This document shows, piece by piece, positions 1-64,000 of a stretch of 64,000 nucleotides of DNA (positions are counted from its first letter, which is position 1; the number at the start of each line of letters is the position of its first letter). The notes under the pieces were generated by a model. It was not told the DNA's origin and searched no databases. It saw only the letters and a list, made by a program, of their open reading frames with translations. This DNA is from Planctomycetota bacterium. Its GTDB lineage: Bacteria > Planctomycetota > PLA2 > JAEUHO01. The position numbers and the translations under genes were made by a program. The stretch spans positions 2,784,001-2,848,000 of the forward strand of contig CBDCTJ010000007.1 of the NCBI GenBank assembly GCA_965222115.1. The letters run 5' to 3'.

Positions 1-43
1 GATTCAGGGCATGGTAGCCCGGACGATTCGTGAAGAGTCCGGG

Positions 44-451
44 TTAGAGGCCATGTTGGGCCAACCGAGCTACGAGCGTCGAGCGATCAAAGGCCGAACT
101 CTCCTCCCCGGGGACGCGGTAAGAGTCACTGTCCTCGTGATGGGTGCTGAACTCAATGATCTCTGAGTCTTCCAGTCCCCAGAAGCGGTGTTCGACGCCA
201 ACAGGAATGTGGTGGTGGTCACCGGGACGCATGACGCGCTCGCCGTCCCCCAACTCAAGGAATACCAGTCCCCGCGCGACGTAAAACGTCTCGTCTTTGA
301 TCTTGTGAAAGTGCAGGCTGCAGCGATAGCCCTTCTTGAGCATGAGACGCTTACCGCAATAGGCCGCGTTGACCAGCCAATGCTCCTCGCCCCACACCTT
401 CTGAACGCGTTTGGCCGGGGTCTGGGAAAGCACATTCTTCATCGAACTCAT
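44..451 (-). CDS. Cupin-domain protein (sugar isomerase-like)
   Basis: KVWGEEHW, SLHFHKIKDETFYV and HIPVGVEHRF cupin motifs; ATG at 451 chosen within ORF 44..502. Confidence 0.8.
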   Translation of the reverse strand: MSSMKNVLSQTPAKRVQKVWGEEHWLVNAAYCGKRLMLKKGYRCSLHFHKIKDETFYVARGLVFLELGDGERVMRPGDHHHIPVGVEHRFWGLEDSEIIEFSTHHEDSDSYRVPGEESSAFDRSTLVARLAQHGL

Positions 452-579
452 GCGAGGGTCCCGATACGCGTGTCGACTGCACCTGACACAAGCAACAGTC
501 ACTCGTCTAGTCTCGCACCTACCGGGGGCGCCGCAAGGACTTCATTTTGCCCGAGATCCCCTTGATCAAGTAGTCCGGC

Positions 580-1905
580 CTAGCTCGCCACGCTCGACGT
601 ACGGATCAACGCCTGAATCAGCGCGGGAAAGGGGAGGCCTGCCACGGCAGCCGCCTGAGGCACCAAGCCGCGAGACGTCATGCCCGGGAGCGTATTGACC
701 TCAAGAACGGTTAGCTCACCCTCGGGTGTCAACATCAGATCCGTACGGGAGAGACCTCGCAGGCCAAGAATTTGGTGCACCACGCGACCAAGGGCTTGCG
801 CTTCATCCGCAAGGTCGTCCGAAATGGGCGCCGGGCAGATTTCTTCGGCGCCCTGCGTGCTGTATTTTTCGTGATAGTCGAAGAACTGACCACTGCGGGG
901 CCGAATCTCAACGATTGGCAAACTTGTTAGTCCATCGACGACAACCCCGTCTGGACATGGCGCCCCCTCTAGCACACCGGCTGTAAGCTCGCGCCCCTCG
1001 ACAAAGCGTTCGATCAAGAGCGAGTCCGCCTCGGGGGCCAACTCGTCAATGACGGCTGTGGCTTCTCCGGCATCTCGAACAAGTCGAACTTCTAGCGTGC
1101 TGCCGCCGCACGGATTCTTAATCACAAGCGGTAGACCAAATGCTTCAAGCCATTGATCCACATGGTTGGTTCTTGATGCTAGTACATCCGACGTCTTGGC
1201 AACGAGGAAGTCGGGTGTGGGAATGCCGTGAAACGAGAGCACTTCCTTCGTTCGCACCTTGTCAAACGCCAGGGCACTTCCCTTAACACCGCTGCCTACA
1301 AACGAGAGCCCCGCCGCGCGCAAGCAAGCCTGGATGGTTCCATCCTCGCCAAACGCACCGTGAAGGACGGGAATCACAATGTCGACGCACCAATCTTTGA
1401 GCGCCGATATGCCATCCCATACGCCGTCGTAGGATCGCCAGCCTTCCGTCTGCCGTGGATCGAATCTGGACGTGGGTTGTGGCGCTCCAGAATGGCGCCT
1501 CCCCACTCGCGCATGACTCCCGCGAGGCAGCGCGCGCAATTCCGACACAGCCTGCGTAGACGTAGATCCAGAACTCTCGGCGCGCCATCCCTTTGGCGGC
1601 GTCAACCAACGACCGTCGCGCCCAATGACAAAGGGTCGAACCGCGAAGTGGCGCTGAAAGAGGGCGGCGACCACATTGGCACCGCCTTGCAGACTGACTT
1701 CGTGTTCGCTGCTGGGTCCGCCCATGAGGACAGCGATACGAATGCCATCGGCTCGACGCGCACCGCCTCGCTCGCGTGCATCGCGCGCCCGGCGATCGCG
1801 ATAGGAAGCGGGATTGGGTCGCACGCAGCTCTCCTGTGGATTCGAGGTCCCCTTACTTTGGATCGGCTCTCCGACAGGGCCACTGGCGTCAGCTTTTCCA
1901 TTCAA
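580..1905 (-). CDS. ddl: D-alanine--D-alanine ligase
   Basis: IAVLMGGPSSEHEVSL, LHGAFGEDGTIQ, FFDYHEKY, LEVNTLPGMT motifs; start uncertain (N-terminal extension). Confidence 0.93.
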   Translation of the reverse strand: MNGKADASGPVGEPIQSKGTSNPQESCVRPNPASYRDRRARDARERGGARRADGIRIAVLMGGPSSEHEVSLQGGANVVAALFQRHFAVRPFVIGRDGRWLTPPKGWRAESSGSTSTQAVSELRALPRGSHARVGRRHSGAPQPTSRFDPRQTEGWRSYDGVWDGISALKDWCVDIVIPVLHGAFGEDGTIQACLRAAGLSFVGSGVKGSALAFDKVRTKEVLSFHGIPTPDFLVAKTSDVLASRTNHVDQWLEAFGLPLVIKNPCGGSTLEVRLVRDAGEATAVIDELAPEADSLLIERFVEGRELTAGVLEGAPCPDGVVVDGLTSLPIVEIRPRSGQFFDYHEKYSTQGAEEICPAPISDDLADEAQALGRVVHQILGLRGLSRTDLMLTPEGELTVLEVNTLPGMTSRGLVPQAAAVAGLPFPALIQALIRTSSVAS

Positions 1906-1935
1906 TGCGAGCGTCGCAAGGGCTGAATGGCGAAT

Positions 1936-3261
1936 CTACTGCGAATCCACTTGATGGGCTTCGGACCCGTCGAGTTCTCGCGGGCGAAGGGCGATGGGAA
2001 ATGTGGGCTCCCGTCCGAGTTCGTTGTGCCATCGCACGACTTCCTCGCCGACGAGTGCTTGAGCCGACGCGAGACTGTCCACGCCCGTCGCGTGCTTCAC
2101 CGGCGCAAACTCCCACGCGCGACAGACCTCATGTACTTCGAGACGAGGCGCCTCGGGCAAGATGTCGAAGATGAACCGCTCAAGCTTGGTGGCATTGGGA
2201 GCGGTGGGATGCACAAGGCCGGTGGCCTTGGTCCAGTAGGGCGACTTCTTTGTCGCGCGATGCAGTGGCCCCACATAACCGCCCGCATACGTGGCTTGCA
2301 GCCAGCGCAGGCTCATGGCGTGGATCGCGATACTCCCGAGGGTCAGATCGTCCGCGCCCTCATCGGGCAACTCGGAGTACTCGACAATTCGGTGGCGCCC
2401 CTGCAGGTCGCGCGCGAATACCCCAACGCGTTCATCCGGGGACGCCTTGGCCACCGCTTTGGTCACCACGTGAGCCCGGCGTTCTAGCATCCAGCCCAGC
2501 ATCACGGGATCGAGTGGACGCGCCAGTGGATTGTCCACTTGAAACGTAGAGATCACCTCAACGCCCGCGTCGAGCAGACGATCCATCGCGCCAAAACGAT
2601 GTAGCGCCGTGTGAGCGCCGCCGTGGCCGTCGGGTGCGGTGGCGAGTTCCCCGGGTGCCGCCAACAATGCTCGACCGTCCGCGTCAAAGCAGGGGAGCCG
2701 GCCTTGCACGAGGATCGTGGTTTGATCCGGCTGGAGACCGAAGGAAGTGCCGTGTTTGCTGAACGTTTCGCGTGTTGCTGCTTCGGTGGCCTCATTGACC
2801 AGCACGAGCAACGGAACGGCATGGCCGGTGCGTTCGCTCCAGCGCGCAACGCGCTCGGCATGAATGCGATAGAGCGTTCGACCTGCGTCGGGCCCGAACT
2901 CGACATTGCCCTTGGGCCCATCAAGGCCCAGCCGCGTGCCCTGACCGCCTGCCAGCAAGAAGGCCGCCACTTTCCCCTTGTGTAGGAGTTCGAGGCCGCG
3001 ACGTGCAAGGCGTGCGCGCAACCCACCCTCCGCTCGTTGCCGCTTCCAACGCAGTGCAATGGGTGGACGCAAAACAGCGCTGCTAGCAGGCGCGGGGGCA
3101 TGTAGCGCGGCGTGGCATTCGGTCCACGGCACCCGCGCGAGTTGCTCTTGAAACCGGGCACGTGCCGCATCGCTGAGCGTAGCTACGTGCGAAAGCAGAT
3201 GCGATTGCTCGGCGGCGCGAAGCTGCTGCGCTAATGAGTCGTCAATCACAGTTATTGTCAA
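1936..3261 (-). CDS. UDPGP-family nucleotidyltransferase (UDP-GlcNAc/UDP-glucose pyrophosphorylase, UAP1-like)
   Basis: LLAGGQGTRLG..GPKG, PDGHGG, QVDNPL, IVEYSE, KLERFIFD, EFAPVK motifs. Confidence 0.88.
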   Translation of the reverse strand: MTITVIDDSLAQQLRAAEQSHLLSHVATLSDAARARFQEQLARVPWTECHAALHAPAPASSAVLRPPIALRWKRQRAEGGLRARLARRGLELLHKGKVAAFLLAGGQGTRLGLDGPKGNVEFGPDAGRTLYRIHAERVARWSERTGHAVPLLVLVNEATEAATRETFSKHGTSFGLQPDQTTILVQGRLPCFDADGRALLAAPGELATAPDGHGGAHTALHRFGAMDRLLDAGVEVISTFQVDNPLARPLDPVMLGWMLERRAHVVTKAVAKASPDERVGVFARDLQGRHRIVEYSELPDEGADDLTLGSIAIHAMSLRWLQATYAGGYVGPLHRATKKSPYWTKATGLVHPTAPNATKLERFIFDILPEAPRLEVHEVCRAWEFAPVKHATGVDSLASAQALVGEEVVRWHNELGREPTFPIALRPRELDGSEAHQVDSQ

Positions 3262-3364
3262 TTGCTCGTATTGTCTATAGCTCGCTGCGTGTGCCGATCT
3301 AGCGCTGCTTTCGAAGCATCGACAAGAGCGCTAAGCCACGCTGGCGCCACCCGCTATTCTACAC

Positions 3365-3609
3365 CTTGCCGAAGGCAACGGTGACCCTAAATCTTGCCGA
3401 AGGCAACGGTAACCCTAAATCTTGCCGAAGGCAACGGTAACCCTAAATCTTGCCGAAGGCAACGGTAACCCTAAATCTTGCCGAAGGCAACGGTAACCCT
3501 AAATCTTGCCGAAGGCAACGGTAACCCTAAATCTTGCCGAAGGCAACGGTAACCCTAAATCTTGCCGAAGGCAACGGTAACCCTAAATCTTGCCGAAGGC
3601 AACGGTAAC
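3365..3609. repeat. 28-bp tandem repeat, ~8.75 copies, derived from the fabF 3' end
   Basis: Unit CTTGCCGAAGGCAACGGTAACCCTAAAT; first copy has one A>G change; no spacers. Confidence 0.97.
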
Positions 3610-4842
3610 ATTGTGGCCGCCAAAGCCTAGGCTGTTGCTCAATGCGTAGTTGATCTTGAGATCACGCGCTTCATTGGGAATGTAGTCGAGGTCACATTCA
3701 GGATCGGATTCGAACTGGTTGATGGTGGGATGAACCTTGCCCTCAGAGATGCTCATGGCCGTGAACACAGCTTCCACGCCGCCGGAACCGCCCAACAAGT
3801 GTCCTACCATGGACTTGCTCGATGAGATACAGAGCTTGTAGGCGTGATCGCCAAACACGCTCTTGATCGCCGAAGTCTCTGCAGCATCGTTGAGCGCCGT
3901 GCTTGTGCCGTGGGCATTGATGTAATCGATCGTGTCCGGATTGAGCTTGGCGTCCTTGAGTGACAGGTCCATGGCGCGCATGGGGCCAATTCCGCCTGGC
4001 GCGGGTGCGGTAATGTGGTGCGCGTCGGCTGACATACCCGCACCCAACACCTCACAATAGATCTTGGCGCCGCGCTTCTTCGCGTGCTCGTACTCTTCGA
4101 ACACCAACATGCCCGAGCCTTCGCCCATAACGAAACCGTCGCGGTTCTTATCAAAGGGGCGACTGGCTTCTGTCGGCTTGTCATTCCTTCGGGACATGGC
4201 GCGCATGGCATTGAATCCGGCCATGCCCATGGAAGTAATGGTGGCCTCCGTACCGCCCGTTATGCACACGTCCTGTTCGTCCGTGCGAATGCTTCGAAGC
4301 GCTAACGCCATGGCGTGATTGCTTGAGGCGCACGCACTTGCGGTAATGAACGAGGGACCTTGCAAGCCAAAGCGTATGCTCAAGTTGCCTGCAATGGCAT
4401 TCGGCATCATCTTGGGCACAAAGAACGCACTCACGCGTTGTGGCCCCTTTTCCATGATCTTGGTGTGGGTCTGTTCTATTGAGTCCAGACCGCCAATGCC
4501 CGTACCTACGATGGCGCCCGCGCGCTCCGCTTGAAAGGCGTCGCCCTTTTCATTGTCAGGCGAAACAAAGCCCGCGTCGGCCCACGCCTTATCGGCCGCC
4601 GCGATGCCATAGAGCACGCTTAGGTCGAGCTTCTTGATGTTGCGCGCTTGGACGTAGTCGGTGGGCTCGTAGCCTTTGAGTTCGCCCGCAATCAAGCAGG
4701 GCATTTCCATGCCGACGGCGTCAAAACGCGAGATACGTGCGATGCCACTCTCGCCGCGAACAACGCGCCCCCACGACTCGCTCACGCTGAGCCCGCAGGG
4801 GTTGACGGTGCCCAATCCGGTAATGACAACGCGACGGCGCAT
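3583..4842 (-). CDS. fabF: 3-oxoacyl-ACP synthase II
   Basis: RRVVITGLG, SACASS (catalytic Cys), NAHGTST, GHLLG, SNSLGFGG. Confidence 0.97.
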   Translation of the reverse strand: MRRRVVITGLGTVNPCGLSVSESWGRVVRGESGIARISRFDAVGMEMPCLIAGELKGYEPTDYVQARNIKKLDLSVLYGIAAADKAWADAGFVSPDNEKGDAFQAERAGAIVGTGIGGLDSIEQTHTKIMEKGPQRVSAFFVPKMMPNAIAGNLSIRFGLQGPSFITASACASSNHAMALALRSIRTDEQDVCITGGTEATITSMGMAGFNAMRAMSRRNDKPTEASRPFDKNRDGFVMGEGSGMLVFEEYEHAKKRGAKIYCEVLGAGMSADAHHITAPAPGGIGPMRAMDLSLKDAKLNPDTIDYINAHGTSTALNDAAETSAIKSVFGDHAYKLCISSSKSMVGHLLGGSGGVEAVFTAMSISEGKVHPTINQFESDPECDLDYIPNEARDLKINYALSNSLGFGGHNVTVAFGKI

Positions 4843-4904
4843 GCGGTACTACCCATCCTTTCGACGTGCTCAAAAAGCGGCGCGCGCTTCACGAATCAAT
4901 CGGG

Positions 4905-5153
4905 CTAATCTTCTTTGTCGAGGTGCTCTTCGATGTAGCGAACCGCATCGCCGACGGTCTTGATTTTCTCGGCCTCTTCATCGGGAATGCTGGTCTTGAA
5001 CACGTCTTCAAGCTCCATCACAAGCTCGACCGTGTCGAGGCTGTCGGCGCCGAGATCTTCGATGAATGACGTTGACTCGGTGACCTTGTCTTCGCTCTGA
5101 CCCATCTGTTCACAGACGATCTTAATGACTTTTTCCTTGATGCTCTCGCCCAT
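4905..5153 (-). CDS. acpP: Acyl carrier protein
   Basis: [14 protein letters not shown]; AGGAG RBS upstream of the ATG at 5153. Confidence 0.97.
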
Positions 5154-5420
5154 GGCAAATCTCCTAGAACTGAATCGCCACCGAATCGGGGCTCCGCGTT
5201 GCACAGCAAACCCGTGTTCGCGGTGCGGTCAATGGGAATCCTCGATCAGCGACCGCAACTTGCGCGGCGGGCGCAAGAAACCATCCCCGGCAGGGATTCA
5301 CAAGCATGATCGCCGGACCGTACCCGGAAATCCGCGCATGCGGACGCATTCGCCCCGGTGGGCCCAAAAAACACGCCGCAGACAGCCGCTCCGGGCTCGG
5401 ACGCCATTCGTCGGGTCCGA

Positions 5421-6173
5421 CTATGTGATCATGCCGCCGTCCACCGGCAACACTTGCCCCGTGATGTATCCCGCACCGCTCGATGCCAGAAACACCACCG
5501 CCTGAGCCACGTCCTCGGCATCACCGAGGCGCGCCAAAGGGATGCGACTCATGAGCTCGTCCGCCGCGCCGTCTGGAAGGCCTGCGGTCATGTCGGTCCT
5601 GATGAATCCGGGCGCAATAGCGTTCACCGTGACGCTGCGGCCTGCCAGTTCTTTGGCGGTCGCTTTCGTGAAACCAATGATGCCAGCCTTGCTAGCGGCG
5701 TAGTTGGACTGTCCCGCATTGCCGGTGACCCCCACCACCGACGTGATGTTGATAATGCGCCCGCGTCTACTTTTCATGATGCGTCGGCACGCGGCGCGGG
5801 TCATCTGAAAGGTGCCCGTGAGATTCACGTCGAGCACGCGTTGCCAGTCTTCATCGGACATACGCATCAAAATGCCGTCCCGCGTAATGCCCGCGTTGTT
5901 GACGAGAATGTCCAGTCCCCCGCCGTGCTCAACGGCAGCGGCAACGGCGGCGTCTGCGTCTTCACGCTTGCTCACGTCGCTTGCCTGAAAGCAAACACGT
6001 GTCGCGTCACTGCACGTCGCAATGGTTTCCTTAGCGGCTTCGGCGTTTGTTCCCGTGAATAACACCTTGGCACCCTGATCGACGAGCGCCTTTACGATGG
6101 CGCGCCCAATACCACGCGTGCCACCCGTTACGAGCGCCGATGCGCCTTCTACATGCATGAACGGCGTCGTCAC
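5421..6173 (-). CDS. fabG: 3-oxoacyl-ACP reductase
   Basis: TGGTRGIG, NNAGITRD, YAASKAG, GQVLPVDGG. Confidence 0.96.
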   Translation of the reverse strand: MTTPFMHVEGASALVTGGTRGIGRAIVKALVDQGAKVLFTGTNAEAAKETIATCSDATRVCFQASDVSKREDADAAVAAAVEHGGGLDILVNNAGITRDGILMRMSDEDWQRVLDVNLTGTFQMTRAACRRIMKSRRGRIINITSVVGVTGNAGQSNYAASKAGIIGFTKATAKELAGRSVTVNAIAPGFIRTDMTAGLPDGAADELMSRIPLARLGDAEDVAQAVVFLASSGAGYITGQVLPVDGGMIT

Positions 6174-7135
6174 TGCGCGCTCCTCTCAGATTGGTTGTTG
6201 ATAAACTCGTCGAGCGCCTCGGTCGACGAGACATTGGTAACGGGCATATCGTCGAGGATGCGACGTACCAATGCACTGAGTACACGCCCGGGCGCTGATT
6301 CGATCATGGTTGCCACCTTCATGGACGCTGCGTGGCGCACGCAGTCCATGAACAAGACCGGGCTTGTCACCTGACGAATCACATTGGCGCGCAATACATT
6401 GGCGTCGGTCGATGCTTCCGCCGTGACATTGGAAATGACCGGTACGCGCGGCGTTTCAACGGTGACGTGGTCAAGCGCAGCCTCGAGACGTTTGGCTCCC
6501 GGTGCCATGAGGGAACTATGGAAAGCGCCCGCAACCTGTAGGCGGCGCGGGCGGCGAATGCCTTCGTCGGTCGCAATCCGCTCGGCCGCTTCCAAGCTCG
6601 GCGCATCCCCACTAATGACGACTTGCCCGGGGGCATTCAAGTTGGCAACCCCACATACGCCGCCCGTTTCTTCACGAACGGCCGTACACACTGTCTCGGC
6701 CTGTTCGCGTTCGCAGCGCAAAGCAAGCAGGCCCGACGGCGTGGCTTCGCTTGCCTCTTGCATACCGATGCCACGTTCACGCACCAGAGTGAGGGCGTCG
6801 CGCAACGACAGGGCGCCCGCCGCCCAAAGTGCCGTGAACTCGCCGAGGCTCAAACCGAAACAGACAACCGTATCGTCGTCGGACAACGCGCCCGCCTCAC
6901 GCATCGCCTCCACCGTGGCCGCGCCTGCGGCCAAAATCGCCGGTTGTTGGATGTCGGTGCGTACGAGCGCCTTGAGTGGTCCCTCGCGACAGAGCGTGAG
7001 TAGGTCAATCTCCAAGACATCGGAGGCTTCAGCGAATACCGCCGCGGCGCGCTCGTAGCGGTCCGCAAAATCGACACCCATGCCAACGTGCTGGGCGCCT
7101 TGGCCCGGAAAGATCAACGCGGCGCGACGGCTCAT
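6170..7135 (-). CDS. fabD: ACP S-malonyltransferase
   Basis: FPGQGAQ, GLSLGEF, AGAFHS. Confidence 0.95.
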   Translation of the reverse strand: MSRRAALIFPGQGAQHVGMGVDFADRYERAAAVFAEASDVLEIDLLTLCREGPLKALVRTDIQQPAILAAGAATVEAMREAGALSDDDTVVCFGLSLGEFTALWAAGALSLRDALTLVRERGIGMQEASEATPSGLLALRCEREQAETVCTAVREETGGVCGVANLNAPGQVVISGDAPSLEAAERIATDEGIRRPRRLQVAGAFHSSLMAPGAKRLEAALDHVTVETPRVPVISNVTAEASTDANVLRANVIRQVTSPVLFMDCVRHAASMKVATMIESAPGRVLSALVRRILDDMPVTNVSSTEALDEFINNQSERSAQ

Positions 7136-8157
7136 GAAGCGGCCCCTCTTAGGTCGGCGGGTGGATCATTGGCGAGACGCTCAACGATGCGCTCGCTCAC
7201 ACGCCCAAGAACAAATTTTCGAATGGCTCCGACGGCACTTGTGAAGGCGTGCGCACGGCTTCGCCCGTGACCAATCATGTAGCCGCCTCGAACGCCAAGC
7301 AAGGGGGCGCCGCCGTATTCGGAATAGTCCACACTTTGGATCATGCTGGCGAGGATTTCCTTGGGATTGATGCCCTTGATCTTCGCAAGGATGGGCGCTA
7401 AACCCGCAAGGACAAACTCCGCCATCGCTTCCGCGGATTTGAGCGCGATGTTTCCCACGAATCCATCCGCAACAACAACGTCGGCATAGTCCGTAAACAA
7501 CTGACGCGGCTCGACGTTGCCGATGAAACCGGGCACGGGGTTGGCACGAAATGCCTCCCACGCGGCTTCCACCATGCGGTTGCCCTTGTGCTCTTCTTCG
7601 CCAATCGACAGAATGCCAATCTTGGGCGATGCAGTATCAAAGGCGGCACGGACATATTCCGAACCCATGGCGGCATATTGGTGGAGATGGCTTGGCCGCG
7701 CATCGGGGTTGGCGCCGCCGTCAATCACAATCGTGGCGCCTTCGCGCCGAGGAAACGGCACGGCGATGCCGGTGCGCTTTACGCCCTGCAATCGACGGCA
7801 ATACAACGTAGCGGCGGCAACGGCCGCACCCGTGCTACCCATATTGACTACGCCATCGACTTCATCGGCACTCAGCAGTTCTGCGCATACACGCGCGCTG
7901 CATGTGGGATCACTTCGAATGGTGCGTACCGGATCATCGTTCATGCCAACCACGCCGGGTGCTTCGACAACACGGAATCGCGGTTGTAGCGCATCGACGT
8001 CTGTCGCGCGTGCCAACTCCGTCTCAATCGCATCGGGGGCGCCGACGAACGCGAGTTCCACGTCGTCATGAACACGGAGCGCTTGCAGGGCGCCGGCAAC
8101 CGGTTCGGCGGGAGCGAAATCGCCACCCATAGCATCGATGGCGACTCGAATCGGCAT
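7132..8157 (-). CDS. plsX: Phosphate acyltransferase
   Basis: VAIDAMGGDFAP, DGFVGNIALK, YGGAPLLG. Confidence 0.96.
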   Translation of the reverse strand: MPIRVAIDAMGGDFAPAEPVAGALQALRVHDDVELAFVGAPDAIETELARATDVDALQPRFRVVEAPGVVGMNDDPVRTIRSDPTCSARVCAELLSADEVDGVVNMGSTGAAVAAATLYCRRLQGVKRTGIAVPFPRREGATIVIDGGANPDARPSHLHQYAAMGSEYVRAAFDTASPKIGILSIGEEEHKGNRMVEAAWEAFRANPVPGFIGNVEPRQLFTDYADVVVADGFVGNIALKSAEAMAEFVLAGLAPILAKIKGINPKEILASMIQSVDYSEYGGAPLLGVRGGYMIGHGRSRAHAFTSAVGAIRKFVLGRVSERIVERLANDPPADLRGAAS

Positions 8158-8280
8158 CCGTACTCCCTACGCGCGTTGATCTAGCTTCGTCTTGCGGAGT
8201 GAACCCAACACGTAGCCTCAAATGAGAACTGAAGCTTGACGCGCCGCTGGATCCTGTCGGCAGAAACCGCTAGTTCTCTC

Positions 8281-8463
8281 CTACTCGTCTTCTTTGTTGA
8301 AGACTTCGCGACCCCGGTAGTAGCCGCAATTGTCACAGACGCGGTGCCGCGGACCGCGTGTTCCACAACGGGGGCAGTCGCGTAGATTCTTTGCGGTGAG
8401 GGCGTGGTGGGCTGCGCGCATGCGCGTGCGACGCTTGCTCAGCTTGCGCATCGGGACGGCCAT
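8281..8463 (-). CDS. rpmF: 50S ribosomal protein L32
   Basis: MAVPMRKLSKRR..CPRCG..HRVCDNCGYY; upstream of plsX. Confidence 0.96.
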   Translation of the reverse strand: MAVPMRKLSKRRTRMRAAHHALTAKNLRDCPRCGTRGPRHRVCDNCGYYRGREVFNKEDE

Positions 8464-8634
8464 GATCGCTCCTCTGTTTCTTCTGCGTTCTGCTTCCCGT
8501 GGCCGCTTCTGGGCGGCTGCTCGTGGGTGGCGGCGCGGGTTGCGGGTGCTCGTGAGGACGACGAAAACCGTCGACACACGGACGCGGAGATTACCCCTGA
8601 CGTCGGGTAGGTCAAGCGTCCTCGGCGGGTCACC

Positions 8635-10218
8635 TCAGGAAACCGCCTCGGGTGCCCATGACCGCTGCCCGTTAAGTGCCCGTTCGCGCGTGCCCAGTGA
8701 CCGGCAAAGCGCCAGCGCCGCGTCATGTGCCATGTAAGGAATGGTCACGACCGCGCCGTCGTTGCCCCCCGCTACATCGATCCGCATGGTGGCATGGCCG
8801 TAACGTCGATCAAAGGGCGAGTGGTGAATCGAGCTGCCTTGCACACGATGAAAGGGCAAGAGGGTCGTCGCTCGTGTCAATACCCCTCGCTGCCAATGAA
8901 TGCCCCACGGCGAAGTGCACCATCGCATAGCGCGATACGTCGCTCCGGCCCACCACCACGCCAGGGGTACGCCTGTCAATAGCGCGAGTTTGCCCCACGT
9001 CCCGAGCCACAACGCGGCAGGCAACAACAACAGAAGCGAGAGCACGACGCCGCGCTTTCGAAGCCGCCGCTTGGCACCGGCCGCGAGGGACTGCCAGTCC
9101 TCGCCCCCCCACCTGGCGCCATCAAGCACTTGCGGCAGCAAGCCCTCAAGTTGTTCTGTTTTGAGTATGGGTGCGATGCGATGGGTCGCGATCGTGGCGG
9201 CCGTTTCACTGGCGCCTGCCGGCGCCGCAGATGACGCCTGCAATGCGGCGAAGCCAAGCTTTCTAGGAATGAGTGGCGCGTGTACGACCAATGCTTGAAT
9301 GCGCGAGCGTGGCACTGTGGCACGAATTCGCGTCCAGAGTCCGCACGCAACGTGCAGATCGTCGCCATCACGAGTAAGTGTGAATTTGTAGTAGCGTACT
9401 AGCGCCCACAGCACAGACAGGCCAATCAACATCGCTCCGATGACCAAGGCAAACACCGCAACAAATGTCAGCGCGCCCACAACGCCCCGCGCGCTAAGCG
9501 AGTCGTACCACGCGCCGAACGGTAGCGATTCGATGAGGCCGTCGATCGCCCCCGTCTGCTGCACGGCCATATAGGATCCCGCGACGACCGCGAGTCCCTT
9601 GCCGGCAACGAGCCCGAGGATGGCGATGTGATCCCCGGGAACACGGAGGAGAACGTTTTCCGGGGCGGCATCCTGTGTGTGCACCGACGCGGGTCGTTCT
9701 TCGTCGCTCGCGGCCCCTGTCGCTACGTTCGCGCGTGCGACTTCGGCTTGTAGGCGCTCGACATGACGCAAATGAATCACGCGCAGCTTGGCTTCCGCAT
9801 CGGCGCCCGACGCACTCTCAATACGCACTTCGGCCACACGAAAGAACTGATGTATGGGGTTTTGGATAACATTGAGGTTTTGAACGCGGTCCCACGGCAG
9901 ACGCCGGTCCTGCTTCCAAATGAGCCCGGTGCGAATCACCAATTCCTTGGGTTCAATCGTCCAGCGCAGCGATATGTAGCGCGCCAACGACGTAAGAACA
10001 CTGACGCCAAAGATGGTGAGTACAAAGATCAGCAACGCACCCTGGAAGGATCCGAACACCATGAGCACGATGGGGAGTGCCGCACTCCACACCGCTTGAA
10101 TCAAATCAAAGACAAGCGTCGAAGGATGAAGGCGACGCGTTACGGGTTCTACGTTTGCGTGAGCAGATGGCGCAGCGTTAGACACCACCGGCTCCCACAC
10201 CTTCCCCTCGAAGTTCAT
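8635..10218 (-). CDS. Bacterial PH-domain membrane protein (YdbT-like)
   Basis: RRLHP start, repeated bPH_2-like units between TM segments, paired with a YdbS-like gene. Confidence 0.82.
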   Translation of the reverse strand: MNFEGKVWEPVVSNAAPSAHANVEPVTRRLHPSTLVFDLIQAVWSAALPIVLMVFGSFQGALLIFVLTIFGVSVLTSLARYISLRWTIEPKELVIRTGLIWKQDRRLPWDRVQNLNVIQNPIHQFFRVAEVRIESASGADAEAKLRVIHLRHVERLQAEVARANVATGAASDEERPASVHTQDAAPENVLLRVPGDHIAILGLVAGKGLAVVAGSYMAVQQTGAIDGLIESLPFGAWYDSLSARGVVGALTFVAVFALVIGAMLIGLSVLWALVRYYKFTLTRDGDDLHVACGLWTRIRATVPRSRIQALVVHAPLIPRKLGFAALQASSAAPAGASETAATIATHRIAPILKTEQLEGLLPQVLDGARWGGEDWQSLAAGAKRRLRKRGVVLSLLLLLPAALWLGTWGKLALLTGVPLAWWWAGATYRAMRWCTSPWGIHWQRGVLTRATTLLPFHRVQGSSIHHSPFDRRYGHATMRIDVAGGNDGAVVTIPYMAHDAALALCRSLGTRERALNGQRSWAPEAVS

Positions 10219-10702
10219 CGCGGAGCGCTGACGCCGTCTCGTGAGGAAGGCCGTAAATGGTTACGACCGCATCCGACGTACCGGCCGTATGGAGATGCAG
10301 CCGCCCGAGCCGAAACGCACGCTCGAGAGGTCCCTGCGTAACGTCAAAGTATTGAATCCGGCTACGAGGCACGAGGTAGTGGTTTCGCCACCACGCCCCC
10401 TCGCGGTACTCCACGCGATCATCAAAGACGGCGTAGCCCGCATGGCGAAAGTGAAGTTGCGGAACGATCACCAAGAGCACGGCATCGACCACGATCCATG
10501 CGATCCCCAGCGCAAGGAGCACGCCGCGCACGGCCGGCGTGAACCACGCCTCGGAATACATGATCAGGCTACCGACACCGACGACTAAACACTCCATCAC
10601 GATCCGAATCAACCCCGAACGACGTAGATAGGGTACGACATTCGGGTCCAGGGATTGCCATGCCGGCGTGGCGGGTCCATCGACTGTTCGTTCGTCGCTC
10701 AT
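10178..10702 (-). CDS. Bacterial PH-domain membrane protein (YdbS-like)
   Basis: Two TM helices, then VPRSRIQYFDVTQGPLERAFRLG..TAG. Confidence 0.85.
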   Translation of the reverse strand: MSDERTVDGPATPAWQSLDPNVVPYLRRSGLIRIVMECLVVGVGSLIMYSEAWFTPAVRGVLLALGIAWIVVDAVLLVIVPQLHFRHAGYAVFDDRVEYREGAWWRNHYLVPRSRIQYFDVTQGPLERAFRLGRLHLHTAGTSDAVVTIYGLPHETASALRDELRGEGVGAGGV

Positions 10703-10779
10703 CCGCGTAGCCTATATGCCCAGTGCGGCGACTAGCGCGATTCAGCCGGTCGCTGGACACGACGAGGAGGTAACGACGG

Positions 10780-11508
10780 ATGACTCAAGAGTGGCGCTAC
10801 GAAGCATCGCTGCCCGGTGACATGACGCACACGATTCAGGTGGAAACCGAGGCAGACGATGTGGATTTCAATCTCGTCGTATTGGATGAGCAGGGGAACG
10901 AAGTGGCGCGCGACGACAGCCCTCGTTCGGATGCGCACGTCGCGTTCGATACCAGCGAAGGTGGGGCCTACGTTATCGTTGTTGAACTGGTGAAGGGGCG
11001 AGCGGGATTCAGTCTCAAGGCGTCATCGAAATCTCGGAACGTTCCCGATCCCTTGGCGACGATAGAAGCGATACAGACTGTCACGGCGGCGGAGATCGAT
11101 GAATTGATCGCTGCACACAATCGGTGGCGTGCGCGGTACGGTGTCGCACCGCTGTCTTGGTCTGATGACCTGGCAACGGTTGCATCCGATTGGGCGCGTA
11201 CCCTAGCTACATCCGGCATGAAGATGCGTCACCGCACGCCCAATCGCTACGGAGAAAACATCTATTGGTGTCGAGGGAAGCAAGCGAGCCCGGACGACGT
11301 GGTGGATGCATGGGGCAGCGAAGTTGAGTACTACGATGAAGCCAAGAACAACTGGTGGCCGCGCGCAGGCCACTGGAGCCAAGTCGTTTGGCACAACACA
11401 ACACACGTCGGTGGCGGTGTCGCACGCGTGGGCGACCAAGAGATGTGGGTCTGCAACTACGCTCCACGCGGAAATTGGAGCGGTGAACGCCCGTTTTCCG
11501 CACACTAG
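10780..11508 (+). CDS. CAP (SCP/PR-1) domain protein with N-terminal PPC-like beta domain
   Basis: HNRWRA, YGENI, GHWSQVVW, VCNYAPRGN; GAGGAGG RBS. Confidence 0.85.
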   Translation: MTQEWRYEASLPGDMTHTIQVETEADDVDFNLVVLDEQGNEVARDDSPRSDAHVAFDTSEGGAYVIVVELVKGRAGFSLKASSKSRNVPDPLATIEAIQTVTAAEIDELIAAHNRWRARYGVAPLSWSDDLATVASDWARTLATSGMKMRHRTPNRYGENIYWCRGKQASPDDVVDAWGSEVEYYDEAKNNWWPRAGHWSQVVWHNTTHVGGGVARVGDQEMWVCNYAPRGNWSGERPFSAH

Positions 11509-11535
11509 CGCTCCGCTAGCAAATCCTCGGTCGAC

Positions 11536-11970
11536 TTACTTGTCGCGTACTTCTTTGATTTTTTCCTGTAGTGCGTTCCACGCAGCATCAAACTTGTCAC
11601 GTGCGCCGTCCCACGCGTCGCCGCTGGCATCCTTGGCCGCAGCGAGGGCATTCTTCGTATCTTCCCATCGCGCGGCCAGGGAGTCTTTCGCGTCGGCGCC
11701 AAGTTTGGATGCCTTCTCCTTGGCGCTATCAAGTGTTGATTCCGCATTCTCCATAGCTTTTGAGAACAACGCGACCGCTTCATCTTTGCGTCCCGCGGTG
11801 TAGTTCGATATCGCGTTCCACGTCTTCTTGAGACCCGCGCCGATCTCCTTTGCGTCACGTTTCGCGTCGGCGCCGCAGCCAGATAGTGCGAAACATGCCA
11901 CGGAAAGTGCGGCCACAGTCAGTCCGATTCGAAAGGATGTTGAGCGTTGAATCATGGCTTCGTCCTTCAT
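11536..11970 (-). CDS. Hypothetical helical lipoprotein
   Basis: Lipobox LSGC; K/A/D-rich amphipathic helices. Confidence 0.65.
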   Translation of the reverse strand: MKDEAMIQRSTSFRIGLTVAALSVACFALSGCGADAKRDAKEIGAGLKKTWNAISNYTAGRKDEAVALFSKAMENAESTLDSAKEKASKLGADAKDSLAARWEDTKNALAAAKDASGDAWDGARDKFDAAWNALQEKIKEVRDK

Positions 11971-12043
11971 CTCGCGCGCGCCTCACCGATCGAGGCGTAC
12001 ACCACAAGTGTATGTCGACGTCAAGGGGAACGACGCCGGCTCA

Positions 12044-14725
12044 TTACTCGCCGGCAAGCGCGTTGCTTACGTAGGCACGAGCCGCGGCGAATGCGTCATC
12101 GAGTTGCTTTCGATCCTGGCCCATCCCCTGAGCCATTTGCGGGCGACCGCCGCCACCCCCGCCGAGCACGCGGGTGGTCGATGCGAGGAGATCGTTCGCG
12201 CTCAAACCACGCGCAACCACGGAATCGTTTAGCGCTGCCAGCAGAGGCGCCTTGTCACCTGCCTCACCTGCAATCAGTGCTACGTCAACACCGGCCTTCT
12301 TGAGTGTGTCCCAGACGCCTTTGAGTGCTTTGCCGTCCGCACCGGGTATGGCCGCAATCAACACCTTGATGCCGTCGATGGTCTCCGCCGACGACGCCAA
12401 ACCTGCCGCAGCTTGCTGCCCGGCCTCAAGTCTCGCGCGTTCCGCCTCACGTTTGAGTCGCTTGACTTCCCTTCGAAGCGCGTCCACGCGCTCGACGATT
12501 TCATTGGGCTTGGCCTTGAGCATGACACCGAGCGACTGCACAACGTCGCGAGCGCGCTGTGCGGCTTCAGCCGCACCGAGTCCGGTCACCGCTTCGATGC
12601 GCCGCACACCCGCTGCAATGTTGGTTTCCGTCGTCACATGAAATGTGCCGATGTCACCCGTGCGCACACAGTGCGTACCGCCGCAGAGTTCTCGCGAACC
12701 ACTGGCCACGTGGACGACGCGCACCTCGTCGTCGTATTTTTCACCGAAGAGCGCCATGGCGCCACTGGCTTTGGCGGCGTCCAAATCCATGACATCTGTC
12801 TCGACAGAGTCGTTGGCAACAATCCAACGGTTGACCACATCCTCCACGCGCTCGATCTCTTCGGGCGTCATGGCCTGTTCGTGATGAAAGTCAAAGCGCA
12901 AGCGATCGGGCGCCACAAGGGAACCCTCTTGGCGAACGTGATCACCCAACACGCGATGAAGGGCCGCATGCAGCAAATGCGTTGCTGTGTGATTGCGCCG
13001 CACTGCGTCTCGTACAGCGCCGGCTACACGCGCATGCACGACATCACCTACACGAAAACTCCCCTGCCGAAGTGAGCCGCGATGGAGAATGTAGCCTTCG
13101 GCGCTGGTTGTATCAAAGACCTCAAACGACGCCGCGTCGCTCGTAATGACGCCGCGATCTCCCACTTGTCCACCGGATTCGGCGTAAAAGGTGGATTGAT
13201 CCAAGACCAACACAACCTCGTCTTCAGGGCGATCGATGTGTTCTAGAAGATCACCGCCTTCACCAAACATACCGACAATATGCGCGTCGGTCTCAATGCC
13301 TGGATGCGCGTGGCCCAAAAAGGTGGTGGCGGCGACGCCCTTCGCCTTGAGTTCCATCAATGGACCACCAGCGAAAATGTCGCCCGCAATCTTACTGCCC
13401 GCGCGCGCGCGCTCGCGCTGGGCCTTCATTGCAGTTTCAAATCCCTTGTGATCGACGGCAAGCCCGCGCTCTACGAGTATTGCCTCGGCAAGATCTAGCG
13501 GAAAGCCGTAGGTGTCATACAGGCGAAAGGCCGCTTCGCCGGAGAGTGTCTTGTCGGATCCGAGTTTTCGTACTTCGCCTTCCAAATAGCGAAGGCCGGT
13601 GGTGTATGTTTCACGAAATCGCTTGTCTTCGCCCGCCAGTGTGCTTCGAAGTACGTCGGCGCCCTCGCACCACGTCGGATACGCCGTGCCCATGACCGAG
13701 AGTACCGGATCCACCATGTCGGCCAGGAACGGCTTCTCAAGTCCAAGTTGAATGCCATCGCGAATGGCACGCCGAAGGATGCGGCGAAGCACATAGCCTC
13801 GTCCTTCATTGCCGGGTTTGACTCCGTCTGCAATAAGCGCGCATGCTGCCCGCGAGTGTTCGGCAATGCGACGCATGCGCGCAGGATCCTCGCCGGGCGT
13901 CTGCAAGCCCTTGGGATCAAAAGCATAGGGTTTGTCCGCCATGCCCGCAACGTGTTCGATCATGGGGCGAAATAACGTTGATCCAAAGGGTGATTGCTCG
14001 CCCTCGATGGCAGCAACGAGGCGCTCGAATCCTGCGCCGCAGTCAATGTTTTCTTGCGGCAAGGGCTCCAGGTCGTTCACACCGCGGCGATTGAACTGTG
14101 TAAACACTGTGTTCCAAATCTCTACGAAGCGCCCGGAGTCGAATTGGTTTTCGTTCTCGTCCCCCAGCTCCGCGTCCTTGCCGTAATCGAAGAATATTTC
14201 TGCGCAAGGGCCGCACGGACCGTTGGGCCCCTTGCGGGGGGCATCGGCGGGCCAATAGTTTTCAGCTGCGTCAAAGCGGCGAATCGAGTCGCGCGACACC
14301 CCCGTTTTGATCCACGCCTTGTAGGCGACGTCGTCGTCCTTGTAGACCGAGACGCGCAAACGGTCGGCCGACAGGCCAAGTTCTCTGGTAAGAAACTCCC
14401 AGGCCCACGGAATCGCATCGTCCTTAAAGTAGTCGCCGAAACTGAAGTGCCCAAGCATCTCAAAGAACGTCAGGTGGCGTGGCGTCTTGCCTACATTGTC
14501 CAAATCACCTTGGCGAAAACACTTCTGAATTGTCGCCGCCCGCGAAAATGGCAGATCGCCCTTCCCCAAAAACATAGCCTTGAACTGATTCATGCCTGCG
14601 CCGGTAAACAGCAGCGTGGGATCGTTTTCAGGCACCAGCGAGGCACTCGGGTACACCGTGTGACCACGCGCTTCAAAAAACGCGCACCATGAAGCACGCA
14701 GCGCATCGGCGTTCGTAGAAGGCAT
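12044..14725 (-). CDS. alaS: Alanine--tRNA ligase
   Basis: DPTLLFTGAGMNQFK, HLTFFEMLG, NHTATHLLH, ELCGGTH, GGGGGRPQMAQG. Confidence 0.98.
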   Translation of the reverse strand: MPSTNADALRASWCAFFEARGHTVYPSASLVPENDPTLLFTGAGMNQFKAMFLGKGDLPFSRAATIQKCFRQGDLDNVGKTPRHLTFFEMLGHFSFGDYFKDDAIPWAWEFLTRELGLSADRLRVSVYKDDDVAYKAWIKTGVSRDSIRRFDAAENYWPADAPRKGPNGPCGPCAEIFFDYGKDAELGDENENQFDSGRFVEIWNTVFTQFNRRGVNDLEPLPQENIDCGAGFERLVAAIEGEQSPFGSTLFRPMIEHVAGMADKPYAFDPKGLQTPGEDPARMRRIAEHSRAACALIADGVKPGNEGRGYVLRRILRRAIRDGIQLGLEKPFLADMVDPVLSVMGTAYPTWCEGADVLRSTLAGEDKRFRETYTTGLRYLEGEVRKLGSDKTLSGEAAFRLYDTYGFPLDLAEAILVERGLAVDHKGFETAMKAQRERARAGSKIAGDIFAGGPLMELKAKGVAATTFLGHAHPGIETDAHIVGMFGEGGDLLEHIDRPEDEVVLVLDQSTFYAESGGQVGDRGVITSDAASFEVFDTTSAEGYILHRGSLRQGSFRVGDVVHARVAGAVRDAVRRNHTATHLLHAALHRVLGDHVRQEGSLVAPDRLRFDFHHEQAMTPEEIERVEDVVNRWIVANDSVETDVMDLDAAKASGAMALFGEKYDDEVRVVHVASGSRELCGGTHCVRTGDIGTFHVTTETNIAAGVRRIEAVTGLGAAEAAQRARDVVQSLGVMLKAKPNEIVERVDALRREVKRLKREAERARLEAGQQAAAGLASSAETIDGIKVLIAAIPGADGKALKGVWDTLKKAGVDVALIAGEAGDKAPLLAALNDSVVARGLSANDLLASTTRVLGGGGGGRPQMAQGMGQDRKQLDDAFAAARAYVSNALAGE

Positions 14726-14861
14726 GAGCGAATCTCCGGCAAAACGGGTTCGCCGGATTATTCACGAAGGGCTAGCAACTGCGCGATTCTGCCGGAACGC
14801 AGACAAAGTATGCCTCCTGGAGTGGTGACGGGATGCGGGGAATCTGACGAGAAAGGAAGCG

Positions 14862-15449
14862 TTATGGCTTCGAAAGCTCGGGCTCGGCTCTCGAAGCGCG
14901 TCGCAGGACGTCTTCAAGCTCTTTGATGTCCGCTTCGCTCGGCGCATGGATCTCAATGCAACCATCGTCATCACGTTCGACATCTCCAATGCCAGGGTGC
15001 CCGGCCTCAAGCTTGCTCATCGACGCTCGGCGTCGGCGTTCCGATTCCACGAATCGCGTAGCGCCCTTTAGCAAGAGTTGGTAGTCAAGTGCCTGCCGGA
15101 TTGCTCGATGTAGCGTCGCGCTGTCGCACGGTTTGGTGAGGAGCCGAAAGACATGCCCCTCGTTCACCGCGCTCATAGCGGCCTCCATCGATGCGTAGCC
15201 AGTCAAGAGTATGGTGGCCACGTGCGGAAAATCGACGCGACTCCGTGCAAGTAACTCGCGGCCGCGGATCTCCGGCATGCACTCGTCGCTCACCAGGACG
15301 TGAATGTCTCGGGTGGCAAGTATTTCGAGTGCTTCGGCGGCTGACGTGACAGCGTGCACGTCTGCGTCCAACGGAGTAAGCATGCGGCGATGAAGTTTGA
15401 GGATGGTGGGCTCATCATCTACTAGTAGTATTTGGGGCTTCGTTGTCAT
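14862..15449 (-). CDS. Response regulator (receiver domain plus short C-terminal tail)
   Basis: LLVDDEP, VSDECMP, LLTGYA, LTKP. Confidence 0.9.
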   Translation of the reverse strand: MTTKPQILLVDDEPTILKLHRRMLTPLDADVHAVTSAAEALEILATRDIHVLVSDECMPEIRGRELLARSRVDFPHVATILLTGYASMEAAMSAVNEGHVFRLLTKPCDSATLHRAIRQALDYQLLLKGATRFVESERRRRASMSKLEAGHPGIGDVERDDDGCIEIHAPSEADIKELEDVLRRASRAEPELSKP

Positions 15450-15486
15450 GTGATGTCCTTCACTGAATCACGTATCCTTCACTGAG

Positions 15487-17433
15487 TCATTGGGGCTCGC
15501 GCGTGGTGCTCGCGATGCGGGACGCGCCGAGGGCGTCTTGAACTGCGTCAATGAGCTTGGCTGGGGCAAAGGGCTTGCGGATGAGCTGATGGCGATCCCC
15601 ATCAAACTCATGCGCGTCCAACTTGGAGCGCGTGTGGCCCGACATAAACAAGATGGGAAGGTGCGGGTGCGTGCGGCGTACGGCTTTGGCAACTTCAGGG
15701 CCGCACGTGCCTGGCATGACGACGTCCAAGAGAAGCAATTCGGCGGGCCGCGACGTGTTCGTCACCGCGTCCATGACCTGGTTGGGCGAATCGCAGAGGA
15801 TCACCTCAAAACCGCGTGCGGACAGAATTCGTTCGCAAAGACGCCGTATGCCCGGCTCGTCTTCCAGAACGACAATGCGCGCACCGTGCATGTGCGCTTC
15901 AGACGAGGTCCGCTGTCCATCGGTGGCGCTGCTCGATCGCTCACAAAGCGGAATCTGCACGTCAAACCGAGTACCTGAGCCCACACGGCTGTGGACGTCG
16001 ATGGCGCCGCCAATGTCCGATACGACCCCGTAGACGATCGCAAGTCCCATCCCCGTGCCTTCGCCGACCTCCTTCGTGGTGAAGAACGGCTCAAAAACGC
16101 GCCCGCGCGTCTTTTCGTCCATGCCCATGCCCGTATCGGAAACACTAAGTACCGCACAGGGCACGGAAGCATCGGGCTTGGGTCCCCCGGGCTCGGTGGG
16201 AATGAGCGCCATAGTACGTCGCGTTGAGACGACCAACCGTCCACCGCGAGGCATGGCATCCTGGGCATTGATTACCAGGTTCATGACCACTTGCTCCAGT
16301 TCACTGGGATCGGCGATAATGGGCAGCTCACCGGACGACAGATCGCACTGAAACTCAATGTCCTCGCTCAGCAGGCGACGAAGCATATTGAGCATGTCTT
16401 CGACGACTTGATTGAGATTGACGTGCTGGGTACGCACGCGTCGTCCTCGGCCGAATACCAGCAATTGCCGTGTGAGCTCGGCCGCGCGATTCCCGGCCTC
16501 GAGAATGGCGTCTACATCCCCGCGTTGCCGCGTTCCGTTTGAGAATTCGTGGCGCAATTCGGCGCCATAGCCAAGAATGAGGGTAAGCAAGTTGTTGAAG
16601 TCATGCGCTACGCCTGCCGAAAGACGCCCCACCGCTTCTAGCTTGGTCGACCGCACCAGACGCTCTTGGGTCTGACGCAGTTCTTCGAGGCTGCGTTGCA
16701 GCGCATCATTGCTTTCAGACAGCTTGATGCGTTCACGCCGCAGCGAATTGGTCTGTCGTCGATCGTTTATCAGACGCGCCATGTGGCGTGCCACAAGCGA
16801 AAAGAACGATGCGTCACTCTCACTCGGAGCCGCGACATAGTGCGACATACGGCCTTTGGCGAATGTGGCAAGAATCAGAAACCAATGCTTGGACCCTGCG
16901 GAGGGTCGAATCGGCACGATTACATAGCGGTCACCACCATCGGGCGACAGTGGTAAGACGGGGTCCATGGCCTGAAAGAAGGACGTGATGCTCGACATCG
17001 TTGTGGATGCAGATTCGATCACAACGGTGACATCCTGTATGGGCGCGAGGACTTGACCGAGGCGTTGGTCGAGATTGTTGTTGACTCGCGTGCTTGGTGT
17101 CTTGACGCGCAAGCCTTGCGAGGCCCTTGGTACGTACTGGATCTCACGCCTTTCGATTTCAGCTTCCAACGTGGCGCACGCATGGACGAGAAAATGCTCT
17201 TCCATAAATTCCACGAGTTTGGCCAAAACGCCGACTTCATCTTCGCGAATATCGAAATCGGCAAACATGCGTACGGCGCCCTCAATACGCTCCAACTGAC
17301 GCTGGACCGTTGATTGGTAGATCGAGAGTCGATGCTCCGTACGCACGAGCAGTTTGACCTGCTCTTCAAGCGCCGTATTCTCACGGCGGAGTGCCTCAAT
17401 CTTTTGTTCGAGGGATGCCTCGCCCTGCGTCAT
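15487..17433 (-). CDS. Cytoplasmic hybrid histidine kinase
   Basis: H-box GVAHDFNNLL, N-box, DTGMGM, FEPFFTTK, GTGMGL, C-terminal receiver (LDVVMPG). Confidence 0.93.
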   Translation of the reverse strand: MTQGEASLEQKIEALRRENTALEEQVKLLVRTEHRLSIYQSTVQRQLERIEGAVRMFADFDIREDEVGVLAKLVEFMEEHFLVHACATLEAEIERREIQYVPRASQGLRVKTPSTRVNNNLDQRLGQVLAPIQDVTVVIESASTTMSSITSFFQAMDPVLPLSPDGGDRYVIVPIRPSAGSKHWFLILATFAKGRMSHYVAAPSESDASFFSLVARHMARLINDRRQTNSLRRERIKLSESNDALQRSLEELRQTQERLVRSTKLEAVGRLSAGVAHDFNNLLTLILGYGAELRHEFSNGTRQRGDVDAILEAGNRAAELTRQLLVFGRGRRVRTQHVNLNQVVEDMLNMLRRLLSEDIEFQCDLSSGELPIIADPSELEQVVMNLVINAQDAMPRGGRLVVSTRRTMALIPTEPGGPKPDASVPCAVLSVSDTGMGMDEKTRGRVFEPFFTTKEVGEGTGMGLAIVYGVVSDIGGAIDVHSRVGSGTRFDVQIPLCERSSSATDGQRTSSEAHMHGARIVVLEDEPGIRRLCERILSARGFEVILCDSPNQVMDAVTNTSRPAELLLLDVVMPGTCGPEVAKAVRRTHPHLPILFMSGHTRSKLDAHEFDGDRHQLIRKPFAPAKLIDAVQDALGASRIASTTREPQ

Positions 17434-18740
17434 TCGAGTGCATCCTCACGTGGTTTGGGAGGCAACACGGCACAGACGACCGCCGTGTAGTTGTGGTAAC
17501 TGGTTTGGCCGTGGATGGGCGCGATTTCACCGTAGGTGTGGCAGCCAATCCACGGAACCGTGGGCGCCATCGATCGCCGAACGGGCGCCACAATTTCTTC
17601 TGAAGCACATCCGCCAAAGAGAATGCGTCCGCGACCTGCGCAGTCGAATTGCAAAACCATGAGCGGTGATCGGTCGGCGATTCGCTCACGCATATGCGTT
17701 GCCGATTCCTCTAGCGATTGCCGTATCGTCGTCGGGTCTCGGCGCATCATGCAAACGGCGGTGCCCGTATCGAGTCCGCCTCCAGGAACGCGTAGTGCTC
17801 CTGTAGACTTATCGAGGTCAAGCGGCGTGCGGACAATGTACTTATCGCCAATGTCACCCTCTTCATGTTCCGTGGGAATGCCAATACATAGATGGACGAT
17901 GCCCTGCGCGTTTAGGTCCTGCGGATCCCCGGACAAGTAGGTGCGCAAAACGTCCCACGCCGGTACACCATCGATTTCATGGACCCAGCCGTCACTGCCG
18001 CGCGTGATCTCGCGCTTGGATCCAAGTGGCGTACATCCGTGGCTAAGGGCGATCTCGATCTCAGGCCCACCTGAGATGAGCATGGCTCCGACGGCGCCGG
18101 TGTATGCGCGGCCACGCGCGTACTGATACGTTCGCTCGAACAACATGCCATCGGCAGCGGCTCCACCTATGACCGTGATATCGGGCTTGAGGCTTTCCTT
18201 TAGTGCGGCAAGCATCGCCGTGCAATCGCCACGGAGCCCGTCGGGAAAGAGCATGAGTAAGGCCGGCTTGTCGCCTGCATCCGTATTGGCTTCATCGGCG
18301 AGGCGCTTACCGATCTCTCGTGGAGCGTCGTCGAAGGCCTCATGAAGGTAGGCGTGGAAATCGAGCTGCGGGCTGTGGATCGCCAGTACGGAGCAGGCGT
18401 AGTCTCGCTCGAGTGACTCGTTTCCTGCAATGACCCCCTCGCCGGAACAACCGGCTATGGGGATGTCGCCAAGCACAGTGCGGATGGATCGCAAGAGCAC
18501 GGCTTGATCGTGGGCGGCGGTGGCGAAGACGATGGCGCCGTTGGGCTTGGGACGTTGCCTGTTGCCACTATCGCCGAGCGCGGCGAGCGCAGATTCGGCC
18601 GCTACCCGTCCAGCGGTTGCCGAACAGCGTTCAAGTGACAACCCAACCGCCGATCGTGAGCCGGTAGATGATGTCTGCAGGGTGGAATTTTCTGTGTGTG
18701 TGCTCATGAACGCGAGCCCTAATGCTTGGAGCTCCGCCAC
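17430..18740 (-). CDS. FIST N/C domain sensor protein
   Basis: GCSGEG, GGAAAD, HGCTPLG, VHEIDG, DCAGRG, TYGEI..HNYT; start probably nearer 18707. Confidence 0.88.
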   Translation of the reverse strand: MAELQALGLAFMSTHTENSTLQTSSTGSRSAVGLSLERCSATAGRVAAESALAALGDSGNRQRPKPNGAIVFATAAHDQAVLLRSIRTVLGDIPIAGCSGEGVIAGNESLERDYACSVLAIHSPQLDFHAYLHEAFDDAPREIGKRLADEANTDAGDKPALLMLFPDGLRGDCTAMLAALKESLKPDITVIGGAAADGMLFERTYQYARGRAYTGAVGAMLISGGPEIEIALSHGCTPLGSKREITRGSDGWVHEIDGVPAWDVLRTYLSGDPQDLNAQGIVHLCIGIPTEHEEGDIGDKYIVRTPLDLDKSTGALRVPGGGLDTGTAVCMMRRDPTTIRQSLEESATHMRERIADRSPLMVLQFDCAGRGRILFGGCASEEIVAPVRRSMAPTVPWIGCHTYGEIAPIHGQTSYHNYTAVVCAVLPPKPREDALE

Positions 18741-19051
18741 AACCGAATCGAGTTCTTATCGACGATTGCGTTTGTCGATTTGACTGTGTTCGCCGATTTG
18801 ACGTCTGATTCGTTGCTACTCGCGCACAAGTCGTCCTTTGTGAATCATTGGCGACGATTTGCGTTGCGCACACAGTACCGTGCGCCGCCCAGTAAATGCG
18901 ACGACGCGCGGTACAAACCTCCGTTCGGATGCTGGTGAGTCACCGTAGGTAGGACGTTTACGCTGCTTCCGCTATCTGCCAGTTTCGCTATCTGAAACGT
19001 GACCCATGCCCGATAAGTTGTGCACTCATAAAACGTAGGTGCTGGTCCCCA

Positions 19052-19115
19052 GAGTGAAGGAGTTAGGGAGTGAAGGAGTTAGGGAGCGAAGGAGTTGGCG
19101 AGTGAAGAAGTCAGC
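19052..19115. repeat. Degenerate 16-bp tandem repeat, 4 copies
   Basis: GAGTGAAGGAGTTAGG x2, then two diverged copies, downstream of recA. Confidence 0.85.
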
Positions 19116-19164
19116 ACGCGGCGGTGCGGATAGCCCGTCATTACGAGACGGTCGTTAGGATCCG

Positions 19165-20400
19165 TCAAGATGACGAGGTTTCTGCCGTTTCTGGTTTCTC
19201 CATCAGTCCATGCTTTTCAAGCAGTAGCGGAATGCCCAGCGCCTGCGCCGTTTCTTTCTCAAGACCCGTCAAGATGTCCTCATTTTGGCGCAAGAACTCG
19301 CAGGACTTCTCCTTGCCCTGGCCAAGTCGCGTCTCTTTCCACGAGAACCACGAACCGCTCTTTGTGGCGACACCGCCATTCACGGCAAGGTCCAACAAGT
19401 CACCCACGCGATCGATGCCGCGACCGAACATGATGTCGAACTCGGCAATGCGGAAGGGCGGTGCAATCTTGTTCTTGACCACCTTGGCGCGCGTGCGGTT
19501 GCCCATGACTTGGTCGCCCGGGCCCTTGATGGAACCAATACGACGCATGTCGATGCGGACGGATGCATAGAACTTGAGGGCACGTCCCCCACTGGTGGTT
19601 TCGGGACTGCCAAACATGACGCCGATTTTCATGCGGATTTGATTGGTGAAAATCATGGCGGCGTTGGACTGACGGATGGCGCCACCGAGCTTACGCAGTG
19701 CCTGGCTCATCAACCGGGCCTGGAGACCCACGTGGGTGTCTCCCATTTCGCCCTCGATTTCGGCCTTGGGAACCAGCGCCGCCACAGAGTCGATCACCAC
19801 CACGTCAACCGCGTTGCTGCGAATGAGCGCTTCGGCGATTTCTAGCGCCTGCTCACCCGTATCGGGCTGGCTGACCAACAACTCGTCGAGATTTACACCC
19901 AAATTCTTGGCATAGGACGCATCAAAGGCGTGCTCAGCATCGATGAACGCGCACGTACCCCCTTGCTTCTGTGCGCTGGCAATGATGTGACTACACAGCG
20001 TGGTCTTACCGGAACTCTCTGGGCCATAGATCTCGGTAATGCGTCCGCGCGGAATGCCGTAGCCACCGAGCGCAACATCGAGCGAAATGCTGTGGGTACT
20101 GATACCGTCGATCCCAACGGCACCCTTCTCACCAAGGGTCATAATGGAACCCTTGCCGTAGTTCTTTTCAATCTGAGCAAGCGCGAAGTCGAGCGCCTTC
20201 TTCTTTTGCGTGTCGCCGCTTTTCGTGCTTCCCTTTTGGCCGCCCTTCGCACTGCCTTTGCTAACACCACTGCCTTTGCCAACACCACTGGCATTGCTAT
20301 TTCGGCTGGGTTTCTTTGTGCCCGCACTTCCCTTCGCGGAGGAACGCCCGGCAGGTGTGCTCGCCTTTTTGCCAATCACCTTCTTGTTCTGAACCACCAT
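19165..20400 (-). CDS. recA: Recombinase A with N-terminal low-complexity extension
   Basis: [36 protein letters not shown]. Confidence 0.98.
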
Positions 20401-20530
20401 GGCCTAAGCCCTCCTTCTGCTTCCTTGCTGCTTACTGCTTCACTACGGACCTACTCATACGTCGCATAACGACGAGTTCGGCCACACCCACAAAGCAGCG
20501 CACTCAGGGGCACGAACTGCGATACGCGGA

Positions 20531-21112
20531 TCAGCCTGAGAGTTGCTGCGTTGTTAGGTCAATGTAACGGTACGCTCCGACAGCGGGGTCGGAAAGAATA
20601 AGTTTCACCTCCGACACCCAGTCCTGGGCGAGGTCGTCGGGCTCTCCATCGCTTGTAAGTAGCTGCATGGTGGCTGGTTGTGGCCGCTGATGAACACGGG
20701 CGAGCGTCACATGCGGATGAAATTTTCTGCGATCGGGCGGATAGCCGAGGTCGCCGACCGCGCGGTGAATGGATCGCGCCACGTGTTCGAGCGCCTCGGC
20801 GGCCTCGGGATCAACGCCCGCCCACAACACGCGAGGACGCTCGGGGCGCGGAAACGCGCCCACCCCACGATAGGTCACACCAAAGGGCGGAATGTCTTCC
20901 ACGGCGTCGGCCATCGCACGACCAATATCGGCCACGTCGCGTTCGTCCGTGTTGCCCAAGAAATGCAGCGTGATGTGAAAGTCGTTCTCGTGCGGCACTC
21001 GCAACGCTCGGTCGTTCGCCGCCCACGCGGTCGCCAATCGACAAAGCGATTTCGCCGCCGCCCTTCCACAACGAATCGCAGCGAACGTGCGCATGGCCCC
21101 CTGCCTACCCAC
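20531..21112 (-). CDS. thpR: RNA 2',3'-cyclic phosphodiesterase (2H family)
   Basis: HITLHFLG and PHVTLAR 2H motifs; upstream of recA. Confidence 0.9.
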   Translation of the reverse strand: MGRQGAMRTFAAIRCGRAAAKSLCRLATAWAANDRALRVPHENDFHITLHFLGNTDERDVADIGRAMADAVEDIPPFGVTYRGVGAFPRPERPRVLWAGVDPEAAEALEHVARSIHRAVGDLGYPPDRRKFHPHVTLARVHQRPQPATMQLLTSDGEPDDLAQDWVSEVKLILSDPAVGAYRYIDLTTQQLSG

Positions 21113-21701
21113 GAGGAATCACAAAGGGCGCCGATGTGTCGGAATACATCGCACCGCCCAGACGTCCGAGGGCATTGAGTTTGGCGGGATCGGGCAATCC
21201 ATCGCTCACGATTTCATCTTCAATGTGCAGGTACACAACCTCCAAAAAGAACAAATCCACCGGCCCATGGCCCATTTCCATGTGTTTGGTAAGACGTGCT
21301 TCCATCGCGATCGGTGCATTCGCCAAACGCGGAGGCCCAACCACGTCACTTGGCGACACCAACAAGCCGGTTAGCGATACCTCGTCGGCATCCGGCCCGT
21401 CGTCACGCGACGTCATGACCATTTCCTGCTGCAACGCCGATGGCGGGATGTGCACGACCGCTTCACGTGTCGTCAACAGATTCTCTGCGGTGTCTTTGCG
21501 CGCGCCCGAAGAACGTCGGCCAACGCTCACCATCACGGTCATCGGATGCGTCGTCACACCGGCGAAAAAGGAAAAGGGAGCCAAATTTCTTCCACCCTCC
21601 GCATTCAGCGTCAGCACCCACGCGATGGGCCGAGGAATGACGCACGCGATCATCGTCAGGTAGCTCTCCTTGGGGCTGAGAACGTTGGGGTCGATACGCA
21701 C
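21105..21701 (-). CDS. Flavin reductase-like (DIM6/NTAB family) protein
   Basis: VIPRPIAWV, NLAPFSFF, KDTAEN, GRLGG..Y. Confidence 0.9.
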   Translation of the reverse strand: MRIDPNVLSPKESYLTMIACVIPRPIAWVLTLNAEGGRNLAPFSFFAGVTTHPMTVMVSVGRRSSGARKDTAENLLTTREAVVHIPPSALQQEMVMTSRDDGPDADEVSLTGLLVSPSDVVGPPRLANAPIAMEARLTKHMEMGHGPVDLFFLEVVYLHIEDEIVSDGLPDPAKLNALGRLGGAMYSDTSAPFVIPRG

Positions 21702-21763
21702 GAAATGTCTCCGTCAGGGCGTGGGCGGGGCACAGCCTACGCCGTGAGAACGCAGGTAGGCGA

Positions 21764-22753
21764 GTGTTTGCCTACGATGAACTCGATTACGTCCCTCGAC
21801 GAGCCGTCCAACCCCCGTTCCATGGAGAAATCGAATACACTGAGCGCGCATTGAATTCGTCTGCCAAACCGCCATCCCCCAACTCCGTGTCCTGGGACCA
21901 CGTTCCCGATGCGGTCAAACGCTGCATTGAGCGTCACTGGAAAGCGGCGTGCCGCGAAACGGGATCGGTTCCGCTCTCGTTGGAAGTGTTTGGCACATCG
22001 GTTTTGGCGGGCTGGCAGCGCGGTCGCGTGCGACGGGAACAGTCCATCGAGTTCGAAGAGTTTGTAGACGTCGCTGACGCCATGTGCTGGGATGACCTCT
22101 TGTTGGCCACGCGATGTGAACAAGGGGATGAAGCTGCGTGGCGCTTGTTTCATGAGCGTTACCAGCCCGACTTGGAGGGTGTGTTGGCTCGCCGTGTGGG
22201 AACGGCCAATGCAGAGAGCGAAGCGGCGGCGGTCTTGGCCGACATGGCACTTCCGCCGGCCAAAGGAACATTCAGGACGCAACTCGGCGCCTATGAGGGC
22301 ACCGGCCCGCTTTGGGCTTGGCTCGCAACCATCGGCCTGCGACGCGTTAGTAAGCGGAGAAAGCGCGACCCCGTGTCCATGGATGAAACCGCCGGTCCCG
22401 TGCCTGCCAAAGAGGGACCCAACGCGTCGGCACTGGATTGGGGCGCCCGGCTTCGTGCGTTCGCCCTGGCGCTTGACAAGGCCTGGGCCGACATGGAACC
22501 CAAGGAACGCATGGCACTCAGCCTGCGTCACAATCAGGGGCTCAACGGGCGCCAAATCGCGACCGCCCTAGGCACTTCGCCCCCCACGGTGACGCGAATT
22601 CTGCAACGCGCCGTCGTGAAGATCAGAGGCCAAGTAATTGCGGCCTTGGGGCAAGATCCCATCCAAGATCCGGGGCTCTGGACGCGGATGGAATCGGCGC
22701 TCGTAAGTCATTTTGAAATTTCAGACGGCGAGCGGCACAGGAAGGCGGAGTAA
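21764..22753 (+). CDS. ECF-type sigma-70 factor
   Basis: DDLLLATRCEQGDEAAW, YEGTGPLWAWL (region 2); region 4 HTH QIATALGTSPPTVTRILQRA; start may be GTG near 21887. Confidence 0.85.
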   Translation: MFAYDELDYVPRRAVQPPFHGEIEYTERALNSSAKPPSPNSVSWDHVPDAVKRCIERHWKAACRETGSVPLSLEVFGTSVLAGWQRGRVRREQSIEFEEFVDVADAMCWDDLLLATRCEQGDEAAWRLFHERYQPDLEGVLARRVGTANAESEAAAVLADMALPPAKGTFRTQLGAYEGTGPLWAWLATIGLRRVSKRRKRDPVSMDETAGPVPAKEGPNASALDWGARLRAFALALDKAWADMEPKERMALSLRHNQGLNGRQIATALGTSPPTVTRILQRAVVKIRGQVIAALGQDPIQDPGLWTRMESALVSHFEISDGERHRKAE

Positions 22754-22755
22754 CC

Positions 22756-23775
22756 GTGCACGAATCTCAGGAACCATTTTGGGAGGACCTCGCAGCGCGC
22801 TTGGCGCGTCGGGGTGAACGTGCTACCGCAGCTCAAGTAGATCCGAATGACGTGCTCGATCCCAATGAGCTGGCCACGCTCATGCACACAGAGCTTTCCC
22901 AGGAAGAACGGGAAACATACCTACGAGCGCTAGAACATTCGCCCCATGACGGTGACGTGTTTGCGGACTTGTTGGAGTACGCCGAGACACGCACACCGCA
23001 GGAGCGCACACGCGATGTCGAACACAAGCAGGGAACGCCTGCCTCGAAAAGACGATTGTCATGGCTCGCGGTGCCCCTCGCTGCCGCCGCCGCGATTGCT
23101 CTTGCCTTTACGCTGTTTCCATTGCTGAAGAAGAAGGACGAGCCAACACGATTCGTCGCCAACGTCTGGGACGACGCCACGCTGACCCGCGCGTTTGACC
23201 ATCTCAAGGCCAGCGACCCGGACGCGTTTCAAGACCTTCACCCCATTCTGAGCAAAGAACAGAAACAGGGGGGCAACGGTGTCTACCGCGGCGGGATTGC
23301 CGTGACCTCGCCACGCGGCGCCATCACGAAACAACCTACACTTGCATGGCAATCCGTAAAGGGCGTTGATGACTACCAAGCGCGAGTCGTCAGTGATGAC
23401 GGCCAAACGGTGTTCTCCAAGGTAACGCATCAAACGAGTCTGACGCCGTCCGCCGATGCGTTGCCACTCGCTAAAGGCACTCACTATGTGCTCCGCATCG
23501 AGGCTGAGGCTGGTGGCGTAGCGCTAAAGGGTGGCTCACCCTTTCATTGGATCCACGACGAAGAGTTTGAGAACTACAAGGCTGGACTGCGTGCCATCGA
23601 CACTGCTGTAAATGATCCGGGTGCTCGTGCGCTTCTCGCCGCGCACCTCGCGGCCCGTTACGAGCTATGGGAGCAAGCGCGAGCGCACCTTGAAGTTGAC
23701 GAGGACGTCACGACAGCCTCGAACGAACGAGGAGAGTTCCTCAACTACCTAGACCGTATGCACACTCAGAAATAG
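22756..23775 (+). CDS. Putative membrane-anchored anti-sigma factor
   Basis: Directly after the ECF gene; short cytoplasmic N-domain, one TM (WLAVPLAAAAAIALAF), extracytoplasmic beta domain. Confidence 0.65.
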   Translation: MHESQEPFWEDLAARLARRGERATAAQVDPNDVLDPNELATLMHTELSQEERETYLRALEHSPHDGDVFADLLEYAETRTPQERTRDVEHKQGTPASKRRLSWLAVPLAAAAAIALAFTLFPLLKKKDEPTRFVANVWDDATLTRAFDHLKASDPDAFQDLHPILSKEQKQGGNGVYRGGIAVTSPRGAITKQPTLAWQSVKGVDDYQARVVSDDGQTVFSKVTHQTSLTPSADALPLAKGTHYVLRIEAEAGGVALKGGSPFHWIHDEEFENYKAGLRAIDTAVNDPGARALLAAHLAARYELWEQARAHLEVDEDVTTASNERGEFLNYLDRMHTQK

Positions 23776-26700
23776 GTGCGACGCATGACTTGCGGATCGA
23801 CGAGCAGCGTGGAGGACCCCCTTTCGCGATTGCGCCCCACTTGGATAATGGGCCTGCTTTGCATCCTCGTCGCGATTTCGCCGACTGGCGCGCTCGCCAA
23901 GAAGCAGGAGCGGCGGCGCCTGCCGGTATGGCGACCGTATCCCAAAGTGGCACACGAAGTCACGCAAGCGTTTGAATCGAGGAACATTGATCGTATCCGT
24001 CGACTCGCGAGTGAAGACCACGACCATACGGGTGTACTTTCTGCCATTCTGTTTCGCCCGAACGCGCCACGGGAAGCGCAACGCGAAATCGCAAGTGCCT
24101 ACGTCAAGCACCTCAAAGAAGACAACCCGGCTCGAGCCTTTGGAGCCTATTGGCTGCAAGCAGAAGAGGCTGACTACAAACGGGAGCGAGCCTATTGGCG
24201 TCACACCGGCCAGATCGCGAAACGCCTGCGGACAGAGCCTGTGGAAGACGTCCTACGTTTTCTCGATTCGCAAATGAGCTCGGTGAGAAACGATCGACAT
24301 TCTTACGCGCGATTCATGCTTTGGAGTATGTACATCAAACTTCTGCGTCGATCCAAACGACTTAAGGAGGCGATCAACGAGCGTGAGCTCATGATTCGCG
24401 CTGCCACGGAATCGGGAGATCACGCACGGGCGGCCGAGTTTTGTCAGGAGCGTTTCGAACTCATGCGCTATGCGGGAGCGTTCAAGGCGGCCGAACAAGA
24501 AGGTAAGCGTGCTGCGAAACTTCTCATTCGATCAAGGCGGTGGGGTCGGGCGGCCACCGTGCTCACAGCGCTCGCGGACGCCGCTCGTGTACGGCGCGAT
24601 TACAAGGCGGCAGAGCGTCACATTGGAAGTGCGATGGCCATCGCCACAGACACGAACGATCCCACGCTCATTGCGAGTGTGTGTCTCGCTCGAAGTGAAA
24701 TCGCGGTGGCGCGACGTGAGTACACGCATGCCATCGAACTCAAGATTCAGGTGTGGAAGATGGTGCGAGGGCTTCTTGACAATCCGGAGGCTCGTACGTT
24801 GGTCGTCCGATCGCTCACTCACCTCGTGAACTTGATGCGACTACAGGCACTGATGCAAGAAGCAATTCGTTATGGACACCAACTCGACGCAGCGCTTTCA
24901 AGTGTAGACGGCGTTCATCAAAGTTATGTGGCGAGGGCAAGACTCTCCATCGCATCACTAGAACTCTCGCTCGATAACCAACAGCAGGCGTATGCCCATT
25001 TCAAGGGCGCAAGAGCCTTGCTGAGCAATCACGCATTATTGATGGATGACCGCGCGATGGCGATGCGCGGTGAGTTGTTGACGCGCACACCGGACAAAGA
25101 CAATACGTCCGAGAACGATCAGTTGCTTGAAAAGTATAGAGAGCTTACACGTCGCATCATCAAGACCAGGCCCTCCTCATTTGCCTGGGCAAGTCTAAGT
25201 CGTGTCGAGTTCACCCTAGGGCATCATGCCGCAGCACGCACATCGGCAGAGAAGGCCCTGGAGCTGGCCAGCGAATCGTCCCCATCCGCTTTCCATGCCA
25301 TACGCGCACGCGTTGCGATGGCCCACGTGCACATTCACGATCACAAGTGGGAAGAGGCTATTGCGTGCCTGAAACCCACGACCTCACAAACGTTACGTCC
25401 ACAGAGCGTTGCATACGCGCACTCATTGTCCGGGAGCTGCGCGCTCAAACTTGGACGCTTTTCAAATGCTATTGACCACTTTCGCGAAGCCATTACGAAA
25501 AAGAGTCAAGTATGGCGCGGTGTCGGCCTGCTTAGCAGGAATGCACAACGCCATACGGTGAACAACTTGGCAGGCGAAGGTATGCGGGCAGCATTTGAGT
25601 GGAGCCGCGCGGACCCATCTAAGCAAGCGCAAGCGCTGGAAGCCGCCTGGTGGTTTGGAGAGGCGGGGCGCGCGCAAGCGATGGCGCAGGCCTTGGTGTC
25701 TGGCAAGCCGACGAATGATTCGGAACTGCGGAATCAGTATGAAACAGCGATGGAAAGGGTGGAAACACTCCAGCGGGAGCACGTCTTGGCGCTTGCGTAT
25801 GGGGAAACGAAGCACCAACAACGGCTTCGCCCCCAGCTCGATGCAGCGCTAAGGGCTGCACACGAGGCGGCAAAGGCTCTCGACGCCCGACGCCGTCCTC
25901 CCGCAACAATGCCGACGCTTGTCTCTCTTGAAGAGGCACGAGGCGCATTGAATGACGACGAGTGCGTGCTCCGCTTTCATCTCGCCCAGGATGAGTTTTG
26001 GGGCATGGCAGCCAGCAAGCGCGGTGCGTCCATCGCCCGAATTGGCTCGACGAACGACATTGCAGAACTCATCACTGCGTGGCGCGACCTTGCATCGATT
26101 CCGGGCGGTCGGGATGAGAAAGTGGCCCACACCCTCTACAACCGACTCATTGCGCCGTTTCAGAATGTGATCGGTGATGCCAAGCACCTATGTGTTGTTC
26201 CCGACGGTGCCATCGCGACCATTCCAGTGGATGCCCTCGTAGCTGAAATAGGTGGCAAGCCTCGGCCCACGCGTGTCATTGAACGGTTCAGTGTGTGCTA
26301 CGCACAATCGTATAGCGTCTACAAGCTCCTGCGTGCACGGCGCAGTGAACAGAGTGTGCCGCGAGGTATTGTAGCACTTGGCGGCGTTCCCTATCCCCAC
26401 GATGCAAGTGTGCTTGTCGACGAGGGACGCGTCCTTGCGAGCAGGCTCCGAGGCGGACTTACACTCCCTCCACTTCCTGCCACGCGCGCAGAGGTCGAGC
26501 GCATCGGCGCACTGTTTGCCAGTGAGCACCGTGAAGTACTAACGGGTAAGGCTGCGACGATTCCGAATCTCATGAAGCACGTACGGGATCGATCAACGCC
26601 ACTGGACGTCCTTCACATTGCAACCCATGGGCTGGCCGACAACGCCACGCCCTCGCTATCCGGTCTGGTATTGGCTGGCGGCAGTGTGCTCACCGCCGAG

Positions 26701-27021
26701 CGCATCGAACGCACTCGCATTCCAGCGCGCTTGGCTGTTCTCTCCGCGTGCGACTCCGGCAGCGGCACCCATTCACCCGGGGAGGGTTTACTGGGCCTTA
26801 CGCGCTCTCTGATGGCGGCGGGCGTTTCGCAAGTTGTGTGTTCCACTTGGCAACTGGCCGACACGCACGCCGCAGAATTCATGGTGGCCATGCACAAGCG
26901 CCGCAAGGCATTGAAGCGTACGAGCGAGGCCCTGCGACAAACTCGCCTCGATGTCCTCCGCAAGCCGGAGACGACGCATCCGTTCTATTGGGCGGGGTAT
27001 CAGCTTTGGGGTGGCGACTAG
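23776..27021 (+). CDS. TPR + CHAT domain (caspase-like) protease
   Basis: Helical repeats, then LCVVPDG, LHIATHG (His), VLSACDSG (Cys), GEGLLGL, HPFYWAGY; N-terminal signal/TM. Confidence 0.92.
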   Translation: MRRMTCGSTSSVEDPLSRLRPTWIMGLLCILVAISPTGALAKKQERRRLPVWRPYPKVAHEVTQAFESRNIDRIRRLASEDHDHTGVLSAILFRPNAPREAQREIASAYVKHLKEDNPARAFGAYWLQAEEADYKRERAYWRHTGQIAKRLRTEPVEDVLRFLDSQMSSVRNDRHSYARFMLWSMYIKLLRRSKRLKEAINERELMIRAATESGDHARAAEFCQERFELMRYAGAFKAAEQEGKRAAKLLIRSRRWGRAATVLTALADAARVRRDYKAAERHIGSAMAIATDTNDPTLIASVCLARSEIAVARREYTHAIELKIQVWKMVRGLLDNPEARTLVVRSLTHLVNLMRLQALMQEAIRYGHQLDAALSSVDGVHQSYVARARLSIASLELSLDNQQQAYAHFKGARALLSNHALLMDDRAMAMRGELLTRTPDKDNTSENDQLLEKYRELTRRIIKTRPSSFAWASLSRVEFTLGHHAAARTSAEKALELASESSPSAFHAIRARVAMAHVHIHDHKWEEAIACLKPTTSQTLRPQSVAYAHSLSGSCALKLGRFSNAIDHFREAITKKSQVWRGVGLLSRNAQRHTVNNLAGEGMRAAFEWSRADPSKQAQALEAAWWFGEAGRAQAMAQALVSGKPTNDSELRNQYETAMERVETLQREHVLALAYGETKHQQRLRPQLDAALRAAHEAAKALDARRRPPATMPTLVSLEEARGALNDDECVLRFHLAQDEFWGMAASKRGASIARIGSTNDIAELITAWRDLASIPGGRDEKVAHTLYNRLIAPFQNVIGDAKHLCVVPDGAIATIPVDALVAEIGGKPRPTRVIERFSVCYAQSYSVYKLLRARRSEQSVPRGIVALGGVPYPHDASVLVDEGRVLASRLRGGLTLPPLPATRAEVERIGALFASEHREVLTGKAATIPNLMKHVRDRSTPLDVLHIATHGLADNATPSLSGLVLAGGSVLTAERIERTRIPARLAVLSACDSGSGTHSPGEGLLGLTRSLMAAGVSQVVCSTWQLADTHAAEFMVAMHKRRKALKRTSEALRQTRLDVLRKPETTHPFYWAGYQLWGGD

Positions 27022-27228
27022 CTCGGGGCCGCGCTTCATGAACACACTGGGTCTGCCACATTGCCGTGCGCAAGTTGCGGATATCCCGTCGTGGGCACGT
27101 TGCTGCGTTGGCATCCGCGCATCTTCGTCTCAGGTCCGCTTGCAGAACTTGAGTTGGGACCCACCTCGCGAAACATCGCGGGCGCACGGCGGGCAGGTGA
27201 CCGGCTCGTTCATGCCGTCCGTAAGCGT

Positions 27229-29379
27229 CTACTTTGAGGACAACCACCACACGTCGTCAAACGCTTCTGCGCTGTCCTGCTTTTGTTGTTCCATACACTT
27301 CGCGGTGAGCAGCATGCTCACGGCATAGAGCGGATTGGACGCATCAATCTCTTCTAACGCGGCCAGCGCATCGCCGAAACGCGCATCGGTGTAGGAAGTC
27401 AATGCACGTTCGTAACTCTTGGCCGCCGACAAGACATCGTCGGGAACGTCTCCACGTCGTCCAAGGGGCTGATACACGGGCTCGGGCTTCGTTTTGCCCT
27501 TGACCCCCACGCGGTGGAGCCTTAGCCATTCAAACTCGTCGGCGGATTGATCCCGCGTCTTCTTTGAGCAGAGAATCGTGCTTCCGAAGACCTTGTTGGC
27601 ACCCTCCAATCGTGCGGCGAGATTCACAACATCGCCAAGTGCCGTAAAGTTCAGTCGGGACGGTGAGCCAAAGTTGCCGACGAAGGCGCGGCCCGAGGCA
27701 ATGCCGAACCCCGTCCATAGCGGTGGACGCCCCTGCGCCTCACAGCGCGCATTAAACGCCTCGACAAATGATGCGCAGCGCAATGCGGCCCGAACGGCGC
27801 CGGCACCGTGATCGTCACGTTCGACCGGAGCGCCCCACATCGCCATGATGGCGTCACCCACCATCTTGTCCACCACCCCGTGTTCTTCCCGAATGATCTC
27901 GAGCATGCCTTCGAAGTAGGCCGAGAGGTGTTCGGAGAGATCGGTATTCGACATGCCTTCTGAAATGGTCGTGAAGCCACGAATATCGGTAAACAAGATC
28001 GTCACCGGCATGGCTTCGCCGCCGAGCTTGGCCGCCTCGCCGCGACGAAGCAGTTCCCGCACCACTTCCGTGGGAATGTACTTCGAAAAGCTCTCCAAGG
28101 CCGTGCGCATGTTCTCCTGCGCGCCCGCCAACAGATGCGTTTCCAGTACGTGCGACTCAATGGGCTTGCCGGGGCTCAGGTCAAGCGAACGAATGCGTTC
28201 GCTTTCTTTGGCCAATTGCCGTAGTGGTCGCCCGTACATGCGGGCCATGAGGGCTGCGAGGCCAAGTGCAATAAGCAGGGCCAACCCGGACACCCACAGG
28301 ATGTTTCGTTGTTGCTCCTTCACTTGGCCCAGGAAATCAGCTTCGGGTACTACCACACCAATCCACAGGGGCGGCCCTTGTTCTAGCGTGTACGGTTCGA
28401 ACTGAACGCGCCATGCCTCGCCGTCAATTTCCAAGCGACGACGAGAAGGCTTTCCGGTGGCTTCAATCGATTCGTACAACTTACGCACGCCGGCAAGTGA
28501 TGGTTGACCCACTTCGTGAAGCTCCGGCATGCGGTTGCCGAGTGCCTTGACGTGGGCCAGTCGCTTTTCTGCCGTGTTGTATTCTTCCGTCGCCGGAAAA
28601 CCCACAATGCGACCATCTTTGGTCAATACCATCGCCATGCTGTTGGGCGTGGGACGAAGAGATGCCGTAAAGTTACTCAGTTTTGTCAACATGACATTGA
28701 ACGTCATCATGTAGACGTCGTTACCGGGCCCCTCATAGGGGAGTGAGGCGGCGATACCGGGGTTTTTGCTGGTGTTGAGAATGAATGGATCGGTCCAGGC
28801 CATCTTCGTGTTGGCAACGTCGCCGTCCGCCAGTTCCAACTGCTTACGTGCACCCGCGTACCATGGTCGTTTACGAGGATCGAATTTGGTGGCTTTGCTG
28901 TATTCCTCAAGCACCTCGCCTTCCGGCGTCACAATGAAATAGTCGGCCGGACGTCCTTTCTCCCCGGCGTATGTCAGACGATTGAGATAGTTGTCACCCT
29001 TTGCACCAAGTCGGTAGCTGTATCCGCCGGTATTGCCGGTTGCAATGGAGGTGACCTGCGGCATCGCCTCCAACACGGGCAAATACACTTTGTTGGAGCC
29101 GTGCATATCCTTCGGTTCCACCACGTGCGACCGCGCCCAGGCGCGGCCATTTCGAATGCCCGTCATCACAGGTAAAAAGAACCCCCCGAGCTTTTCCACG
29201 ACGACATCTCGCGTCTTGTCGAGGTAGCGTCCGCCGAGGTCCTCTGCGATGGCCTTCCCCGCCCGGTGATTCACGAACAAGAGCGCTGCCACCAGCGCCA
29301 AAATTAGCGACATTAGCAGTGTAAGTAGACTGGTACGAATGCGAACCCGAGGCACGCAGGGGAGCCTACAGGAACGCAT
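27229..29379 (-). CDS. Membrane class III adenylate cyclase (extracytoplasmic sensor, HAMP)
   Basis: Two TM segments; FTDIRGFT, DKMVGDAIM, FTALGDVVNLAARLEG. Confidence 0.92.
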   Translation of the reverse strand: MRSCRLPCVPRVRIRTSLLTLLMSLILALVAALLFVNHRAGKAIAEDLGGRYLDKTRDVVVEKLGGFFLPVMTGIRNGRAWARSHVVEPKDMHGSNKVYLPVLEAMPQVTSIATGNTGGYSYRLGAKGDNYLNRLTYAGEKGRPADYFIVTPEGEVLEEYSKATKFDPRKRPWYAGARKQLELADGDVANTKMAWTDPFILNTSKNPGIAASLPYEGPGNDVYMMTFNVMLTKLSNFTASLRPTPNSMAMVLTKDGRIVGFPATEEYNTAEKRLAHVKALGNRMPELHEVGQPSLAGVRKLYESIEATGKPSRRRLEIDGEAWRVQFEPYTLEQGPPLWIGVVVPEADFLGQVKEQQRNILWVSGLALLIALGLAALMARMYGRPLRQLAKESERIRSLDLSPGKPIESHVLETHLLAGAQENMRTALESFSKYIPTEVVRELLRRGEAAKLGGEAMPVTILFTDIRGFTTISEGMSNTDLSEHLSAYFEGMLEIIREEHGVVDKMVGDAIMAMWGAPVERDDHGAGAVRAALRCASFVEAFNARCEAQGRPPLWTGFGIASGRAFVGNFGSPSRLNFTALGDVVNLAARLEGANKVFGSTILCSKKTRDQSADEFEWLRLHRVGVKGKTKPEPVYQPLGRRGDVPDDVLSAAKSYERALTSYTDARFGDALAALEEIDASNPLYAVSMLLTAKCMEQQKQDSAEAFDDVWWLSSK

Positions 29380-29469
29380 CCCTATTTAGAAATCTAAGAT
29401 ATGGGCTCACATTCGCTGATTGAATCGGACTCGGCGTTCCTGCGCACCCCCGTGTCGAACGCCGTTCAT

Positions 29470-29684
29470 CTCACGCAGAGGCGCCGGGTTGCGGAGGCGC
29501 AGAGCGCAGGTTTGAGGAACGCCGGACGAATCGATCATCGAATGCTCATCCTTGAGTCCGGGTGAGGGGGAACGGTTCACGGGTGACGGGGATACGGGGA
29601 AACTCAATCCCTATGAAGCCGAGCTTGCAGCCAACGGAACACACTTCTCACTGCGCCTCCGCGCCCTCAGGGGCTCTGCGTGAG
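29470..29684. repeat. Element with imperfect ~33-bp terminal inverted repeats enclosing a dispersed-repeat core
   Basis: CTCACGCAGAG..GCGGAGGCGCAG (29470-29502) pairs with CTGCGCCTCCGC..CTCTGCGTGAG (29651-29684); core GAATCGATCATCGAATGCTCATCCTTGAGTCCGGG starts at 29528. Confidence 0.75.
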
Positions 29685-29731
29685 GTAACCCACTCCCGAC
29701 GAACACGTACTCGATTCGAACGCAATAGAGT

Positions 29732-30070
29732 TCACTCATCATCCGTTGCCCACACCACATCAAGCGCCCCCATTCGCCGCAGCAGCCCGACCAATCGGCG
29801 ATGCGTTTCACGGGTTTCGAGCGCAATGGAAACGACGCGTCCGACAGCCTTTGCATGGGGCACGAACTCCCAATCGGTGTCTTCACTCAATATCCACGCG
29901 TACTCATCGGGATCGATTTCCTCAAACCCGTCCCATTGCAGCTCCGTTTCGCCATCCACCAACCGGCGAAACCACGCGTTCAATGCATCCTGCGCTTCGA
30001 TGGCATGGGCATCGTCGCGGAAGGTGCCGCGGATGCCGGTGACGGGGGCCGCTTCATTCATGTCGAGCAT
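29732..30070 (-). CDS. Small acidic hypothetical protein coupled to comF
   Basis: ATG overlaps the comF stop (TAATG); globular-looking 112 aa. Confidence 0.65.
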   Translation of the reverse strand: MLDMNEAAPVTGIRGTFRDDAHAIEAQDALNAWFRRLVDGETELQWDGFEEIDPDEYAWILSEDTDWEFVPHAKAVGRVVSIALETRETHRRLVGLLRRMGALDVVWATDDE

Positions 30071-30864
30071 TATGCACCACGTTCTGTGCGACAGGCCACG
30101 ACAACGACCACGCGAAGTGCGCCCGCGCGAAGCAGTGCATAGGAGACTGCGCGGGCGGTGGCGCCGCTCGTGATCACGTCGTCGACCAGCATGACGCATC
30201 GCCCCGCTACCGCACGGCGCTTCGCGACAAAGCCACCGCGTGGTCCCAGTCGTCGCTGGGCTTTGGAACGTGTCGTTTGAGGCGGGCCGTGGACGCGTCG
30301 CTTTACCGCTCGCGAGGCAACTGGAATGTGCAAACGCCGACCAAGTGCCTTGGCCAGTAACGCGGATTGGTTGTAGCCCCGTTCTCGCATTCGCTTCGCG
30401 GATAGTGGAACTGGAACCAACAGGTCGCCGGGAATGTCGGCGGCTCGAAGCGCCTCCTCCATCGGACCCGCAAGCATCTCAGCAAGATGGCAGCCGTCTC
30501 GAAACTTGAGCCCAAGGACAAGTTGTCGTGCGCTTTCTCGATACGAGTAGGGCGCAATCACTCCGGCAATCACGTCTCGCCGACGCGGCACACGCGACCC
30601 GATCGCATCGAGCTCTGCTGAGGGTCCCAAACATTGCGGGCAGGACTCAAGCGACACACGCGGCCCCACACTCCTCCCGCAACGTCGACATCGCGGTCGC
30701 CACATAGGCAGTGCCGCCATGCAGCCATCGCAGAATCGACGATCAGGTGCATCCCACGTGTCCACGCCGCAGAGCACACAGCGAGGTGGAAACCACGTGT
30801 CGATGAGGCCGGTGATGAACGCTTTGATCACAGGCCTACTACGAACCAAACCTCGATTGGCCAC
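30070..30864 (-). CDS. comF: ComF family (double zinc ribbon + PRTase)
   Basis: CVLC/CDGC/CRRC/CPQC, VPVPLS..RERGYNQS, LVDDVITSGAT. Confidence 0.9.
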   Translation of the reverse strand: MANRGLVRSRPVIKAFITGLIDTWFPPRCVLCGVDTWDAPDRRFCDGCMAALPMWRPRCRRCGRSVGPRVSLESCPQCLGPSAELDAIGSRVPRRRDVIAGVIAPYSYRESARQLVLGLKFRDGCHLAEMLAGPMEEALRAADIPGDLLVPVPLSAKRMRERGYNQSALLAKALGRRLHIPVASRAVKRRVHGPPQTTRSKAQRRLGPRGGFVAKRRAVAGRCVMLVDDVITSGATARAVSYALLRAGALRVVVVVACRTERGA

Positions 30865-30904
30865 ATCTCGTTGCTAGCGGCAGGTTGTTCAAGTTGTCCG
30901 TACG

Positions 30905-31029
30905 CCGTTTCCCCTTACCCCGTATACCCGTCCCCCGAACTCAAGGATGAATGTTCAACGATCGATTCTTCCAGCGTTTAAGACGTGGACGTGGACGTGG
31001 ACGTGGACGTGGACGTGGACGTGGACGTG
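30905..31029 (-). repeat. Dispersed repeat copy with (GACGTG)8 tract
   Basis: Eight exact hexamers at 30982-31029; reverse strand continues GAATCGATCGTTGAACATTCATCCTTGAGTTCGGG plus a G-rich tail. Confidence 0.88.
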
Positions 31030-31074
31030 TTGGTCCAGTCTGCGCATGTCTTCGATACACGATGCCTCTAGATT

Positions 31075-31389
31075 GGTCCTTCGATGCGCACTACGCGGAT
31101 CAAAGATCCGCTAGTGCTTACTCAGGATCTCCGGTCAATGGGCATAGCCCATTGACCTCCGACACGCCCCTTGAGGTTGAGATATCGCGTGTTGTAGGAA
31201 TCGACCCGTACACACCTCAGAAATTGAGACTATCTCAGGGGACCGCGCCTAAGGGAGACTCCATCTAGATTAGGCGTCAACATCGAATGGCGCGTGTCGG
31301 AGACAAGGAGGGTCGAAGACCCGACGTAGTCGGAGATCCTGAGTAAGTCCAAGCGGACCAAGGGTCCGCGCTGGACGCATCGAAGGGCC
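31075..31389. ncRNA. Candidate large structured ncRNA or ssDNA element, family unknown
   Basis: Nested long-range helices 31075-31088/31376-31389, 31117-31133/31331-31347 and 31157-31167/31292-31302, plus side hairpins; no convincing ORF; strand unresolved. Confidence 0.65.
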
Positions 31390-31448
31390 GAACTACGAAT
31401 TTCGTAAGTCACACGGAGACGATGAACTTGATACGTCAAATGGGCTAG

Positions 31449-32573
31449 TCAGACGTCATGAACCGTCCCAAGCGCCACAGCGCGTGTCGCGCCGGTTGCA
31501 CTCGGTAAGTTTCCGGGAAGCCCCAGGAGCCGTCGATCAGCAAGCAACGCAAAGCCCACGGCCTCTTTGGCGTCAATCCACGCATCGGGAAGCGTTCGAG
31601 TTTCGATGTCGAGCGCGCTCAGCTTCTCACTGATGCACTCCATCAGATAGCCATTGCGACAACCCCCACCGCTAAACAGAAGTCTTCTGAGTTCCTGATG
31701 ACGAATGAGCACATGGTTCTCAATGCCATCGCGGAGAACTTCGGCTGTGAATTCGGTTGCAGTCGCCACTAGAACTTCGGGAGGCACGTCAGGATGCTTA
31801 CGCTTGATTGCCTGAACGAGTGCGGGGCCAAACGTGTCGTAGCCCGCGCTCTTGGGCGGCGACGCAGCAATCCACTTCGCCCGCGACGTATAGAGTGACA
31901 ACAAGACATCTTCCGAAACTGTTGTTGCGCGTGCTATGGCGCCGTCTTTATCAAATCGAGGATGCCCTTCCGTATCGGATGCGAATGCGTCGATCAGTGC
32001 ATTGGCCGGCCCAATGTCGAAACCCAATACGTCGCTCCGGCGCGGCGTCAATACGGTCATGTTGGCGATACTGCCTAGATTCACACAGCCACGAAGTTCA
32101 TGATCGTCACGATAAAGCAACCAATCCACTAGGGGAATGAGCGGCGCGCCCTCGCCCCCCTCCGCAATGTCACGCGGGCGAAAGTCACACACCGTGCGAA
32201 TCTTCGTGCGGGCCGCCAAGATGTCACCGCGCCCAATCTGAAGTGTGCGTGCAGGTGCTTCGGCAGTCTTTGGTTGGTGAAAGAGCGTTTGTCCGTGGCT
32301 TCCTATGGCGTGAATGTCGCGATAGGTGGTCCCAGCACGTTCGAGAAACTCAAGTACCCACTGGCTCCAACACTCTGCTAAGTCGAAATCCAAGAGCGAA
32401 ACGTCTTCAACGGTTCCAGAACGTGCACGTTGCATTCGTGCTCGAAGTTGCGCGTCATAATCTCGAGTGTCATGAGCAACGAGGTCGACTTGAGGCCGTT
32501 CAGGCGCTCCTTGGATGCGCACAAGCGCGAGATCGAGCCCGTCCATGCTCATACCCGACATGAGCCCCACCAC
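31449..32573 (-). CDS. anmK: Anhydro-N-acetylmuramic acid kinase
   Basis: GLMSGMSMDG, GSHGQT, GGEGAPL, FDIGPAN, KEAVGFA, NLPSATGA; start uncertain (GTG at 32573 chosen). Confidence 0.9.
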   Translation of the reverse strand: MVGLMSGMSMDGLDLALVRIQGAPERPQVDLVAHDTRDYDAQLRARMQRARSGTVEDVSLLDFDLAECWSQWVLEFLERAGTTYRDIHAIGSHGQTLFHQPKTAEAPARTLQIGRGDILAARTKIRTVCDFRPRDIAEGGEGAPLIPLVDWLLYRDDHELRGCVNLGSIANMTVLTPRRSDVLGFDIGPANALIDAFASDTEGHPRFDKDGAIARATTVSEDVLLSLYTSRAKWIAASPPKSAGYDTFGPALVQAIKRKHPDVPPEVLVATATEFTAEVLRDGIENHVLIRHQELRRLLFSGGGCRNGYLMECISEKLSALDIETRTLPDAWIDAKEAVGFALLADRRLLGLPGNLPSATGATRAVALGTVHDV

Positions 32574-32661
32574 GAGTCGAGGCGCTATGTCCTCGGAAGC
32601 GCTACCAGCATTTGTGGGTGCGAATGACAGCGTGAGTCTCCGGTTGCGGTACGGTGTCGCT

Positions 32662-33204
32662 ATGAAAGCAACCGTAGTCGCTGTCCACAAGAGCCCCACA
32701 CACCAAATCTCAAAGTCCACTGCAGCGTCCATCAAGCTCATCGAGGAATTTGGCGTGGAAGGTGACGTGCATGCCGGCCCTACCGTGAAGCATCGCTCGC
32801 GGGCCGCGAAGCACCCGGAGCTCAAGAATCTGCGTCAAGTGCATCTCATGCATGCGGAGTTGTTTGATGAACTCGCAGCCCAGGGGCACCAGGTGCTGCC
32901 CGGACAAATGGGTGAGAACGTGACAGTCAAGGGTGTTGCGTTGCTGGATCTACCGCGAGGAACACGCCTACGTATTGGACCTCATGCGGAGGTCGAACTC
33001 ACGGGTCTACGAAATCCTTGTTCGCAGCTCGACGGACTTTCTCCGGGGCTGAAAGAAGCGGTACTTGAGAAAACACCCGAGGGCGGACTGCTGCGCAAGA
33101 CCGGAGTCATGGCAGTCGTCATCCATGGTGGCGTGGTGAAAACGGACGATTTGGTTCAGGTCGCGCTTCCGGATGGCACGCCGAGACCACTTGAGCCCGT
33201 GTAG
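32662..33204 (+). CDS. MOSC domain protein
   Basis: GVEGDVHAG, NLRQVHL, MGENVT, RNPC, GVMAVV..GG. Confidence 0.9.
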   Translation: MKATVVAVHKSPTHQISKSTAASIKLIEEFGVEGDVHAGPTVKHRSRAAKHPELKNLRQVHLMHAELFDELAAQGHQVLPGQMGENVTVKGVALLDLPRGTRLRIGPHAEVELTGLRNPCSQLDGLSPGLKEAVLEKTPEGGLLRKTGVMAVVIHGGVVKTDDLVQVALPDGTPRPLEPV

Positions 33205-33273
33205 TCCTCCGGCGCCCAGGAATGACGCAACAAATCCCTCACCGAATGAACCCGCCGCCCCGATAGTGCGCGC

Positions 33274-34215
33274 ATGCCGCTCTACCAGACGATTTTGTTT
33301 CTCATCGCTGGTGCCATACTTCTCTGGAAGGGCGGCGATCTCCTCGTTGCAGGTGCCGTGCGCCTCGGCAATGCGATGGGTGTCTCGCCGGGCATGGCGG
33401 GCGTGTTTATCTTGGGATTCGGCACTTCGTTTCCCGAACTCGTTGTCAGCTCCCTCGCAGCCTACAAGGGTGATGGAGCCATAGCAATCGGCAATGTCAT
33501 TGGGAGCAACATTGCGAATGTAGGGTTGATTCTTGGCGCCACTGCATTGATTGCGACGGTTCCGGTAAACCGTTTCATCTTGAAGCTTGAGATTCCGGTC
33601 TGCCTCTTGGCAAGTTTTCTAGCGCTCTATCTCGTCCGGGATGGCTCGTTGGTTCGCCATGAAGCTCTCATCTTGCTCGGCGCCTTTGCGGTCTACGCCA
33701 TCTTCGCCATTTTGACGAGCGACAAACGCGACACCCCCGAGCCCGACGAAACGACCGATCACCGCGTGCCCTGGAATATCGTTCTCACCGTGTTGGGATT
33801 GGCGGCAGTACTCGGTGGCGCCTCACTGTTCTTAGAAGGCGCAGTGGATGTGGCCGAACGTCTCGGCATGAGCAAAGCCGTGATTGGCGAAACCGTTGTT
33901 GCCCTGGGAACCAGTCTTCCGGAACTTGGTGCCGCTCTAGCCGCGGCACGCGCCAACCAGCTCCACATGGCGCTTGGTAATGTCATTGGTAGCAACATCT
34001 TCAACTTGTTGCTCGTCTTGGGCGCCGCGGGATCGTTCGCCAACCAATCCGTGGGCAGCGATCAGATCAACATCTCTTTCCCCATTATGATTGCGCTCGC
34101 AGCCGTCCCGCTCGTCGTAGGCGCCGCGCGTCGCGCTATAGGACGTGCGACGGGCGTACTGCTCCTGATGGCCTACATAGGCTTCATCGTGTATTCGGCG
34201 TTGCAGGTAGCGTAG
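33274..34215 (+). CDS. Ca2+/Na+ antiporter (YrbG-like)
   Basis: Two alpha-repeats GTSFPEL/GTSLPEL with GNVIGSNI. Confidence 0.92.
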   Translation: MPLYQTILFLIAGAILLWKGGDLLVAGAVRLGNAMGVSPGMAGVFILGFGTSFPELVVSSLAAYKGDGAIAIGNVIGSNIANVGLILGATALIATVPVNRFILKLEIPVCLLASFLALYLVRDGSLVRHEALILLGAFAVYAIFAILTSDKRDTPEPDETTDHRVPWNIVLTVLGLAAVLGGASLFLEGAVDVAERLGMSKAVIGETVVALGTSLPELGAALAAARANQLHMALGNVIGSNIFNLLLVLGAAGSFANQSVGSDQINISFPIMIALAAVPLVVGAARRAIGRATGVLLLMAYIGFIVYSALQVA

Positions 34216-34250
34216 AGGGGTGCGACTCCGAGCTACGGCGTGCACAATGA

Positions 34251-36440
34251 TCACCTATCTCGTTCTCGCGCCTCTTCGAATCTGCGCTTGAGCAACGCGG
34301 CGCTCTGCGCCGAACCTGATTCGATATCAGGGTTGTATTTAAGCTGTGGAGTTACAATCTCCACTTCGCCCGCTGCAAGTGGGGGCTGTACATAGCCATA
34401 CGCCTCGTGATCCATCGCATGTATGCCGACGTCGATCGTGGTATCGGCATGAACTAGGAAGATGGGCAGTTCCTCATCACTTGGAAGCCGAATGGATGTT
34501 AGCGAATCCGCCAGTAAATCATCCGTCCAGAAGTGACCATTCGTACGCCTGCCACCGAAATTGAGGAACAACTTCTGGAGCGTGATTCCGGTCGTCGAAT
34601 TTGCGCGCACCGCCAAGCCAGCCACACGGGTTGGCACCGAGATCAGTAAGTTTCGACCAGCAACATCCACTTCGAATCGAAATCGCGGGCCCATTCTCGA
34701 TACAAGTGTGGCGCTCCCATATCCCCCCTTCAATTCACCTTCATATGTACCTGTTGGTAGTGCTAGTTTCCTAACCGTTCTTCCTTGGTCAAACTCGACG
34801 AGTATAGGGCTTGGATGCTCACCGTTGCGGCTTAATTGAAGAATTGCAGGTCCGGTGTACCCGATGCCTTGGCCCAATTTGACAGCGAAGTCAAGTTCAG
34901 CTGTCTCATGCAGTCCTAATTTTGACAACTCCACAACGATTCGGTTGCCGGAGGTCTTACTTGTTTCGAGTCTGTGTTGACTAATTAGGATTTCGCGAGA
35001 TTTGTATCCCGGCGCCCGTACCCAGACTTTAGAAGACTTGACAACTCTGACCATTGGAAAGTACAGACGTCCCGCCTCGAGAAACTGCTCTTTCGCACGC
35101 CACATGTTGGTGTCACGTGACGTGCCGCCACCGGGACTGATGATGAAGCCTGCTGTCGCGACGCGTTGCTTAGTATCGGCATCTACGACTATGAGGTCAA
35201 TGGACGAAATTTGTTCGAGAACAGCCCGAACCGGTGTCTCACTTCCGGGTCGAACAAGTGGTTCGTAGCGCTTCCCCGTGCGGCCAACCGATGACCAGCC
35301 CCGCTTCCAAACTCTCACAACTACCTCAGCTTCCGAGCCGCAGCGCACCTCAAAGGAACCATCCTCAGCGGAACGTGTACGGACAAGATCCGGCACGCCC
35401 TCTGGTGAAAATGGCCCCGTTCGCCCGCGCGCAAATTCACTAGCTCGCACCCTGCCCACTTCAACGTGTGCTCCCTGCACGGGACGGCCTCTCGCAGACA
35501 CGACCAATCCATGTACGCGATAGGATCCGCGATCAAGTTCAACCACAATGTCGTCATGAATCTGTTCTAGTGAACTCAACGCTACGCACTTAGGGAGAAA
35601 ACCGTCGCACCAAACCGCAACTGAGCGAGGTTTTCGACCTTCCACCATAGAGAACTTCGCCTCACCATCCACACTACTCTTAATCGGGCCGGATGCGGGC
35701 CCTCCATCCCACTGCAAGTATACGCTCGCTCCCTCAATCGTTGATTTATCCTTGGCGTCAACTACCCGTATTTGAAACATACGTTCTTGAACGTTATCGA
35801 CTCGCTCTTCTTTCATAGCCTTGCTTGAGGCATAACCAGTCGCGCGCACGGGAGCGCGCAGCGCTGGAATGTCATCGGGATCCCGAGGTCGCAATTGCGC
35901 GACACTGCTGTCAGCCAACCGCTTGATTTCGGCACGCTTTCCCGAAACTGAGAACTGGTGCGTGAACGCAATAACTACGAGTATAGCCAACAGAGCTAAG
36001 GCGCTAACCCTTGTCCCAATTCGGCCTCCCCCACGAATTGACGAGTCTGGACTATGTAGTTGCAGGGCGAACCCAGTAGCCAGGAGCATTAGACCTGACA
36101 ATAGAGAGTGCATCAGCGGGGTCAGGCTAGCAATGCGTCCTGCGCAGCCGCAAACCACGGATGGCTGTATAACGCTCCAAGCCGCATAGGCAATCAACAT
36201 CACACCCGAGCAAACCAAGGCTAGTTGACGAGGCGACGCTTTGCCCAATAAAGACGCTTTGCCCAATAAAATAGCGAGCCCGACGACAACTTCAAATCCT
36301 ATAGTCAGACTCGTCGCGAACAACGCCACATCCGAATCTAACCAATCACCAAGTGTGCCGTCTGCCTTCGGATCCCCAATCTTCGCCAGTCCGAGCAGAA
36401 TCCACGAAGCGCCCAAGACGGAACAAATTGCGTTCTGCAT
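34251..36440 (-). CDS. MauE/DoxX-like membrane domain fused to carboxypeptidase-regulatory-like beta domains
   Basis: N-terminal TMs with KIGDP, FEVVVG and CGCAG motifs; later VHGLVVSARGRPVQGAHV and TRSAEDGSF segments. Confidence 0.72.
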   Translation of the reverse strand: MQNAICSVLGASWILLGLAKIGDPKADGTLGDWLDSDVALFATSLTIGFEVVVGLAILLGKASLLGKASPRQLALVCSGVMLIAYAAWSVIQPSVVCGCAGRIASLTPLMHSLLSGLMLLATGFALQLHSPDSSIRGGGRIGTRVSALALLAILVVIAFTHQFSVSGKRAEIKRLADSSVAQLRPRDPDDIPALRAPVRATGYASSKAMKEERVDNVQERMFQIRVVDAKDKSTIEGASVYLQWDGGPASGPIKSSVDGEAKFSMVEGRKPRSVAVWCDGFLPKCVALSSLEQIHDDIVVELDRGSYRVHGLVVSARGRPVQGAHVEVGRVRASEFARGRTGPFSPEGVPDLVRTRSAEDGSFEVRCGSEAEVVVRVWKRGWSSVGRTGKRYEPLVRPGSETPVRAVLEQISSIDLIVVDADTKQRVATAGFIISPGGGTSRDTNMWRAKEQFLEAGRLYFPMVRVVKSSKVWVRAPGYKSREILISQHRLETSKTSGNRIVVELSKLGLHETAELDFAVKLGQGIGYTGPAILQLSRNGEHPSPILVEFDQGRTVRKLALPTGTYEGELKGGYGSATLVSRMGPRFRFEVDVAGRNLLISVPTRVAGLAVRANSTTGITLQKLFLNFGGRRTNGHFWTDDLLADSLTSIRLPSDEELPIFLVHADTTIDVGIHAMDHEAYGYVQPPLAAGEVEIVTPQLKYNPDIESGSAQSAALLKRRFEEARERDR

Positions 36441-36462
36441 AACTCCCCCTTCACCGCTGAAG

Positions 36463-36498
36463 ATGGGGGCACGAATCCATCATGGCACCCGTGCCCCC
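36463..36498 (-). terminator. GC-rich intergenic stem-loop (RNA-stabilising or attenuating)
   Basis: GGGGGCACG...CGTGCCCCC between the Cys-rich gene and the MauE fusion; no poly-U tail. Confidence 0.45.
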
Positions 36499-36556
36499 AG
36501 TACACAATCGCAGTTGCCAGCAAATCCAGATTAGTCAGGCCGCTAACGCCCTCATC

Positions 36557-36965
36557 TCATGGGCCACCAGGACACCAGCAAGACATCCGCTCAACACCTG
36601 GATCAACGACAGTCCATCCTTCGGCACAGTCATCAGGGCAGCCGATGTCCTTGCATTCGACAGCGGTTGGCGTTCCACCCTGCGAGCCGGTCCCCGTCGT
36701 CATTGTCTTGCAAGGATCGCCCGCGTTTGAAAGACTGCATTTGCAGTAATACAAATTGCCAATGACCTGGGTCGTACAAGACCCGGCTGTGGCTGGTGTA
36801 CACGCACCACTGGGACAAGAATATGCGATCCAATAGTTCCAATTTGTAGGGTTTCCAGACCTGTACACGGTCATCTCACAGCTAGAATCAGCCCAAGCCT
36901 CCTTGGCCACTCCAATGACACATGTGGCTAGGCCGATTGCGATAATGAGAGCTTTCGGTTTTCAT
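36557..36965 (-). CDS. Secreted Cys-rich miniprotein (12 Cys in mature part); 5' end frameshifted
   Basis: Frame upstream of 36910 reads KPKALIIAIGLATCVIGVAKEAWA (signal peptide), but the nearest ATGs (36965, 36978) are out of frame; AAGGAGG RBS near 36984-36990. Confidence 0.75.
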
Positions 36966-37009
36966 CGCGTCGAAACATAGAATCCTCCTTTCGATTTGGG
37001 ATGAGAAGT

Positions 37010-37037
37010 ATAATAACATGAAGTACCCGGAAAGCAA
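37010..37037 (-). promoter_or_regulatory. Putative sigma70 promoter of the Cys-rich gene
   Basis: TTGCTT-N16-TATTAT with an extended-10 TG on the minus strand. Confidence 0.4.
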
Positions 37038-37346
37038 ACCTCATTCGAATCGAGGATATATTTCACCTTTGGAGCGAATTTTCGTACGCCAAGAGATAGG
37101 CGGATCCCTATCAGAGATTCGTTGGCGCATCTTCTGCAGTCGTCGGCGCACAGGGTAAAAGCAGAACCAACGCGAGGGAAATACCAATCGATACGCGGGC
37201 AAGTGTCAAAGCTCGTTCCTCCAGGGCACAAAGTATGAGCAACGACTCAAAATCCGTCGAGAAGGACGACCGCCCCAATCTGCTTGCAGGTGCGGACGCC
37301 ACTCATGCCGCTCGGCGTGACCTGCAATGCTGTGCGGAACGGTTTT

Positions 37347-37784
37347 CTAGATACCCACAATCTGTACCACCACCCTTCGCCGATGCGGCCTCACGCGATG
37401 CTCCACCAGATAGATGCTCTGCCATGTTCCTAATGCCAACTCACCATTCACGATTGGAACCTGCAACGACGTCTGAGTGATTGCCGTGCGGATGTGGGCA
37501 GGCATGTCGTCGGGGCCTTCGTCGCGGTGGGTGTAGGCGGGGTCGCCGTCAGGGGCAACTCGCAGGAACCATGCCATCAAGTCGTCCTGCACGCGCGGAT
37601 CGGCGTTCTCTTGAATCAGGAGGCTGCATGACGTGTGGCGGCAGAAGAGGGTGACGAAGCCCGATTTGAATGTGCTCTTTCGTACCTCGTGAGTGACTTG
37701 TCGATCTAGGGAGAAGAATCCACGTCCCGACGTCTCGATGTGCAAGGTGTTTTGATGGAGCTGCAGGGCGAGTGGGTCGTGCAT
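37347..37784 (-). CDS. yjbQ: YjbQ/UPF0047 family protein
   Basis: HTSCSLLIQENADP, EGPDDMPAHIR, LGTWQSIYLVEHR. Confidence 0.92.
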   Translation of the reverse strand: MHDPLALQLHQNTLHIETSGRGFFSLDRQVTHEVRKSTFKSGFVTLFCRHTSCSLLIQENADPRVQDDLMAWFLRVAPDGDPAYTHRDEGPDDMPAHIRTAITQTSLQVPIVNGELALGTWQSIYLVEHRVRPHRRRVVVQIVGI

Positions 37785-37852
37785 GGGTTCTCCTTGGCAA
37801 TTCCCATGATGCCGCGGTTGGAGGACGCTCGACCGGAAGGCAGAATGCCGCC

Positions 37853-38470
37853 ATGCTCTTCATCAACTACTTGACCGAGAACCCTGTGTTCTATGTCACC
37901 TGGGTGCTCTGCATCGTGGTCAGTATCGTGCTGCACGAGCTGGGTCACGGCGTGGCGGCTCTTCAACAGGGCGACACGACCCCCCGCGACTTGGGACACA
38001 TGACGCTCAATCCCATGGTTCATATGGGTGGACTCTCCATTGCCATGGTGCTGATCGCGGGCATCGGGTTCGGAATGATGCCGGTCAATCCTCGGCGCTT
38101 CAAGAGCCGCTACGGTGACGCGATTGTGTCATTCGCCGGACCCGCGACCAATCTGATCTTGGCATTTATCTCGTTGACCGTCGCAGGTTTGTGGGTGCGG
38201 TTTACCGGCTACAACATGTCGCTTTCCCACCCACTGATTCTCTTTGGCGGTCTCAATTTCGTACTTTGCCTGTTCAACTTGCTGCCCGTACCGCCGCTCG
38301 ATGGGTCAACGGTGTTGGCCAATTTCAGTCCCGGCTACAAGGCGCTCATTCGGAATCCGGACAATCAGCCGTTCATGATGGGCGCCTTTCTGCTCATCTT
38401 CTACTTTGGGGGACGGATCTTCCAGCCGGCGTTTGACCTCGCAGAGAGCTACGTTCGGCTGCTAGTGTAG
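37853..38470 (+). CDS. Site-2 protease (M50) family
   Basis: HELGH, AGPATN, FNLLPVPPLDG. Confidence 0.92.
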   Translation: MLFINYLTENPVFYVTWVLCIVVSIVLHELGHGVAALQQGDTTPRDLGHMTLNPMVHMGGLSIAMVLIAGIGFGMMPVNPRRFKSRYGDAIVSFAGPATNLILAFISLTVAGLWVRFTGYNMSLSHPLILFGGLNFVLCLFNLLPVPPLDGSTVLANFSPGYKALIRNPDNQPFMMGAFLLIFYFGGRIFQPAFDLAESYVRLLV

Positions 38471-38528
38471 CGCCCGCAACAACAAAAGTCGCGCGATCGG
38501 GGGAGTAGGCGGGCACCATACAGCCGTC

Positions 38529-40412
38529 ATGAAACGACTCATCGTTCCCCTTCTGTTTCTCGGCCTCGCGGTCGCGACATACGCCATTGTTCAATCGACG
38601 AAATCCGGTACTTCGCGCGAAGCGGAGGGCAATCACGTATTGGTCGAAGTAGTCGCGAAAAAATCGGGGTTGCCAGTGACCAATGCGCAAGTTCGCGCCC
38701 GCTTTGGCGACACGAAGTGGCTCGCATGCGACTCAAAGGGACAGTACACATTCCGTGACCTCCCCATTCGACCCGGCGAAGAATGGACGCCGAAAGCTGT
38801 CGGCGAAGCGGTGCTAGCACGCGCGCCCTATCTCACGCTGCGGCAAGGCACATCGCCCACGGTAAAGAGAGACGAGAATGGCCAGTGGCGCGTTCGCTTC
38901 GCACTAATGCGCCATGGCGTCTTGCGATTGACGATACGCGATTCCCATCTCGGCAAAATGCGCGCGAGCATTCACCCGGCAACAACGCCTGCATCGTCGA
39001 TTGAGGTGATGGACGGTCGTGCGATCGCACGACCAGACAAGGCCGCCGCGTTTCGTGTGTATCCCGATTGCAAGAAGCTCGTCGTCATCTTTCGTGCGGA
39101 GCGGGGCATGGAAGCCGTCCGTGCCGCCACAGAGATCATCGAGTTCCGACCACCCGGCGAGGGCGGCATGATTGATCGACTGTTGGTTGCCAAGCCATGT
39201 AAGCCGATCATGGGACGAATCGCGAGTTCGGGCGATGTTTCTTTGCCACCCGGTGCTGGCGAGGTCGTCGTGGAGCAATTTGCGGAAAGCGGTGCGCGTT
39301 ACGCACTTGACGCGGTTACGCCGATTCGACCGGACGGCTCGTTTATCGCCGGTCAAACCGGAGATCACAAGTACCTGCTTACGGTGCGCAGTCCGTACCT
39401 CGCCGATGAACACTCAAAGGAGTGTCAAGGTGGTGAAGACGTAGTGATTGAGCAAGCGAGAATGCTCCCCTGGCTTGAGATTCGACCCTCGGATGACGCG
39501 CTTGGCGCACGTCCGGTTCGACTATTGGCCCAGTCACTAAAGGATTCAGCCGTCTGGGAAACCGTAGATGGAAAGACGCGCACGGTCATGCGCATTCCTA
39601 TATCGGAGAGCGGCCGCTACCGCATCCGGGGCATCGTGCCAGGCACAAACACTCGTTCACCATTTCGTGGGCAGAAAGAGATCGACGCCACGGATCAGTC
39701 GGGACCCGTTAAGGTCAAGCTCGATTGGAAGGAAGCGCCTTACGGACAACTGAGTGTCAAATTTCGCGAATCGGACACATGGAAGTCTCGCGGCGCGAAG
39801 ATCACGCTCACGCCGATGGAAGAAGATATGTTTTCCACGGACATTCATCCCCGAGTTACTCGCACACTCACACTGTTTGAGGGGCCAAAGGATCCACAGT
39901 CATTCGGACGTGTTTGCCCTGGCGACTGGAAACTGCGTGCGGAGTTCATCAACAAGAACACCGCACTCCAGGTCAAACGCATCAAGGTGGTGGCAGGTGA
40001 AGACCAGACCATTGAAATCCCGCGCCTTCGAGGATGTCACCTGTACCTGAAGTCATCCAGGGAGGAACAGAATGCGGCGGTTCATCCGAGACAGATTGCC
40101 GAGATAATTTCACGCTATTCGTTCGAAGTTTCCATGAGTTGGGACCTCCAATCGTCAGCTCCGACTACTTACTCGTGGGTGCAGTTGCTATGGAACGCCG
40201 ACACCGCACGCTTTGAATCGACCCATGCGCTCCAGCCGGGTACGTACTCAATGATGTACAAGCAGTATGTTCCCGGTCGCGGATCGCCCATAACAGGCCC
40301 ATCCGATGAGGGAATGACACTCCCCGAAGATCAAGATTTTGTGGAGGTAGAGCTCGCCTTACGGCGTCTTTTTCCTGGTGTTCTAGATCAAGAGGTGGAA
40401 TGGCGCCGATAG
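38529..40412 (+). CDS. Exported hypothetical protein with beta-sandwich (carboxypeptidase-regulatory-like) segments
   Basis: N-terminal signal/TM; GLPVTNAQV and PDGSF-type motifs. Confidence 0.6.
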   Translation: MKRLIVPLLFLGLAVATYAIVQSTKSGTSREAEGNHVLVEVVAKKSGLPVTNAQVRARFGDTKWLACDSKGQYTFRDLPIRPGEEWTPKAVGEAVLARAPYLTLRQGTSPTVKRDENGQWRVRFALMRHGVLRLTIRDSHLGKMRASIHPATTPASSIEVMDGRAIARPDKAAAFRVYPDCKKLVVIFRAERGMEAVRAATEIIEFRPPGEGGMIDRLLVAKPCKPIMGRIASSGDVSLPPGAGEVVVEQFAESGARYALDAVTPIRPDGSFIAGQTGDHKYLLTVRSPYLADEHSKECQGGEDVVIEQARMLPWLEIRPSDDALGARPVRLLAQSLKDSAVWETVDGKTRTVMRIPISESGRYRIRGIVPGTNTRSPFRGQKEIDATDQSGPVKVKLDWKEAPYGQLSVKFRESDTWKSRGAKITLTPMEEDMFSTDIHPRVTRTLTLFEGPKDPQSFGRVCPGDWKLRAEFINKNTALQVKRIKVVAGEDQTIEIPRLRGCHLYLKSSREEQNAAVHPRQIAEIISRYSFEVSMSWDLQSSAPTTYSWVQLLWNADTARFESTHALQPGTYSMMYKQYVPGRGSPITGPSDEGMTLPEDQDFVEVELALRRLFPGVLDQEVEWRR

Positions 40413-40472
40413 GGTGAATCCGCGAAGCCATAAACACCGCTCCCCATAGCCGCCATACTCGGAAACCGCTCT

Positions 40473-42830
40473 ATGCCAGCCACGTCCCCCACGCCACGAT
40501 CCAGTCGGTTGCTGCCGACGTGTATCGCTGCAACATTGGGATGTGCGCTGGGTCTCGCCGTCTTGGCAACACGCCGCTGGCTGATACCCATCGTGGGTCC
40601 GGGAGATATGACGTCACTCGCCCCAGTCAGCCTGGCCTCGATGGCGTTGGCATTGGGATTCGTGTTTGGGGGACGATTGGCCGATCGTGGTCGGCGAAAC
40701 ACCATGCCCCTCACGTGGGTGGCGTTGTTGTTCGCCTCAGTATGGATGTGGGCGGGCTACTTTTTATGGCCCGAACTCCTCACTGAGTCGATTCCCCCAA
40801 CGCTACATGCCGTGGCATATGCTGCGCTCTGGTTGCTGCCAGTTTGCTTCCTACTGGGCACACTGACTGTGCTTTTGATCAAGGAAACACTTAGTCGTCA
40901 CCGCTTTGCGGGACACGCTTTGGCGTGGCCGTGCATTGGACTGTGTGTCGGTCTCGCGTGCGCGCCACTCTTGTTTCGTTACGGGGTCGTTCTTTTACTG
41001 GAAGCGCCGTTCTATACGGCTGCGATTGCTGGTGTATCGGTGGTGGGCGCACTACTCACCCTGCGGATCGAAGATCGCGGCGACATGGTCCGCACGCGCC
41101 GACACGAAGGTCGTTGGCAATCGGTCGGCCGTGTTTGGCCGTGGACCGCATTCGCCATGGCCATGATTGCTACATCGTTTCTCGTTGTGGCGCGCGTGCG
41201 CGCAGCGCGATTCGTTTACGACATCGACATTGCGGAACACATCGTGCCCATCACCGCACTCATGGCTGCGGTGGGCATCTGGATTGCCAGAAAGCGTGTG
41301 GATCGCGCCTTGGCACGCCCAGCGGCAGCCGCCTTGTTTGTCTTGCTGGGGCTTGCTGTTGTGGTGCCGCTTTGGTGGCCGCTAGAGCGTTCGTCTGCGC
41401 TGCGAACGCCGTGGCTCACCGGACTTAGCCTGGTGGCCCCGTGTGCCGTGGTGCTCGGCGCGCTCTTGGTGATCGTCATTCGTGCACCCCTTGAAGACGC
41501 TAGTGCAGATGGCCATCACGTAGGACGCTCGTTGGCCATGACGGCACTCGGCGTGGGTGCGGGTGTGCTCTTCGCGAATCTGCTGCCGGGGTACTTGGGC
41601 ACACATGGACCGCTTCGAATTGCACTGGCCTTTTGTGCCATCAGTGCGGCAGCGTGGGTCTTGCTTGCGGGACAAGGCATTCGTCTGCTCATTCCGATCA
41701 TTGCCGCGATCGCGCTTGCGGGTGCGGTTGCATATCAACCACCAATTACGACAAGCAGTTGGCGAAGCCGACGCGGCGATCTACACGCGGGCCCCACGAC
41801 AACCGCAATGATTGAAGTCGAAAGCCTCAGTACGTTTGATGCGCTTCGTACGCACCCGAAACTGTCAGAAAAGCTCGGCTTCCTTCGAAGTCCTCCACGC
41901 ATTTCATGGCGCGGGCCGATGTCGCGGACGCAAGAGCTCGAATTGCGCCGAGCCATTTCGCAGCCCAAGGGACGTAAAGCCGTAGAAGCACTGCTGGGTC
42001 GCGTCGGACGGTCGCTCCGCGTGTTGAGTGATGCTGGTCGTGAACGCGCGGTGGTGGATCTGCACGACCCCACATGGACGTCGGGCGACTTGGATGCATT
42101 CGTCATGGGCCTCGGCATCAAAGGGCTGATCGACGCAAAGAAGGACAACGTTCTCATTGCAAGCGATGGCTATTCGCCGATTGTGTGGCCGGTTGCTGCG
42201 CGCAGTCCCGCGCGCGGCACGACGACGGTGCTCGTCACGGAATCCGCGTTTTATGAAGCGTTTCTACGCGCGATTGACTGGCCTGCGGCACCAACATTTG
42301 CCCTGCGTCAGCAAGACATGCGCCCGTATCTGCGCCACCATGAGACGCATGCACGCTTTGGGTGGATCCACATCGACACGCGTGCAGGGCGCACCGTCCG
42401 ATGGCACACGATGACCACCGAAGCGGTCGAACAACTGCACGCATCCCTCTGCGACGGCGGATTCGTTTCACTAGTACTTCATGACGCACCGCGCAGTCGC
42501 ACCGTCCTGAGTCCCGTCGTGGCCTCGCTCAGTACGGCATTTTCGCATATTCAAATCTACGCCCTGCGACGTCGCCACGACACCAGCCCGCGGGAACGCA
42601 ACACCCCCACTCATAACCGCGTGGTGCCCATGGTGATTTACGCCGGAAATCGCCCGGTGGACGTTGGCCGGGTTGAAGATGAAGCCGGGCGCCCGATTCG
42701 ATTTACAGAGTTTGGTCAGCTCTATATGGAGGCACTTCGGCAACAGGCCGGAGGGCGTGTCCTAAGCGACGCGTTTGCACCGATTGATGCGAGTCCGCCT
42801 GTAGACGCTGACACCGCGTCGAACGAATAG
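40473..42830 (+). CDS. Multi-TM protein fused to a degenerate spermidine-synthase-like domain
   Basis: About 12 TM segments; C-terminal DMRPYL, WIHIDT, HTMTTEA, LCDGG, VLSDAFAPID. Confidence 0.6.
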   Translation: MPATSPTPRSSRLLPTCIAATLGCALGLAVLATRRWLIPIVGPGDMTSLAPVSLASMALALGFVFGGRLADRGRRNTMPLTWVALLFASVWMWAGYFLWPELLTESIPPTLHAVAYAALWLLPVCFLLGTLTVLLIKETLSRHRFAGHALAWPCIGLCVGLACAPLLFRYGVVLLLEAPFYTAAIAGVSVVGALLTLRIEDRGDMVRTRRHEGRWQSVGRVWPWTAFAMAMIATSFLVVARVRAARFVYDIDIAEHIVPITALMAAVGIWIARKRVDRALARPAAAALFVLLGLAVVVPLWWPLERSSALRTPWLTGLSLVAPCAVVLGALLVIVIRAPLEDASADGHHVGRSLAMTALGVGAGVLFANLLPGYLGTHGPLRIALAFCAISAAAWVLLAGQGIRLLIPIIAAIALAGAVAYQPPITTSSWRSRRGDLHAGPTTTAMIEVESLSTFDALRTHPKLSEKLGFLRSPPRISWRGPMSRTQELELRRAISQPKGRKAVEALLGRVGRSLRVLSDAGRERAVVDLHDPTWTSGDLDAFVMGLGIKGLIDAKKDNVLIASDGYSPIVWPVAARSPARGTTTVLVTESAFYEAFLRAIDWPAAPTFALRQQDMRPYLRHHETHARFGWIHIDTRAGRTVRWHTMTTEAVEQLHASLCDGGFVSLVLHDAPRSRTVLSPVVASLSTAFSHIQIYALRRRHDTSPRERNTPTHNRVVPMVIYAGNRPVDVGRVEDEAGRPIRFTEFGQLYMEALRQQAGGRVLSDAFAPIDASPPVDADTASNE

Positions 42831-42836
42831 TCCGCG

Positions 42837-43862
42837 TTACGACTCAAACGCAATTTCGCCTGAGTCTGTGAGCTCACCCAGTACCCACGCCTCTTCGCCG
42901 GCATCGGTAAACGCCTGTACCGCCGCACTCGCGTCGTTCTTGCCAACTACGGCAATCATGCCGCAACCCATATTGAATACGTGATACGCCTCACCGCGGC
43001 CCATGCGACTCGCATTCAAAATCCATTCAAAGATCGGATTGGGGTTCCACGAGGAAAGGTCAATGCGCGCCCCAACCCCATCTGGCAACACCCGCGGCAA
43101 ATTGTCTTGAATCCCGCCGCCCGTAATGTGGGCAAGGGCATGGAGTTTGATTGACTTGTTTACTGCCATTACGGGATTCAAATAGCTGCGGTGCGGACGA
43201 AGTAGCGCCTCTGCTAGTGATTCACCCAGTGATTCAGGGGCAGCATCTAGGTCGTGTGCGTCGCGTTCGAGCAGCTTGTTGACCAGCGAAAATCCGTTCG
43301 TGTGCAAGCCATCGGAGCGCAAACCAATCAACACATCGCCCGCATCCACGTTGCGCGGAAGCACGTCCTTGCGATCGACCTTGCCGACAATGAAGCCCAC
43401 AATGTCGAACTCACCATCGCAGTACACACCGGGCATTTCCGCGGTTTCCCCGCCGAGCAGGGCGGCACCCGCGGCCTGGCAGGCTTCGACCAGTCCCTCA
43501 ACGACTTCGCTGAAGACTTCAGGGTCCAAACGGCTGCTGGCGAAGTAGTCCATGAAGAAGAGCGGCGTGGCGCCTTGAACCAAGATGTCGTTCACGCAGT
43601 GATTCACAATGTCGTGCCCGAGTCCGCGGACGCGATTCGCTTGAACGGCGGTGCGCACTTTGGTGCCAACACCATCATTGGTTGCGACCAGAATCGGTTG
43701 ATCCGATTCGGGAAAGCGCCCGTCATACATGCCGCCGAAGGAACCCAGTTCGTGCAACACATCCGGGCCGAATGTGGTCGCGACTTTGGCGCCAATCGAC
43801 CCAATCATGTTCATTTTCTTGTCGATATCGACGCCTGCATCTTTGTAGCTGAGCTTGGACAT
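42837..43862 (-). CDS. purM: Phosphoribosylformylglycinamidine cyclo-ligase
   Basis: YKDAGVD, DGVGTK, GGETAEMPG, GLHTNG, HITGGG, FNMGCG. Confidence 0.97.
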   Translation of the reverse strand: MSKLSYKDAGVDIDKKMNMIGSIGAKVATTFGPDVLHELGSFGGMYDGRFPESDQPILVATNDGVGTKVRTAVQANRVRGLGHDIVNHCVNDILVQGATPLFFMDYFASSRLDPEVFSEVVEGLVEACQAAGAALLGGETAEMPGVYCDGEFDIVGFIVGKVDRKDVLPRNVDAGDVLIGLRSDGLHTNGFSLVNKLLERDAHDLDAAPESLGESLAEALLRPHRSYLNPVMAVNKSIKLHALAHITGGGIQDNLPRVLPDGVGARIDLSSWNPNPIFEWILNASRMGRGEAYHVFNMGCGMIAVVGKNDASAAVQAFTDAGEEAWVLGELTDSGEIAFES

Positions 43863-44007
43863 GGAGGCTCCTCGAACGTACGGCGCGCTGACTCCCCTAT
43901 TGTGCCCGGCACAGCCCCCGAAATTGGCCTTTGGCGCCTCCGAAAGGGGAATCCGAGGCGGCGGAAATCAGCCGGCTGTGAACCGGTCGCAAGTAAAGTC
44001 TCCCTTC

Positions 44008-45174
44008 ATGTGCCCAGCCAATCCCCCCCGCAAACGCATCGCGCTTCTTGGTGCGACCGGCAGTGTGGGTACGGCGGCTGTTGACGTGGTGCTTGCCCAC
44101 CCCGAGGCATTCGACGTAGTGGCAGTGGTCGCGGGCACGCGCGGCGGTGCGTTGCTCGACATCGGACGTCGCGTGAGCGCCGAACGAATGGTGCTGCTTT
44201 CAGATGAAGCGGAGGCGGCGCTACGCCCCTCCGTGCGACCCGGCGATCCCGAACTTCGTGCAGGCCAAGCGGCAGTTTTGGAAATTGTACGAGAACCGAC
44301 GCTTGACATCGTGCTCCAGGCAACCAGTGGTGCCGCGGGCTTGGAGGCCACGCTCGCAGCCGTGCGTGCTGGAAAGCACGTGGCACTTGCCAATAAGGAG
44401 AGTCTTGTGGTGGCGGGCCCGTTGCTTATGCGCGAAGCGAGGCAGGGCGGCGCCACGATTGTTCCTGTAGATTCCGAACACTCCGCCATATTTCAATGCC
44501 TGCGCGGCGGTCAGCGCGAGGAAGTCCGGCGTGTGATTCTCACCGCCAGCGGTGGTCCGTTTCGTGGCCGCTCCACAGATTCCCTGCGAGACATCACGGC
44601 GGCGGAGGCGTTGAATCATCCCACGTGGGCAATGGGCAAGCGCATCACGATTGACAGTGCGACGCTCATGAACAAAGCTCTCGAAGTCATCGAGGCACGC
44701 TGGCTCTTCGATCTTGAACCGGATCAAATCGAGGTCGTGGTGCATCCGCAATCCGTGATCCACAGCATGGTCGAGTTCGTGGATGGATCGGTCGTCGCCC
44801 AGATGGGACCTCCCGATATGCGGTTGCCCATTCGATTCGCGCTCGGGTGGCCCGCGCGATTGCCCGCTCAACAACCTCGATTCTCATGGCGCGACTATCA
44901 GAATCTCACCTTTGAGGCGCCGGATACCGAGACCTTCCCTGCGCTACGTCTAGGCTTTGAGGCGGCGGCCCGAGGCGGCACGGCTGGCGCGGCACTCAAC
45001 GCGGCCGACGAGGTCGCCGTAAGTCGTTTCCTCGCAGGCGACTTACCGTTTACCGGCATTGCATCCCTTTGCGAGCGAGCGCTGGCCAACCATTCGTTTA
45101 CTGCGGATCCCACCCTCGACGACCTCTTGGCCGTTGACGGATGGGCTCGCGATGAGGCACGACAAGTATGTTGA
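44008..45174 (+). CDS. dxr: 1-deoxy-D-xylulose-5-phosphate reductoisomerase
   Basis: LLGATGSVG, LANKESLV, PVDSEH, TASGGPF, HPTWAMG. Confidence 0.97.
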   Translation: MCPANPPRKRIALLGATGSVGTAAVDVVLAHPEAFDVVAVVAGTRGGALLDIGRRVSAERMVLLSDEAEAALRPSVRPGDPELRAGQAAVLEIVREPTLDIVLQATSGAAGLEATLAAVRAGKHVALANKESLVVAGPLLMREARQGGATIVPVDSEHSAIFQCLRGGQREEVRRVILTASGGPFRGRSTDSLRDITAAEALNHPTWAMGKRITIDSATLMNKALEVIEARWLFDLEPDQIEVVVHPQSVIHSMVEFVDGSVVAQMGPPDMRLPIRFALGWPARLPAQQPRFSWRDYQNLTFEAPDTETFPALRLGFEAAARGGTAGAALNAADEVAVSRFLAGDLPFTGIASLCERALANHSFTADPTLDDLLAVDGWARDEARQVC

Positions 45175-47165
45175 AGCGACGACCCCTACCGCTTTTGCTG
45201 GGACTGGCCGTGGTGGCACCCACCTTGGCAGCGATTCCCGGCGGCTCCGTCATCCTCGCGATTCTGGGCATTAGCTTTCTCATCTTTGTTCATGAGTGGG
45301 GTCACTTTGCGGCCTGCAAGTTGACCGGCACACGCACCGAGACATTTTCAATCGGATTTGGTCCACGGCTCTTTGGTTGGGAAAAGGACCGGGAAGGCGC
45401 GCGTCGATTCACCGTGGGTGCGCGACAGCTCGATCCCGAAGATCATTCGATGGACTTTCGCGTGGCAGCAATTCCCTTGGGCGGTTACGTCAAGATGGCG
45501 GGTGAGCTGCCTGGGGAAGAAACGCCCGGCGGCGCCCCTGATGAGTTCCCCAGCAAGTCAGCCGGGGCACGAGCATTTATTATCTGCGCCGGCGTGATCA
45601 TGAACATCATTACGGCGATCGTGTTCTACGGCCTCACGTACAATATGAACAAGGCCTTCGTACCGCCGGTGGTGGGTCATGCCGAGCCCGGTGGTGCTGC
45701 ATGGGACGCGGGCATTCGCGCGGGCGATCGCATCGTTACGATCGGTGATAAGAAAATCGAAACGCGTGTCGATCTATTGACCGAAGCCGCACTGATGTCG
45801 TTTGAGAAGCCCACCAAGGCAACCATCAAACGGGGCGACAAGATCATTCCCGTGGAGGTTCAAGGACGCTACGACGAAGAGGTGGGGCGTGGTCGACTTC
45901 AGATTTTGCTTGCTCAAGGCGCAGCCTTTGGCGATGAGAAGAACCCGTTTCGCATTGGGTTGGTTGAACCCGTACGCGTCAATGGCGTGGAGGTGACCGG
46001 TGGTGCGGGCGTCAATCACGCGCTCAAACAGCTCACGTCGCTCGGAAAAGCATCTGCCACGCTCACCCGCGCGAATGGCGAGACGTTTGAACTGAAACCC
46101 AAGCCCTTTGAGACCACATCCAAGGCCGATGAGCTGCCGGTACGCATTGGTATTGGGGCCGCACGGCCGCTGGTGATTGACGATGTCGCTGGCGTGCTGA
46201 CCGGCAAGCTCAAGAAGGGCGACATGGTTGTGGGGTACGCAGATGGTTCGGGCGAGTCCCATGCGCTCAATTCTGCGAATCAGCTAGAACGCCTGCCGTG
46301 GCAGGGCAAGACGATTCAGTCACTGCGCGTGCGACGCTTTGCGAAGGCTGGCGTGCCCGGTGTTGAAGAGGATGTGCCGGTTGCGACGTCCACCCCCGAA
46401 GACGTGATTGCACTCATCGAGTCCATGGCATTTATCAAGGCGCGCCCTGGCACGGTGGAGCCTTTGAACGCAGACCATTTGTATCTAGTCGGGGAAGGAC
46501 TGTATCGCTTACCAGCAAGCCCTGCCCTTGACGCCGGGCTACACGCCGGCGACCGCTTGGTACGCGTGGGCGAGCAAAAGGCAGACACGATTGAGAAAGC
46601 CACAATCGCGCTAAAAAACGTTAGTTCTGACAAGCCCATCGAAGTGGAGGTCGTAGGCCCCGATGGCAAGTCTCGCATCCTGTCCTTGACACCGGCACGT
46701 CTTGAGCCACTTGGCACGTTGCCGACCCAACCCAATCTCGTCCAAGAACGCTACGAACCCGACGGGTTCTTCCACGCGTTGGGGATGGGTGCATCGCGCA
46801 CGTGGCGTGAAGTCAAAAACGTATTCCGGACCATTGGTGCGCTCTTTACAGGGCGTCTCAACTTCAATAAGAGCATTGCCGGCCCCATCACCATGATCGA
46901 TGTCAGCAATGACATGGCCGAAGAGAGCATGCCCAAGTTCATTTGGTTCTTGGCCTACATCAGCGTCATGTTGGCGGTCATGAACATCCTGCCCATACCC
47001 GTACTCGATGGTGGTCACTTGCTCTTCATCATTATTGAGAAGATCAAGGGCTCACCGCTCAAACCTGAGACCATGTACAACTTTCAAAAGGTGGGCATGT
47101 TGCTCCTGTTGCTCTTGATGTTCTTTGCGCTCAAGAACGACATTACGCGCCTGTTCAACCTCTAG
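45168..47165 (+). CDS. rseP: RIP metalloprotease RseP with PDZ domains
   Basis: HEWGH, FSIGFG, IPLGGYVKM, NILPIPVLDGG; follows dxr. Confidence 0.93.
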   Translation: MLKRRPLPLLLGLAVVAPTLAAIPGGSVILAILGISFLIFVHEWGHFAACKLTGTRTETFSIGFGPRLFGWEKDREGARRFTVGARQLDPEDHSMDFRVAAIPLGGYVKMAGELPGEETPGGAPDEFPSKSAGARAFIICAGVIMNIITAIVFYGLTYNMNKAFVPPVVGHAEPGGAAWDAGIRAGDRIVTIGDKKIETRVDLLTEAALMSFEKPTKATIKRGDKIIPVEVQGRYDEEVGRGRLQILLAQGAAFGDEKNPFRIGLVEPVRVNGVEVTGGAGVNHALKQLTSLGKASATLTRANGETFELKPKPFETTSKADELPVRIGIGAARPLVIDDVAGVLTGKLKKGDMVVGYADGSGESHALNSANQLERLPWQGKTIQSLRVRRFAKAGVPGVEEDVPVATSTPEDVIALIESMAFIKARPGTVEPLNADHLYLVGEGLYRLPASPALDAGLHAGDRLVRVGEQKADTIEKATIALKNVSSDKPIEVEVVGPDGKSRILSLTPARLEPLGTLPTQPNLVQERYEPDGFFHALGMGASRTWREVKNVFRTIGALFTGRLNFNKSIAGPITMIDVSNDMAEESMPKFIWFLAYISVMLAVMNILPIPVLDGGHLLFIIIEKIKGSPLKPETMYNFQKVGMLLLLLLMFFALKNDITRLFNL

Positions 47166-47177
47166 TCCGGACGACCC

Positions 47178-48116
47178 ATGAAGCCCTGGCTTCGATTTAT
47201 CCGCGCCCCACTACTGCTCACCGCGGTGTTTGATGTCCTTGTGTGTGGCCTACGCTCGGCAGACATTTCGGCGAAGACGGATGGCACCCCCTTGGTCGTG
47301 GAATTCTCATTGATTGGGACCGCGGCGCTGAGTGCGGCCTGCATCTATATATTTGGCATGGGTCTCAATGATCTGGTGGACTGCCCACGCGATCGCGAGA
47401 ACAATCCCGACCGTCCGTTGCCACGCGCGGATCTCAGTGCCAACGTGGCGACGCTCACCGTTGTTGTTGCGGCGCTGCTTGCGTGCGGTGTCTGGCTATT
47501 GAGTGAACGCCACGTGCCCCTTGTGGTGCCAGCGGCACTTCTTTGTGCGACACTCTACAACACATTGCTAAAGCGCAATGTGTGGGGCGGCGCTATGGCG
47601 ATGGGTGCCACGCGTTTCTTCAATGCATCGGCGTTATGCCTGCCATTTGCTCTAGTTAGCGACGCTCCGGACATGCTCTTGCACTACGGTGCACCACTCT
47701 GCATCGGCTTGTATTCGGCGGCCATTTTGGTGCACTCAACCACCGAGGAGCAACTCTCGACAACGCGAACGTGGGTCGCGCGCGTGTTGACCATGATCTC
47801 ATTTGTGGGCGCCGCTGCATTGGCGTGGATGCATGCAGAGCGCCCCACCTTGGGGGCCGTCCTAGCCTTCGGCGTGTCCAGCAGTGTGTTGTTTGGACGC
47901 ACACCCAAGCCCGGACCGGCAAAGAAGCAAACGCTCGAAATGTTGCTTGGGCTCTACCTGCTGGCGTTTGTCGTGTTGACGAGTCTTGCGAAGCACGGGC
48001 TGTGGATCGAAGGCGCGGGCTTTGTGATGGCGTGGTGTGCCATGATCGGAACGCAGCTCGCCATTCGCGCGCTCCGTCTCCCCAAGCCGCTCGTGGACAA
48101 CGTACGAATGCCGTGA
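47178..48116 (+). CDS. UbiA family prenyltransferase
   Basis: NDLVDCPRDRENNPDRPLP; multiple TM segments. Confidence 0.85.
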   Translation: MKPWLRFIRAPLLLTAVFDVLVCGLRSADISAKTDGTPLVVEFSLIGTAALSAACIYIFGMGLNDLVDCPRDRENNPDRPLPRADLSANVATLTVVVAALLACGVWLLSERHVPLVVPAALLCATLYNTLLKRNVWGGAMAMGATRFFNASALCLPFALVSDAPDMLLHYGAPLCIGLYSAAILVHSTTEEQLSTTRTWVARVLTMISFVGAAALAWMHAERPTLGAVLAFGVSSSVLFGRTPKPGPAKKQTLEMLLGLYLLAFVVLTSLAKHGLWIEGAGFVMAWCAMIGTQLAIRALRLPKPLVDNVRMP

Positions 48117-48119
48117 ACG

Positions 48120-49538
48120 TTACTTTCTGTCGTCGGACAACTCAAGGTGTCCGCGAATGATCGAAACGATTCGACGGTACTCTGCGTGCTTGCGAATGGG
48201 ATCCAGGTCGCGATCCTCTTCCATCCAATCGAGGTCGCGCCACCCCTTCTCTACGCTAATGGCCAGACACGCCAACGCACGTCGCCGCAAATCCGCGGCG
48301 CTTTCGTTCCCCGGCTCCAAGGACCAACTCGCATAGGCGCAGGCGAGGTTGTAGTAGTTGAGCACGTCCGACGAGATGGACCCGCCACGCAAGTTGCGAT
48401 GGAACGCCGCCACGGCCTCTTCGTACCAGCCCACACGAATCAAGATGACCGGCGGCAAGCTGGAAACCCGTATGGGTCGAACGCGCCGATAGTCGGATCG
48501 AAGTGACGAGAGAAAACGACGCACGTCGCGCTCATACATGGAAGGGTCAATCAAGTACAGGCACGTCATAAACTCGCCGTACTCACTGATTTTCGCACCG
48601 AGATCAAAGAGTCGATTCTGAAACGCGTCGGCATCCGTGAAGCGCGCGAGTGTATTGTTCATGCGCTCAAGGGCACGGCGTTCGGTGCGAATCTCGCGTC
48701 CCAGTTTCACACGGCGTTCATCGATGCGACTGACGACGTGAGCGTCTTCGGGCGAACAGAGTTCGGCTACGGCGTTGGTGGCCATTCCGCCAAGTTCGTA
48801 TTGACTCGCGCCGTGCTTGCGCAGGTACTCGTAGGGTCCCGTTGTAAAACGACCGGGGATGGGCATCGACTCGTCGAGAGCTATCGAGGTCACCACATCA
48901 AGGGCACGCCCGGGATTGATGCATTTCTTTAGAATGTCGTATTGACCTCGGTAGTAGCCGGTACCACCTGACTTTGAGATGCGCGACAGAAAGAGCGCTT
49001 CTATCTCAGCGCGTTCAAGCAGACCAACGAAGACATCGGCCGCTTGCGCGGCTCGCTTGCCTTTGACGCGACTGCCCATACGGGCGATGAAGTGCTTCGG
49101 ATCCTGCTTGTATTGTTTGAAGAGGAGGCTGTGGCTCTCCACGTCTCGAACAATGGCGAGTGCAAGCGCGGTGCTCTGTACCGGATCCGCGCGCAACACG
49201 CGTTCAAGGACGGCCTCAACCGAGGCGCGAGATCCTTCGTGGAGTAACAACACCGCAATCGCACGTTGTGCAGGTGCGGGTGCCCCCTCAAACGCGGCAA
49301 TCAGTTGCTCGCGGCCACGGGGCAGTGCCCGCTCGATGAGCAGGGCTCCGGCGCGCCGTTGGTGGGCGAGCGGACTCGAGAGCTTGCGAATAGCATCACG
49401 AAGCCCCGATTCGACGTCGGCCGAATCAGCGCGTCGCGCGTGGGCTAGGCCAGGCTCGTAAACTACCGTAACGTAAGCACTAATCACGATTAGCGCCCCC
49501 AACCCCAGGCGGATGGCGGTAGTCTGCTGCGAGGCCAT
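48120..49538 (-). CDS. Exported helical-repeat protein with C-terminal TPR-end domain
   Basis: Signal/TM; YNLACAYA..GWRDLDWMEEDRDLDPIR. Confidence 0.7.
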   Translation of the reverse strand: MASQQTTAIRLGLGALIVISAYVTVVYEPGLAHARRADSADVESGLRDAIRKLSSPLAHQRRAGALLIERALPRGREQLIAAFEGAPAPAQRAIAVLLLHEGSRASVEAVLERVLRADPVQSTALALAIVRDVESHSLLFKQYKQDPKHFIARMGSRVKGKRAAQAADVFVGLLERAEIEALFLSRISKSGGTGYYRGQYDILKKCINPGRALDVVTSIALDESMPIPGRFTTGPYEYLRKHGASQYELGGMATNAVAELCSPEDAHVVSRIDERRVKLGREIRTERRALERMNNTLARFTDADAFQNRLFDLGAKISEYGEFMTCLYLIDPSMYERDVRRFLSSLRSDYRRVRPIRVSSLPPVILIRVGWYEEAVAAFHRNLRGGSISSDVLNYYNLACAYASWSLEPGNESAADLRRRALACLAISVEKGWRDLDWMEEDRDLDPIRKHAEYRRIVSIIRGHLELSDDRK

Positions 49539-49693
49539 GTCGAGAGCCTACGGGGGATTTCCAGCCTGCGTAGGGAGATTCTCGCTGCCGCGTGTGCCGT
49601 GAAATTGCCGATATCCGGAGTAGAGGCTGCGAGGTCCGCAGCCGCTTTGCGGGTCAATCTCGATCGGCGGCGGGTTGGGCCCGCGTTGGATGT

Positions 49694-50179
49694 ATGGCGA
49701 AGTCACCGAGCACCCCCCCAAATCATGAAGCGGCTGCTTCAAAGGGCGCGCGACACTCGCGCTTCGAGGTGGAACTGCGCCGTGGTGTGATCCAAATGGT
49801 CGCCTTGCGATTGCTAAAGAGGCCTCGATACGGCTATGACCTCATCCGCCATCTTGGGCGGGCGGGCTTCAGTATCGAAGAAGGTACGCTCTACCCACTG
49901 CTTCGTCGGTTTGAAAAGAACGGTCTTGTGACAAGTCGCTGGGAGACCGGCGGGACCCGTCCGCGAAAGTACTACGAGTTGACTTCCGAGGGCGCCGACC
50001 AACTGGACGAGATGCTGGAAGTGTGGGCACGCGTGAACGTCGCGGCGAATGACGCACTCTCAACCGCAACCCGTGTGCCCGAAGATGACGGACAGAATGA
50101 CTCGCCCCATGACGATACGAACGCGGAAGATGATTCCGATAGTAATCACGATAGCGCAATCGATTGCGGGGGACTCGGC
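49694..50179 (+). CDS. PadR family transcriptional regulator (runs in frame into the next gene)
   Basis: ELRRG, YGYDL, EGTLYPLLRR, RPRKYY; no stop before the ATG at 50180. Confidence 0.85.
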
Positions 50180-51153
50180 ATGACGCAGGGAACCGCCACA
50201 CACGACACGCGTGATCAGTTCCTCGAACGGCTGGAAGACCTGCTCCCTGCACGAGAAGCCGCGCGCATTCGTGAAGATGTAGAAGCGATGATTCTTGATC
50301 GCGTTGACGCCGAGCTGGAAGCGGAGCCCAGCCTCGATCCTCGTGAAGCCGAGTCGCGCGCGATTCGATCCATGGGCGCGCCGGAAGCGTTAGCGGATCG
50401 ATTGGACCTACGCCGAGTGCGATTCCTCGCGCCACACGCCAAGCGTTCTTACGCACCCTTGCGATCGTCATACCGATTCACTTGTTGCTCAGTGCCGTAC
50501 TGGGACTCTCCGGACAAACCGAAAGCGCGTCTGCATTGTTGGGACCACTTCCGTTTGGCAACTGGTTTCAAACCTTTCTCTCCGTGCTGGGCATCGTCCT
50601 GCTTGATGTCGGTGCCGTGTTTACGTATTTCTGGTTGCGCCGGGGTCGTGCCACACCCGCGCCCTTTGTTGCCGTGCCCACGGAACTGGCAGAGTCCCGT
50701 ACGGATGCATGGAAGGGTCTCGCCATGGTGGGTCTGTTGGGCATACTGCTCAACGCATTCGCCGTGGACTCCATATTTGTCGTGCGTACCAGCAAAGGCT
50801 TGCACTCATTCCTTGCGTCACCGTTGGCGTCGGCGCTTCCGTGGCTAAGTCTCCCGTTGGCACTCTTCGCCCTGCGACACATCATTGTGCTGTTGCGGCG
50901 AGGCCGGGCCCGACGACCCGCCATTCTCTTTGACGCCCTGGGCAGTTTGTCGGCAGCAGGTGTATTGGGGTGGCTCTGCACGCTTTCGCCCCTCGTTTCA
51001 TTCCCCCAAACGATGCGAAATCCCGAGGCCGCTGAGGTCATGAACACGCTCGTGTCGCGAATCTTCATGATTTGCTTCGCGCTCGGTGCGCTGCTGTTTC
51101 TCGTGCGATTCGTGCGCGCTATTGCGAGATTCCATCGAGCGACCGTACGCTAG
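50180..51153 (+). pseudogene. HAAS-like domain membrane protein, frameshifted near 50400
   Basis: FLERLEDLLP..MGAPEALA in one frame; IGPTP..multi-TM part continues in another frame to the stop at 51153. Confidence 0.65.
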
Positions 51154-51158
51154 CGTAT

Positions 51159-51884
51159 GTGTCCCCACCGTCGCTTCACTATGTCTATCCATCGCCGCTA
51201 GAAGACGCCACGCTCATCAAGCGTTACAAGCGCTTCCTAGCAGACGTGGAGCGCGCCGATGGCTCCGTGCTCACGGTGCATGCGGCCAACCCGGGATCCA
51301 TGCGCACATGCAGTGAGCCCGGCAGCCCCGTACGCATTCGTGATTCGGGCAATCCAAAGCGCAAACTCCGATTCAACTTGGAGCAAGTAAAGAGCAGCGG
51401 CGTGTGGGTGGCGGTCAACACGGCACTGCCCAACCGCGTCGTAGGTGAGGCGCTTCGCCGAGGCGAAGTGGATTCCACGCTACGCGGGTTGCAGGTCAAC
51501 GCAGAGGTTTCTGATGGTGATACGAGTCGAATCGACTTTCGTCTCGAATCGGGGGTGCGGCGGTGTTGGATCGAAGTCAAGAACGTCACGCTTCGCGTTG
51601 GTCGCGACGCGTGCTTTCCCGATGCGGTGACAGAGCGGGGACGCAAACATCTTGGCGCACTGACCCGTCTCGTTGCCAAGGGCGATCGTGCTGTGATGCT
51701 TTACGTGGTGGCGCGCGCCGGGCTACGGCGCTTTCGTGCCGCACGTGAGATTGATCCTGCGTATGCCAAGGCCCTCGATCAAGCGGTTGCCTCCGGGGTC
51801 GAAGTCATGGCCTGTCAGCTACTGGTGACACGACGAGGGCTTCAACTCGGAGAACGGCTTCCGTTTGCGTCACCTCCCCGGTAG
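51159..51884 (+). CDS. sfsA: DNA/RNA nuclease SfsA
   Basis: KRYKRFLADV, NPGSM, SRIDF, EVKNVT, FPDAVTERGRKHL. Confidence 0.94.
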   Translation: MSPPSLHYVYPSPLEDATLIKRYKRFLADVERADGSVLTVHAANPGSMRTCSEPGSPVRIRDSGNPKRKLRFNLEQVKSSGVWVAVNTALPNRVVGEALRRGEVDSTLRGLQVNAEVSDGDTSRIDFRLESGVRRCWIEVKNVTLRVGRDACFPDAVTERGRKHLGALTRLVAKGDRAVMLYVVARAGLRRFRAAREIDPAYAKALDQAVASGVEVMACQLLVTRRGLQLGERLPFASPPR

Positions 51885-51894
51885 AAGAGGCCGC

Positions 51895-52602
51895 ATGACG
51901 TCGCCGTCCCCGGATTCATGCCTCCGCGTTCGTGATCTACGCAAGTGGTATGCCGATCCCGAAGGCCACAATACGCTCATTGTTTCGCTGGACGCGCTCG
52001 ATGTGGCGCGCGGCGAGTCGCTCGTGATTGAGGGTGCCAGTGGAAGTGGCAAGACGACCTTGCTACACATGATCGCCGGCATTGTCCGCGCTGATGAAGG
52101 CACCATAACGATCTGCGACGAGCCCATGACGGGCATTTCTGAAACGAGACGCGACGTGCTACGTGCCAAGCACATCGGGTATCTGTTCCAGACGTTCAAT
52201 CTGTTGCCGGGCCTATCGTCGCTTGAAAATGTGCTCCTTGGCATGACCTTTCGTCCAAGGCCTGCGGGCGGAACGCGTGCTGCCGCGCGAACTGCACTCG
52301 ATCGAGTAGGCCTCTCCAATCGACTGCACCATCGCCCCTCCCAACTGAGCGTTGGACAGCAGCAACGCGTAGCGATTGCGCGCGCCATGGCAGGTGATCC
52401 CTCGCTAGTGCTGGCCGACGAACCCACGTCCAACCTGGATGCCGAACGCGGCGCCTCGTGCATGGATCTCCTTGAGTCGTTTTGTGCCGAACGCAACGCG
52501 GCGCTCGTTGTGGTGACCCATGATGAGCGTGTGCAGCGCCGTTTTGCACGTTCCCTTCGACTGGTGGAGCTGGAACCTGCCGCGGAGAGGACCTCCGCAT
52601 GA
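51895..52602 (+). CDS. ABC transporter ATP-binding protein (LolD/MacB type)
   Basis: GASGSGKT, LSVGQQQRVAIAR, LADEPT, VTHD. Confidence 0.95.
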   Translation: MTSPSPDSCLRVRDLRKWYADPEGHNTLIVSLDALDVARGESLVIEGASGSGKTTLLHMIAGIVRADEGTITICDEPMTGISETRRDVLRAKHIGYLFQTFNLLPGLSSLENVLLGMTFRPRPAGGTRAAARTALDRVGLSNRLHHRPSQLSVGQQQRVAIARAMAGDPSLVLADEPTSNLDAERGASCMDLLESFCAERNAALVVVTHDERVQRRFARSLRLVELEPAAERTSA

Positions 52603-53861
52603 ATGTTCTTTCGCTTGCTTGGCGCGGCATTCGATCGCGTCCGCTGTCGAGCATCCTCACGGCGCTGTCTGTCGCCCTTGGCGTTGGCCTTGTCGTTGCC
52701 GTTATGTCTACGCGTGCGTCGGCCACCAAGTCGTTTCAAGACGCTGCACGCGGGTATGACATTTTGCTAGGACCCAGCCACGGGTCACCGCTCCAGCTTG
52801 TGATGAACACCATGTTTCACGTCGGCAATGCCGGCGGAACAATGCCGTATGAGCACTACGAGAAGGCGCTGAGTGACAAGCGTGTGCGCGCCGCGATCCC
52901 CTACGCGGTGGGCGATAGTTTTCGCGGACATCACGTCGTGGGAACCACAACACAGTTCTTTGAGATTCTTCACGACCGGGCGAAGCGCCCGTTGGGCGAA
53001 GGCATTCGCGGAACGATTTTCCGCCCCCGAACATTTGAAGCGGTGATCGGGAGTATTGCTGCCAGCAAGGGAGGACTTCGTCGCGGGGACATATTTCGCG
53101 TCTTACACGGCGTTGAGATCACATTTCACGAGCACACGGAAGACTTCAAAGTGGTTGGCGTCATGCGCCCCACCGGCACACCTGCGGATCGCGCGATCTT
53201 CATTCCGATCGATACGTTCTATCATATTGGTTCCCACGCAGGGGAAGGTGCGGACGTCGTCCCCCTCGATCCCAACGACCGTGACTCACCGGAAGCAACG
53301 GACCCTGTACTCAAGAAATTGGGCGTGTCCGCGATTGGATTGCGATTGGTCAATCCCGTCTTGCGCCTGCGTTATCTGCACGAGTACCGAACGAGTGGTG
53401 GACCGGTTGAAGCCGTCGTCCCTGTGGATCAAATTGGTGATTTGATGCGGTTGGTCGGCAGTGTGGATGCCGTGTTTCGTTGGACGGCACTGCTCGTGAT
53501 TCTAGTTGCCGCAATTGGCATTCTTGTGAGTCTCTACAACACCATCCAAGGACGTCGCCGCGAGATTGCCATCATGCGCGCACTTGGTGCACGCCCCCAC
53601 CATGTGTTTTCCGTGCTGGTGCTTGAATCGGTACTGCTTGTACTCGCGGGCGGACTCATTGGCCTACTGCTCGGACACGGTGCGGTCACGTTGGCAGCCC
53701 CCCACCTCCTGGACGCCTACGGTGTATACGTTGAGAGTTCACCGGGTGCACTCGATTTGAAGATTCTCGCAGCCTTGGCGGGCATTGGCGTGCTTGTGGG
53801 GCTTTTGCCTGCGCTTCGCGGATTGCGTACGGAGGTCGCCGATAACTTGTACCCACGGTAG
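52599..53861 (+). CDS. ABC permease (MacB/FtsX family)
   Basis: GSPLQLV, FHEH, RRREIAIMRALGA; four-TM layout. Confidence 0.92.
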   Translation: MNVLSLAWRGIRSRPLSSILTALSVALGVGLVVAVMSTRASATKSFQDAARGYDILLGPSHGSPLQLVMNTMFHVGNAGGTMPYEHYEKALSDKRVRAAIPYAVGDSFRGHHVVGTTTQFFEILHDRAKRPLGEGIRGTIFRPRTFEAVIGSIAASKGGLRRGDIFRVLHGVEITFHEHTEDFKVVGVMRPTGTPADRAIFIPIDTFYHIGSHAGEGADVVPLDPNDRDSPEATDPVLKKLGVSAIGLRLVNPVLRLRYLHEYRTSGGPVEAVVPVDQIGDLMRLVGSVDAVFRWTALLVILVAAIGILVSLYNTIQGRRREIAIMRALGARPHHVFSVLVLESVLLVLAGGLIGLLLGHGAVTLAAPHLLDAYGVYVESSPGALDLKILAALAGIGVLVGLLPALRGLRTEVADNLYPR

Positions 53862-53904
53862 ATCGTCAGCCCGCACGGTCGGGCGTTAGAAGGCATCGCT
53901 ACCC

Positions 53905-55059
53905 TCAGTTGACGTGCCCTGATACCTCGAAGGCAATGCGCACGAGATGAATCCTGTTCTCGACAGTGGCTCGCCTTCGGTCCAGGGCTCCTAGCAGGTT
54001 GTTTCCAGATACGTCTTCCAACTCGGGGGCCACGACAATCGTGTAGCTGCCCGCTCGCCAGGGTTCATCGGAGCGAAACTGCCAGACGTGTTCGTGCTGA
54101 GCTGCTTTCACGCTTCCCGATACCTGCCGGCCATCGCCGTGACAGACCGAAATCATCCGCGCAAGCAGGGCATGATCCATGCATCGGTCAAAGGCGACGC
54201 TCAAGGGTTCGTTGGACTCGGCCGATGGGAGAGTAACTTGCCAGTGCTTGTGTTCTATCGCACGCCGTTCGGGTGGGCCTACACGGAACGACTGCTCATA
54301 GCGCTGAGAAAGTGGCTGCCCAAACACGTCGCGCCAACCGGGCTCCACGGTCAATCGGCACAGTGCTCCCTCGACGAGTGCCGGTCCAAGCCGACGGTTT
54401 GTTTCCACACCTCGCTTGATACGCCCGGGATCCAGCAACACCGTCAACCGCCGCCCATCAGGACTCCACAACTCCTGCTTGAACGACATGAAGGCCTTCT
54501 CATCCGCACGGCCGTTCGCGCTTAGGAGCCGCACGTATTGCATCGCCATGCCCCGCTGCATGGGATTCGAAAAGTAGATGTAGAAGCGAAGCGCGTTTTG
54601 CGGCAATGTGTCATGGGTCGGAAACACGCGCTCGACTCGCGGCGGCGGGCGTTTCGTATGAGGTATGGTGAATCGAGCATACGTTTGCTTCCCGTGCACC
54701 TCCCGCGACGCATCTCCAATCGCTTCCTCGCCGCCAAGGAGCGCGTCCACAAGGACCAAATAGGTCACACCTGTCACAAAAGGGAAGTCAGGAATAAATC
54801 GAACGGTGCCGCGGGATTGCCGATAACCACCCGCCACGGAGATTGTCGGTCGCGCCCCATCGTCCGGCGCCACATAGACGGCGAAACGGTTGCGCAAGTA
54901 GGTGGGTGCGATTTGTTCGATACACGTCGTGTGCAACGTAATCGGATCGTTGACGCTCGATGGCAGATCGAGTCGAACAAGCCGTTCGGTCGTCGGCGCG
55001 TTGCCACACGCGCCGACGATTCCCAAACACAATGCAACTATCGATACGGTGCGCAGCAT
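53905..55059 (-). CDS. Ig-like domain lipoprotein of unknown function
   Basis: Lipobox VGAC; LPQNALRFYIYFSNPM, QELW..RLTVLLDPGRIKRG, LEDVSGN. Confidence 0.72.
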   Translation of the reverse strand: MLRTVSIVALCLGIVGACGNAPTTERLVRLDLPSSVNDPITLHTTCIEQIAPTYLRNRFAVYVAPDDGARPTISVAGGYRQSRGTVRFIPDFPFVTGVTYLVLVDALLGGEEAIGDASREVHGKQTYARFTIPHTKRPPPRVERVFPTHDTLPQNALRFYIYFSNPMQRGMAMQYVRLLSANGRADEKAFMSFKQELWSPDGRRLTVLLDPGRIKRGVETNRRLGPALVEGALCRLTVEPGWRDVFGQPLSQRYEQSFRVGPPERRAIEHKHWQVTLPSAESNEPLSVAFDRCMDHALLARMISVCHGDGRQVSGSVKAAQHEHVWQFRSDEPWRAGSYTIVVAPELEDVSGNNLLGALDRRRATVENRIHLVRIAFEVSGHVN

Positions 55060-55067
55060 CAGGCGCG

Positions 55068-56372
55068 CTACTTCTTCTTGCCAGCCATCGGATGGGGAAC
55101 GCCCGGGAAGTCAAACTCCGCATATAAGTAGTGCAATTTGACTGGGAATACAGTTGCCAACGACTCAAGATCGAGCGTGCCGGTGTAGGGATCGCGCGTG
55201 AGCGAGACAAAGAAATTATCGTTGAGCAGGTCGGCTTGCAGCGAGGTGCCTACAAACATGATGGGCCGACCCACGGGCCCCATGGGAAACACGCCTTGTG
55301 CGTCCATCTTCATGCCGCGCTTGGTGTTCTCTTTGGTGAGGGGTGTGGCTTTTTCCAGTCCTTCGATGGGAAACACCTGTGGCATGCGGCTATTGTTGGT
55401 GACGAATAGATACTCCTTGCCACCGGCGACCTTGTTCTTGAACGCCACCATATCGATGGGTTGGCCGTTGCCGATGTCGCCGATTGTTCTCGCGGTCACG
55501 CGCGCTCCGTCCTTGAGCTGGGCTATTGGAACGAGGACTACGGGGCTACAGGTGTACGCTGCGATGAGATAGTCAGCCTCACCGAGCCGCTTGGCAACCA
55601 TCGATCGAATGGGCGCGCGCGTTTCGTACTGGTCATGAGCCACGTGAAACATGCGCACGTTTGTAGAGCCGTGCTTTCCAGTGAAGGGATAGGGCATGCG
55701 GCGCAGCGTGGAGGAAAACTCCTCATTGGATATACCCGCGACAAAGACTTCGCCCTTGTAATACTCAATATCCATGATGGCGAGCACGCGCATCGGTCGT
55801 TTGGCTTTGGCCATGTCTTTGTTTGAGGGCGGATTGCCCATCATGCCGCGTGGCCGAAAGTGTTTGGTCCCGTCCGGCATATCGGAAAGTGCCTGACGAG
55901 TATAGGTCAAGCTATCTAGACGCACATGGTGTACGTTTCCAGCTTGATCCACGCGCACGATACCGGGATGAACGATCTCTCCGGCTCTGCGCATGACCGA
56001 GAGATATATTTCTCGCGATGTTGGATGGACCGCCATGTCGTTGATGGAAATGTGCTTCTTGGTGGCTCCCAACGAATTGGCGACTACTTCGTCGATACTG
56101 TCCACGTTTATGGCGACGTTGTTCGTTGGCGCCTTACCCACGCCCATCTCGAAGGCATAGATCGCGCCGCCAAGATTGTCGCCGACGAAGAGGACGCCAT
56201 CTGGGCCAAACTCAAGCGCTCCGGCAAAACGAAGCGGAGGTGGCTTGGGTTCGCCGGACGAAGAGGCCGGCGTTAGGAAAATCACGGCAATTATGAGCAT
56301 AAGAGTAACTGAGATGCTCGCGACAACTGCCAGGGGTGCCCGGATTCGCCAAGCTCGGTTGCTGTTCATCAT
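55068..56372 (-). CDS. Exported hypothetical protein, possibly a beta-propeller
   Basis: Signal/TM; ALEFGPDGVLFVGD, INDMAVHP, GISNEEFSS, HDQYETRAPI, AYTCSP. Confidence 0.72.
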   Translation of the reverse strand: MMNSNRAWRIRAPLAVVASISVTLMLIIAVIFLTPASSSGEPKPPPLRFAGALEFGPDGVLFVGDNLGGAIYAFEMGVGKAPTNNVAINVDSIDEVVANSLGATKKHISINDMAVHPTSREIYLSVMRRAGEIVHPGIVRVDQAGNVHHVRLDSLTYTRQALSDMPDGTKHFRPRGMMGNPPSNKDMAKAKRPMRVLAIMDIEYYKGEVFVAGISNEEFSSTLRRMPYPFTGKHGSTNVRMFHVAHDQYETRAPIRSMVAKRLGEADYLIAAYTCSPVVLVPIAQLKDGARVTARTIGDIGNGQPIDMVAFKNKVAGGKEYLFVTNNSRMPQVFPIEGLEKATPLTKENTKRGMKMDAQGVFPMGPVGRPIMFVGTSLQADLLNDNFFVSLTRDPYTGTLDLESLATVFPVKLHYLYAEFDFPGVPHPMAGKKK

Positions 56373-56423
56373 TCATCCTTTCGGTTAGTATTCCACGGAT
56401 GTGGTTGCCTGTAGGTTATGTCG

Positions 56424-56882
56424 TTAAAGTTCGCGAACCGGACCCTCAGCGTTCTTCAGCATTGCCTTAATGATGCGAACTAACTCCTTGGCGTCGGCTG
56501 AAGGAACGTTAGACAAAAATTTCTCGTTGGTGGCCATCGAACAAGCGGCAAGTTTGGCGACGAGCCCTTTGGCCTTGCTCGTTAACGTGAGTTTGATGGA
56601 TCGCCGATCGCTTCCATTCGGTGTTCGTACTACGAGACCCGCCTTCTCAAGCTGGTCGAGTTTCCGAGTAACCGCCGAGGGGTCCATCCCAATGAACCGG
56701 GACAGCGCCATGGGTGTGGAGGCTTCTTCGTTGTGAATGGCCGAAAGGATTGGCCATGTACTCCGCGCGACACCGTGCTGAGCGAGTTGTTCTCTAAAGT
56801 GTTCGCTCATCGATGAAGCGATACGCTGAATCCAGTATCCCGTGCTTTTCTGAATGCTGTAGTGGTTGACTTGCTTGGCCAT
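56424..56882 (-). CDS. MarR family regulator
   Basis: SAVTRKLDQLEKAGLV..DRRS..LT; ATG at 56882. Confidence 0.92.
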   Translation of the reverse strand: MAKQVNHYSIQKSTGYWIQRIASSMSEHFREQLAQHGVARSTWPILSAIHNEEASTPMALSRFIGMDPSAVTRKLDQLEKAGLVVRTPNGSDRRSIKLTLTSKAKGLVAKLAACSMATNEKFLSNVPSADAKELVRIIKAMLKNAEGPVREL

Positions 56883-56888
56883 GCCGCA

Positions 56889-56918
56889 ATTATACTGGAC
56901 ATTATCAATAATTGATAA
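56889..56918 (-). promoter_or_regulatory. Likely leaderless marR promoter with operator palindrome
   Basis: Exact TATAAT 6 nt before the ATG; TTATCAA-TAA-TTGATAA inverted repeat at 56902-56918. Confidence 0.65.
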
Positions 56919-56981
56919 ATGAAATAATGGACTATCTAAAATAATCGGGACCAATTTCTTCCTCTGATCCGCGATACGCTA

Positions 56982-57620
56982 GTGGGTATGGTCTCCACAC
57001 GTGACATTGTCCTCGGCACGCTCTGTTGTCTCGCAGTCTTTTGTCTCTGGTGGTACGGCGCAAGTGATTCGCGCGCCAACGAAGACCTCAAACATACGCG
57101 TGCCAAGGGGCTCTACGGTCGCGGCATGGGCCTTTCGCCCGATGGCTCCTACGACCCCAATGTGGCGTTGGGCTTGCCAGCAGGAATCCGTATTGACCCG
57201 GTTACGGGTGAGCTGGTGGGGCTCTCGCTCGAAGGCGATGACGGAGCCAAGTCGCTGTCGTGGGAAGTATTGCGCGACTACAAGTATCAAGCGGGCCTTG
57301 AAGACGTGCCCGAGTCCGTTCAGAAATTCGACGGCCAAAAGGTCGTGATGGTGGGCTTCTTAATGGCCACCTTTGAGTACGAAGACATTCGCGAGTTCCA
57401 TCTCGTAGCCAGTCACTGGAGTTGTTGCTACGGCATCCCCCCGGGGCTCGATGGCGTGATCTATGTGAAACTCGAAGACGGTGCCTCAGGCCTTCGCCAA
57501 ACGCTTCAACCCGTCAAAGTCGTGGGCACGCTTAAGGTCGAAGAGATCAAAGAATCGGGTGTGGTCTGGGCAATCTACGCGTTGCGCGATGCGAAGGCGG
57601 AAGAGCTGAAATGGAATTAG
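56982..57620 (+). CDS. DUF3299-like protein
   Basis: N-terminal TM; LSWEVL, DGQKVVMVGF, EFHLV..SCCYGIPP, VKVVGTL. Confidence 0.75.
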   Translation: MGMVSTRDIVLGTLCCLAVFCLWWYGASDSRANEDLKHTRAKGLYGRGMGLSPDGSYDPNVALGLPAGIRIDPVTGELVGLSLEGDDGAKSLSWEVLRDYKYQAGLEDVPESVQKFDGQKVVMVGFLMATFEYEDIREFHLVASHWSCCYGIPPGLDGVIYVKLEDGASGLRQTLQPVKVVGTLKVEEIKESGVVWAIYALRDAKAEELKWN

Positions 57621-57654
57621 GTTCCCTTTCCTACACCTAGATCCGACACAGTTC

Positions 57655-57890
57655 TCACGTCCACGTCCACGAACTGGCGCGAATCGATCATCGAGTGCTT
57701 AGGTCTGCAAATTCACACCCGGTACTTTTTCGCGGCTTTCGGTGCTCAATCGGTGTCGCTCGTATGCGGCTATCGCGCTCCTGCCGTCCGTTCTCCACGT
57801 CCACGCCCACGCCCACGCCCACGCCCACGAATTGGCGCGATACGGTCACCGGACGCTCACACTTGAGTCCGGTTGGCGGGTGACGGGGAG
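57655..57890 (+). repeat. Two copies (one truncated) of the dispersed hexamer-tract repeat
   Basis: About 3 hexamers + GCGCGAATCGATCATCG at 57655-57693; full copy 57738-57890 with (YCCACG)6. Confidence 0.88.
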
Positions 57891-57984
57891 CCTGAAAGCA
57901 GAGAACCCTAGTACTTCGTGTACCACCAAGACAGTGCGCACTGAAAGAGCCCAAGCATATTTCTGATGCGCGAGTTGCGTTGTA

Positions 57985-59052
57985 TTACTTCGCCGACTCC
58001 GCGACAGACTCTTCCAGCAACTCAAGCGCCTCCCCCAACCGCTTCCATGCCTTGGGGTCCCACTTGTGAACGCCAAGTGGTTCCAAGTGCTTCTTGGCGC
58101 GCTTCAAGAGTCCACGCGCGTCGTTCTTTTTGCCCAACGCAAGCGCGCGTTCACCCATTTCATTGCATGCCCAGCCCACCCACTCTTTCGTGGTCTTGGA
58201 GGGTTTCTCGGCATGCAAACGCTCTGCCCACGCCAATACGGGGCGTAGCCACATGCCTGCCTTCTCCTGATCACCGAGCCGTCGATGAGTCTTGCCAACG
58301 GCCCAGTCCGCAGCCAGCTTGGCGATCTCGCTGGTGCCCTTCCAGTGATAATGACGCGCTTTGGTGTAGGCCTCGAGCGCTAGTTTGAACTCACCGCGCT
58401 CGTCGCGTGTCACGCCGAGGTTGTTCCACAACGGGCCCAACCAGCTTTCGAGTTTGCCGGCTTCCGCGGCGGCAATACCTTTCTTCGCCCATACCAACTG
58501 CTGTTCGTTCGTGCCGGTGATGGCCACCATGTGCGCAGCGTCCACGGCCTTGTTGAAGAGCTTATGCTTGTTGCAGTAGTCGTACATGGTAACGAACGTC
58601 TTGGTGGCAGTGGGCTTGTCGCCGCCTTTCCACTCAAAGCGGCCACGCACACCGAGATACGTCGCCCAAGCGCTTGGAAGATTCGTCTCGCCGTCTTCCC
58701 TGACGAGGAGTGCCTTCGCCTTCTCCAACCATGGTGCGCCGCCCTTGGCGTCCCCTTGGATGAGATGTCCACGGGCAGCTAAGGAAAGTGACTCGGCCCA
58801 CGTCGCAGTGTCACCCAACTGCTCAGCCTTTGTGACAACGGCCTTAAACGCCTTTGTGGCATTGGCATACTTGCGCGAGCGAAACATCTGCTTCGCAGCC
58901 TCAAACTCGGTTGCGAGTCCTCTCACATCGGGCGGCGGTTCGGCGGCCTCAACCCGCGCGGCACTGAATGGAATAAAACTGAGGGGAACAAAAAGGAAAA
59001 GGAGGGCGCACCATAGCACCCTCCGATTCACGTTCATTTCGTGCGCGTTCAC
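57985..59052 (-). CDS. Exported TPR protein
   Basis: Signal peptide; helical repeats, LWNNLGV. Confidence 0.75.
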   Translation of the reverse strand: MNAHEMNVNRRVLWCALLFLFVPLSFIPFSAARVEAAEPPPDVRGLATEFEAAKQMFRSRKYANATKAFKAVVTKAEQLGDTATWAESLSLAARGHLIQGDAKGGAPWLEKAKALLVREDGETNLPSAWATYLGVRGRFEWKGGDKPTATKTFVTMYDYCNKHKLFNKAVDAAHMVAITGTNEQQLVWAKKGIAAAEAGKLESWLGPLWNNLGVTRDERGEFKLALEAYTKARHYHWKGTSEIAKLAADWAVGKTHRRLGDQEKAGMWLRPVLAWAERLHAEKPSKTTKEWVGWACNEMGERALALGKKNDARGLLKRAKKHLEPLGVHKWDPKAWKRLGEALELLEESVAESAK

Positions 59053-59055
59053 AAA

Positions 59056-59973
59056 CTACTGCTTCGTTGCGGGCTTCTTGGCGTCCCCGGAACCCGGGGC
59101 TTTGCGCTTTTTGCGCTTCACGCTTCAGCCAAACGGCTTGGTCATTTTTACAGGGACGTCTTTCCCGGCCTCGATTGCGGTGAATGCGTCGAGCAAATAC
59201 GTCTTCTTCTTGTCTTCATCCAAGGTGTCGCGAACGTCGTTACTGAGTGCGCCCTTGTAACGCAACACCCCCTTGGTATCGACCAAGAAATAGTGCGGCG
59301 TTTGCTTGCCGCCCAAGATATCGCATACGCGTTGATCGCGATCGGGGAAGATGCGTACATTGAAATCTTGGGCTTCAATGAACTCCTGATACCGTTCATT
59401 GGTGTCCTTGTAGTTGGATGCGATGGCATACATTCGCACCCCCGTAGCCTGGACAAACTCGATGGTGCGGTCATTGAGCACGCTACTTGTGGGGCACTTG
59501 GGTGACCAGACGACAAAGAGTAGCGGTTTGTCCTTGCGCTTTACAATCCACGCCGCGAGGTCAGCCAGCGACTTCATCTCAGCAGTTGCCTCTTCGGTGA
59601 CTTGAAATCCGAAGTGCTTGACGACGCCCTGAATAAACTCAAATTTGCTGCCTTCGTCGGGCTTGCCCTCGTCATTGAGGGCGCCCTTGATGGCATCGAA
59701 CTTGATTCCGAGATCCTTCGGGTCAGCGGCGCCGGCTTTCTTCGCTGAAGCTAGCAGATGGGCCTTCACGCCCTCGGCGGTGATTGCGCGCTGGGCGAAA
59801 TCAAAGACGCCACCATTGCGATCGGCGATCTTGAAGTCAGGAATCGCAGCATCGATCGCAACAGGCGTCGTGGTTTCCGTTTTGGCCTGCACAGGCGTAG
59901 TCAATGCGAGGGCCAACGCCCCCACGACTGCCACGAGCGAAAACGTCGTGGACCATCCAACACTGGGACGCAT
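59056..59973 (-). CDS. Exported redoxin (AhpC/TSA-like), probable selenoprotein (UGA at 59125-59127)
   Basis: PDFKI, WSPKCPTS, TPHYFLVD..LRYKGA, TKPFG-UGA-SVK; hairpin downstream of UGA; readthrough TAG ends 3 nt before the next gene. Confidence 0.8.
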
Positions 59974-60052
59974 GAGTACTCCTCGTCGTGCGCGCCGATC
60001 ATTCGGGACGCTCCGCAGAGTTTACCGGCAGTTTCGGCTCGCGTACGGTGCC

Positions 60053-60304
60053 CTACGGGGACGTTGGTTTGTCGTCACGCCCGGTGATCGTGCCGTGACG
60101 ACGAACCGGCTTGGCCGCGCGTACCCACCAAATCATCAAGGCCGCAAGCGCGACTACGATGAATAGTTCGGGATCGAAGAGCGCACCTCGTCCATTGGCC
60201 CAGCGAAAGAGAACGCGCATGAGTAGAACGGTGCCGAAGCCCGCGACGCTGTAGGCCACAAGCTTTCGAATCGTGTCCGCCATGCGGGGGCTGACGTCAC
60301 TCAT
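60053..60304 (-). CDS. Small two-TM hypothetical protein
   Basis: Two hydrophobic helices; operon position. Confidence 0.55.
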   Translation of the reverse strand: MSDVSPRMADTIRKLVAYSVAGFGTVLLMRVLFRWANGRGALFDPELFIVVALAALMIWWVRAAKPVRRHGTITGRDDKPTSP

Positions 60305-60309
60305 CCGGC

Positions 60310-61413
60310 CTACCGGGTCACGCCGATGCTCGTCAGCCACTCTCGTTCGAGGTCCTTCGTCGAGGCGCCAAGCGCGCGATTGAGCTCACGTCGAGGCAAT
60401 TCGCCTCGCAATAATCTTCGAACGAGATCCAGCACACCTGCGCGACGACGCGAGTTGCCGCCGTCCATGAGGAAGCCCATCAGGCTGGCGGTCTGGTCAT
60501 AGTGCCGACCCTCGAATTTGGACTGGTTCATCTCGAAGAGTTCTGCAAGCGGCGTCCATTGATTCCATGCGAGTCGGCGACGGAATCGATCAAAGCGGGG
60601 CTGACTTGTGTTCTGCCCCGGTCCATCGCCAAGGCGCTCTGACCACACGGCAATGGCTTCCCACATCCAAAACCAACCTTCACCGAAGGGGCGACCCCGC
60701 AACCGACCGGTACGTGCAAGGTCCAAGATTTGATGCGTCATTTCGTGTCGCACATCTGCCTGCCATGGCAATGCACCCTGACGCGCAGGTTCGGCACAGA
60801 TGTTGACGACGCCTGAGCGACTGTCGTAGAACGCACCCCATGTAACGGGGTTGGCGACCAATCCGCGCAACTTCTGTTCAAACTCTTGACGCGTTGCGGT
60901 AATGACGACGGGAAGTGGATCGCGGGGTAGTCGCACTTCGAGTACGGTCGAATAACTCGACATGAATCGACGAACGTGATTCTCGGATTCGCGTGCCATT
61001 TCAACCGCGCGATGCCAGGAAACATTCGAGCGCACGGTGACATGATCGGTGCGGAGGCGAAAGCCGCGATCGGCCGTGGCGTCTCCGCTTAGCGCCGATT
61101 CAAACGGAACATATCTTTGGCCATTGAATATTTCGCCGCGGCGATAGGCCTCGACATGTTCGCGTTCGATCCAGAGTAGATCGTCTACTTTGACCCAGCC
61201 GAGTTTTGATGGATCGCCTCCACTGAAACTGGGCATGCGCGGGCCACCACTTCGATAGCGCGGCGCGTCTTCAATCGAAGCGCCGAGCCCATCGCCGTCG
61301 AGCGGCACGTTCCCGGCACAGGCCGCCAAGGCGAGCATCGCGAACGTGGCAAAGACGCCGAATCGAGCGCGTACGAGGAAAGAAGTGCGGCATGGCGGTG
61401 GATGAAGAAACAT
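60310..61413 (-). CDS. Gluzincin-like (DUF1570 / peptidase MA-like) lipoprotein
   Basis: HEMTH followed by WMWEAIA; lipobox LAAC; real start probably nearer 61340. Confidence 0.72.
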   Translation of the reverse strand: MFLHPPPCRTSFLVRARFGVFATFAMLALAACAGNVPLDGDGLGASIEDAPRYRSGGPRMPSFSGGDPSKLGWVKVDDLLWIEREHVEAYRRGEIFNGQRYVPFESALSGDATADRGFRLRTDHVTVRSNVSWHRAVEMARESENHVRRFMSSYSTVLEVRLPRDPLPVVITATRQEFEQKLRGLVANPVTWGAFYDSRSGVVNICAEPARQGALPWQADVRHEMTHQILDLARTGRLRGRPFGEGWFWMWEAIAVWSERLGDGPGQNTSQPRFDRFRRRLAWNQWTPLAELFEMNQSKFEGRHYDQTASLMGFLMDGGNSRRRAGVLDLVRRLLRGELPRRELNRALGASTKDLEREWLTSIGVTR

Positions 61414-61433
61414 CGCGGCGTAGGATACCGCCT

Positions 61434-61940
61434 ATGGCCCGTAAGTCCTCGCGTTCCAAATCCAAAGCTTCGAGCGCCAAAAATGGCGCTCCCGAGGGGC
61501 CGAAACGGATTGTTCTGGCGACCAATCGCAAGGCGCGCCACAAGTTTCACATCGATACGACCATGGAGGCGGGTCTCGTGCTACTGGGCAGCGAGGTCAA
61601 ATCACTCCGAAACCAGACCCCCACGCTCTCAGAGGGATACGCGCGCTTGGAAGGAGAGCAATTATGGCTCTACGGCGTCCATATCGCCATGCTCCCCCAG
61701 GCCAGTTGGCTGAATCATGAGCCCATGCGCAAACGATTGTGTCTCATGCACAAGCGCGAGATCAAGAAGTTGCGGCTGAAGTTGGAAGCCAAGGGCATGA
61801 CGCTGGTTCCGCTTTCGCTCTACTTCAAGGGATCGCGGGTGAAGGTGGAGCTTGGGCTGGGGCGTGGGCGTCGCAAGGGTGATAAGCGCAATCGCGAGCG
61901 GGAGAAATATGACCGCAAGGCGATTCGGGAGCATCGGTGA
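61434..61940 (+). CDS. smpB: SsrA-binding protein
   Basis: NRKARHKF, EAGLVLLGSEVKSLR, NHEPMR, TLVPLSLYF, GDKR. Confidence 0.97.
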   Translation: MARKSSRSKSKASSAKNGAPEGPKRIVLATNRKARHKFHIDTTMEAGLVLLGSEVKSLRNQTPTLSEGYARLEGEQLWLYGVHIAMLPQASWLNHEPMRKRLCLMHKREIKKLRLKLEAKGMTLVPLSLYFKGSRVKVELGLGRGRRKGDKRNREREKYDRKAIREHR

Positions 61941-62178
61941 TATCTACCCACAGGAGAGGACAAGGGTCAAGATTCGGCGAGAGATTCAGGTTCAGAAGGG
62001 GACGCGGCGGGACGGATTCCGGAGACAAGGGGGTTGTCGCCGCGTTATGATGGATGGATTGATCTTTGACAGATGGCCGTACATCAACGCACCAGTTTCA
62101 TGCTGTGTGCATCTGCGAGACATGAACCACCCGTGGACTTGAACGAACACGGGCCGTGAACAACGACTTTTCGTGCAT

Positions 62179-62536
62179 GGGGGCGAATGGACTCGACCGG
62201 GTGCCGGCTTGTTTTGGTCGCGCGCCGGGGATCCAGGCTGGCCCTCGTTACCAACCGTCTGGAAAACTCAGTTGCCAACAGCAGCTATTCTCTCGCGGCC
62301 TAATTAGCGCCGCGCGATCGCTCCCCTCTGCCTACCAGGGGATGTCGATTGCCATACGGTGGGCTGGCCCTCATCACACCGCGGGTTGCGGTTAGGGCGA
62401 GACTCTACCCGCTGGCCGGATCGCAAGCCTGTTCGGGGGCGTTCGATCTAGCGAGACCTAAAGCCACGAACTACGCGCGTAGAAGCCACTGCTTGCTCAC
62501 CTAGGGACGGGGGTTCGATTCCCCCCGCCTCCACCA
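62179..62536 (+). ncRNA. ssrA: tmRNA
   Basis: 5' GGGGGCG / 3' CGCCTCCACCA with G3:U pair; GGTTCGATT T-loop; tag ANSSYSLAA* at 62274-62303; follows smpB. Confidence 0.96.
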
Positions 62537-62573
62537 CTTCTCGCTCTCGATCCTGATGTTCGGTCTGCCTAAT

Positions 62574-62684
62574 TCCACGTCCACGTCCACGTCCACGTCC
62601 ACGTCCACGTCCACGAGCTGGCGTGAATCGACTATCGGACGCTCACACTTGAATCCGGGTCACGGGTTGCGGGTGACGGGAGAG
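62574..62684 (+). repeat. Dispersed repeat copy with (TCCACG)7
   Basis: Tract 62574-62615, then GAATCGACTATCGGACGCTCACACTTGAATCCGGG and a CGGGTNA-type tail. Confidence 0.88.
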
Positions 62685-62755
62685 CGCTACTGGATGACAC
62701 ACGCAATTTGCGCCCGGCACCAATCTGCGGGAATCGGCGCATGAATGGGAGCGCC

Positions 62756-63142
62756 TCACTCCCTCCAACGGCGGATTAGTGCATTCAACATCGCGCGAAC
62801 GCGATCTAGGTCGCGGAGCGCTGGTACTGCGCTCGCATCCGTGAGGATGCCCATCGCATCCATGAGGTCGAGTGCCGCCGCGGCCTCGACACACTCGCCG
62901 CGAGCGATAGAGAATGAACGGTGCTTGGCGCCCGCGCCAGCGCGCCCTATGCCTTCAGCGATGTTTAGGACGACGGCTGTAGAGGCTCGCCGAGCTTGGC
63001 TTGCAAGCTCGGCGTTGCCTCGCGGTAGCGATCCACAAAGCTGATGAATACTGGCAGCCGCGCGCCGCGCAATTCGATACACATCGAATCGTTCAAGCCG
63101 ACCCGCCGTGGAAGTAACCGAGAACTGTTTGCTGTGTGACAT
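62756..63142 (-). CDS. Four-helix-bundle protein (23S rRNA IVP / bAvd-like family)
   Basis: ERFDVY, LASQARRASTAVVLNIAEG, IARGECVE..AALD; GGAG RBS. Confidence 0.9.
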   Translation of the reverse strand: MSHSKQFSVTSTAGRLERFDVYRIARRAAASIHQLCGSLPRGNAELASQARRASTAVVLNIAEGIGRAGAGAKHRSFSIARGECVEAAAALDLMDAMGILTDASAVPALRDLDRVRAMLNALIRRWRE

Positions 63143-63273
63143 ACGAGAAGCTCCACGAGGAAACACCCGCGGGAATGCGAGTGCCTGCCCTCGCCCTCGT
63201 GGCGAATGGGGCATGCACGTAGCACTTCCCAAAGGGTGTTGCCCAGTGCACCTTCAAGTCACATAGCAATCAG

Positions 63274-63465
63274 TTCGGTGCTCAATCGGTGTCGCTCGTA
63301 TGCGGCTGTCGCGCTCCTGCCACCCGCTCTTCACGTCCACGTCCACGTCCACGTCCACGTCCACGTCCACGTCCACGTCCACGTCCACGTCCACGTCCAC
63401 GTTAGGGCGGCGCGAATCGATCATCGGACGCTCAAACTTGAGTATGGGTTCCGGGTGACGGGAAC
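63274..63465 (+). repeat. Full-length dispersed repeat copy with (CACGTC)~12
   Basis: 48-nt head matching 57738-57785 with one mismatch; tract 63332-63402; conserved core follows. Confidence 0.9.
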
Positions 63466-63671
63466 TTGGGCAACACCGCCGGGTGCCCCAGCGCCTTCGG
63501 TACGCGCGGGCGCCGCTTGTGATGGAACTCCAGCTTGAGAACGAGTTGTCGCGTTTGAGCGGGGCTTCCTCTGTACGACCCGCTCGCGTGCGCCCTCCTT
63601 CGCCTTCGGCTCCTTCACGAAGGGCACACGCGAGCAAACGGCTTGCGTTCCTTTCACGCTGGAGTTCCATC

Positions 63672-64000
63672 ATGACAAGCGCGTCTTCCACGCTCGAATA
63701 CCTCAAACGCTTCGATGTCTACCGTGCTTCGCAGGCCGCGGCGGTCGCGTGCGTCGCAATCTGCAATGCATGGCCTCGAGGCCACGCAAAGCTCGCCGAT
63801 CAACTCAGGCGCGCAAGTACAAGCGTGGCGCTTAACGTCGCCGAAGGCCTATCGAAGCGGCGGCCAGCCGAGAAGCGCAGGGCCTACGACATCGCACATG
63901 CCGAATGCACCGAAGCCATTGCCGCTCTACATCATGCGCTACTACTCGGACTCGCCAGCGACGCCGTGATCTCACGTGCGATGAACTCCCTGGAGCAATG
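63672..64000 (+). CDS. Second four-helix-bundle protein (truncated by the window end)
   Basis: Manual translation MTSASSTLEYLKRFDVYRAS..LADQLRRASTSVALNVAEG..IAHAECTEAIAAL; GGAG RBS; absent from the ORF track. Confidence 0.88.
   Translation, partial: MTSASSTLEYLKRFDVYRASQAAAVACVAICNAWPRGHAKLADQLRRASTSVALNVAEGLSKRRPAEKRRAYDIAHAECTEAIAALHHALLLGLASDAVISRAMNSLEQ

What the first reader, a model, noticed from the sequence alone, without database searches (positions are those of the whole stretch)
31075..31389. ~315-nt pseudo-symmetric structured element with stacked four-way junctions (candidate new large ncRNA)
Seen: P1 31075-31088/31376-31389 (14 bp, one G-U), P2 31117-31133/31331-31347 (17 bp perfect) and P3 31157-31167/31292-31302 (11 bp perfect). 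Between P1 and P2 each arm has a 28-nt hairpin (31089-31116; 31348-31375) with no linker, giving a perfect four-way junction. These two hairpins look like diverged inverse copies whose differences keep their own stems. Between P2 and P3 are a 10-bp hairpin (31134-31156) and a GGGTC-GAA-GACCC hairpin, forming a second junction. The apical domain adds TGAGATA/TATCTCA, CTCA/TGAG and CGCCTAA/TTAGGCG helices. No RNase P, SRP or hammerhead signature was found. It sits between anmK and comF next to a (GACGTG)8 tract. Inference: a structure-selected RNA or ssDNA such as a protein scaffold/decoy, a mobile RNA or a comF leader.
Basis: partly seen in the sequence, partly recalled or inferred. Interest (0 to 1): 0.88.

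Follow-up and report, generated by a model that had tools for sequence, protein, structure and literature searches.

The report
Inverted pair of genome-wide hairpin repeats
The large symmetric fold is real, but it arises because two copies of a roughly 100-base hairpin repeat, present about 42 times in this genome, sit back to back, so it looks like selfish repeat DNA rather than a new RNA gene.

Summary
The 315 nt fold far better than shuffles (z -13 as RNA; -11 on the other strand and as DNA).

The symmetry has a simple cause. The element is two inverted copies ("arms") of an interspersed repeat around a unique ~125-nt core.
- The core folds at chance (z -0.7).
- The genome holds 42 arms. 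Thirty-four are solo and cannot form P1-P3; four inverted pairs exist.
- Three pairs share the same layout and length (302-315 nt), but their cores cannot be aligned.
- All arms lie in or at the edge of intergenic DNA.

There is no Rfam match. No copy was found in 26 genomes of the order or 300 of the phylum. Yet the arm's first hairpin module, with conserved unpaired blocks and covarying stems, recurs in unrelated phyla. This is how mobile DNA is distributed.

Best reading: a REPIN/BIME/MITE-like doublet of an undescribed hairpin-repeat family. I infer, but have not shown, that it moves as single-stranded DNA.

One arm subfamily, (GTGGAC)n tracts and 18 cassettes carrying PF05635 genes cluster around the replication terminus, mostly oriented with replication. 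That pattern is the more interesting lead.

The parts
31059..31074 (+). Outer conserved flank of the left arm (ACG..CTCTAGATT type). The family homology reaches about 16 nt beyond P1.
   Evidence: Alignment of the outward flanks of 23 A-type and head-only arms: homology ends about 16-26 nt outside the head. The inverted repeat found by the repeat finder spans 31069-31133 / 31331-31395.
31075..31133 (+). Left arm, module 1: the head block CCTTCGATGCGCAC, hairpin 1 (GCGGATC-AAA-GATCCGC) and the block GCTTACTCAGG.
   Evidence: Best covariance-model hit in the genome, 78 bits. nhmmer E 6.9e-23. On its own it folds as an imperfect hairpin.
31134..31167 (+). Left arm, module 2: hairpin 2 of the 'X' type (GTCAATGGGC-ATA-GCCCATTGAC), then the CTCCGACACGC block (P3 5' half).
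   Evidence: 10 of 10 pairs. The same position carries varied hairpins in other arms.
31168..31291 (.). Its first and last ~12 nt still belong to the arms' inner ACGC..CTTGAG motif.
   Evidence: The 128-nt stretch 31166-31293 has only a self-hit in the genome and z -0.68. No similarity to the cores of the other three pairs (alignment A1).
31292..31389 (-). Right arm, inverted. Hairpin 2 is of the 'Y' type (GGGTC-GAA-GACCC with an extension). Hairpin 1 is the variant GCGGACC/GGTCCGC. Its head lies 60 nt after the anmK stop.
   Evidence: nhmmer E 1e-13, covariance model 67.6 bits. Its nearest relative is the solo arm C1:16446, not the left arm.
31390..31405 (-). Outer conserved flank of the right arm.
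30982..31029 (+). (GACGTG)8 hexamer tract, one of 40 (GTGGAC)n tracts in the genome.
   Evidence: the repeat finder D1; genome census.
30905..30981 (+). 'Tail' sequence, homologous to the stretch that precedes hexamer tracts in the PF05635 cassettes.
   Evidence: blastn between a cassette unit and this stretch: 74% identity over 94 nt, E 2e-9.
31449..32825 (-). anmK (upstream gene on the minus strand).
   Evidence: Pfam AnmK, E 5.1e-85.
30070..30864 (-). ComF-like gene (downstream gene on the minus strand).
   Evidence: Pfam DZR_2 E 3.1e-10 and Pribosyltran E 3e-06.

Best explanation
The 315-nt element is an inverted doublet of an interspersed, intergenic hairpin repeat, not a stand-alone RNA gene.

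Each arm is about 95-110 nt and is a unit of its own. It runs: an outer ACGCGCCTCTTGATTC-type flank; module 1; module 2; and an inner ACGCG.CTTGAG motif.
- Module 1 is a basal stem, a conserved internal loop, a second stem and the variable hairpin 1.
- Module 2 is a second, exchangeable hairpin.

Two arms facing each other make P1, P2 and P3 by default. Their own hairpins become the side branches of the 'four-way junctions'.

I infer that the family is or was non-autonomous mobile DNA. The hairpin modules would be recognised in single-stranded form by an enzyme supplied in trans. The genome encodes two Y1/HUH transposase-like proteins, which are the candidates.

The element lies between anmK and the comF-like gene, on the same strand as both. 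If read-through transcription crosses it, the RNA would form a very stable long irregular hairpin. That could act as an RNase III substrate or an exonuclease block. I regard this as a side effect typical of REP/BIME elements, not its reason for existing.

Shown here: the repeat nature, the solo arms, the lack of core conservation, hairpin covariation, and the patchy distribution across genomes. Inferred: mobility, the enzyme, and any RNA-level effect.
For: 1. Copy number. blastn gives 66 matches that merge into 38 loci. nhmmer converges on 42 arms (36, 42, 42 over three rounds). A covariance model of module 1 finds 38.
2. Only 8 of the 42 arms form 4 head-outward pairs. None of 25 solo arms tested has a partner remnant within 600 nt (best E 0.96).
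3. In 12 comparisons (6 core pairs, both orientations), no core exceeds the best of 200 shuffles. The best case ties it, with 3 of 200 shuffles as high. The window core is unique in the genome and folds at chance (z -0.68).
4. The two arms of a pair are not each other's nearest relatives: ranks 30 and 12 of 32 for the window pair.
5. Folding is strand-symmetric and as strong for DNA.
6. Solo arms fold on their own, with z from -1.7 to -5.7 over 10 arms on both strands.
7. Hairpin 1 is a perfect 7-bp stem in 31 of 42 arms, with five fully complementary variants in 15, 8, 5, 2 and 1 arms.
8. The stems of module 1 covary over 28 sequences from G000 and other phyla. 81.8% of cells are paired against 73.3 +/- 1.4 in shuffles (0 of 500 as high) and 20-49% when the partner is slid. 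34 cells are changed on both sides against 16.4 (0 of 500).
9. Distribution.
   - blastn finds none in 30 relatives.
   - The motif pattern finds none in 300 other genomes of the phylum.
   - The covariance model finds none in 26 other genomes of the order.
   - The 25-base motif is nevertheless found exactly in 3 unrelated MAGs and on 7 metagenome contigs.
   - A looser pattern finds 1, 5 and 4 copies in those three genomes.
   - One of them holds a 280-nt inverted pair.
10. Arms are intergenic. Of the 20 arms whose head-side gene lies within 100 nt, 15 sit just after a stop codon and 5 next to a start. This uses my own rough gene calls.
11. There is no Rfam family at E<=1.
12. Two Y1_Tnp genes are present. 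Four to five composite repeats fuse the arm's head and hairpin 1 directly to the hairpin modules that flank the IS200-like gene.
13. REPINs are defined as two inverted REPs with a spacer that use a RAYT (abstract of PMC3337134, seen in the listing). REP dimers and mosaic clusters are described in PMC3733652 (passages).
Against: - No direct evidence of movement. No empty site or insertion polymorphism was seen: the only runs that hold the stretch carry the same sequence, and no genome of the same genus was available.
- No target-site duplication.
- Neither Y1 gene is flanked by arms. Each has its own, different flanking repeats.
- Arms are far larger and more complex than canonical 20-40-nt REPs.
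- Hairpins 1 and 2 are unlike each other, whereas the two ends of an IS200/IS605 element resemble each other.
- Three pairs keep the same layout and almost the same length (315, 302, 314 nt) with unalignable cores. Plain MITE copying does not explain this. It hints at a constraint on spacing or on the doublet as a unit.
- Arm conservation could reflect a host function (RNA or DNA) rather than mobility.
- Expression could not be examined.
Confidence: 0.78

Rival explanations
1. A genuine structured non-coding RNA. The whole 315-nt fold would be the functional unit, for example a protein scaffold, a processing signal or a comF leader.
For: Extreme stability (z -13). Hairpin covariation. Three elements share the layout and length. 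It lies on a possible anmK-comF co-transcript. No known Rfam family.
Against: 34 of 42 arms are solo. The core folds at chance and is not conserved. Folding is equal on both strands and as DNA. There is no G-U asymmetry between strands: 29 against 21. No promoter-like or terminator-like site lies in 30700-31600. None was found in 26 genomes of the order.
Confidence: 0.06
2. The arms are single-stranded-DNA hairpin recombination sites, working like integron attC sites or HUH end hairpins, at the borders of small gene cassettes. The window doublet would be two such sites left without a cassette.
For: - B-type arms stand in direct orientation between PF05635 cassettes, e.g. arm-hb2-tract-arm at C7:2668611-2669839 and an arm at each end of the stretch C7:2676662-2681214.
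- In an unrelated Acidobacteria MAG, module copies in direct orientation flank a small GIY-YIG gene next to a tRNA.
- Module 1 has the attC-like layout of a basal stem, a conserved internal loop, a second stem and a variable tip. The comparison with attC rests on recall.
- Orientation follows the replication direction for 15 of 19 B arms and 17 of 18 PF05635 genes.
Against: No integron-type integrase or other recombinase sits beside the arrays. Of 7 Phage_integrase hits, the nearest is 1.5 kb from one arm. The cassettes are scattered over 0.7 Mb, not in one array. The attC R-box consensus is not evident (recalled, not scored). A-type arms, including the window's, do not border cassettes.
Confidence: 0.1
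3. Host-recruited chromosome elements of the terminus region. They would be polar sites acting in replication termination, segregation or Ter-domain organisation, and the window doublet would be a degenerate member.
For: - The GC-skew maximum and a dif-like site lie at C7:2.77 Mb.
- 28 of 42 arms lie in C7:2.27-3.07 Mb.
- 34 of 40 hexamer tracts lie in C7:2.27-2.94 Mb.
- All 18 PF05635 genes lie in C7:2.27-2.85 Mb.
- The G-rich strand of the tracts is on the leading strand in 34 of 40.
Against: - A-type arms, as in the window, show no polarity (about 8 conform and 7 do not; my count).
- The window's own tract is one of the 6 that do not conform.
- Polarity and clustering near the terminus are also expected from single-strand transposition and from weak selection near the terminus.
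- Linked features are not independent counts.
- The family was not found in relatives.
Confidence: 0.04

Closest known systems
REP / BIME elements and REPINs with RAYT (Y1/HUH) transposases
   Same: Intergenic, multi-copy imperfect palindromes with compensatory stem changes. They occur as singletons and as inverted head-to-head doublets that fold into long hairpins, and as heterodimers of two hairpin types. They lie between genes and often just after stop codons. The genome encodes single-copy Y1 transposase-like genes (PMC3733652 passages; PMC3337134 abstract).
   Different: The unit is about 100 nt with two different hairpins and long conserved unpaired blocks, not 20-40 nt. There is no GTAG tag. 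The spacer of the doublet is ~125 nt and not conserved. Neither Y1 gene is flanked by arms. Copy number is low (42).
MITEs (miniature inverted-repeat transposable elements)
   Same: About 300 nt, long terminal inverted repeats, non-coding, several copies, a strong fold-back structure.
   Different: No target-site duplication. The cores of the copies are unrelated. Most 'terminal repeats' occur alone. No parent insertion sequence with these ends was found.
23S rRNA intervening sequences (IVS) that carry a PF05635 / S23p ORF
   Same: A selfish-looking element with terminal inverted repeats that form a long stem (28 bp, dG -143 kcal/mol in Coxiella) cleaved by RNase III, and linked to PF05635 genes (PMC4990558 passages). 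Here one arm subfamily borders PF05635 cassettes.
   Different: The window element has no ORF and is not in an rRNA gene. The PF05635 cassettes here are bordered by arms in direct, not inverted, orientation.
IS200/IS605-type ends and their ORF-less derivatives
   Same: Recognition through subterminal hairpins rather than terminal inverted repeats, no duplication, and orientation tied to the replication direction (abstract of PMC6006769, seen in the listing; B arms 15 of 19). A TTGAT-like word lies just outside the head of A arms. Its likeness to a known IS target word is recalled, not tested.
   Different: The two hairpins of an arm are unlike each other. No TnpA gene is bounded by arms. A-type arms show no polarity.

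Membership tests
Any Rfam 15 RNA family | Covariance-model match | tested here: not met
   0 matches at E<=1 in window 29500-33000. In 9 related or external loci (55,029 bases), only a tmRNA and a tRNA reach the gathering score.
REP / REPIN-RAYT system | Short (20-40 nt) imperfect palindrome with a conserved GTAG (or CGTC) tag | tested here: not met
   The unit is ~95-110 nt with two hairpins. No GTAG lies at the conserved ends. B arms abut ACGTCCAC, but they lack the 8-9-bp stem with a 4-5-nt loop described for CGTC repeats (PMC3733652).
REP / REPIN-RAYT system | The repeats flank the single-copy RAYT gene | tested here: not met
   No arm was found next to either Y1 gene, even at E<=10. The flanks carry other repeats.
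REP / REPIN-RAYT system | Inverted doublets that form hairpins; intergenic; compensatory stem changes | tested here: met
   4 doublets, intergenic positions, five complementary hairpin-1 variants.
MITE | Target-site duplication flanking the terminal inverted repeats | tested here: not met
   The flanks of the 4 pairs show no direct repeat beyond the family's own conserved flank.
MITE | Copies homologous over their whole length, core included | tested here: not met
   The cores cannot be aligned.
Integron attC site | R''/R' core sites and a neighbouring integron integrase | tested here: inconclusive
   No tyrosine recombinase is adjacent to the arrays. The attC consensus was compared from memory only, not scored.
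23S rRNA IVS element | Inserted in a 23S rRNA helix; terminal inverted repeats enclosing a PF05635 ORF | tested here: not met
   The window element lies between anmK and the comF-like gene and has no ORF. PF05635 genes lie beside arms in direct orientation.
IS200/IS605-type element | Y1 transposase gene between the hairpin-bearing ends; similar hairpins at both ends | tested here: not met
   No arm flanks a Y1 gene. Hairpins 1 and 2 differ.

The most novel reading that the evidence does not exclude
The arm's module 1 would be the recognition hairpin of an undescribed, horizontally spreading single-strand DNA system. Its marks are a covarying stem around conserved TTCGATGCGC / GCTTACTCAG loops, often nested. 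The system would border and move small selfish gene cassettes: PF05635 four-helix-bundle genes here, and a GIY-YIG gene in an Acidobacteria MAG. It would insert in step with replication, which would explain why arms, hexamer tracts and all 18 PF05635 genes pile up with mostly one polarity on each side of the terminus. The 315-nt doublet would be an empty two-site relic of that system.
Probability: 0.12. Interest if true: 0.7.

Novelty: new member of a known kind. Interest (0 to 1): 0.3.

Why it matters
For the finding itself, a striking fold with a z-score of -13 can be produced entirely by two inverted copies of a hairpin repeat. A genome-wide copy census should therefore come before any claim of a new ncRNA.

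For biology, the family seems undescribed. It has no Rfam match and no hit in my text searches. It has several unusual traits:
- a unit of about 100 nt with two hairpins;
- doublets whose spacer length is kept while the spacer sequence is not;
- a core module shared by distant phyla but not found in the organism's own order;
- a link to PF05635 cassettes oriented around the replication terminus.

If the link to cassette mobility holds, it could help explain how the very common but unexplained PF05635 ('23S rRNA intervening sequence protein') genes spread.

Tried and rejected
- Known RNA families: Rfam at E<=1 found nothing. The external loci gave only a tmRNA and a tRNA.
- Hammerhead-like reading of the minus strand: I compared it by eye, from recall, and rejected it. 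No ribozyme model matched.
- Expression: no RNA holder was listed for the stretch. Laying 4 runs gave only contigs of the same organism. They were identical over the parts they cover and broke at the hexamer tract. There was no empty site. The one 'joint' is the paralogous element on contig C3.
- Phage and plasmid collections: no match. Viral contigs: 0 pattern matches.
- Partner remnants near solo arms: none.
- Homology or captured sequence in the cores: none in the genome.
- Target-site duplications: none seen.
- A transposase between or beside arms:
  - The 721-aa ORF between two direct arms has only CarboxypepD_reg-type domains.
  - Two of the six IS110-family copies lie near a tract or an arm (C7:2361441 and C7:2979898), but they are not bounded by arms.
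  - Small GIY-YIG genes are absent from G000; the only hit is a 608-aa ORF.
- dif / Xer reading of the head block: the resemblance is limited to about 8 bases and was dropped.
- Strand of action from G-U against A-C counts: 29 against 21, with opposite trends inside and outside G000, so no call.
- Literature:
  - Full-text searches for the motif strings returned only primers and aptamers.
  - Searches on REPIN/RAYT, PF05635 and IVS gave background papers only.
  - I found no description of this repeat in those searches. Supplementary files were not consulted.
- Organism name: not determined. I suspect Planctomycetota from the style of other repeats, but that is recall, not a test.

Full report
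- P1 has 13 Watson-Crick pairs plus one G-U of 14. P2 is 17 of 17, P3 is 11 of 11, and the hairpin at 31134-31156 is 10 of 10.
- The minimum-energy fold (-178.3 kcal/mol) contains these helices and the two 28-nt side hairpins.
- 100 dinucleotide shuffles give -105.3 +/- 5.6, so z = -13.0.
- The flanks are an AnmK gene (31449-32825, minus), a ComF-like gene (30070-30864, minus) and a (GACGTG)8 tract at 30982-31029.
- The fold is equally strong on the minus strand (z -11.3) and with DNA parameters (z -11.8).
- So all of the signal comes from a long inverted repeat (65-nt arms) whose halves carry their own hairpins.

**It is a repeat.**
- blastn of the 315 nt against the window's own genome gave 66 matches, which merge into 38 loci. 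The genome is G000: 4.55 Mb in 7 contigs, with the window at C7:2784001-2848000.
- Iterated nhmmer with one half of the element converged on 42 'arms'. A covariance model of the first module finds 38.
- Only eight arms form four head-outward pairs: the window element, C7:2420889-2421202 (314 nt), C3:313953-314254 (302 nt) and C1:520983-521569 (587 nt).
- The other 34 are solo. For 25 of these I searched 600 nt inward with all speed filters off and found no partner remnant (best E 0.96).
- A solo arm cannot form P1, P2 or P3, so those helices are not what the family conserves.

**Anatomy of an arm.** Reading head first, an arm runs:
- an outer flank of the ACGCGCCTCTTGATTC type, where homology ends 16-26 nt outside P1;
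- the head block with CCTTCGATGCGCAC;
- hairpin 1;
- the block GTGCTTACTCAGG;
- hairpin 2, which comes in several unrelated forms (X-like, and Y = GGGTC..GACCC);
- CTCCGAC;
- an inner ACGCG.CTTGAG motif that resembles the outer flank in direct orientation.

On its own, an arm folds as two units. Module 1 is a basal stem (for example ACCCT/AGGGT), an internal loop of conserved bases, the stem GCAC/GTGC and hairpin 1. Module 2 is hairpin 2. Over 10 arms and both strands, z runs from -1.7 to -5.7.

There are two subfamilies. The A type is the one in the window. The B type has a head that abuts ACGTCCAC and an inner end that runs into a (GTCCAC)n tract. A third form keeps only the head and hairpin 1, fused to other hairpin repeats.

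**The pairs.**
- Aligned in one orientation, the window element, C3:313953 and the reverse complement of C7:2420889 share the same order: X-like arm, core, second arm. The second arm is Y-type in 3 of the 4 pairs. Their lengths are close (315, 302, 314 nt).
- Their cores do not align (alignment A1). In 12 core comparisons, none beats the best of 200 shuffles. The closest case ties it, with 3 of 200 shuffles as high.
- The two arms of a pair are not each other's nearest relatives. For the window pair, the partners rank 30th and 12th of 32. The left arm is closest to the left arm of the C3 pair.
- So the doublet is a recurrent composite, much like a REP heterodimer.
- It is not a copy-and-paste MITE with a conserved body. 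Why the spacer keeps its length but not its sequence remains unexplained.

**Selection on the hairpins.**
- Hairpin 1 is a perfect 7-bp stem in 31 of 42 arms and exists in five fully complementary versions (15, 8, 5, 2 and 1 arms).
- I tested the two stems of module 1 on an alignment of 28 distinct module-1 sequences, 15 from G000 and 13 from other organisms.
  - 81.8% of cells are paired, against 73.3 +/- 1.4 in shuffles (0 of 500 as high) and 20-49% when the partner is slid.
  - 34 cells are changed on both sides, against 16.4 (0 of 500).
- Two cautions apply. The invariant blocks in that alignment are invariant by construction, because the foreign sequences were fetched with a pattern that contains them. 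The sequences are also related to one another.
- G-U pairs against A-C mismatches (29 against 21) do not single out a strand.
- Covariation of this kind is expected for hairpins read as single-stranded DNA as much as for RNA.

**Distribution.**
- The element was not found in 30 relatives by blastn, though no genome of the same genus was available.
- The motif pattern was not found in 300 other genomes of the phylum, while G000 has 19 exact matches.
- The covariance model found nothing in 26 other genomes of the order that are at least 85% complete.
- The 25 specified bases of the motif do occur exactly in three unrelated MAGs, titled Balneolaceae, Rikenellaceae and Acidobacterium.
- They also occur on seven metagenome contigs, two of which (L026, L028) show the same sequence as the Rikenellaceae MAG locus L022. 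They occur on no viral contig.
- A looser pattern finds 1, 5 and 4 copies in those three genomes, and none with the reversed control pattern. The internal hairpins differ between copies and are sometimes nested copies of the same TTCG...CTCAG loop motif.
- One of these genomes has a 280-nt head-outward pair around an unrelated AT-rich core.
- Another has three copies in direct orientation around a small GIY-YIG gene, next to a tRNA end.
- Two further copies lie just downstream of a tRNA and of a tmRNA, the latter beside what looked by eye like an integrase gene (not scanned).
- A patchy spread across phyla, with amplification in one lineage, is the pattern of mobile DNA, not of a vertically inherited RNA gene.

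**What might move it.**
- G000 encodes an IS200-like Y1 transposase: C7:1411691-1412035, 150 aa, NCBIfam transpos_IS200 at 66.6 bits against a cut-off of 55.
- It also encodes a longer RAYT-like protein: C7:1066413-1067438, Pfam Y1_Tnp at 33.6 bits, and NCBIfam REP_Tyr_transpos at 50.4 bits, below its cut-off of 80.
- Each gene is flanked by its own hairpin repeats, not by arms.
- The only physical link is that four or five composite repeats join the arm's head and hairpin 1 directly to the hairpins found beside the IS200-like gene.
- There are also six IS110-family genes and seven tyrosine-recombinase hits. None is bounded by arms.
- Mobilisation in trans by a Y1 enzyme is therefore an inference. 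I give it about 0.3 on its own.

**Context near the replication terminus (beyond the finding).**
- Cumulative GC skew on C7 has its minimum near 0.58 Mb and its maximum near 2.77 Mb. The single best dif-like site in 2.65-2.90 Mb lies at C7:2773937-2773964, 10 kb left of the window.
- 28 of the 42 arms lie in C7:2.27-3.07 Mb.
- 34 of the 40 (GTGGAC)n tracts lie in C7:2.27-2.94 Mb.
- All 18 PF05635 (23S_rRNA_IVP, four-helix-bundle) genes lie in C7:2.27-2.85 Mb.
- The PF05635 genes are of two types, of 124 and 128 aa. They sit in ~700-nt units at 77-91% identity over their shared length, bordered by tracts and B arms. Where two arms flank a unit, they are in direct orientation.
- The G-rich strand of the tracts is the leading strand in 34 of 40. 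B arms follow the same polarity in 15 of 19, and PF05635 genes in 17 of 18. These are my counts. The features are linked, so the counts are not independent.
- A-type arms, such as those in the window, show no polarity.
- The window's own tract is one of the six exceptions. The stretch just before it (30905-30981) is homologous to the cassette 'tail'.
- PF05635 ORFs are known from 23S rRNA intervening sequences. These are selfish-looking elements with terminal inverted repeats cleaved by RNase III, and their mobility has long been suspected (PMC4990558, passages read).

**Verdict.** The element is a REPIN/BIME/MITE-like inverted doublet of an apparently undescribed hairpin-repeat family. Its small modules are under structural constraint and its distribution points to mobile DNA. 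I could not test expression or mobility. The terminus-centred, polar system of PF05635 cassettes and the cross-phylum hairpin module are the parts that deserve follow-up.

Noticed in passing
window 62579-64000 (hb2 at 62759-63142 minus; hb1 from 63672 plus, cut by the window end; tracts at 57659-57670, 62579-62614, 63335-63400): Two PF05635 (23S_rRNA_IVP) genes sit in ~700-nt repeat units bordered by (GTCCAC)n tracts. All 18 such genes of the genome lie within C7:2.27-2.85 Mb around the terminus, and 17 of 18 share one polarity per replichore.
   Followed up: partly
genome-wide; window 30982-31029: There are 40 (GTGGAC)n tracts of up to 33 units, 34 of them in C7:2.27-2.94 Mb. The G-rich strand is on the leading strand in 34 of 40. 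The window's tract is one of the exceptions.
   Followed up: partly
G000 C7:2773937-2773964 (about 10 kb left of the window start): A dif-like site (18 of 28 matches to a recalled consensus) lies at the GC-skew maximum, so the window sits just beside the replication terminus.
   Followed up: partly
window ~30895-30915; also C7:2276539-2284313, C7:642022-669574, C3:482358-486673: Another ~32-nt conserved motif (GAAAAGTGTGGATTTTGCCCGTACACCGTAT type) is present. The loose pattern gave 21 matches against 6 for the reversed control. About 17 are good copies and they occur in local clusters. The window copy is only partial. Function unknown.
   Followed up: partly
G000 C7:1066413-1067438 and C7:1411691-1412035: Two Y1/HUH transposase-like genes each have their own flanking hairpin repeats (about 15-20 copies each). 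One of these repeats has replaced the head of a B arm at C3:440599.
   Followed up: partly
G000 C7:2361441-2361878 and C7:2979898-2980338: IS110-family transposase genes lie about 160 nt from a hexamer tract and about 500 nt from an A arm. These insertion sequences may target the repeats.
   Followed up: no
L046 (G318:C222:19720-22767), L047 (G317:C42:26665-29716), L029, L023: In unrelated MAGs the same hairpin module occurs in four settings: a 280-nt inverted pair within a tandem context; direct copies around a small GIY-YIG gene next to a tRNA end; and copies just downstream of a tRNA and of a tmRNA.
   Followed up: partly
G000 contig C6 (48 kb): This contig has 39.7% G+C against 55-59% for the other six contigs. 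It may be foreign or mis-binned.
   Followed up: no
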